DNA of 64,000 bases from Eledone cirrhosa (taxonomy: Eukaryota). The stretch covers positions 6,236 to 70,235 of the forward strand of contig CAXHJY010000528.1 of the NCBI GenBank assembly GCA_964016885.1, read 5' to 3'. The translations under genes were made by a program, and so were the position numbers. Positions within the stretch are counted from its first letter, which is position 1, and the number at the start of each line of letters is the position of its first letter. The notes beneath the pieces are model-generated. The model did not search any database. It had not been told where the DNA came from and worked only from the letters and a program-made list of their open reading frames with translations. Below are positions 1 through 64,000 of this stretch, in pieces.

Positions 1-155
1 TATACAGACACACACACATTCACGCACACACACATATATACATACACAGACACACATATATATATATACAGACACACACAAACATATATATACACACACA
101 CACACATATATGTATAGACATACACACACACATATACACACACACATACATACAT

Positions 156-207
<52 letters not shown>

Positions 208-211
208 GCAT
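1..211. repeat. (CA)n/(TA)n compound microsatellite
   Basis: Pure dinucleotide runs; ORF 20..211 is an artefact. Confidence 0.95.
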
Positions 212-596
212 GCGTGCGTAACAAAACAGATGATAGGGGAAAAAGGAATATGACAGGAAAAAGATGGAGGTGGAGAGATGGAAGTAGGATGATTAATTAC
301 TTTACCAATGAAAATGATGATGATACTCGTGCTTATGGCGAAGATGCAGAATATAATAATGTTGCTGCTGAATAATTATAATGATTATTACACCTTTATA
401 TACACATTTTTTATATACACTTTTATATATATAGCTTTATATATAATTTTATATATTTTTATACATTTTCATTGTTAATTATTTTTGTTAAATTTTTACT
501 CAATATTATTCTACCCCCCCCCCCACACTGTCCCTGTCTTTGTATTGTCCCCTATATGTCGTCCCTTGTGGCCAATAAATGAAACCATAAGAATGG

Positions 597-786
597 GTTC
601 TACTCTAGGCACAAGGCCAGCAATTTTGGGGGAGGGAAAAAGTAAATTAAGTCGACTCCAGTACATTACTGGTACTTTATTTTATCGACCCCGTAAGGAT
701 TTGAACTCAGATCATAAAGGGCCGTAACTCTATGCTGCAAAGCATGGCGTCTGACGCTCTACCGATACTGCCAATCCAACGCCCTA
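597..786 (-). mobile_element. tRNA-derived SINE, family A (internally deleted copy)
   Basis: Reverse complement reads A-box-like TGGCAGTATCGGTAGAG, B-box GAGTTCAAATCC, then GGGGTCGATAAAATAAAGTACCAG and a GCCTTGTGCC..AGTAGAA 3' end, shared with many copies in the window. Confidence 0.85.
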
Positions 787-820
787 AAGGAATCCATAAT
801 ATTAATAATAATTATTATAA

Positions 821-1200
821 GGGCGGTGGTTTGGCTGGATCGGTAGAGCATCAGACAACATGCTTTGCAGCATAGAGTTATGGCCCTTTACGTTCTGGTT
901 TCAACTCACGCGGAAGTTAGCTTTGCCTTTCATCCTAACTGGGGTCGATAAATAAAGTACCAGTAATGAACTGGGGTAATTGCTAGCCTTGTTTCAAAAG
1001 TAGAAACATTGGCAGTGTCGGTAAAGGAACGGGCGCCATGCTTTACGTCATAGTTACATCCCTTTACGATCTGAGTTCAAATCCCGCCAAGGTTAACCTT
1101 GCCCTTGATCCTTAAGGGGTCGATAAATTAAAGTACCAGTAATGTACTGGGTAATTACTGGCCTTGTGTCAAAAGTAGAAATATCATTATTATTATTATA
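821..1200 (+). mobile_element. Two tandem family A SINE copies (821-1007, 1008-1200)
   Basis: Each has a tRNA-like head, a GCCTTTCATCC..GGGGTCGATAAA..AAGTACCAG central domain (resembles the Meta/MESC SINE domain, from memory) and an AAAAGTAGAAA end; the second has an (ATT)n tail. Confidence 0.85.
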
Positions 1201-1431
1201 AGAATGGTTAACGTGATGGAGGGTTTATAACATGTTACTACTACTACTGCTGCTACTACTACTACTGCTACTACTACTACTACTGTTAGTACCACGGCTA
1301 CTGCTACTACTGCTAGCAATAAAGATTGAAAATGATATTGAATTATTAAGACATTAAGTAGATTGCAGTTTGTAAATTTATTCGTAATAAAAAACTTTAT
1401 TGATATCATTAACGAGGTATTGTGATTATAG

Positions 1432-5247
<3,816 letters not shown>

Positions 5248-6135
5248 CAAAGTGTGTTCACATGTCCACTGAGGCACATGCAAATAACGAAGTCAGAGGA
5301 ATTCTTTGATGCCACAACACTACATGAAGAAATGGCAACCATCAACCACATAGACATAACGGAGGAGGATGTGGTGTACGCCATTGATGAAATTAGAACA
5401 GACTCGGCTGCTGGACCTGATGGATTCCCAGCAGTTCTCTTAAAAATATGTAAGCGGGCCTTAGCAACTCCACTGAAGATGCTCTTCAGATGCTCCTTGG
5501 CTAGCGGTGTACTACCCAGGGAGCTGAAAGAAGGCACAATATGCCCTATCCATAAAGGAGGTAGCAGAGCGGAGGCCAAAAACTATAGGCCAGTCTCCCT
5601 GACGTCGCATATCAGTAAGGTCATGGAGCGAGTCGTCAGAAAGAAACTGAAAACTTTCCTTGAGGAAAATGACCGCCTGACTAGCACGCAACATGGCTTC
5701 CGCCCAGAAAGAAGCTGCCTTACACAGCTGCTACATAACTACGACTGGGTACTGAGACAACTACTAGACAGCTCACATGTGGACGTGATATATCTTGACT
5801 TTGCGAAGGCCTTTGACAAGGTCGACCACGGAATGATATGTCACATACTACACGGACTCAGAATAACTGGAAAAGTAGGTGAGTGGCTGCATGGCTTCCT
5901 AAGGGACAGAAGCCAGGCAGTCGCAGCAAATGGGGCCCGCTCAAAGGAAACACAAATAACAAGTGGGGTGCCCCAGAGGACAATCTTGGGACCACTACTT
6001 TTTTGGTGGCTCTCTCAGACATGCCCTCTGTAGTACATACAACAACATCCCTCACTAGCTATGCTGATGACACTAAGGTAGCACAGGCAATCAAAAACCC
6101 GGCTGACGCTGCCCTTTTACAGGATCTGGATATAC
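5248..6135 (+). pseudogene. Non-LTR retrotransposon (CR1/L2-group) ORF2 reverse transcriptase fragment, truncated and frameshifted near 6000
   Basis: Translation [50 protein letters not shown], then second frame ..SYADDTK; canonical LINE RT motifs. Confidence 0.92.
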
Positions 6136-6420
6136 TAATTCTTTATAATTATCTCCAAATTATTTGTTGAGCAAAAATTTGCCAGTTCTACTGCTATGGT
6201 TCATGGTAGTAGTCAGGCTCCTGTCTTATTAGCACCCCACTCCTCACTGATTAACCTCAGTGTCACGTGATTGATTCTTTTGAATTTGCCACCGACCATG
6301 TAGGCAGTGATTTTTTCAATGTCCTGGATTTAGTCCCCGCTCGCTTTTTTCCATCCACTGAATTATTTTTGTATAAGTTCCCTGTGTCCACGCATTGCCT
6401 GGGAACTTAGCTGAGAATAG

Positions 6421-6502
6421 ACTCCCTGATGACGTAAGGATTTTCTCTATGTTCCATTCCGAAACCATGTTTATTCCCTTACAGAAACTAATTAGTTGGA
6501 GT
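6421..6502 (+). ncRNA. Type I hammerhead ribozyme motif (PLE-type) with 51-nt helix II region
   Basis: ACTCC-CTGATGA-cGTAAGG...CCTTACa-GAAAC-TAATTA-GTT-GGAGT: perfect 5-bp stem I, 6-bp stem II, palindromic stem III, GUU triplet; the element runs on to (TA)n at 6555. Confidence 0.85.
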
Positions 6503-6569
6503 AAAATTTTAGTAAGTAAGTTGATTTTCATTATTTTCTTATTTTACGTCTTTCATATATATATATAAG

Positions 6570-6679
6570 ATACGTTATTCCGGGTCGAATCGGAGGTAAC
6601 CACAGTAAGTAAGGTACTCAATACATAGCAGAGTATAAAATGATTTCTCACGAATGAAACAATTGTAGTCCTGTAGAAG

Positions 6680-6683
<4 letters not shown>
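6570..6683. mobile_element. Collapsed fold-back PLE mini-element (29.8/40.6-kb family)
   Basis: Tail in minus orientation (matches 40680-40746) fused to a plus-strand arm ATGATTTCTCACGAATGAAACAATTGTAGTCCTGTAGAAG; TA tracts on both sides. Confidence 0.7.
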
Positions 6684-6733
<50 letters not shown>

Positions 6734-6863
6734 TATGTATATAAATGAAAGGTATAGAAAATATTGTCGCAAAAAGAAAACAGTTTTCCATAATATATAA
6801 GTGACTATTACGTCAAAATGGAAAAATAGTTAACATAAGATACGGGAAACATAATTCAAACTC

Positions 6864-6898
<35 letters not shown>

Positions 6899-7240
6899 TA
6901 CACACAAAACAATGGAATTAAATGATATTGTCAATATGCTAATAAATTCCAAATATTTGTTAAGAAAAATCAATTCTATGCAATATATGATGTTTATGTA
7001 AGGAGAGTAAATAAATTTAGCAAAACATTTACTTTTCAGATCAGAATCCTGTTAATTTTATACATAATTATAACATATTCCATATATAATTCTACCAGAT
7101 ATCTATTGAGTACTTTCGTATTTTTTAACGAAGAAATACATTCAAACCAAACGGGTGAAGGTTTCAAAAATATTTCTTGTCAGTTTCCTTGCCGCTTTAG
7201 TTTGGATTACCTCGAGGACTTAATCGTATTACATAATTTC

Positions 7241-7313
7241 GTGTCTGATGAGATCACGGCACTGATTGCGTGAAATCACGTGGCTACTGTCGTCATTGAA
7301 ATATGTATCAGAG
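7241..7313 (+). ncRNA. Degenerate hammerhead motif
   Basis: CTGATGA(7245)-GATCACGGCA...TGTCGTCATT-GAAA-TATGT-ATC; stem II plausible, stem I poor. Confidence 0.5.
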
Positions 7314-7375
7314 CCTTATCAATCAAGGACTTTTTAGCATCTACAACAACTTCGAATTCTCTCTCTCTCTCTCTC

Positions 7376-7412
<37 letters not shown>

Positions 7413-7416
<4 letters not shown>

Positions 7417-7530
7417 CAAGGAAACAACAAAAAGACGTACATAGTCTTATTAATTTCAAGATTTATATGGAAAAGGGGAAAGAAAGTTTGACATGTCGGG
7501 CTTTAGCCCTTCTTCAGGATTACAAAAATA
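7413..7530 (-). mobile_element. PLE pseudo-LTR 3' remnant with decayed hammerhead
   Basis: Minus strand CCTGAAGAA-GGGC-TAAA-GCCC-GA(aa deleted)CATGTC at 7489-7518, followed by an AT-rich tail ending in (TA)n. Confidence 0.6.
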
Positions 7531-7612
7531 GAGACAGGATCACAGCATCATACATAATATAAAGTTAGTCCGAACATGAAGAGAGTAAACAAGACAAACC
7601 TTTAGGTGACAC

Positions 7613-7975
<363 letters not shown>

Positions 7976-8214
7976 CGCATATATAGGAAAATAGTCAGGA
8001 CCCCGACGGCTGAGGTCCGGCCGTTTCGCCAGCTAGATCTGAACTGAGAGAGAGAAAAGAGAGAGAGAGAGAGAGAGAAGAGCGAAGAGATGTTAGAGAA
8101 AAGAGAGGGGAGAGAGAGGAGAGGAACATTATTAAGATACCAACCAAATAGGGAAAGCAGATTATACACCATTACGTTAAATAGTGGGAGAAACGATTTC
8201 GTATGGGTAAAGAA

Positions 8215-8571
8215 TTATATATAGGCTTGGGCCCCGTGCTATCCGCCCACGACAAAAATCACTCCCATCTCATAATAACGACACAGTTATTTCACCTGAA
8301 TTGGCCCCGGTCGCTTTAATATTACACCAAAATATTAAAAGGGAAACAGATCCCATAAAAGTTAGAGAGTTCTTTGGACAGATTCCTTCAAGAAATCCCA
8401 GATAAACCTCCTATTCCCGGATATGCCTTCGTAAACAATAAGTTTCTACTTGAGTGGGCCATGGTGCCCAAAATCTTGATTTGAAAGACCTCGCCACGTA
8501 GTGATATTAAGTTAGACAAGGCCTGGGCCAATACTGGCCGAAACCTATCAAAGGTTATCAAAGTTAAAGTT
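8215..8571 (+). mobile_element. Degenerate 3' end of a CR1-group LINE
   Basis: 8374-8427 translates LDRFLQEIPDKPPIPGYA, a typical ORF2 C-terminus; ends CCGAAACC followed by ATCAAAG(G)TT repeats. Confidence 0.65.
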
Positions 8572-8645
8572 ATATATTCTTCTAAAGAGTCTCAAGCCAG
8601 GAGGCCCATAAAACCAGTGCTTGTTCCGGGAGCGAATAGAGGAAG

Positions 8646-8812
8646 GAACGGTAACCACTTTTGATTGAGAAAAAACACGTGTGGATTCAGTCACTACTAA
8701 TATAAGGTTTGTTTAGAAACGATCAACCTCAGGAATGGTAAACACTTTTGAGAAAAAACACGTGTGGATTCAGTCACTAGTAATATAAGGTTTGTTTAGA
8801 AACGATCAACCT
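8646..8812. repeat. ~85-bp tandem duplication
   Basis: GAGAAAAAACACGTGTGGATTCAGTCACTA.TAATATAAGGTTTGTTTAGAAACGATCAACCT occurs twice. Confidence 0.85.
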
Positions 8813-9681
8813 ATAATACCCAGCCATATGAACAGTCATCAACAAGTAAGATTTATTGAATAACTAATTAAGTCTTTTAGCGAATTTAAAATGTTATCCA
8901 TTGTTACAGCGCGTATGTGATTAAGTGTGTGTTCATATATCAAATTTAACTAACATATTTGCAATCTTGCAAATATAAACGCTATATAAATCATCACGAC
9001 AAATATCACCTCACATATACATATTTTACATACACAACCATCACGTAAACAAATAGTCATTAATTTTGGTAGTGGTATTTTGTATTTCCCTTGAAATAAA
9101 TTATTTTTCAATAATGAAACATCATACTAAAACAAGGCATTTAAATAAAGTGGTTCTAAAGTGGTTCTGAAAAACAAAGCAAAAAAAAAAAAGCTCAAAA
9201 AAAAGCAACAGAAAATCTACGAATTATAAATGCGTCATTAGAAACAATAAAAGATGAATATTTATTCTTTAAAGACTGTTTAGCTTAAATGTAGCTTCCA
9301 TCATCAGCAGGTTGCTTTAAATGTAATGCATATATAATAAAAATAAACAAACACGGGTGTAAACCTTTTAATAGCATCAAAGTAAAACAAAGTATTTTAC
9401 TGCTGATCGACTCATCACCTTTATGGCAGTAAATATAGTAATGAAAGCATACAAGTGGATAAAGACAAAGTTTTTTTTTATCCAATATAACAGGAATAAT
9501 ATTAAATGTTAGTTTGATAAATAACTAGGTAAAAAGTACATATATATTGATGTTAGTTTATTAAATATCACAATATATACATTAGTCCTCTGGGGCAAGG
9601 TCTCCTCCAGCTTGTCGGGCGGGACCACGAAACGGACTATCCCTTACGTCTCATTTATACCGGATATGTGAAATAGATTTA

Positions 9682-10270
9682 CCGTATATACTAATATAAG
9701 CTGATCCGAATATAAGTCGACTAATTTATTATGTCTGAGAAATAAGCAGAAATTCAAACTCCATTTATAAACCGAAGAACCTAATCAACTTGTTTAGGTG
9801 GCTTATATAAATAAAGCCCCCCATTTTACCATCGAGTTGCTTTATGAGATTCGCCATCTTATATAAAGATTTACCGTATATACAGGAATATAGGTCATCC
9901 GAATATAAATCGGCTACTATTTATGTCTGAGAAATTCGCAGAAATTCAAGCCCCAATTATAAACCGAAGCACCTAATCAACACGTTTAAATGGCCTATAT
10001 AACTAGAGCCCTCCATTTTACCATCGATTTTTTCTGGGACATACGTCACCTTATATTCGAGTATATACGGTAAATCTATATATAAGGTAATCCAAATATA
10101 ATTCGACTACTATATCATGTCTGAGAAACGGGCAGAAATCCAAACCCCGTTTATAAGCCGAAACACCTGATCAATAATTATTTAGATGGCGTATATAAGA
10201 CGAGCCGCCACTCCAATTTTTCCATTGATTATTTGGTCACATTCGTCGATTTATATTCTCGTATATACGG
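9682..10270. mobile_element. Tc1/mariner-superfamily (Tc2/pogo-like) MITE, head-to-tail trimer of ~195-bp units
   Basis: Middle unit 9874-10070 has TIRs CCGTATATAC..GAATATA / TATATTCGAGTATATACGG flanked by TA; outer units have the same body and one TIR each. Confidence 0.75.
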
Positions 10271-10344
10271 TACTTCCATAAGCATGATTAGGTAAACATT
10301 CTGAAACTTTAATCTTTAAATACTACTAGATATGTATATATTGC

Positions 10345-10722
10345 AAGGTCTTTGAACAAGACACTTTTGTTCATATTAATCCAGTCGAATCACCTCGGAA
10401 AAATTAGTTGTACTAGCTTTGACATACTGTATATTCAAAGGGCCAGCCTTTTACGTTCAGTGTCACGTTGAATCTCCCTGAGGACTGCGTTAAGGGTACA
10501 TGTGTCTGTGGTATGCTCAGCCACTTGCACTATACTACAAGATGGAGTGTATCTATAATTTTAAGGGATAGCATTGTCACATTCTGTCAAGCTAAATCTC
10601 CTAGAGGACTAAGTTAAGGTTATGGATGTCTGTGGAATGCTCAGCCACTTGCACGTTAATTTCTCAAGCAGGCTGTTCCGTTGATCGGGTCAATGTGAAC
10701 ATTCGTCGTCATAACCGTCATA
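10345..10722 (+). mobile_element. CORE-type SINE (family B), degenerate with internal duplication
   Basis: CTTTGAACAAGACACTT core-like segment; TGTCTGTGG..TGCTCAGCCACTTGCAC occurs twice; homologous to 27633-27931. Confidence 0.65.
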
Positions 10723-10937
10723 CCAGTTATATTAGTTTAACAAAAAAAATTTTAAAGTTTGTAAACCTACCCCATGTAGTTTCAGTCAAAATCATGAAGG
10801 AAATAGTTTCACTGATCCAGTATACCTGAGTTTGAAGAAAAAATATTTAAAATTATTATTTAAGGTTAGTCAGTCATGAAAATTGAAATACTGTACGAAA
10901 ACAGATGTAAAACACATTTACTATGATTGCCGGTAAA

Positions 10938-11150
10938 TAAAATATTGTTAAACTTTCGGAGGGTCATGCTGCCCATAAAATACACATCCAACTTCAATTT
11001 ATTACAAATTTCGGGTTGGTTGGTTCAATAACCGGATGGTTGTTTATTTATTGTCAAAAGTGTCACACATTTTGTGACCTCTTCAGTGACTGGTTTGTTA
11101 ATTTGTGTCTCATTTGTTCTCTCCTACACAGTCATGTTTTTGTGTGTTCA
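10938..11150 (-). mobile_element. Old diverged pseudo-LTR fragment related to the 49-53 kb PLE
   Basis: TATTGTTAAACTTTCGGAGGGTCATG..GGTTGGTTGGTTC..GTGACCTCTTCAGTGACTGG is colinear with 49487-49692; the GAAA half of the ribozyme is lost. Confidence 0.75.
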
Positions 11151-11207
11151 ATAGAAAATTTTAGTTCACATCAAAGTCTCACCAAGAATATAAATATTTC
11201 TTAAGAC

Positions 11208-11605
11208 GTGTGTTGTGTTCTTGTGCAAAACACTTCACTTCACATTGCTCCTATGATAATGAGAACCGGTAATAACTGGCGGGGTTAAACCTAAGATAGA
11301 CTAGTGCCCTGTCCTGTGGAGAGTCTAGTGTGGAATAGTTGTAAGTGTGTTGGATTTACGATAATCATGTCTTGGGTTTAATTCCTGGACTGTGCGTTGG
11401 GTTCTTGAGCAAAACACTTCATTTCACCTTACTCCAGTATACTCAGCTGCAAATGAGTAGCTGCAGTAAATGAAGGGATTTAACCCTGCGATGGACTAGT
11501 GTCATGTCCTGGGGAAGTGCTGTCCTCTCAGTTATTTCACGCCACAGATAATGGAATAACCACCAGCTTTCTTAGCCATAGGGCTTGAGACAGACATTAG
11601 ACATT
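11208..11605 (+). mobile_element. Two SINE copies with CORE-like and V-like domains (family C)
   Basis: TTCTTGAGCAAAACACTTCATTTCAC..CTCCAG..CTCAGCTG..AAATGAGTA plus AACCCTGCGATGGACTAG; the 3' part matches 37082-37191 inverted. Confidence 0.65.
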
Positions 11606-11682
11606 TTACAATATATATATTTTTACTAATATATACTGAAGCCCGCTGATATATGACTACGTACGCTCATATCTATGTATTT

Positions 11683-11739
<57 letters not shown>

Positions 11740-11926
11740 TAGTTTCGAATGAATGCATACATTTTCCGATGATTTGAGTATTAAATTCTCTTGTCTGTAA
11801 AGCCATAAGAATATATACGATGGTGTAAATCTATATGTATGTACGTACTCATATGTATGTGTGTGTATATATTCATGCATATAAGTGTGTGTGTGTGTGT
11901 GTGAATATATATATTCATACATACAA

Positions 11927-11989
<63 letters not shown>

Positions 11990-12164
11990 CATTCACGATT
12001 CATTATGTATACGTGAGCTAACATGTATAAGTGAGTGAAATACGAACTTGCAGAGTCGTCAGGTCATCAGATAGATAGCTTTGCTGTATTCATTCTGGCT
12101 ATTATTGAATATTTCACTGCTCCTCTATATTTCTATATCTCACCCTTCATCACTCGAAGACATA

Positions 12165-12255
12165 CATTGTGTTAGGAACTGGGAATGGATGGGATCTGGC
12201 AGGTTAAAGATGCCTAAGGCCCTGCTGCTACGACTGTATCGGGAACTACGGGTTA
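12165..12255 (+). pseudogene. Possible small fragment of an R4/Dong-like LINE ORF
   Basis: Translates NWEWMGSGRLKMPKALL, resembling the W.W...G.LK..EAL segment of RLE LINEs; short and weak. Confidence 0.3.
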
Positions 12256-12289
12256 ATATATCCACAAATAAATATTCATACTTTATGAT

Positions 12290-12324
<35 letters not shown>

Positions 12325-13039
12325 GCATACATATAAGTCCACATATATATAGGCCCACACATACATATATACATACACACACACACATACATAAACACTC
12401 AAATAAACACTCAAATAAACACTCAATCATATATATATATATATATATATAAACACACTCGTGTATAAACACATATACAAACATATATACATAAACACAC
12501 ACAAACACACACATATATATATATAGATATATATATATATATATACATAAACACACACACATATATATATATTGAGTATATATATATACACGCACCTGTA
12601 CATATGTGTATATATAATTGTATATATTTATAAAGAAATATACGTATTTGTATGAACATATATATATATATATAAACATATACACATGTATATATATATA
12701 TATACGTGTATGTGTGTGTATTCGTATAAACATACATATGCATATATACACATATGCATATATAAACATGTACCTCTTTCGTCGTTCATTATCCATTTTT
12801 TTATGAGTTTTTCGCAAGTCTATAGTGTTTTATATAATTAATATTCTTCTCTTCAAATTAAATGAACCTTGTTATCAACAACATTTTTTTATAAGCCTCC
12901 ATTCTTTCAGGTGAAACTAATTTTCTAAATTGAAGCGCTAAGTGTGTTTTATTGTATTCTGTTAATTGTTTCATAGTTCTAGGTTAATTGAGTGGCCACA
13001 CACATACACTGTGTATATATGTGTGTATATATATATATA

Positions 13040-20660
<7,621 letters not shown>

Positions 20661-20720
20661 ATGTATATATATATATACATATATATATATATACATATAC
20701 ATACATACATATATATATAC

Positions 20721-20753
<33 letters not shown>

Positions 20754-21143
20754 CATACATATATATATATACATACATATATATATACATACATATATAT
20801 ATACATACATATATATATATACATACATATATATATATATACATACATATATATATATACATACATATATATATATATACATACATATATATATATATAT
20901 ATATACATACATATATATATATATACATACATATATATATATATACATACATATATATATATATACATACATATATATATACATACATATATATATACAT
21001 ACATATATATATATACATACATATATATATATACATACATATATATATATACATACATATATATATATACATACATATATATATATACATATATATATAT
21101 GCATACATATATATATACATACATATATATATATATGCATACA

Positions 21144-21175
<32 letters not shown>

Positions 21176-21304
21176 CATACATATATATATATACATACAT
21201 ATATATATATATACATACATATATATATACATACATATATACATACATATATACATATACATACATATATACATATACATACATATACATACATATATAC
21301 ATAT

Positions 21305-21335
<31 letters not shown>

Positions 21336-21348
21336 CATACATACATAC
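20661..21348. repeat. (TA)n-CATACA / (TACA)n microsatellite
   Basis: Direct reading. Confidence 0.95.
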
Positions 21349-21775
21349 ACAACCGGCCTGATATTGTAGTTTGGGACCACACATTGAAAACGTGTTCTGT
21401 TGTGGAGATCAGCTGCCCACTTGATGTAAACGTTGTCAGAAAAATACAGGAGAAGGAGGACATCTACGGACCATTGATGAGGAGTTTACAAATCCAGTAT
21501 CCAAGATACACCTTTAGCTTCATACCCATCATAATTGGGGCTACGGGTTATATACCAACCCGCTTGGACCAAAGTATGACTGAACTTGGATTTGTGGACA
21601 AAAAGCGCAGCTCCCTAATTCATAGTCTACAAATGGCTGCGATAGCTGGCACCTTCAAAATTTGCAAAAGATTCTTGCGATTCAAGGGATGACAATTTCT
21701 TTTCTTTTACAACCTTGCCACCAGGAAGGTGGCCGGTCAAAAAATATACTCGAAATTAAGAGAAAGAGAAAAATA
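21349..21775 (+). mobile_element. 5'-truncated RLE-type LINE (R4/Dong-like): endonuclease domain (stop 21692) plus 3' UTR
   Basis: [38 protein letters not shown]: PD-(D/E)xK restriction-like endonuclease signature; uninterrupted frame; inserted in TACA repeats. Confidence 0.88.
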
Positions 21776-22022
21776 TACATACATATATACATACATATAT
21801 ACATACATACATATATACATAAATATATACTTACATACATATATACATACATATATATACATACATACATACATATATATATACATACATATATACATAC
21901 GTACATATATATATACATACATACATATATATATACATACGTACATATATATATACATACGTACATATATATATACATACGTACATATATATATACATAC
22001 GTACATATATATATACATACGT

Positions 22023-22946
22023 GGTGGCTGCCAACTCGTTTTCGAGTACGGCCACTACTTTATATCCATGTAGGATAACCCCTACCGAAGCGCTGAACGA
22101 GTGTGACTTTTTAGTCCAGCCAGCGACTTGAAACCTCTGGTACAAACACTACACTTGTGACAATTATTGACACATAGTGCTGGGCCCATGGTACCATGTG
22201 AGGACAAGTGCAGGGAGATCTCCAGATATAAAGCAATGCCTGTGCCGTGAAGCTTTTATAGTGAGCAAAGGCACTGCACAAAGCCAGTCCCACTCTCTTA
22301 ACCAAGATGATATTTACCAAAAAGAAGAACAAGTCAACATCATTGGATACCATCAGGGTTGCAGGTGTTATATCAGAGTTTTCCTTCTCCAACAATGCCT
22401 GTGCCGTGAAGCTTTTATAGTGAGCAAAGGCAATGCACAAAGCCAGTCCCACTCTCTTAACCAAGATGATATTTACCAAAAAGAAGAACAAGTCAACATC
22501 ATTGGATACCATCAGGGTTGCAGGTGTTATATCAGAGTTGTCCTTCTCCAACAATGCCTGTGCCGTGAAGCTTTTATAGTGAGCAAAGGCAATGCACAAA
22601 GCCAGTCCCACTCTCTTAACCAAGATGATATTTACCAAAAAGAAGAACAAGTCAACATCATTGGATACCATCAGGGTTGCAGGTGTTATATCAGAGTTGT
22701 CCTTCTCCAAGAATTCTGCCTTGACAAAGGCTAAGGGGTCATCTCTCCTGGTGATTTTGGATGGCCACTGACTCTTAAGAGCTCCTTTGCCCTTTGACAG
22801 GTTTTGTTTTTAGTCCTGCATGATGTCCAAAGTCACCCTCCTCACAAGAAACCTTGGTGGGGTTGCCAGTTTAGTCGCCAACGACCCGACCATGAGAGAG
22901 GTTGTACTGAGATACATGTTACCAGTAGCACCAACTGCTGACCTGA
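22023..22946 (-). mobile_element. RTE-derived non-autonomous element, full-length with 3x 159-bp internal module
   Basis: Minus-strand 3' part encodes the C2H2 finger [21 protein letters not shown] and ends in hairpin GTGGCCG.ACTCG-AAAA-CGAGT..CAGCCAC before an (ATGT)-type tail; module starts at 22234, 22393, 22552. Confidence 0.75.
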
Positions 22947-23097
22947 CATATGTATACATACATATATATATACATATATATATTCATACATACATATATA
23001 TATATTCATACATACATATATATATACATATATATATTCATACATACATATATATATACATATATATATTCATACATACATATATATATACATACAT

Positions 23098-23682
23098 ACA
23101 AGTGCAGAGAGATCTCCAGATATAAAGCAATACCTGTGCCGTGAAGCTTTTATAGTGAGCAAAAGTACTGCACATAGCCAGTCCCACTCTCTTAACCATG
23201 ATGATATTTACCAAAAAGAAGAACAAGTCAACATCATAGGATACCATCAGGGTTGCAGGTGTTATATCAGAGTTGTCCTTCTCCAACAATGCCTGTGCCG
23301 TGAAGCTTTTATAGTGAGCAAAGGCAATGCACAAAGCCAGTCCCACTCTCTTAACCAAGATGATATTTACCAAAAAGAAGAACAAGTCAACATCATTGGA
23401 TACCATCAGGGTTGCAGGTGTTATATCAGAGTTGTCCTTCTCCAAGAATTCTGCCTTGACAAAGGCTAAGGGGTCATCTCTCCTGGTGATTTTGGATGGC
23501 CACTGACTCTTAAGAGCTCCTTTGCCCTTTGACAGGTTTTGTTTTTAGTCCTGCATGATGTCCAAAGTCACCCTCCTCACCAAGAAACCTTGGTGGGGTT
23601 GCCAGTTTAGTCGCCAACGACCCGACCATGAGAGAGGTTGTACTGAGATACATGTTACCAGTAGCACCAACTGCTGACCTGA
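23098..23682 (-). mobile_element. Second copy of the RTE-derived element (2x module, 3' end missing)
   Basis: Near-identical to 22.2-22.9 kb, including the adjacent microsatellite (736-bp offset). Confidence 0.8.
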
Positions 23683-23806
23683 CATATGTATACATACATA
23701 TATATATACATATATATATTCATACATACATATATATATATTCATACATACATATATATATACATATATATATTCATACATACATATATATATACATATA
23801 TATATT

Positions 23807-23840
<34 letters not shown>

Positions 23841-24647
23841 TACATACATATATATATATATACATACATATATATATATATACATACATATATATATATT
23901 CATATACATATATATATATTCATACATACATATATATATATACATACATATATATATATACATACATATATATATATACATACATATATATATATATACA
24001 TACATATATATATACATACATACATATATATATACATACATACATATATATATACATACATACATATATATATACATACATACATATATATATACATACA
24101 TACATATATATATACATACATACATATATATATACATACATACATATATATATACATACATACATATATATATACATACATATATATATATATATATATA
24201 CATACATATATATATATACATACATATATATATACATACATATATATATACATATATATATACATACATATATATATACATACATATATATATACATACA
24301 TATATATATACATACATATATATATACATACATATATATATACATACATATATATATACATACATATATATATATATACATATATATATACATACATATA
24401 TATATATATACATATATATATACATACATATATATATATACATACATATATATATACATACATATATATATACATACATATATATATATATACATATATA
24501 TATACATACATATATATATATATACATATATATATACACATATATATACACACATATATATACACATATATATATATATACGTAGATATATATACATATA
24601 TATACCTAGATATATATATATATATATATATACCTAGATATATATAT
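23683..24647. repeat. (TACA/TA)n compound microsatellite
   Basis: Direct reading. Confidence 0.95.
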
Positions 24648-25243
24648 GGTGGCTGCCAACTCTTTTCGAGTACGGCCACTACTTTATATCCATGTAGGAG
24701 AAACCCTACCGTTGCGCTGAACGAGTGTGACTTTTTAGTCCAGCCAGCGACTGGTACAAACACTACACTTGTGACAATTATTGATACATAGTGCTGGGCC
24801 CATGGTACCATGTGACGACAAGTGCAGAGAGATCACCATATATGAAGCAATGCCTGTGCCGTGAAGCTTTTATAGTGAGCAAAGGCACTGCACAAAGCCA
24901 GTCCCACTCTCTTAACCAAGATGATATTTACCAAAAAGAAGAACAAGTCAACATCATTGGATACCATAAGGGTTGCAGGTGTTATATCAGAGTTTTCCTT
25001 CTCCTAGAATTCTGCCTTGACAAAGGCTAAGGGGTCATCTCTCCCGGTGATTTTGGATGGCCATTGACTCTTAAGAGCTCCTTTGCCCTTTGACAGGTTC
25101 TCTTTTTAGTCCTGCAGGATCTCCAAAGTCACCCTCCTCACCAAGAAACATTGGTGGGGTTGCCAGTTTAGTCGCCAACGATCCGACCGTGGGGCAGGTT
25201 GTACTGGAATACATGTTACCAGTAGCACCAACTGGTGACCTGA
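24648..25243 (-). mobile_element. Third copy of the RTE-derived element (596-bp monomer)
   Basis: Same termini as the 22-kb copy with a single module. Confidence 0.8.
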
Positions 25244-25351
25244 CATAAACATACATATATAAGTACATACATATATGCGTATATAGGTACATACATAAAT
25301 ATGTTACATACATACGTATATAGGTACATACATGCATATGTACATACTATA

Positions 25352-25853
25352 TTGGTAAAACTTTGTGAAATTAGAAAACTAGAAGAACATATATACATAC
25401 TTATGCAGAACTGATGAGAAATCTGCAGATACTCTACCCTGATTACACCTTCAGATTTATGCCTGTGATTATTGGGGCACTGGGGTATGTTAGTAACTGC
25501 CTCAATACAAATCTTGAGAAGCTGGGCTTCACAGGAACAGAAAGAACAACTAGTTAGGAAATTACATGTACAATCCATTAATGGAACAGTAAAATTATGT
25601 AAAACATTCCAAAAATGTTGCATCTAATAACTGCATATACACGTACAGATACAAAGCATAAACACATGCACACATACAACTCAAAACATACACATCAACA
25701 CATACAATAACATCCATATCTACACATTCATGCATGCATGCATAATCTACCTAGTTGATGTTGTGTAAATTCCAATGAGAGAGTCTTGAGTCTATGTTAG
25801 AAACCAACTCTCTCTGTTGGGAAAAAATTTGTGAAATTATAAAACCAGAAGAA
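25352..25853 (+). mobile_element. RLE LINE 3' ends: 37-nt terminal fragment (25352-25388) plus frameshifted 3' copy (25402-25853)
   Basis: YAELMRNLQILYPDYTFRFMPVIIGALGYV..LEKLGF..GTVKLCKTF, homologous to the 21.4-kb peptide; both pieces end TTTGTGAAATTA.AAAAC.AGAAGAA then CATA. Confidence 0.8.
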
Positions 25854-25876
25854 CATACGTATATAGGTACATACAT

Positions 25877-26299
25877 GGTGGCTGCCAACTTGTTTTCGAG
25901 TACAGCCACTACTTTATATCCATGTAGGAGAACCCCTACCGATGCGCTGAACGGGTGTGACTTTTTAGTCCAACCAGCGACTTGAAAATTCTGGTACAAA
26001 CACTACACATGTGAAAATTATTGACAGTGCTGGGCCCATGGTACCATGTGACGACAAGTGCAGAGAGATCTCCAGATATAAAGCAATACCTGTGCCGTGA
26101 AGCTTTTATAGTGAGCAAAAGTACTGCACATAGCCAGTCCCACTCTCTTAACCATGATGATATTTACCAAAAAGAAGAACAAGTCAACATCATAGGATAC
26201 CATCAGGGTTGCAGGTGTTATATCAGAGTTGTCCTTCTCCAAGAATTCTGCCTTGACAAAGGCTAAGGGATCATCTCTCCCGATGATTTTGGATGGCCA
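25877..26299 (-). mobile_element. Fourth copy of the RTE-derived element (5'-truncated)
   Basis: ORF track 25936..26118 ends [25 protein letters not shown]. Confidence 0.8.
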
Positions 26300-26577
26300 T
26301 ACATACATACGTACGTATATACGTACATACGTATATACGTGCATACACGCATATAAGTACATAAGTACGTATATTCCTACATACCTATATACGTACCTAG
26401 ATATGTATATACGTACCTACATATACATGTACGTACATACCTACATGCTTATATGCATATATACATGTATACCTACATATATACAAACATATGTACATTA
26501 TATGTATACGTACATTTATACAAACGTACATTATATATACGTAGATACATACGAATATATATATATTTATATACAGT

Positions 26578-26942
26578 AGAATGATCGAGAATCGGAATAT
26601 CGGCCCACAAAATCACGATAAACAATATCCGACATGTGTGGCAGAGGGCTCAATAGTTAACTATCGTTAAAATACCAACACACAGAGATATACAAATAGT
26701 AAAACAATGAAATTAAACAAAAACCGGTTAATTCATAGTAAAAATAATTATTTTACGATCGTTTCTGGGGTGTAGTTCCCCGTATGCCCATTCTATTATT
26801 GATCTATGTAAAATATATTACAAAATATCATAGTAAGAAAATATACATACGTCTTCACTACTCGCCGTTTTCACCGTCTTCACCGTTTTATGAATTAACC
26901 GTTTTCTGTTTAATTTCATTGTTTTACTATTTGTATATATCA
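26578..26942. mobile_element. Fold-back PLE mini-element (61.7-kb family)
   Basis: Inverted arms 26688-26736 / 26889-26940; ~110-nt unpaired tail on the left; minus strand TGAAGA...GAAAC-GATC-GTA-AAAT. Confidence 0.7.
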
Positions 26943-27084
26943 TTCTGAATATATATGGCGTTATTTTGACAGAGTTCTCAGAGCCTTAGGCTTTGATGCG
27001 TTGGCATATGTATTCCTTCTCCCTAAGCAAGTGTTCGAATCACATTCAGATTTTCTTTGCTATACACAATTACACAATAATGTT

Positions 27085-27520
27085 TCCTTATATAGGCACA
27101 GCCCAGCAATTTTCTAGTCAATTAAATCAACCCGAATGCATTACTGGTACTTTATTTTATCGACCCCCGTAAGGATGAAAGGCAAAGTTATCCTCGGCGG
27201 ATTTGAACTCAGTTCGTAAAGGGCCGTAACTCTATGCCGCAAAGCATGGTTTTAGTTTATACATTATATATGGTTTTTAGTTATATATTTATATCTATTA
27301 TGAAAATATATATACAGCAACCGCCATAATGATTTCTATTATAGGCACAAGGCCAGCAATTTTCGAGAGGTGAAGGAAGTTGATTAAATCAACCCCAGTG
27401 CATTACTGGTACTTTATTTTATCAACCCCGCAAGGATGAAAGGCAAAATTAACCTCGGCTGGATTTGAACTCAGATCATAAAAGGCCGACTCTCTACCGA
27501 TACTGCCAATCCACCGCCCT
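27085..27520 (-). mobile_element. Two family A SINE copies (27085-27250, 27332-27520)
   Basis: ACTGGTACTTTATTTTATC.ACCCC..AAGGATGAAAGGCAAA..GGATTTGAACTCAG occurs twice. Confidence 0.85.
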
Positions 27521-27632
27521 CAATAGAATTACATCTTCCACATTATATATACACAAACACGTAGAGAGTAGAGCTCAGCTAAGCCGGCCATTACCATAAC
27601 TCCGCTCTAACGAACGTTAGCGTTCATATATT

Positions 27633-27931
27633 CTGGCACTCGGTCGGTTACGATGAAGAGTGTTCTAGGTGCTACTTTAAACGGGACAGCCTGCTCATGA
27701 AATTAACGTGCAAGTGGCTGAGTATTCCACAGGCACGTACAGTTAATTCAGCGTGATAATGACTGTGACAAGTGTGGCCTTTCAAATTAAGGCTACAACC
27801 CATTTTTGCCAGCTGAGTGGTCTGGAGCAACGTGAAATAAAAAGTCTTGATCAAGGACAAAACGTGCTGCCGGTAATCGAACTCACGGCCTTACGAGTCT
27901 GAACCAAATACCCTAACCAAAAAGACACGCG
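27633..27931 (-). mobile_element. CORE-type SINE (family B), near full-length
   Basis: Minus strand has a tRNA head with GAGTTCGATTACC, CCTTGATCAAGAC..TTGCTCCAGACCACTCAGCTGG core and GTAACCGACCGAGTGCCA end. Confidence 0.75.
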
Positions 27932-27971
27932 TCTTCAAAAATAATATAAAAAACAGATTCCTGTTATACGG

Positions 27972-28431
27972 AATATATATATATATATAAATATATAAAT
28001 AAATATATAAATAAATATATAAATAAATATATAAATATATATATAAATAAATATATATATAAATATATATATAAATAAATATATATATAAATATATATAT
28101 AAATAAATATATATATAAATATATATATAAATAAATATATATATAAATATATAAATAAATAAATATATATATAAATATATAAATAAATAAATATATATAT
28201 AAATATATAAATAAATAAATATATAAATAAATAAATATATATATATATATAAATAAATATATATATATAAATAAATATATATATATAAATAAATATATAT
28301 ATATATAAATATATATAAATAAATAAATATATATATATAAATATATATAAATAAATATATATAAATATATATATAAATAAATATATATATATAAATATAT
28401 ATATATATAAATATATATATATATAAATATA

Positions 28432-28465
<34 letters not shown>

Positions 28466-28584
28466 AATACATATATATATATATAAATACATATATATAT
28501 ATAAATATAAATATATATATATAAATAAATATATATATATATAAATATAAATATATAAATATATATATATATATAAATATATAT
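27972..28584. repeat. (TA)n/(TAAA)n microsatellite
   Basis: Direct reading. Confidence 0.95.
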
Positions 28585-28621
28585 TCACAAGTGTTTTTTA
28601 AGCTTCATATCATGTATCCCT

Positions 28622-28687
28622 ATTTTATCTGATGTAAACGCAGATATCCCATGATGATATTTGTTTTTGAAATGCGCATAATAAAAT
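28622..28687 (+). ncRNA. Type I hammerhead motif in a PLE pseudo-LTR remnant (28585-28720)
   Basis: ATTTTAT-CTGATGT-aaacgCAGATATC..GATATTTG ttttt-GAAA-TGCGC-ATA-ATAAAAT: 7-bp stem I, palindrome ATGCGCAT; sister copy at 59668-59736 (-) has CTGATTA, so the consensus is CTGATGA. Confidence 0.75.
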
Positions 28688-28718
28688 ACTTGGAACTCCT
28701 TTAACCATATTTCGATCT

Positions 28719-28754
<36 letters not shown>

Positions 28755-28756
<2 letters not shown>

Positions 28757-28916
28757 CGAAGGAAATGTGGTAAGGAACCAGGTGGACCATAACGCACCAA
28801 AGTACTCAATACTTGGGGTAGTAGAGTGGGTAATAGGAACCAGTAAGACCCCGACGGCTGAGTCCAGAATTAGCCGTCGTAACGGCTTGAGCTAAGCCGT
28901 CGGGGTCTTACTGGTT

Positions 28917-28920
<4 letters not shown>
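28755..28920. mobile_element. Fold-back PLE mini-element (47.4-kb family)
   Basis: 79-nt tail on the left matches 47523-47601 inverted; arms TAGGAACCAGTAAGACCCCGACGGCT / AGCCGTCGGGGTCTTACTGGTTCCTA; (TA)n on both sides. Confidence 0.8.
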
Positions 28921-28959
<39 letters not shown>

Positions 28960-28967
<8 letters not shown>

Positions 28968-29137
28968 GACGTAAAATAAGAAAATTTAAAAAAAATGTTT
29001 TAATTTCCTTATTTTACGTCTTTCATATAATTGTTCTGCATCCTCCTGCATTGAACCACCTGGGTACTATGACATAACTTATGTATTTGCTAGCATTAGT
29101 GTACATCTGTACGCAAATGTTGGTAGATATACTAATT
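28960..29137. mobile_element. Fold-back mini-element (6.4-kb hammerhead family 3' end)
   Basis: TATGAAAGACGTAAAATAAG / CTTATTTTACGTCTTTCATA inverted pair plus tail; the arm is identical to 6538-6557. Confidence 0.7.
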
Positions 29138-29278
29138 CTCTCTCTCTATATATATATATACATATATATGTGTGTGTTTACTGAGGTGAGATAAGAGAAA
29201 GGAAAATAAAATGAATAACTTACTATTTTTAGAAGCAGAAAAATTAGTACTTCTTTGAAATTAGTATAGAAATGTACA

Positions 29279-29560
29279 GAGGTGGCGAATTGGAAACGTC
29301 AGCCATTAGAACGGGGAATAGAATGGTTTGGTGCAATCCTTCCGGCTGTCTTAGGTCAAATCTTGTTGAGGTCAAATTTGTTTCTCATACTTTCGAGATC
29401 GATAAAAACAAAATGTACCAGTCAAGCATTAGGGCCGCTTCTTCCTATAAGTCTATTTCTAACTTCCTTTTACTCTCTTTCTTTCAAAGAACTCGGCTTC
29501 TATCGTTGTGCTTTCATGTGTAGCAGTCCAGAAAGGAATAAACGCCGAAAAACGTTGAAT
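29279..29560 (+). mobile_element. tRNA-derived SINE, family D (degenerate)
   Basis: GGTGGCGAATTGG head, GATCGATAAAA..GTACCAGTCAAGCA domain; 3' similarity to 48.3-48.6 kb. Confidence 0.6.
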
Positions 29561-29762
29561 TTTTCTTCTTTTATAATAGGATAGTCCATTTAGTAAATGG
29601 GGGAGAGGGATCAGTTCATTTAAGAAATTATTAAATGTAAATTTTCTCTCCAGTATAAAATTAATGTATCTTTCTTGGCAGTTTCAAATCATTCTAGACA
29701 GATTCAAATCTTGAACAGATGTTTTCCAACATCCGCTACTTCAAACTTCTTTCTCTCCCTCA

Positions 29763-29804
<42 letters not shown>

Positions 29805-29810
<6 letters not shown>

Positions 29811-29990
29811 TTATTGTATAGAAGGAGCTTCTACAGGACTAGTACTGTTTCATTCTTCCTGAAGATTTCATCTGAATGAAAGAGTACTAGTCCTGTAGAA
29901 GCTCCTTCTATACAATAAATATATTTTACTCTGTCATGTATTGAGTACCTTACTTACTGTGGTTATCCCCGACTCAACCCGGGACCTACG
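29805..29990. mobile_element. Fold-back PLE mini-element with hammerhead-like core
   Basis: 51-bp inverted arms 29805-29855 / 29874-29924; CTGAAGA(29859)..GAATGAAA.AGTACTAGTC; 66-nt tail; (TA)n flanks. Confidence 0.8.
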
Positions 29991-30635
29991 TATATATATA
30001 TATATATTGAAAAGTAAACCTCATTTGGTCTTTCCATGAGAGTATCTTGGTCAGCTTATGACTTTTTCACCGGGCCCTCGTGTCTCTTTCTCACTTCTTC
30101 TCTATGATGTCCTTTATTCTTTCCTTCTTTGGAAGAAATCAGCTGCGTTATGACCTGTAGAGAAGGGATTCCTGCACCAGGGTTATAAGACCCACCATAT
30201 ACCGTATGAAAAATGATTCTCACTTGGTCATTCAATGAGATTATCTTGGTCAGCCAACCCTTGTATCAATACAGTGTTGTTGATGTTTGTTAGTGATGTG
30301 TAGAAGTCGGCGAGTCATTGTTGTCCTAAATGGTCTCTGATTTAGGTACAAAGGCAACAATTTTGGGGGAGGGGGAGACAATTAAATCGACTTTATTTTG
30401 GCAACAATGTTATGGCACTTCAATTCTATCGAAAGAGAGATACTTCCGAGTTACATTCAGTAAAAAATATCTTTAAAAGATAATTCAAATAGTTATAGTA
30501 AAAACTACGAGACAGATTGTTGCAAAGATTTTCAGTAAATAAAAATAAAACATTAAATTATTAAAATGGTGTAGATATAGTGCTATTGTTTACTGTTCAA
30601 AAATGTTTTGCTAATGTGGTTTCATGATATACAGG

Positions 30636-30796
30636 CAGACCTGCCAACTTCTAAAAACCCACACGGGGAATAACATGAAAAAAAGGAGAAATAAGGTAAA
30701 ATGGAGAGGTTTTACATCATGAAAGCTATAGCCATTTTCACAAGAGAATACATCTCTCACCCACCCCAAAATGGGTGGGAGGAGTTGTCAGGTCTG
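30636..30796. mobile_element. Putative hAT-like MITE
   Basis: TIRs CAGACCTGCCAACTTC / GGAGTTGTCAGGTCTG (14/16); target-site duplication not convincing. Confidence 0.5.
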
Positions 30797-31529
30797 TGTA
30801 GATGCAAAGCTGTTGTGTAATTTTCAAGAATGTTTTGCTAATGTGGCTGCAAACAAAAATAAAAACTTTAATTTGCAAAGTAGTGTAGATATAGTGCTGT
30901 TTTGCTGTCAAGAACTTTTTGCTAATGTGGTGTCATGAGGTACAGGACGTTACATAATCTAAATAACAATTGTGACTGTTATTTACTTATTTTATCACAT
31001 CATGCTGTTCTCCAGGTGGTGTTGCTTTCACAATTGTAAAATATGTTCCTAGTAATTTGTCTATGTCAAATTTCTGAACGCGCTGCGACTTAACAAATGA
31101 AATATGTTTTTTACTAACACAATTAAGCAATGTTATGGTATTAAGAAACACCTGCTATTTTTGTTATTCTTTATATCACTGTTGAAAAACATTTCATCTT
31201 ACATTAAAAGCTTATAATGAATGACAAAAAATATATTATTTTATAAACACTGTTTTTATCGTCTTATATGTCCAGGGTTCGATTTTATATTTGTCAAATG
31301 CCACGGCTTAAAATTTAAATAAAAAAAATATTTCTAATGTGGCCCACCTTTACAAAACATTTTCTAGTCCCTATTAAAAAGCTTTTTCTTTTTGGGGCAC
31401 TTGATATAGGCTGAGAAACAGTATTTTCTCTGTTAAAATTGAATAAAGAATTATATCAGAATATTCGCTTTAAAGTTCTCTGTGTATTGTTATTTTGAAC
31501 TGTAGGGATATTATTTTTGATTATAGAGT

Positions 31530-31720
31530 AATGGATTGGCAGTATCGGTAGAGGGTCGGACGCCATACTTTCCAGCATAGAGTTATGTCCCTTTACGGTC
31601 TGAGTTCAAATCACGCCGAGGTTAACTCTGCCTTTCATCTTTACGGGATCGATAAAATAAAGTACCAGTAATACACTGGGATAATTGCTCTCCTTGTGCC
31701 AAAAGTAGAAATAATTATTA
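31530..31720 (+). mobile_element. Family A SINE, full-length
   Basis: TGGCAGTATCGGTAGAG A-box, GAGTTCAAATC B-box, central domain, AAAAGTAGAAA-(ATT) end. Confidence 0.88.
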
Positions 31721-32017
31721 TTTTGGATTGTGAATTTAAAATTTGGTGTATCGTTACTGCATATGGTGCGTGGCTCGGAGATCTTGGAGTCGCTCTAAGT
31801 GGAGCCGCTATTTTGAGAGATCCTAGATCCGGTACTACATTCTAAAGGAATCGCAAGGTAGAGGTTACAAGCAAAGCCACCCGCAGAATCCCCATGGTGG
31901 GTGACAATCAAGATGGTTGGAAAACATCTATAAGCTCGGTTGGTCTCGCATGAGGATCCACCCAGTAGATTTCGAGGTGACCTTAGAAAGAAATGGGCGA
32001 AAAAGAAGAAATTATAT

Positions 32018-32212
32018 TAATTGTTTCTACTTTTGGCACAAGGCGAGCAATTATCCCAGTGTATTACTGGTACTTTATTTTATCGACCCCCGTAAGGATG
32101 AAAGGCAGAGTTAATCTCGGCGGGATTTGAACTCAGACCCTAAAGGGTCGTAACTCTTTGCTGCAAAGCATGGGCGTCCGACCCTCTACCGATACTGCCA
32201 ATCCACTGCCCA
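32018..32212 (-). mobile_element. Family A SINE, full-length, inverted relative to the 31530 copy
   Basis: Reverse complement closely matches 31530-31720. Confidence 0.88.
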
Positions 32213-32591
32213 TTTTAGACACAACCAGTCATTTCATTGTTTCTATCTGGAAAAAAAAAATTGGCTGCGTTCCGACATGGAAAGCGATAGGATCTAGAAG
32301 GTTTCAATGACCAAAGAAACAGAGTTTGTCATGATGGCGCCCATAGAACACCAGCAATAGTTAAGGGCTTTATTTCATTATATTTTTCTGAAAAAACTTT
32401 CGGATTAAGCAAATAAAACCGCGAGACAAAACAATATGGTGGGAATTCGTATCATTTGCATGATACGAATTCCGTTTTTCTTTTCATAAATTTCAACGCA
32501 TTGACAGATACATACATCACGAAACACAGACCCAAGCACATTAACAATGTCAAATACTGCCCTCCCGCCGGTATTTCTTCTAGTATACACC

Positions 32592-32646
<55 letters not shown>

Positions 32647-32685
32647 TATATATATATGTATATACACATATATATATATATATAT

Positions 32686-32826
<141 letters not shown>

Positions 32827-32907
32827 AACAGATGCATATATTTCAACTTGTTAGCAGCACCTTTTGTATAACACGTATCAAGGGGACTCTTGTGACTAAT
32901 TAAATTA

Positions 32908-32957
<50 letters not shown>

Positions 32958-33279
32958 ATAATAATAATAATAATAATAATAACATCAATGTCTGAGACTC
33001 AAGGAGTAATAACAATAATAATAATAATAATAAAATTAATGCTGTTCATATTATCATCTCGTCCAGACAATTAAATATATTCGTGATTAAGAGTTTGTAT
33101 TTGGTGGCTGTCTCAGAGATAATTTCTTCTTGGAGTAATTAATTCTGAAGTTTCCTCAAGAATTGGCATTACGTATGCTGCTGTGTACACATTATTACGT
33201 ATATGGACATATTTATACACTTGTAAGCACACACAAGGCCGCACACACACACACACACATACGCACATACTCACACACA

Positions 33280-34860
<1,581 letters not shown>

Positions 34861-35205
34861 GCGTGTGTGAGCGTGTGTCTTTTTGTGTGTGCGTGTTTGT
34901 ATTTCCTAATTTCACTGAGTATATCGACTGATAATCGATAATCAAAAGTATCTCAAGAGAACAAAAACGACACAAAACCTACAAAACAAAAACCAAAACG
35001 AATACAGCAATGTTTTTTAAACCATATAATAATAGCTGCTATTTTCTGTACTTATTCTGCAGATAATTATATTTCAATTGTTTCCAATCACAAAATACAA
35101 CAATAAAATCATATTAACAAACAACAGTGGTGACATATAACATCTGAGATGATATACCTCATACATACATACATATAAATATTCTCATGAACGTAGATGC
35201 ACACA

Positions 35206-35249
<44 letters not shown>

Positions 35250-35250
<1 letters not shown>

Positions 35251-35612
35251 CGCAGACCAGACCATCTCTTCCTCCCGTTAGACCTGTGCGAAATTCCTTC
35301 CTTGCTCACATTTCAACCAGGTTTGATGGTCTTTATTCTCTCGTTCACGATTTCACCGAACTTAAATTCATAGAAATCTGGGACTTGTCTCCTTCTTCCT
35401 CACTTTCTGTTGCCTCACCATTTTGTTTGTTTACCCTCGCGTCCCCTTTATTTACGTGTCCCAACGACTTTTTTTAGCCGTTGCTCGCACCAACCGGAGG
35501 TATATGGTCTTTAAAGCGCTGAAATGCCTATGATAGTTGGAAGATCACTGATGAAGGACAAACGTTTTTCATATGTAACCCATTTGCAACTCCCCAGCGC
35601 CCTTATTATAAT
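35250..35612 (+). mobile_element. Interspersed repeat (PLE-like 3' remnant); sister copy 39140-39520 (-)
   Basis: Colinear ~360-bp similarity (both translate PPVRPVRNSFLA.ISTRFDGL in the track); CACTGATGAAGGAC half-ribozyme at 35546; TA-flanked. Confidence 0.6.
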
Positions 35613-35963
35613 ATTTACACATATATATAGGGAGTGTAACTTGGAGTTACTGTAGGTTCACCCGGGTGACCACTCTTTTCAATATATATATTATTTTGTT
35701 CCTTTAACACCTTGTCCCTTCTACCATTTTATCAATTTTTTAAGCTAACTCCAACAATAACAACACTTAGAATGAGGAATGTTCTAATAACTGACCAATG
35801 AGAGGAGAAGAGGCCCTTTGACACTGAAATTCCTTTGTTTGAATGCATATGATTCCAGTTCCTCAGTGAAATAACAACCCAACCAGGAACTGGGCATATC
35901 AGAGTATTGACAATATTATACACCTCAACAACACATGTACTTGTCTATACCACACTAATTCAA

Positions 35964-36018
35964 ACTGCCTGAAGAGGTCACAGCCAAAGATGGCTGTCAC
36001 TGAAATATATATAGCAGT
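35964..36018 (+). ncRNA. Type I hammerhead ribozyme motif
   Basis: ACTGC-CTGAAGA-GGTCACAGCCA-aaga-TGGCTGTCACT-GAAA-TATAT-ATA-GCAGT: 5-bp stem I, ~10-bp stem II, palindromic stem III; the 3' half recurs at 40145-40220. Confidence 0.85.
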
Positions 36019-36398
36019 AATAAACGAAGCTAAATTTTAAACATTTGACTTTTTATTTAACTTTATATTACATTACTCCGGAGTAACCAAACCAACCTGC
36101 GCACTTCGTTGAGTGCTCCAGCATGCATACTGAGGTGTTGGTATACAACCAACATATACTAAAAAAAATATATATATATATATATATATATCACATAAGA
36201 AACGGAGAATCTCTGGCGAACAGCAAGAGGCACGATCGATGCGATGATCCAAGCTGACTCCGAAATCGCAAGATCCACAGATACATCTCGATTCGTCGAA
36301 GCAGAGTTTCAACTCGGATGCTCTACCGACACTACCAATGCATCGCCAACCATTTTGGGGGAAAGAGTTGTTAAAATCGATCCAGTGTATTACTGGTA

Positions 36399-36993
36399 CG
36401 TTTCTTATATGATATTATACTCTCCGTTTCTTATATGATATTATACTGTCCATTTCTTATATTATATTATACTGTCCATTTCTTATATGATATTATACTG
36501 TCCATTTCTTATATTATATTATACTGTCCATTTCTTATATGATATTACACTGTCCGTTTCTTATATTATATTATACTGTCCATTTCTTATATGATATTAT
36601 ACTCTCCGTTTCTTATATGATATTATACTGTCCATTTCTTATATGATATTATACTGTCCATTTCTTATATTATATTATACTGTCCATTTCTTATATGATA
36701 TTATACTGTCCGTTTCTTATATGATATTATACTGTCCATTTCTTATATGATATTATACTGTCCGTTTCTTATATTATATTATACTCTCCGTTTCTTATAT
36801 GATATTATACTCTCCGTTTCTTATATTATATTATACTCTCCGTTTCTTATATGATATTACACTGTCCGTTTCTTATATTATATTATACTCTCCGTTTCTT
36901 ATATGATATTACACTGTCCGTTTCTTATATTATATTATACTCTCCGTTTCTTATATGATATTACACTGTCCGTTTCTTATATGATATTATACT
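36399..36993. repeat. 26-bp minisatellite, ~23 copies
   Basis: Unit C(G/A)TTTCTTATAT(G/T)ATATTA(T/C)ACT(G/C)TC; TTTCTT at 36401, 36427 and onward; no unique spacers. Confidence 0.92.
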
Positions 36994-37081
36994 CTACTCT
37001 GTAAGTGCATCGAGATCTCATACGGCCTACCGCATACGGACGGTTTAAGCACCCCACACCAAATTATATATATATATATCT

Positions 37082-37190
37082 AAAGTCTGTCTTAAGCCAG
37101 AAGGCTCATTTGGCCGGTGCTTATCCCGGTCTCATGGCGTGAAGCGACTGAGAGTACAAGACTCCCCCTGGACAGGACGCCAGTCCATCG

Positions 37191-37191
<1 letters not shown>
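37082..37191 (-). mobile_element. Family C SINE 3' fragment (V-like domain)
   Basis: Reverse complement TGCGATGGACTGGCGTCCTGTCCAGGGG..TCAGTCGCTTCACGCCATGAGACCGGGATAAG. Confidence 0.7.
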
Positions 37192-37237
<46 letters not shown>

Positions 37238-37288
37238 TAAACGGAATAGAAAATGGTGACAAATTGTCAGCATTTATATATATATATG

Positions 37289-37338
<50 letters not shown>

Positions 37339-37374
37339 TATATTGGTAAACGGAATAGAAAATGCTGACAAATT

Positions 37375-37577
37375 GATCGACACCGGAAGATGAAAGCCAA
37401 AGCTAACTTCGGTGATATCTGAACGCAGAGGGCGGTAACTCTATGCTGAAAAGCATGCTGTCGTTTAAATCGACCCCAGTGCGTTATTGGTACTTTATTT
37501 TATCGTTAAGAATGACGTACTCATATGTCGTAAATCATGTTGTCGGACGCTCTACCGATACTACCAATCCACCACCT
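37375..37577 (-). mobile_element. Fragmented family A SINE pieces
   Basis: GATGAAAGCCAAAG, GTAACTCTATGCTG, GGTACTTTATTTTATCG and GGACGCTCTACCGATACTACCAATCCAC segments. Confidence 0.65.
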
Positions 37578-38242
37578 TTCATTGCGGTAATAATAATGTA
37601 TGTGTTATCTACGTTTTAAACCGAGTCTTTCCATTAACCACCATTGTATATCTCTCCCTATCTTTGTAAGATGCTATTATTTTGCAGATAGATAAAAGCA
37701 AAAAAATAATTTCCTGCTGGTTTTCAAGAGAAATGCTTTTAGGTTTTTCATGTTAATGATTATGATGATGATGATAAGATAATAATAAAGATGATAATAC
37801 ATGCGATGAAAATGATAACAGCGAAGATAATAATGAAAATAATGCATGTACTACCCTCGATTGAATAATAGCTATCTGTGTTTTATCACGATCGTTGAAA
37901 AACTCTATATTAAACTATATGCAATGCCGAAAAAACAATAAAGGAAGCGCGAGAAAAATGGCTATATAGATTCGTAAAGGCGTGATATTGTTCTGTTGAG
38001 GGTAATTTTCGCACCAGATGTAATATCAGGAGCAGGATATCATCATGTGGGCCATGAAATATTACTCTGGTATGTAAATGTAATAATACACGCATACATA
38101 TATGTATGTGTGTGTGTGTGAGGGGTGGGGGCGTATATGTATATACATGTATATATTTATAGACATATATGTGTGAGTGTGTATGTATCAATATATATTG
38201 TTTTTATATACGCATATATAAATATATATATATATTGATTAT

Positions 38243-38277
<35 letters not shown>

Positions 38278-38368
38278 AACATTATATACATAAAAATATA
38301 AATAAATATATATATTATATATATTATATATATTATATATATACAAATGCATATATTTAAAAATACAT

Positions 38369-38403
<35 letters not shown>

Positions 38404-38486
38404 CCACCTACCCCCCACTCTCCTGAGCGTGAATTTAATAAACATTTATCGTACTGCCTCTCTGTTCTGTCCCTGTTCAATTTTTC

Positions 38487-38525
<39 letters not shown>

Positions 38526-39593
38526 ATATTTATAGATATATGGGTGAGTGTGTATGTATGAATATATATTTTTATATATATATTTATTATATATATATAA
38601 TAAAATATATATAAAAACAATATATATTCATACATACACACTCACATATATGTCTATAAATATATACATGTATATACATATACCCACATTCATATATATA
38701 TATATGTAAATTTGTCTATATATATATGCATATATATGAATGTGGGAATATGTATGCATGTAAACATATTTATGTATGTATATATCTATATACATATGTG
38801 TGTATATAGATGTGTGTATATAAATGAGTGTGTGGCGATAGGGAACTATGAAGTTTTGTTTATTCTTCGGAATTCGGGTAAAAAGCTACATCAACAAAAT
38901 ACATTGGATGTTGTGTTAGTGTGAGAGGGAAAGAAAGGTAGATAGTGAGAGAGGAAGAGAGGAAGAGAGAGAGAGTGAGAGAGTGAGAGTCTGGTGTAGT
39001 GAGAAGGTTAAATGGTATGAAAAAGAAGGGGAAAGGGCAGAAATAGAATTATAATTGACCGATATAGATAAATGGATAGATAAATGTGTATATATATATA
39101 TATAAATGTGTATATATATATGTATATATATATATATGATAATAATGATGGCTGCGCGTTGCAAATGGTGGTGCATATGAAAAAGTAAGTCCTTAATCAG
39201 TGACCCTCCAACCGTCCCAGGCATTTCATCGCTTTAAGGGCCATATGCCTCAGGTTGGTGCGAACAACGGCTAAAAAAAGTCGTTGGGACACGTAAATAA
39301 AGGGGACGTTAGGGTAACAAACAAAATGGTTTAAGCAACGGAAAGTGAGAAGAAATAGACAAGTCCCAGATCTCTATGAATATAAACTCGGTGAAATCGT
39401 GAACAAGAGACAAAAGACCATCAAACCTGGTTGAAATGTAAGCAAGGAAGGAATTTCGCACAGGTCTAACGGGGGGGGGGGGGGAAGAAGAAGAAGAAGA
39501 AGAAGAAGGGGTCTGGTCTACGAATTCGGTAAACATAAGTTTTGTGGAGTCGCAGACGAAAGAGAGAGAGAGAAAAAATTATATATATATATA

Positions 39594-39660
<67 letters not shown>

Positions 39661-39665
<5 letters not shown>

Positions 39666-40086
39666 GTTATATTTACTTTGTTGGGATACAACAAGCAAAA
39701 TATTTTATAACTGAAATAAAGCACTCAACAAATTATTGGAGTAAATATACAATATATTAACAAATGGAAACTATATTTTATAAACCATATTTATTTCATT
39801 ATACATATTTCAAGGGCCACCAAAGCAGATTATGGTGCGCTTTCATCAGATAAAATATAATATAGATTAGTTTTATAAATAAATATTGACATACTCTGAA
39901 AAAATGCAAACTTTACGGTTCGAAGGTTGCATTTTTTCAGGGTATGTCAATATTTGTTTATAAAACTAATCTATATTATATCTTATCTGATTAAAGTTCA
40001 CCATAACCTGCTTTGGTGGCCCTTGAAATATGTGTAATGAAATAAATATGGTTTTATAAATATAGTTTCCATTTGTTAATATATTG

Positions 40087-40091
<5 letters not shown>
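39661..40091. mobile_element. Fold-back PLE mini-element with hammerhead (39794-39855, minus)
   Basis: ~165-bp arms 39745-39909 / 39927-40091; ~85-nt tail on the left; minus strand TTTTAT-CTGATGA-aagcgCACCA..TGGTGgccctt-GAAA-TATGT-ATA-ATGAAA. Confidence 0.85.
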
Positions 40092-40134
<43 letters not shown>

Positions 40135-40218
40135 TTTGAGTTTATGTCACTGAAATATATATAGCAGTAATAAACGAAGCTAAATTTTAATCATTTGACT
40201 TATATTTAACTTTATTTC

Positions 40219-40299
<81 letters not shown>

Positions 40300-40559
40300 T
40301 ATACACACACATACACAGATTTATGACAGAGAAATAGATAGATAGATGGATAGATAAATGGATAGATAGATAACTACATATACATAGATAGATAGACAGG
40401 TAGATAGATCGATAGATAGATATATAGCTGCATAGAAAAATAAATATATATATTAGATAAATATATATATAGATAGATATAGATTTACGAATAAATAGAT
40501 AGATACATATATATATATATAGAGAGAGAGAGATAGATCATATATATATATATATATAT

Positions 40560-40745
40560 AGTTTTAATATAGATGAGATTCTACAGGACTAGAACCGTTT
40601 CATTCATTAGAAATCATCAGGAATCTGATTAATGAATGAAACAGTTCTAGTCTGTAGAATCTCATCTATATTAAAACTATTATACTCTGCTATGTATTGA
40701 GTACTTTACTTACTGTGGTTACCTCCGATTCAACCCGGAATAACG

Positions 40746-40746
<1 letters not shown>
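40560..40746. mobile_element. Fold-back PLE mini-element (29.8-kb family)
   Basis: Arms 40560-40609 / 40629-40679, 66-nt tail; minus strand CCTGATGATTTCTAATGAATGAAAC; single-arm relatives at 44780-44838 and 54776-54836. Confidence 0.8.
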
Positions 40747-40787
<41 letters not shown>

Positions 40788-41122
40788 TAGAATGCTTGGT
40801 TGTTCGAGGGTTAAACGGAGAGCAGGCTATAATTGGCGAGATAAAATAGAAATGATTCTTTGGCCTTAAGTTAGGCAATGATCCTAGCAAGGCAATTTGA
40901 GATTCGCAAACGAATCAAATAGGTCATAGAGAGGAGAACTTTTGCTATTATTTCTGTTTTATTATTGAACACTAACTACTTCTTACAAGCACACACACGT
41001 GTGTTGTGTGCTTGGTGTGTGTGTATATATATATATACATATACAAAGATATTTCATTATATATGCATATTTGTCGGTGTACATGTGTAGTATAGATCTG
41101 TATGTATATACATATACAAATA

Positions 41123-41211
<89 letters not shown>

Positions 41212-41279
41212 AATATATGCATATTTATCGGTGTGTATGTGTATTATAGATCGGTATGTATATATGTCTATACAAATAC

Positions 41280-41341
<62 letters not shown>

Positions 41342-41476
41342 GATGGGGAGCGCATGCGTGATGTAGCTCTATATAGACATATATATAAACATATATTTAT
41401 ACACAAGCATACATTTATATATATCAAAACACACAGACAGATACACACGCACACAATATACGAATACATATGCGTG

Positions 41477-41546
<70 letters not shown>

Positions 41547-41760
41547 GAAATCGTAAGCAAAGCGCAATAAGCGAGTTAAACATGTAGATATATTACATGA
41601 AACCACAACCACAAAGGCACCAACAACCACAACAGCAACAACAGCAACAACAACAACAACAACAACAAAACGGGATAGAATGAAGGAAAACGAGTGAGAA
41701 GATAAACGGTAACGGATATTTAGGGAAAGTTGAAGAGAGAGAGAGAGAGACGGAGAGAGC

Positions 41761-41807
<47 letters not shown>

Positions 41808-42068
41808 GTGAGAGAGAATGAGGAGAGAGAGGTAGACAGAGAGACAGAAATGAGGAGAGAGAGATAGAGAGAGAGAGGGTAATGAGATAGAGGCCATATT
41901 GCTGTATAGTGCACTGTCACACAAAATGGCGGAAAGTATGTGAAGCACGGAAAACAACACTAAAAGGTTAGCATACCTTAAATGAAATAGAAAAAATATA
42001 CACGCACATTATATATATATATATATATATATTTATACATATATATATAATACATGTGCACTTGCATG

Positions 42069-42102
<34 letters not shown>

Positions 42103-42261
42103 AATATCTCTATATATATATATATACACATACATAGAAACACACACAAAGAGACTATCACACAAATACTCTTACATACGCATACAGAGATAGGCAAAGC
42201 ACAACAACACTCATTAAATGTACCACAGGCTCACGCAAAAATGTATGACACACACACAAAC

Positions 42262-42294
<33 letters not shown>

Positions 42295-42339
42295 TATTCA
42301 TATATATATATATATATATATATACACAAATATATATTC

Positions 42340-42370
<31 letters not shown>

Positions 42371-42543
42371 TATATTCATATATATATATATACACACATA
42401 TATATTCATATATATATATATTATATATACACACATATATATTCATATATGTATATATATATATATTTATATATTTTTATATATATATATATATTTATAT
42501 ATATATAAATATATACATATATATATAGATTTATATATTTACA

Positions 42544-42608
<65 letters not shown>

Positions 42609-43043
42609 GTGGAAACGCACACAAAAACCCTCCACATAAATACATACACAAACAAGGATACATCCACTCATACACATGCATAAAAACAAAAGTAAATCTA
42701 AGTAAAATGGCGGACGGAAAATTGGGATCTCCGAAAACGAGGTCTAATTATAATTACGAACACGAAACAGACATGAAAAACGTGGCTTGGCAGCCATTTT
42801 CTTTTGCTTTGTATCATTGTCTTGTCATTTATTTTTTTGTGTGTAGAAGCTCTTCTTTAAGTATCGTTTATCATTAATATTGGTATTAGTTTTGTTTGAG
42901 TGTCATTAAGGGGAAGTGAGAGGCAGATACATAGACAGAGGGAGAATGAATATATCCATAGAAGGATAAATAGAGACATGCATACACTCACTCATACACG
43001 TATATATATACACACACATACACATATATATATATGTAGATAG

Positions 43044-43074
<31 letters not shown>

Positions 43075-43209
43075 AATAAATAAATATATATTCCCCTATA
43101 ATTTTTCTTTATATCGCTATATTAAAACTCTTCCCATTTCTCACTCTCTCGCTTTCTTTCTCTCTCCGTCATCCACCCCTACACATATATATCTATCTAT
43201 ATATATATA

Positions 43210-43268
<59 letters not shown>

Positions 43269-43412
43269 AGAGAAAGAGAGAAAGAGAGCGAGAGAGAAAG
43301 ATAGAGAGAGTGGGAGAGAGAGAGATGGGAAGAGTATTAATATCGCGATCTTTAGAAAATTGATCGGGGAACTATCTATATCTCTCTCTCTATATATATC
43401 TGTCACTTTCTC

Positions 43413-43492
<80 letters not shown>

Positions 43493-43586
43493 TATACATA
43501 CATAGGAAAAATAGTTCTAAATAACATACGAATCGTGTCATCTCACAATGGTAATACACGTAGTGAAACAGAGGATTCAATTATAT

Positions 43587-43653
<67 letters not shown>

Positions 43654-43902
43654 TATTAAACAATATTTGTTTTCGCTCTAACATGGGGGGCACCTAAATG
43701 TATATTCGTGGGTGAAAAATAATATATTATAATAATAATATTCTAATATTAACATTATTCGCTCACGAATATATACATACACACATATATATATATATAT
43801 ATAATGTATAATAAACAATACAATATAATTACCTCATTACCAGAGGTTTCCCGAATAAGACGAATACGAAAAAAAACTTCAATACCTATATATATATATA
43901 TA

Positions 43903-44280
43903 TATATTATTCAAAATATTAACAAATGAAAAGTATTCTCATAATCAAAATATATACTTTATTATATATATTTCAAAGTTACTGTGTTGTTTTTTCAGTA
44001 CGTCCTCATCAGGCAAAATATATGATTTGATATATGACAACCGCTACGCTCTTGATTATTCAATTCCAGTATTTGTCTGATGAGGACGTACTGAAAAAAC
44101 AACACAGTACCTTTGAAATATATATAATAAAGTATATATTTTGATTATGAGAATATTTTTCATTCGTTAATATTTTGAATAATATAAAAAACTCCATGAA
44201 AACTTCACTGTTCAGTGCTTCTAATCTATTGTAAAATTGTATTCATTGAGTAATCACCGAACCATACTAATCTTTGGTCA
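43903..44280. mobile_element. Fold-back PLE mini-element with hammerhead (44072-44131, plus)
   Basis: 115-bp arms 43903-44017 / 44072-44186, ~94-nt tail; TTTGT-CTGATGA-ggacGTACTG..CAGTACcttt-GAAA-TATAT-ATA-ATAAA. Confidence 0.85.
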
Positions 44281-44282
44281 TA

Positions 44283-44318
<36 letters not shown>

Positions 44319-44516
44319 TCCCGGGTTTAATGAGGTACTCAATACATTTGTAGATACTAATCAATAAATTTAATATAGAAATGGCTTCTACATGACTACA
44401 ACTGTGTGGTGGTGGTTGTGTGTGTGTATGTGTGTATGTGTGTGTATGTGTGTGTATGTGTGTGTGTATGTGTGTGTGTGTGTGTGTGTATGTGTGTGTG
44501 TGTGTGTGTGAGTGTG

Positions 44517-44577
<61 letters not shown>

Positions 44578-44908
44578 GTGTATGTAGACAGAACAATGAA
44601 AATACAGAAGTCAGGTTCAGGTAGATAGTTCATTGTTTTACGATCGTTTCAGAGTGTCGATTGATCGAATGAGATCCATGTACCGAATAGCATGGTATAG
44701 TTTCAGGTTCTACCCTATTTCTAGGCCCGGGGTCCTTGTTCAATCCCTGTTGGATATATATATATATATACATATATATTCCTGATGATTTCTCCCGAAT
44801 GAAACAGTTCTAGTCATGCAGAAGCCATTTCTATAATATATATATATACATATATATATATATAATACATTGTAAATGATAATCAGAGTGTACTTAAAGC
44901 ATTTAATC

Positions 44909-44950
44909 GCTTACGATCGTTTCATCCTAGCACAAGGGCATCATCGGAGT
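44909..44950 (-). ncRNA. Minimal hammerhead motif, one core substitution
   Basis: Minus strand ACT-CCGATGA-tgCCCTtgtgctAGGAt-GAAAC-GATC-GTA-AGC. Confidence 0.55.
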
Positions 44951-45482
44951 ATTTCGTGTCTGTAGTATACTTATTATACATTGAGCTATTTCCATATATG
45001 TAACTGGGTAATATTTATTATTACCCACATATATATTTATATTATTATTATTTATTATTACCCACATATATATTTATATATAGCTGCAATTATATATATA
45101 TATATATATATATTCTCTTTTACCTCTCCCAGCAAACCCACTGATGTCATCTATATATATATATAAGTATATATATTTCTTTAAATACACGCAGGTATAT
45201 ACATACATTTGTATATATATATATACGTATATGTGTATGTGTGTTTGTATGCATACGCGTGCGTATGTATAAGTGTGATGTATTGAATATATTTCCATAT
45301 TTGGTAATTATGGGTTAACAATTTCTTCGACGTTGAATTTAACTGAACAGAAAGCAATGACAGAAAGCATGGCAGCAATTGTTAAAATGTATATATATAC
45401 ATATATATACACACACATACACACACACACACATACACACGCATATATATATATATATATACACATACATATATGTGTGTGT

Positions 45483-45526
<44 letters not shown>

Positions 45527-45540
45527 GCACACACCACATC

Positions 45541-45630
<90 letters not shown>

Positions 45631-45741
45631 CATACATATATGTGTGTGTGTTTATATATATATATATATATACTTGCACACACATATATATATATACATG
45701 CACACACACATCTATGTATATATATACAGATATATATATAT

Positions 45742-45791
<50 letters not shown>

Positions 45792-45867
45792 CATATATGT
45801 GTGTGTTTATATATATATATATACTTGCACACATATATATATACATGCACACACACATCTATGTATA

Positions 45868-45914
<47 letters not shown>

Positions 45915-46006
45915 TATATACCCTTATACGCACGTGTGTGTGAGATGTGTGTAATGTATAGTACACACACACACATACACAGAAACACACATACATAATA
46001 TACACA

Positions 46007-46044
<38 letters not shown>

Positions 46045-46395
46045 AACACACATATATATATTTGCAGTTGTGTGTCGGTGACAATACCTTCCTTGATTCT
46101 ATGACACATAACACATTACAGCTAGCTATCTGCTCTTCCACTTGCAGTTCTGTACACCCAACAATACTGCTTGTGACATGTAAATATATATGTACTAAAC
46201 ATGTATGCATCATCTTCACTGAATATGTTTCTAATTACGTTACCACTTGCTGTGCTATGGAAGCCTGTATTATTAACAACGAGTTGCTCTTCAGTATATA
46301 CTGTACATTCATACCTTTCGTACATTGTATGTACTTTAAATCGAGAGATCTATTGTAACATCTCTCTAACTACACATTCACACACATACACACAC

Positions 46396-46441
<46 letters not shown>

Positions 46442-46764
46442 CGTATATATATATACATGTACACACATATATACACATATATTCACATATATACATACAT
46501 ATATATACACATATATACATACATATATACACATATATACATACATATATACACATATATACATACATATATACACATATATACACATATATACATACAT
46601 ATACATACATATATACACATATATATACATACATACACATATATACATACATACATACACATATATACATACATACACACACATATACATACATACAATC
46701 ACACATATACATACATACACACATACATACATACACGCACGCACACACATATATATATATAAAT

Positions 46765-47327
46765 ATATTTAATGTATAACAAACAATACACTATAATTAG
46801 CTCATTACCAGAGGTTTCCCAAATAAGACGAATACAAGACACGTCCGCATTCGTTCATCAGACAAGGCAATTTAAAACAGTGAAATATTTGAAAAATCTC
46901 CTCGAGAAAGGCAAAAGTTTAACGGGCAAAAAAAATAAGAGATGTATAAAAAATATAAATAAAGAAATACAGTAAGTGGATGTGTATAAATGTGTGTATA
47001 TACACTTACAATTATACATGTCTGTGTATCTACAAATGCATGTGTATAGTGAATAAAATGTGTGCGTAAGTACATACATGAGGGCAAACATATTAGGGGA
47101 CATTTTTGCCTTTCTTGAGGAGATTTTTCAAATATTTCACTGTGTTTTAAATTGCCTAGTCTGATGAACGAATGCGGACGTGTCTTGTATTCGTCTTATT
47201 CAGGAAACCTCTGGTAATGAGGTAATTATAGTGTATTGTTTATTATACATTAAATATTTAGCTCTGTAACTTACATAGAGCACTCTTCATTCCTCTGACT
47301 TTTTCAATTTTCAACGGAAACTTCAAT

Positions 47328-47332
<5 letters not shown>
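46765..47332. mobile_element. Fold-back PLE mini-element with hammerhead-like motif (47155-47222)
   Basis: ~150-bp arms 46765-46917 / 47103-47257, 185-bp spacer, ~72-nt tail; CTGATGA(47161)-ACGAATGCGGAC/GTCTTGTATTCGT..GAAACC-tct-GGTA; collapsed relative at 43802-43887. Confidence 0.8.
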
Positions 47333-47391
<59 letters not shown>

Positions 47392-47395
<4 letters not shown>

Positions 47396-47599
47396 AACGA
47401 GTAGGACCCCGACGGCTGAGCTCAAGCCGTTTCGACGGCTAATTCTGGACGCTAGAGTCTGGAGTCCAGAATTAGCCGTCGAAACGGCTTGAGCTCAGCC
47501 GTCGGGGTCCTCCTCGTTCCTATTACCCACTCTACTACCCTAAGTATTGAGTACTTTGGTGCGTTATGGTCCACCTGGTTCCTTACCACATTTCCTTCG

Positions 47600-47601
<2 letters not shown>
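47392..47601. mobile_element. Fold-back PLE mini-element, GC-rich family
   Basis: 59-bp arms 47392-47450 / 47464-47522, 79-nt tail; hammerhead 3' half GAAACGGCT-TGAGCTC-AGCCGTC-GGGGTCC; relatives at 7984-8045, 28755-28920 and 60401-60458. Confidence 0.85.
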
Positions 47602-47651
<50 letters not shown>

Positions 47652-47740
47652 ATTTATATATACACTCATATTTATAATGAATAGAAAAATTACAGGGGCA
47701 ATCATTCGTCATCATTCGTTTACTCTCGTCTCTCTGTCTG

Positions 47741-47801
<61 letters not shown>

Positions 47802-47944
47802 ATATTTAGTGAGAAGTGTCTAGTTAAAATTATGTTAGATTATACAATCATTTCACAATTATGGAAAGGAGAATGTTCCGTCATTCAGAGAGTAAATTAG
47901 TTTAGAACACGTTAAATCTCGTAAATACACGGACATATACACCT

Positions 47945-48215
47945 CATCCCGATGAGTGCCTGACGAGACTTGGATTTCGCTTTGACTTGAGAAACTAAAC
48001 ACCTTCCTGCCTGGTTTTGTGTGAAGGTTGACACCTTCAGTTGACTTTCTAAATTTATGTTTTAGTATGACTGCGAAAACGATGCCAAACAGTTTATGTG
48101 TTAGCATCCAACCCTGAACCCTGCTTCACACCACTGCATATGGTAAATCGCTGCAAAGACGAGCCAACAAATTGAACGACACCTTTCATATCTGCCACGC
48201 GTCTTTATGCAAATT
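47945..48215 (-). pseudogene. Degenerate RTE-clade reverse transcriptase fragment
   Basis: DMKGVVQFVGSSLQRFTICSGVKQG, then shifted frame LFGIVFAVILKH..STEGVNLHT; RTE/BovB-like RT segment. Confidence 0.75.
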
Positions 48216-48285
48216 TGTAGCCACTACTGTTCTCTTACAGCTTTCGTAAAATCTGAAATATTTATGTCCGGAGTTTACATCGTTC

Positions 48286-48780
48286 AGGCGGCGAATTGGC
48301 GTTGGAGAGAATGCTTTGTAGAAGACATTTCAGCTCTCTGCTCCCTGAGTTCAAATCCCGTCGAGGTCAGCTTTGCATTTTATCCATTCAAATCGATAAA
48401 AAAAGTACCAGTTAAGTACTTAGGTCGATGCATCCTCTATATCTCTTTCTTACTTCTTCACTTCCACGCTCTGTATCCTTCCCTGGAAGAAATCTGCTGT
48501 ATTCAGATATGGAGAGGAGAAGGGCTACAAGTTAAAAGAAAAATGAACTAGAAACGCCGTAAGTCAATATGGCACACATACAACTTCCTCATGAGTTACG
48601 GTTCCTTACCACACCACACTATACTATACATACCATACCATACATACCATACATACCATCCATACATACCATACATACCATACATACTATACCATACATA
48701 CCATACCATACATATCATACCATACATACCATACATACATATCATACCATACATACCATACCATACATACCGTACCATTC
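48286..48780 (+). mobile_element. Family D SINE with expanded (TACCA/CATAC)n tail (48607-48780)
   Basis: GGCGGCGAATTGG head, GAGTTCAAATCCC B-box; long 3' region matches 55756-56066 inverted (CTCATGAGTTACGG). Confidence 0.75.
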
Positions 48781-49071
48781 AGTCGGATTCCTAGTCGTAA
48801 CGGTGCCCATATTTTGGTGGGGAGGAAATATATTCAGTATTAGATCATCCTGCCTGTATGAGCGTTTCAGAAATCGGGAAGTTAGTATCTGCAGAATAAT
48901 GTTTATCGTAAATGTTTCCTTTAAGGTCGAGCGACCTTGGACAGACTTTCTCAGTACAGCGAAATATATATTACATCATGGCTCTGTAATATATATATGG
49001 CTATATTCAATATATTATACAATTCAGTTTAATATAGTAATATATATGGGAGAATTTCCAAGTTTCAATTA

Positions 49072-49128
<57 letters not shown>

Positions 49129-49161
49129 ATATATATATATATATATGTGTATATATATATA

Positions 49162-49301
<140 letters not shown>

Positions 49302-49324
49302 AATATATATATATAGATAAATAT

Positions 49325-49383
<59 letters not shown>

Positions 49384-50198
49384 TATATATATAGATATAT
49401 ATATATATATATATAAATATATATATATATTTCGTTTCTGAATTTGTTTAGCAAGATTCTTTATCTGAAATCGTGTGTTGAAACCGATATTGTTATACTT
49501 TGGGAGGGTCATGTTGCCAATAAGAAACACACGCACCAGTTGCTTTCACTTCAATTTAATTTAATATATATTTATAAATTTACAAATTTATAAATTTCTG
49601 GTTGGTTGGTTGGTTCCACAACCAGATAGTTGTTTATATATATATAGTCATAGTTCTTTCGTCACACACTCTGTGACCTCTTCAGTGACTGGGGATTTCT
49701 TTCTTCGTTTCTGTGCCTTTCCTTTCTTCTATCCTACGCCATTTTGTTTGTGTGTGGGTTGCGTGCTCAGTTTGCGCATGCGCCACATCCGGGTGTCTGT
49801 GTGTGTTTGTGTTCATTTTTCTATTTTTCTATTTATATTTGTTTGTTTATTTATTTATTTATTGTTGGTTGGTTGTTTGTTCTATGTGTGTGTGTGTTTT
49901 CATTTTGTCTTGTGTGTGTTTTCATTTTGTGTGTGTTTTCAATTGTAAGTTGTTTGTTCTATGTGTGTGTGTGTTTTCATTTTGTCCTTAATTGTAAGTT
50001 GTGATGTTGCTGTTCCACTCATATTTTCTATTTAATTTTGGTTTTAATTCTTTTATGCTTACTGCCTCTGTAATTTGCCTAAACATTGCGTCTTTCTTGT
50101 GTGTGGATTCTATTTTTATTTCTATGCTCTCTAATTTACCCCTGTGTTCTATCTTAGCATGTTGGTAGAGCACAGATGATTCTTTACTATCTTGGAGG

Positions 50199-52720
50199 AA
50201 AGAGACAGGAGTAATTATGAGAGACATAGAAACAACCATGAAGCTGAGGCTGCTGCTGTTGGTGGAAATAGAAACAACACAACTAACAATAGCACTAGTA
50301 CACATAAAGCAGCAGCCTGGAACTCTCCGTTTTATAACCCCTCCGATAAATCATTCGACCTACGACGAGTCCACGCCACGACATTGCCATTTAACAAACG
50401 CACGCAGTTGCCGTCGCAGGTCGATGAACAAACAGAAGCACAATTTAGTATAGCTAAATCCGAACTTAGAAATATTATAGAACAGTATAGCAAGAAGCAT
50501 AATAGAATAGAGGCCCAGCAACTGGGAGAAGAATCTGCAAATGGCTTGCGTAAGCTCATGCAGCGCTCGCGTAATGGAGAGATAGCATGCTTTCCAACAG
50601 ACAAGTCTGGCAGAATGTCGGTTGACAGCCTGCCAAACTACATCCAGGCAATGCAACCCCACATCACTAACACAAGAGAGGTAACACCACAGGAGCATGA
50701 GGATAGAGAAAAAACCCTCAATGCCCATATGGTGATGTGGACAAATATAATGCAGCCCAACAAAAGGACTGCCAACAACTTCCAGGCCTGGAACAATGAC
50801 GTGCCGGCGTTGTATGGGCTTCGAAAAGACCATAAAACGGGCTGGGACCCTGTAGCGGGACCACCAACACGGCCAGTCTGTGGGGCTAACATTGCTAGTA
50901 ACTACAGACTGTCCTACTTCCTCTCCCTGATCATACGCCCCATCATTGAGATGTCCCCAGATGTGTGTGACAGCACGGAGGACCTCCTCAGCAGAATCGG
51001 CGCGGGTAACCGATCTGGGGACCTAACAAACTGCATAATAGGCAGTATGGATGTTGTGTCCCTGTATCCATCTATTGACGTGGATTTTGCTGTGGAGAAA
51101 TGCGTCGAAATGATCAGCGAGAGCAAGGTTGAGTTCCGTGGGATTGATACCAGTGAGCTGGGACTTCTACTTAAGCTTACCCATAGTAATAGTTACCTAG
51201 ACACTTATGACCTTAGCAACCTGTGCCCTACAAGACCAGCAAGAGGCAGACCACCTACCATTACCTCAATGGCCAAGAAAACCCACACAGATAGATGGAA
51301 CGGGTGGACCAGAGCCATACGGACACCCGAAAACCACGATGAACTGAAGAAAATGATTGCACATGCGGTAGGGGCCAGCATAAAATTAACCCTTAAGGAA
51401 CATATGTTCAAATTTAATGGTAAAACATATGCCCAAGAGGAAGGAGCAGCCATTGGTGTTAGCATTGCAGGCGACATAGCTAACTTGTTCATGGTATGGT
51501 GGGACAGTAGACTTAAACAAAAACTTAAAGAACAATTAGAAGACAGCTTAACCCTGATAATGTACTCCCGCTACGTAGATGATATAAACATCGTAGTTAA
51601 GACACCCCCACTAAAGAACAGTCAGGAACCAGAGAAAAAACACAATGGAAAGCATCCAGCAAATAGCAAACTCCATCCACCAGAGCATTAGAGTTACTAT
51701 AGACTACCCCAAGTAGACACCCCGACCATCGATTACCTGTACTAGACACAGAGCTCTGGTTAGATACTATTAACAACCAAAAACAAATCCTCCATTCCAT
51801 TATGCCAAACCCATGACTTCCAACATCTGATCCACCGAAACTCGGCCATTTCGGACCATACCAAAATCAACATACTGATTGCGGATTTGATACGGGTGAT
51901 GAGAATGTGTCCCGCATGTGCAACCCCGAAGAACTAGAGAGACACATACAACACTTCATCCACCGTATGCAGTTCTCTGGCTACAATCAGAGAGATAGAA
52001 TCAGAGTGTATAAAGGAGCCAGAACCAAATGGGAAAAAATGGTAAATAATGACATAAATGGGACCTGCCCCTTGTATAGGAGCAAATTTTGGAATAGAAT
52101 AGAAAGAACTAAGAAACAAGGCCAATAGAATAAACTCATGGTATGATAGCAATAATACCAGAGTGTAATGTTCATCAATACAACCCCTAGAGGGGCAACT
52201 AGCCCTACAAATTTAGAAGGGCCCTAAAGAAACATAATCTCAATATTAAGATAGTAGAAAGACCTGGTACCTCCGTAAAACACTTATTAGCAAGACATAC
52301 CCGTTCCAAAGACCCTCCATGTATAGATAAGAAATGTATAACCTGTAAAATAAGCCCCCATATTAACTGTAAAACTAGAAATGTAGTATATAGCATAAGA
52401 TGTACTGAAGGGACAATGTAGAAACAAAAATATAGTGTACATAGGTGAGACAGCTCGTAGTATAGGGGAACGAATAATTGAACACTGGCGAGGACCTCCA
52501 AGATAGTAAAGAATCATCTGTGCTCTACAACATGCTAAGATAGAACACAGGGGTAAATTAGAGAGCATAGAAATAAAAATAGAATCCACACACAAGAAAG
52601 ACGCAATGTTTAGGCAAATTACAGAGGCAGTAAGCATAAAAGAATTAAAACCAAAATTAAATAGAAAATATGAGTGGAACAGCAACATCACAACTTACAA
52701 TTAAGGACAAAATGAAAACA
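50199..52720 (+). pseudogene. PLE polyprotein (RT + C-terminal GIY-YIG endonuclease), 5'-truncated with several frameshifts
   Basis: PTDKSG, LYGLRKDHK..GPPTRPVCGA, GSMDVVSLYPSID, GAAIG..ANLFMVWWD, YSRYVDDIN; later frames LPVLD, RMQFSGY, KIVERPG, Cys cluster, NVVYSIRC..VYIGETARSIGERIIEH..RQITEAVSI..LNRKYEW. End coordinate approximate. Confidence 0.92.
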
Positions 52721-52995
52721 CCACACACATAGAACAAACAACTTACAATTGAAACACACACAAAATGAAAACACACACAAGACAAATGAAAACACACACA
52801 CATAGAACAAACAACCAACCAACAATAAATAAATAAATAAACAAACAATATAAATAGAAAAATAGAAAAATGAACACAACCACACACAGACACCCGGATG
52901 TGGCGCATGCGCAAACTGAGCACGCAACCCACACACAAACAAAATGGCGTAGGATAGAAGAAAGGAAAGGCACAGAAACGAAGAAAGAAATCCCC

Positions 52996-53040
52996 AGTCA
53001 CTGAAGAGGTCACAGAGTGTGTGACGAAAGAACTATGACT
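52996..53040 (+). ncRNA. Hammerhead ribozyme motif in the PLE pseudo-LTR (mirror copy ~49646-49690, minus)
   Basis: AGTCA-CTGAAGA-G-GTCACA-gagtg-TGTGAC-GAAA-GAA-CTA-TGACT: perfect 5-bp stem I, 6-bp stem II, minimal stem III. Confidence 0.82.
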
Positions 53041-53199
53041 ATATATATATAAACAACTATCTGGTTGTGGAACCAACCAACCAACCAGAAATTTATAAAT
53101 TTGTAAATTTTATAAATATATATTAAATTAAATTGAAGTGAAAGCAACTGGTGCGTGTGTTTCTTATTGGCAACATGACCCTCCAAAGTATAACAATAT

Positions 53200-54780
<1,581 letters not shown>

Positions 54781-54837
54781 TGAGATTCTACAGGACTAGA
54801 ACTGTTTCATTCATTAGAAATCATCAGGAATCCCTGA

Positions 54838-54880
<43 letters not shown>

Positions 54881-55156
54881 CATCATGAAGAAAACAGCGA
54901 GAAAAAGAAATACGACCTTTATACGTAAAAATAACCTTAAATATATATAAATATATATTTTACAAATAAAACTAAAAATAATATATATACCATTCTGTGT
55001 CATATTTAAACACAGTCTCCCTTGGTTACGAGACGAATAGGAAAGCCGTATTTTATCGATTTTTCGCTTGATTCAAAAAACTTATGAAGTTCTTTAATAT
55101 CTATTTTGTAATTTATGGCAAACAGCTGCTGTTTAAAACTAAAATTACATATATAC

Positions 55157-55208
<52 letters not shown>

Positions 55209-55373
55209 ATATATATATATTGGTTGTGTAGTTTTTTGTAGTGCGTGCAATATATACACAAACACATATTTATTGGTTGTGTAATATTTTTGGTAGTGGC
55301 TTGCAGATCAACCGCCCCCCCCCCCCCACGCCCCCCTCCCCCCCGCCCCGCCCCCCACACGCACACACACACA

Positions 55374-55416
<43 letters not shown>

Positions 55417-55755
55417 GCCATCGCTTTTTACACATGCCCTACAAACTTCGACATTCATCACCATCTCTCTGACCTCATCTACACTATCCATTCCTCAATC
55501 TTTCACCAGGCTATCAAAGTAATATATTTTCCTTCTATCCGACTTGTATCTCCATCTGACAGTTCCACGGAATAAGTTCAAATGAAGAACGCAGTGACCT
55601 GCAAGTTTAATTTCTCCTCTATTTTAGCTTTACCGTTACTAGTGGAAGTTTTGCTAATACAATTCGTTGTACACGAAATGTCCTGTGCACTGCGCAACAT
55701 CAACTCCGTTTTCTAGTTATTTTGTTATTACTCTATGCTTCTTATTCACACAAGA

Positions 55756-56505
55756 GTATGGTATGATATGGGCCGTAACTCATGAGGAGTCATAGGTGTC
55801 CGGTTTGACATACGGTGTTTCTAGAGCATTTACAGTAGATTTCAGCCAGAGAAAGATACACATGGTGAGAGAAAAGAAGTAAGAAAGAGATACAGTGATA
55901 TAGAGCAAGAATCGACTCCAGTGCTTGACTGGTATATTTTATTGGCCTCCAAAGGGTGAAAAGTAAAGTTGACCTCGGTGGAATTGGAACTCCGAGAGCA
56001 GAGAGCTGGAAGCAATTCCATAAAACATTCTATCTGTCGTTCTAACGACTGTCAAATTAGCTGCCTCATAATTCATATGGCATGCTATGGTCCGTACCTC
56101 CCGATAGAATCACATTTCTTGGACACTTTCAGCCTGGTAGCACCCATAATTCTCTAGGCCTGAATATAGCGGATTTCGATAAACGTATATCATATCATTT
56201 ATCGACCTCGAAAGAATGATGGCAGAGTTGAGCTCAGTGGATTTGACTCAGAGAGCCGAGAGTTGGAACGAACACCATAAAACATTCTATCCAACGTTGT
56301 AACGACTCTACCATTCGCTGTCATATAGCAGGCCTTGCAGATAATTTACTCCTCGATAAACGTATATCATAACATGTATCGATCTGGAAAGCATGAAGGC
56401 TAAGTTAACCTCGATGGGATTTTGAACTTAGAGAGCAGAGAGCCGAAATGAAATACTACAACGCATTTTATCCAACGTTCTAACGATTTTTGCCAATTCC
56501 TGCCT
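55756..56505 (-). mobile_element. Three family D SINE copies (55756-56066 long; 56197-56325 and 56375-56505 heads)
   Basis: Repeated GTTGACCTCG..GGATTTGAACTC.GAGAGC.GAGAG..CATTCTATCC..CGTTCTAACGA segments. Confidence 0.7.
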
Positions 56506-56892
56506 CACACAACCTGAGCGATCTCTAATATTGCAATAGAAATCATGTCGTTAAGCCTTCAGTTTATCCGTGATGTCCACATCCTCGTCAGATTGTGGAA
56601 CGCTTTCGAATATTTTCTTCAAACCAAGGACTAATATAACAGGTTTTTTGTTAGGCCGTGGTCACCCTTAATGGTTCATCTATGAGCCAAAATATGTACG
56701 ACTTTTGACCTTCCAAGATAGATGAAGCAAAAAAGGGTTCTAAGTGGCGTATTAATTTTTATCTTCATCCTCTCTCCTCAGTTCAATCATATACAGAATT
56801 GTTTAGAAGATCAGTTAAAATACTCCAAACCAAAGGACGCAAAAGATAGGTCAGTAGGAGTTACGTAGAGAACATGGAGGAGAATGTGTGTG

Positions 56893-56920
<28 letters not shown>

Positions 56921-56926
<6 letters not shown>

Positions 56927-57420
56927 CAGGAAAGAAGATTGACATGGTTTGCTATACAAAAAAGGGTTTTAATCTCATTGCTGACAATTGTTTCTCTGAA
57001 CTGGTAGGTCTAGAGATCGCTATTCGCTTGTTTTCACGTTACTCGATCGCCAATACAAAATTATAACCAGTCAGTTCTTTTTCTTCGCATGCTCCGAAGA
57101 ACTGACTGGTTATAATTTGCATTGGCGATCGAATAACGTGAAAACAAGCGAATAGCGATCTCTAGACCTACCTGTTCAGAGACACAATTGTCAGCAATGA
57201 GATTAAAAACCTTTTTTGTATAGCAAACCATCTCATCTTCTTTCCTGATTTATTATTACTCCAAGTGTTTACAACATAGGAATTACAGCATACTCGCAAC
57301 ATCACTATGAAAATGCCTTGTTGAGTCAAACCAAGCCAAGCGTTGATATCATCACTACCCGGAATACCATAACTGGACTACACCTAAGTGGACTGCATAT
57401 GACTATTATTTGTTACCCCG
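56921..57420. mobile_element. Fold-back PLE mini-element with large-helix-II hammerhead (57090-57196)
   Basis: ~157-bp arms 56921-57079 / 57098-57253, 167-nt tail; TGCT-CCGAAGA-[80 nt]-GACAC (GAAAC in the mirror arm)-AATT-GTC-AGCA. Confidence 0.82.
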
Positions 57421-57422
57421 TA

Positions 57423-57501
<79 letters not shown>

Positions 57502-57892
57502 ATATATATATATAGTATATATATTATATATATATATGAATATATATATATATATATGTATATATAAATATATATACATATATGAATGTATATATGTATA
57601 TATTTATATTGGTAAAAGGAAAAGAAAATGGTGCCAAATTGTTCCAGTGAAAAATAGTTTAAATAGGAATAAGTAAAAATGAGTAATAAGTATTGGTTAG
57701 TATTCAGTTTTAGTTTTAAGTTTTTACCGGTTGCGCATTTCTAATGCTTTTAAAAAATAATTTTGAGATAGAGCGCCGTGATGTTTGCTCTAATCTAATA
57801 TATATATATATATATAGATATATATGAATGTATATATATATATATATGTGTGTGTGTGTGGGGGTGTGTATATATATATATATATATGAATG

Positions 57893-57924
<32 letters not shown>

Positions 57925-57926
57925 CA

Positions 57927-58135
57927 ATATATTAATAAATGGAAACTATATTTATAAAACCATATTTATTTTATTATATATATTTCAAGAACAACCAAGG
58001 CAAATTATGGTGCGCTTTCAATATATTGTGTATTTTACTCCACTAAGCTGTTGAGTGCTTTATATCAGTTATAAAAAGTTTAAGCTTGTTGAATCCCAAC
58101 ACATTAATTATAACCTCTGCATATATTAAATTATA
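57927..58135. mobile_element. Collapsed copy of the 39.7-kb fold-back family
   Basis: Tail-less arm (minus) broken inside the ribozyme core at GCTTTCA, joined to the plus-oriented tail matching 39661-39757 inverted. Confidence 0.75.
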
Positions 58136-58192
58136 TATATCGTGTGTATGTATATATATATATACATATATAAATGAATGTATATATATATA

Positions 58193-58250
<58 letters not shown>

Positions 58251-58301
58251 ATATATATATATGTATGTATATATATATATATGTATGTATACATATATAT
58301 A

Positions 58302-58332
<31 letters not shown>

Positions 58333-59086
58333 AATACATATTTATATATATTTATATATGTATATTCGTATGGATGTATATATATATATATATAAATGTA
58401 TAATTATATATAAACGTATATAGTTTTCCATATAACCCCCCCCCCCCCCCCCCACACACACACACTGACGCGACACACACACACACACACACACAAACAC
58501 ACACAAAACACACACACACACACACACACAAACACACACAAAACACACACACACACATATATATATTAGAATCACATTGTGCTAATCCCCGTCTCTAATT
58601 TTAATCTAGAGATTTGCTTTATAAATTTACAAATTTAGCTTTGTTTTACTTTGTCTTACTTTGGTTTACTTTCGATTTTGTACTATAAATTGTCCTCTTC
58701 TTTGCGGTTGTTGTTGGGATTTTCACCGCATTAAATCTCATATTGTCTCTCAGCAATTATCGATTTCCAAGATTCTGCTATTCCTGAATATATTTATCTT
58801 GTCTTTTATTATACCATTCCGGTAGACCAGTAGATTGCCCTGGGTTGATTAGTTTCTCGTAATTTTATCTTTTTGCACCCGTTTTAATCCTCTATGTCGT
58901 TGCTTAAGAATACTGTCTCAGTTTTCTTTCTATTTTTGATGCAAACAAATTTGCAATTACGAATAACCGAATAACGGTTCACGTAATTTTAATAGAAATG
59001 TGTATATGTATATACGTACACGTATATGTATATATACACATATACACACACGAATAATTAAATACACACACACTTATATATATATG

Positions 59087-59117
<31 letters not shown>

Positions 59118-59191
59118 GAAATGCTTATATATTTATATATATATGTATACACATACACACACATACACATACAACAGGTTTATATATACAT

Positions 59192-59549
59192 GGTGGCTGC
59201 CAACTCGTTTTCGAGTACGGCCCCTACTTAATATCCATGTAGGAGAACCCCTACCGATGCACTGAACGAGTGTGACTTTTTAGTCCAGCCTGCGACATGA
59301 AAACTCTGGTACAAACACTACACTTGTGACAATTATTGACACATAGTGCTGGGCCCATGGTACCATGTGACGACATGTGCAGAGAGATCTCCAGATATAA
59401 AGTAATGCCTGTGCCGTGAAGCTTTTATAGTGAGCAAAGGCATTGCACAAAACCAGTCCCACTCTCTTAACCAAGATGATATTTACCAAAAAGAAGAACA
59501 AGTCAACATCATTGGATACCATCAGGGTTGCAGGTGTTATATCAGAGTT
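59192..59549 (-). mobile_element. Fifth copy of the RTE-derived element (5'-truncated)
   Basis: Colinear with 22023-22380. Confidence 0.85.
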
Positions 59550-59558
59550 TTATATATA

Positions 59559-59635
<77 letters not shown>

Positions 59636-59640
<5 letters not shown>

Positions 59641-59772
59641 CAAAAGACGGTTAAAAGAGTTCCATATATTTGATTATGCGCATTTCAAAAACAAATATCA
59701 TCATGGGATGATATTTGCGTTCTAATCAGATAAAATAGGGAGACATGATATGAAGCTTAAAAAACACTTGCG
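59636..59772 (-). mobile_element. PLE pseudo-LTR remnant with hammerhead motif (59668-59736)
   Basis: Inverted homolog of 28585-28720; abuts (TA)n. Confidence 0.75.
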
Positions 59773-60034
59773 AGCAGTGAAGTGTTAAATCAACATTTGA
59801 GAAATGAAATAAGATGGACAAATGAGATTGGAAAAAAGGAAAGGAACTGGGAAGGAAAAGGTGAGGAAGAGGAAGAATATAGATAGAAGAAAAAAATATA
59901 TATATAATAATAAGGAAAGGATGACGGAGGAGGAGTATAATAAGGAAGGATGAGAGAGGAGGAGAAAATGAGTGAGAGAGAGAGATAACCTTTAATACTG
60001 AGAAACAATGTCTCAGAGAAAAATAAAAAAAAAA

Positions 60035-60182
60035 CGTTGTAAGATAATACAATATTTGCATTGCTTTATTGTGGTACAATAAAACTCACCTCCTACATAT
60101 ATATATATATATATATATATGTAGGAGGTGAGTTTTATTGTAGCACAATAAAGCAATGCAAATATTGTATTATCTTACAACG
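60035..60182. repeat. 63-bp inverted repeat centred on (TA)n
   Basis: CGTTGTAAGATAATACAATATTTGCATTGC..CTCACCTCCTACA-(TA)n-TGTAGGAGGTGAG..TTATCTTACAACG. Confidence 0.9.
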
Positions 60183-60297
60183 GTTTTTTAAAATTTATAT
60201 ATATATATAGATAGATAGATAGCTACATAGTTAGATCGATTGATTGATAGATAGAGAGATGTGTGCGTATATATATATATATAAATATATATATATA

Positions 60298-60712
<415 letters not shown>

Positions 60713-61251
60713 ACCGGGAGGGAGGGGGGGGGGGGGTAGACAAGGGGTGTAACACCCCACTTGCCGGACTTTGTAATGGGTAACCCCTGCTTACAAAGTT
60801 AGACGTAAGATTTTCTTATATATTTTTATCGTTTCCCTCTATATTTCCTCCTTCCCCCATCCCTTCCTAGTCCTTCCACTCCAGTTCTCCTTTTTGTCGT
60901 CGTTCTTTTCACCTTCTGGCCCACCCCGAGGCAGCCCTTCGGTCCTCCGTAGCCTCAGTACCCCCACCCCTCATTCTATGATAAAATTGGCCGACTCCGC
61001 TTTTTATAGCAGATGTGCTAGACCCCAGATACTTGCTTTCTTATCTGATTGCTGCCCCATTTCCGTGATTTCTAGATTTCTTAGTGGTATCTCTGCTTTA
61101 GTTTTTCGTATATCAGAATTTTGTTTCGGGGGGGGGGGGGGGGATTCTAAATTAAATTTCGTATTAACTTCTTCTTATATATCGTACGAGCATTTATGTA
61201 GTTTGCATTATAATTTATGTATTGTAGCGGAACTCTTATATATCGTATTAG

Positions 61252-61492
<241 letters not shown>

Positions 61493-61683
61493 ATATATAT
61501 AAATAATATATATATATAATATATATTATATATATATATTATATATTATATATATATATATTATATATATATATATGTATATATTTATATATTATATATA
61601 TATATGTATATCTTTCATTATATGTAAGTTCCCAAACAGACCCATTGTATTGAATCTTTGTTGGTTTTTTCAATAAACAAATA

Positions 61684-61830
61684 TCATTATTTCTGAAGAC
61701 AGCATATATATGTGTAGGGTGTGTAGGTATGTATATTCCCTCTGATAGTTTGTAAAATTTTTACATAGATCTATAGTATATGCATACCAACACTAACATA
61801 TATATCCTAGAAACGATCGTAAAATGATGA
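61684..61830 (+). ncRNA. Hammerhead motif with 110-nt helix II insert
   Basis: TCATTATTT-CTGAAGA-[110 nt]-GAAAC-GATC-GTA-AAATGATGA: 9-bp stem I (one G-U), palindrome ACGATCGT; relative at 26750-26858 (-). Confidence 0.72.
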
Positions 61831-61912
61831 ATTTTGTAATATAACGAACTGTTTCTTTGTTTATTCATTATTTTAGTAATTTATATTTATATATATATAT
61901 ATATATTATATA

Positions 61913-61943
<31 letters not shown>

Positions 61944-62150
61944 TGTATATATATATATTATATATATATTATATATATATATTATATATATATATATTAT
62001 ATATATATATATTATATATATATATATTATATATATATATTTATTATATATATATATATTATATATATATATTTATTATATATATATATATTATATATAT
62101 ATATATATTATATATATATTATATATATATATATATTATATATATATTAT

Positions 62151-62227
<77 letters not shown>

Positions 62228-62315
62228 AATATATGTATCTATATATATATAATATATATATATATATATTATATGTATATATATATACTATATATATATA
62301 TATATTATATATATT

Positions 62316-62352
<37 letters not shown>

Positions 62353-62544
62353 GGTGGAGAGTCGGACGCCAGGCATTGTAGCATAGAGTTACGGCCCTTT
62401 ATGATCTGAACTCAAATCCCGCCGAGGTTAAAGTTGCCTTTTATCCTTACGGGGTCGATAAATAAGGTAACTGTCAGGCACTGGGGTCGATATAATCGAC
62501 GTTCTGCTCCCTCACAATTGCTGGCCTTGTGCCTATATAAGAAA

Positions 62545-62545
<1 letters not shown>
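62353..62545 (+). mobile_element. Family A SINE
   Basis: GCATAGAGTTACGGCCCTTTATGATCTGAACTCAAATCCCGCCGAGG..GGGGTCGATAAA..GGCCTTGTGCC. Confidence 0.85.
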
Positions 62546-62608
<63 letters not shown>

Positions 62609-63050
62609 ATATAGATATATAGATATACATATATATGTATATACTTATACAAATATACATGTGTAAATATAAACATACATATATATAAACATACATATAT
62701 ATAAACTTACATATATATAAACATACATATATAAACATATATATATATATACACATACACTCATACATGAGTATACACTTCCTTATCTCTACGATCCAGT
62801 ACAATCTACTAAGGACACAGGACAGGTATAGTGAGAAGGAGTCGTTTGATGCCTTGCGTATTTATACATGGCACATTAGTAAGGGTTTTGCAAAAATCTG
62901 CTACATTTCCTCCCGTTAGTGCTACTTCACTGATGTCTAGCACAAAGACCTCTACGAACGAAGCTTTTAAAAGTTTCTTTACACGTTATTAACCATATTG
63001 AAACTATCTATTAACCCACGTAGTTTCCTTTTATGATGCATTATAGCAAG

Positions 63051-63150
63051 ACGCTATTACATAAGATGTAGCTACTCCTATATATCTAGCTTCATAAATA
63101 ACGGATGGGAAAGCATGTATACGCAAAGACGCACGCAAGCCCATACAAAT

Positions 63151-63181
<31 letters not shown>

Positions 63182-63182
63182 G

Positions 63183-63238
<56 letters not shown>

Positions 63239-63338
63239 ATGTATTTATATTTGTATGGGCTTGCGTGCGTCTTTGCGTATACATGTCTTCCCATCCGTTA
63301 TTTATGAAGCTAGGAGTAGCTACATCTTATGTAATAGC

Positions 63339-63340
<2 letters not shown>
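63051..63340. repeat. ~290-bp palindrome centred on (CA)n(TA)n(TG)n
   Basis: ACGCTATTACATAAGATGTAGCTACTCC..GCCCATACAAATA mirrored by TATTTGTATGGGC..GGAGTAGCTACATCTTATGTAATAGCGT. Confidence 0.9.
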
Positions 63341-63384
<44 letters not shown>

Positions 63385-63508
63385 GCTCAAACAAAATATA
63401 TATATATACATTCTCCCACACATACTTATATATTTACATACGCACTCACACACACATAATATATATTAGAATGCATACTCTCTCACACACACAGGTCAGG
63501 ATTTTACG

Positions 63509-63710
63509 CACTCACTGTTTGGTTGGTTTTCGCTTCTGTATCTCTTATATCTCCATAGTTAATTTATTTGGCAATCAATTATTATCATTGATAGACCAAC
63601 GGTTAAACATACAGATATAAATATATAAATATATATATATAGTCTATGAAAGATCTTTTGGTGCACATCTGCAACAACATTAGTGGTACTATATTTTTTT
63701 TATTTTTTTA

Positions 63711-63765
<55 letters not shown>

Positions 63766-63890
63766 AATAAAATAAAAATGTCGTAGACATAATAATACAA
63801 TACAATATGGGGGAACATAATTGATTACCAAATGAATTAACTATGGAGATATAAATGATACAGGAGCGAAAATCAACCAAACAGTGAGTG
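63509..63890. repeat. Diverged 74-bp inverted repeat (63509-63582 / 63817-63890)
   Basis: CACTCACTGTTTGGTTG..ATATCTCCATAGTTAATT..AATCAATTAT versus its reverse complement. Confidence 0.8.
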
Positions 63891-64000
63891 GTTCTGTTAT
63901 TATTTCTGGCAATATTATTACAACAATATGTCCCTCCCATGTATAACAATATATATATAAGCTTCTGGCTTGTATCTGCCGTTATTACTTCTTGTTGTTT

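Follow-up and report, generated by a model that had tools for sequence, protein, structure and literature searches.

Penelope-like elements (PLEs) of one family are inserted in (TA)n repeats of the Eledone cirrhosa genome as 5'-truncated head-to-head pairs, and in the reading to which a probability of about 60% is assigned, the two sides of a break prime one RNA at two fixed sites that are 60 nt apart. The family has two fixed ends, a pair of arms nearly always carries one of each, both arms belong to the same haplotype, arm lengths are independent of the tail, and the junctions bear marks of end joining. That a single RNA serves both arms is suggested by the genome sequence of this family. 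The layout has already been known; what the results add is a set of counts that suggest a coupling of two priming events on a single template. The available text of PMC8557442 names the origin of tandem and inverted PLE insertions as open, and that of PMC11167929 treats the steps after priming as unvalidated. The family sharpens this question with exact start sites, a one-of-each rule, arms from the same template, thousands of young copies, and intact ORFs. The copy in the window, a stretch of 64,000 nucleotides from contig CAXHJY010000528.1, is by itself an ordinary member of an unusually informative family.

The element in the window and its family

The element in the window is flanked on either side by (TA)n, with a TA-rich segment at 49058–49430 on the left and a right flank at 53200–54795. 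Alignment shows that the inverted head-to-head layout inside (TA)n, with a tail on the short arm only, is real, as the first-pass annotation had described. The reverse complement of the short arm (49487–50198, minus strand) aligns to 52495–53199 with 703 matches, one mismatch, and nine gap columns. The arm comprises unit positions 3591–4272 and bases +1 to +26 of the next unit, and contains the end of the nuclease, the stop codon, the 3' UTR/pLTR, and the ATG of the next unit at 49512 (minus strand). The short arm alone has an extension of 56 nt (49431–49486), or 60 nt (49427–49486, minus strand) if the ATAT merging into the flank is counted. This tail belongs to the ORF of the following unit, from base +27 to base +86, and ends at the AATAT|CG site at +86. 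The arms abut 5'-to-5' at 50197–50198 with a 2-nt overlap of microhomology.

The long arm, on the plus strand, begins with a 5'-truncated ORF (50197–52704) that starts at unit position 1296 and encodes the RT, thumb, linker, and nuclease. The RT motifs are located at 50600 (DKSG), 51050 (motif A), 51443 (motif B), and 51572 (YVDD). The interval from motif A to motif B (51050–51457, plus strand) encodes 131 residues and, at the IFD position, is about 70 residues longer than in canonical PLEs. A CX4CxxC-X7-C linker and the C-terminal GIY-YIG nuclease with CCHH residues (52320–52704, plus strand) are followed by the 3' UTR/pLTR (52705–53174, plus strand) and by the start of the next unit, its ATG and first 26 nt (53175–53199, plus strand), with the tail-less end at the AATAT|CG site at +26. 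Both arms contain the last ~70 codons of the ORF, which encode the C-terminal part of the nuclease without the GIY and YIG motifs, a stop codon, and a hammerhead-shaped motif, in agreement with the earlier claim that each copy includes the endonuclease C-terminus and the ribozyme. The element had also been called autonomous; however, the first 1,295 nt of the 4,272-nt unit, or ~430 codons of the 1,266-residue ORF, are missing, and the copy, which lacks its N-terminal third, is therefore not autonomous.

Fourteen one-base indels in the coding sequence of the long arm are all located within 51635–52528, and 13 of them add or remove a copy of a neighbouring base. Of 39 other young arms, a set that includes the reference, 35 are free of such indels, and the short arm of the window has zero variants relative to the family. 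The contig of the window is small and unplaced, and the 14 indels are most likely errors of its consensus; contigs from four sequencing runs include none that spans this locus. Differences between the arms had been put forward as an argument against an assembly artefact, but the error-like indels provide no such argument.

The predicted type I hammerhead-shaped motifs occupy 49646–49690 (minus strand) in the short arm and 52996–53040 (plus strand) in the long arm. The motif of the long arm is composed of helix I AGUCA/UGACU, CUGAAGA, a 6-bp helix II, GAAA, and a 2-bp helix III; the architecture, core, and helices agree with the description in the available text of PMC4209133. Cleavage, after 53035 in the long arm, is predicted only. 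Rfam gave no match at the gathering score in the window and none by E-value on the motif, and no covariation was found in the motif in four close sequences. The 5' ends of copies are not significantly enriched at the predicted cut (three at 4134–4136 against 1.3 expected, p = 0.15).

Natural copies with an open frame encode 1,265–1,310 residues. The family resides in a 3.0-Gb genome and has ~27,000 ends; across the genome, exact patterns match tailed ends 12,293 times, tail-less ends 14,651 times, and read-through junctions 466 times. The start of the ORF lies within the pLTR, and in the fetched loci the pLTRs are arranged in tandem or inverted form with an optional tail. Of the ends located in 177 sampled stretches and the partners of these, 155 map to +26 and 145 to +86, a tally in which many stretches had been selected by those very end patterns. 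The two sites share the sequence AATAT|CG, and among 60 young ends, 59 have the site abutting (TA)n, in which target-site duplications are unreadable. Within the UTR, a TA run of 12 nt passes into a long TA run in one case, compared with 2,920 copies of this internal site; target homology alone therefore does not determine where copying starts. In one locus (L207), the template continues beyond +86. It is possible that the family has already been catalogued.

Ends, haplotypes, and lengths of paired arms

Independent choice of the end of each arm would make about half of the pairs mixed, with one tailed and one tail-less arm. Among 47 head-to-head pairs within 10 kb, identified by pattern from the first 188 pattern-matched ends in the first 36 Mb of contig C1, 42 are mixed, three have two tails, and two have none. 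Mapping by sequence was then applied to every one of these pairs together with 33 apparently single ends, the first of 94; this sample, which overlaps the previous one, yielded 55 mixed pairs of 58, together with two two-tail pairs and one tail-less pair (p = 1e-13 against independent choice). The long young copies including the window contain 27 mixed and three two-tail pairs among 30, with zero tail-less pairs (p = 3e-6 against independent choice). Of the 21 pairs of wrap-around copies, six have one end unresolved, and the 15 resolved pairs are all mixed.

The arms of a pair share their haplotype. In 29 young pairs, 28 marker states are concordant and two, both single sites, are discordant, compared with means of 6.3 and 49.8 when arms were re-paired randomly; the best of 5,000 shuffles reached 18 concordant and 25 discordant states. 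The test is based on 14 markers, each present in three or more loci, none of which is informative for the pair in the window. Private variants, found in no other sampled locus, are common to both arms in 13 of the 29 pairs. In 54 of 60 pairs, an arm lies nearer to its partner than to the median other arm; in the wrap-around set, all 28 inverted and all 23 tandem comparisons give the same result. In one pair (L063), variants that the arms share are intermingled with variants that they do not, a pattern more compatible with inheritance than with a conversion tract. The young copies represent at least five source haplotypes, and no pair combines two. This excludes separate insertion of the two arms and random pairing of RNAs, and with it two unrelated RNAs as templates; two RNA templates had been considered in the first-pass annotation. 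Sibling RNAs transcribed from a single source locus would produce the same haplotype pattern as one RNA. The two-tail pairs (3 of 30 and 2 of 58) likewise share a haplotype, and their existence indicates that the use of one site per RNA is not absolute.

The presence of the tail on the short arm had been regarded as a special clue to the mechanism. However, a tabulation of tails against arm lengths, as had been proposed, shows no preference of the tail for the short arm: among the 55 mixed pairs from contig C1, the arm with the greater 5' reach is the tail-less one in 28 and the tailed one in 15, and in 12 the two end within 20 nt of each other. The median arm lengths of the two end types are 255 and 239 nt (p = 0.89), in a set in which breaks in the alignment shorten some eight rows. 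The arrangement in the window is therefore common. Six tailed arms consist of the tail only and have nothing in common with their partners (L087, L091, L095, L125, L136, L152), and in three young tandem copies (L039, L048, L057) the tail-less arm exceeds its partner by more than a whole unit.

Some arms are longer than one unit, reaching 1.9 (L191) and 2.5 units (L152/L153). Their units are near-identical, with one difference in 3,369 positions in L152/L153. Because linear copying cannot lengthen an array, such arms point to a circular or multimeric RNA. The earlier suggestion of a circular or concatemeric template is thus supported for some arms, but neither two RNAs nor a circle is needed for the copy in the window, for which one RNA with one junction, copied twice, suffices. 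Arms that wrap around are tail-less in nine pairs and tailed in six. An excess of tail-less wrap-around arms seen among long copies (eight of nine) was dropped in view of these nine against six in the positional sample. A collision model, in which a lapping RT halts behind a stalled one, was hinted at by L045 and L057 but was not upheld in 21 further pairs.

The survey of 89 junctions found 45 with overlaps, seven blunt, and 37 with inserts, many of which are copied from adjacent sequence; the ends of BLAST alignments inflate the overlaps in these counts. An exact test of 24 junctions, hand-chosen as young and simple, anchored 23, of which 13 have overlaps of 1–4 nt, one is blunt, and nine contain inserts or mismatches. 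Overlaps of at least 2 nt occur in seven of the 14 insert-free junctions, compared with 15% at random. Several pairs meet at natural palindromes (L068, L074, L122, L123).

Proposed priming on one template and competing explanations

In the preferred mechanism, the nuclease would nick both strands of (TA)n, and each 3' end would pair with AUAU at one of the two sites. Two RT molecules, forming a dimer, would start on the same RNA, so that each site would be used once. The RT starting from +86 would displace the cDNA made from +26 and copy the same stretch again; to our knowledge, the RTs of PLEs are devoid of RNase H. Both RTs would halt at random positions, and the cDNA ends would be joined by microhomology-type end joining and then filled in. 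Arms longer than one unit would need an RNA in circular or multimeric form, probably a product of the hammerhead; such circles have been proposed (available text of PMC4209133).

The first-pass annotation had proposed that priming occurs at both ends of a (TA)n break, and this is supported. According to the available text of PMC11167929, the PLE of the anole (PAc) nicks and extends both strands in vitro, its RT begins at two internal positions, one on either side of the tail, and a dimer is predicted for it. In the anole element, by contrast, priming proceeds without homology; in the present family, both sites end in ATAT, a difference that speaks against the one-RNA mechanism. The displacement step predicts shorter tailed arms, and no such shortening was seen in the 55 mixed pairs from contig C1. 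Furthermore, the 12 of these pairs that end within 20 nt and the junctions at palindromes are also compatible with fold-back.

The alternative that survives best, although it is unlikely, involves two sibling RNAs from one source locus and an asymmetric dimer, one subunit of which starts at +26 and the other at +86. Strand displacement would be unnecessary, and equal arm lengths and two-tail pairs would be accommodated. The arms would share a haplotype if one source were active per cell or if ribonucleoproteins assembled in cis; however, the young copies come from at least five source haplotypes, two of which are never found in one pair. In addition, an extra reason would be required for identical subunits to choose different sites in ~90–95% of pairs.

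Fold-back or self-priming, suggested in the available text of PMC3846280, is improbable. The cDNA from +86 would fold and copy itself up to +26, and the centre of the palindrome would later be deleted unevenly. A shared haplotype, a single tail per pair, and the near absence of tail-less pairs (0 of 30 and 1 of 58) are predicted by this mechanism, and near-perfect palindromes do occur (L058, L034, L064, L104, L167, L193). Nevertheless, a large one-sided deletion would be needed wherever the tail-less arm extends further 5' (28 of 55 pairs), including the three copies where it does so by more than one unit, and again for each of the six tail-only arms. Single tail-less copies without a partner are also found (L049, L056, L066, L135, L140). 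For the copy in the window, plain fold-back is excluded by the tailed short arm, since fold-back of the tail-less long arm cannot produce it; the six tail-only arms argue more strongly against it.

It is very improbable that both arms start from +86 and that one is cut back by the nuclease at +26, which is AT-rich, during resolution of the intermediate, as suggested in the available text of PMC8557442. Trimming would account for pairs with a single tail and for a small number with two. However, later in vitro data on an element of another clade place both borders of the tail at RT starts (available text of PMC11167929), and the AATAT|CG common to both sites and their flush contact with (TA)n also speak against trimming.

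An assembly fold-back or two adjacent independent insertions have a negligible probability, because the layout recurs with differing breakpoints at more than 80 loci, most of them on chromosome-size contigs, and the ends are asymmetric and the arms of common haplotype, even though the window is on a small unplaced contig and the indels of its long arm are error-like.

Relationship of the enzyme to known elements

The RT and nuclease were located at residues 567–950 and 1160–1260 of the full ORF, and the predicted structure of the two has a pLDDT of 88.5. Telomerases are the best structural matches of the RT (Foldseek E 5e-8; VIA Z 14.2, rmsd 4.8, 378 aligned), and the nuclease has the fold of I-TevI (Z 10.2, rmsd 2.1, 88 aligned). 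Pfam returned RVT_1 and GIY-YIG matches, both below the cut-off, and nothing useful on the full ORF; a sequence search of the PDB gave weak matches to bacterial RTs, and the ESM Atlas generic RT clusters only. The CCHH residues of the nuclease are provided by C-x4-C between VVY and YIG, INEH, and YQH. A telomerase-like RT and a GIY-YIG nuclease in one ORF, together with CCHH, pLTRs, and the hammerhead motif, identify an endonuclease-bearing PLE, and the initial assignment to PLEs with RT and GIY-YIG is upheld.

The enzyme had also been described as Naiad-like. Naiad and Chlamys do share with the family an insertion at the IFD position, (TA)n targets, and linker cysteines. However, the nuclease is C-terminal in the family, which is therefore not a Naiad: Naiads have an N-terminal nuclease, DKA in place of DKSG, an IFD of ~20 instead of ~70 residues, and, according to the available text of PMC8557442, no canonical hammerheads. 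Other clades are set apart by features that the family lacks or possesses. Hydra elements lack CCHH and an IFD and have DKT and a CxCX5C linker, and the Hydra-like rows stand apart in the tree. Penelope/Poseidon elements have neither a zinc-finger linker nor an IFD. Neptune elements, also without an IFD, have a linker spacer of ~25–30 residues, compared with seven here (Fig. S2 in the available text of PMC8557442).

Nematis is the most similar clade, with a C-terminal nuclease, CCHH, and a short CX4CxxC-X7-C linker as in Fig. S2 (available text of PMC8557442), and the best match outside the family is a Nematis-like element of the same genome. By contrast, Nematis has no IFD, with an interval from motif A to motif B of ~63 residues, and has DKG, whereas the family has DKSG, a GG[AP]IG motif B, and a long stem branch. 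The interval is 120–164 residues in all 168 measurable relatives (those of 268 stored proteins in which both motifs are readable) and, by the same measure, 59–63 in Nematis-like and Poseidon-like proteins (61–63 in Nematis-like ones). Read by eye from Fig. S1 of PMC8557442, as available, the interval is ~60–63 residues in Penelope, Neptune, and Nematis, 87 in one Naiad, and 118 in human TERT. The available text of the same paper reports an IFD in PLEs with an N-terminal nuclease, some Coprina, and TERTs, and that of PMC3846280 a short Cys-rich insert at the A–B position in two rotifer families.

The relatives form one group with a long stem (SH-aLRT 98; 95 and 56 after removal of the insertion). 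In trees whose rows were taken from flanks and a homology search and labelled by motif, without named references, the group is the sister of Nematis-like rows when the Hydra-like row is omitted and is placed elsewhere when it is included. It is sister to the Nematis-like rows in one of three trees, is placed elsewhere or without resolution in the other two, and is nested within them in none; an RVT_1 search of the genome gave no usable PLE outgroups. On comparison of sequences with the descriptions of the clades, the insertion-bearing group is a candidate new RT lineage that fits no PLE clade described in the available texts. The available text of PMC5718144 says nothing of such a clade, and eight PLE clades are still listed in that of a 2026 preprint (bioRxiv 10.64898/2026.07.22.740005).

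The inverted 5'-truncated layout is usual for PLEs, according to the Fig. 2 legend of PMC8557442 and to PMC3846280, in their available text. The endonuclease-bearing PLEs described there (Craig et al. 2021; Arkhipova et al. 2013) resemble the family in partial tandems, an inverted 5'-truncated copy at the 5' end, a tail at one end, a pLTR with the first codons, (TA)n targets, and an Asn-rich insert in the ORF; the tail is 30–40 nt long in those elements and 60 nt here. The available portions of both papers describe the layout, call the mechanism open, and contain no counts of end types or tests of arm haplotypes. PAc (Poseidon, Anolis carolinensis; Frangieh et al. 2024, PMC11167929, available text) has a tail between two internal starts in the first codons of the ORF and downstream of the hammerhead, an AT-rich target, and use of both strands, as does the family. 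Unlike the family, its clade is without a linker zinc finger, and inverted pairs are not treated in that text. A literature search, with most subscription papers outside its coverage, found no end-type counts, arm haplotypes, or matching RT group.

In L1 twin priming, two primers on one RNA give an inversion with microhomology at the junction. The family shows the inversion and the microhomology and would share the use of two primers on one RNA, and the six tail-only arms look exactly like products of L1 twin priming. However, L1 uses poly(A) and a chance internal site, whereas the family would use two fixed sites, and the stretch shared by its arms is usually duplicated.

Telomerase RT and the family have motif A-to-B intervals of similar size (human TERT ~118), and the likeness of the insertion to the TERT IFD is one of position and size; unlike telomerase, the family carries a GIY-YIG nuclease. 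The RTs of PLEs are the closest relatives of telomerase, and a lineage with a C-terminal nuclease and a telomerase-sized insertion therefore bears on the origin and role of this domain. A more extensive proposal, which is tentative, is that a widespread, undescribed marine clade combines the C-terminal nuclease with a telomerase-sized insertion in the fingers. Its dimer might copy a ribozyme-made circular RNA twice from two fixed sites, roll past the junction, so that arms reach as much as 2.5 units, and recopy a short stretch many times like telomerase, with L207 as a possible case. The relatives are mostly metagenomic, with octopus and sea cucumber among the named ones, and the best match to a named protein is from Octopus vulgaris (67%).

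Clustered 5' ends and a repeat array in a tailed arm

The 5' ends of the arms, which meet at the junction of each pair, are concentrated at positions 4024–4045 of the 4,272-nt family unit at many loci of the genome (e.g. L079, L112, and L127), with 22 ends versus approximately 10 expected. The 5' ends of both arms of one pair are often located there, and these positions are possibly the start of the family RNA. Lesser clusters of 5' ends are positioned at approximately 665–700 and 417–431 of the unit.

The tailed arm of the tailed/tail-less pair at L207:310-880 (G000:C1:132,947,009-132,947,580) consists of a 46-nt stretch, +64 to +110 of the ORF, repeated approximately 12 times in tandem with realignment at AACAA. 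Because the repeated stretch covers sequence downstream of the tail end, the L207 template extended beyond +86. The array may have originated from telomerase-like re-copying, from a tiny circle, or by later minisatellite growth.

Irregular targets and junctions

The flanks of locus L032 mirror each other outside the TA runs, with ATGTACATGCGT on one side and its complement on the other; therefore, the target may have been a palindrome. The junctions in L031, L061, L099, L118, L132, and L172 contain additional element fragments in either orientation, suggesting more template switches.

Related elements

The genome contains at least four different lineages of PLEs. The same (TA)n neighbourhoods also house PLEs labelled by motif as Nematis-like (L205:4281-6139), Neptune-like (L147, L162, L172, and L181), and Hydra-like (L061 and L177). 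Residues ~250–390 of the ORF at L044:5880-6310 form an Asn/Thr/His-rich low-complexity insert of variable length, which resembles the N-rich inserts of rotifer Penelopes described in PMC3846280. A diverged relative of the family pLTR, approximately 70% alike, is located on the minus strand of the window at 10942-11146, and its hammerhead lacks the GAAA core.
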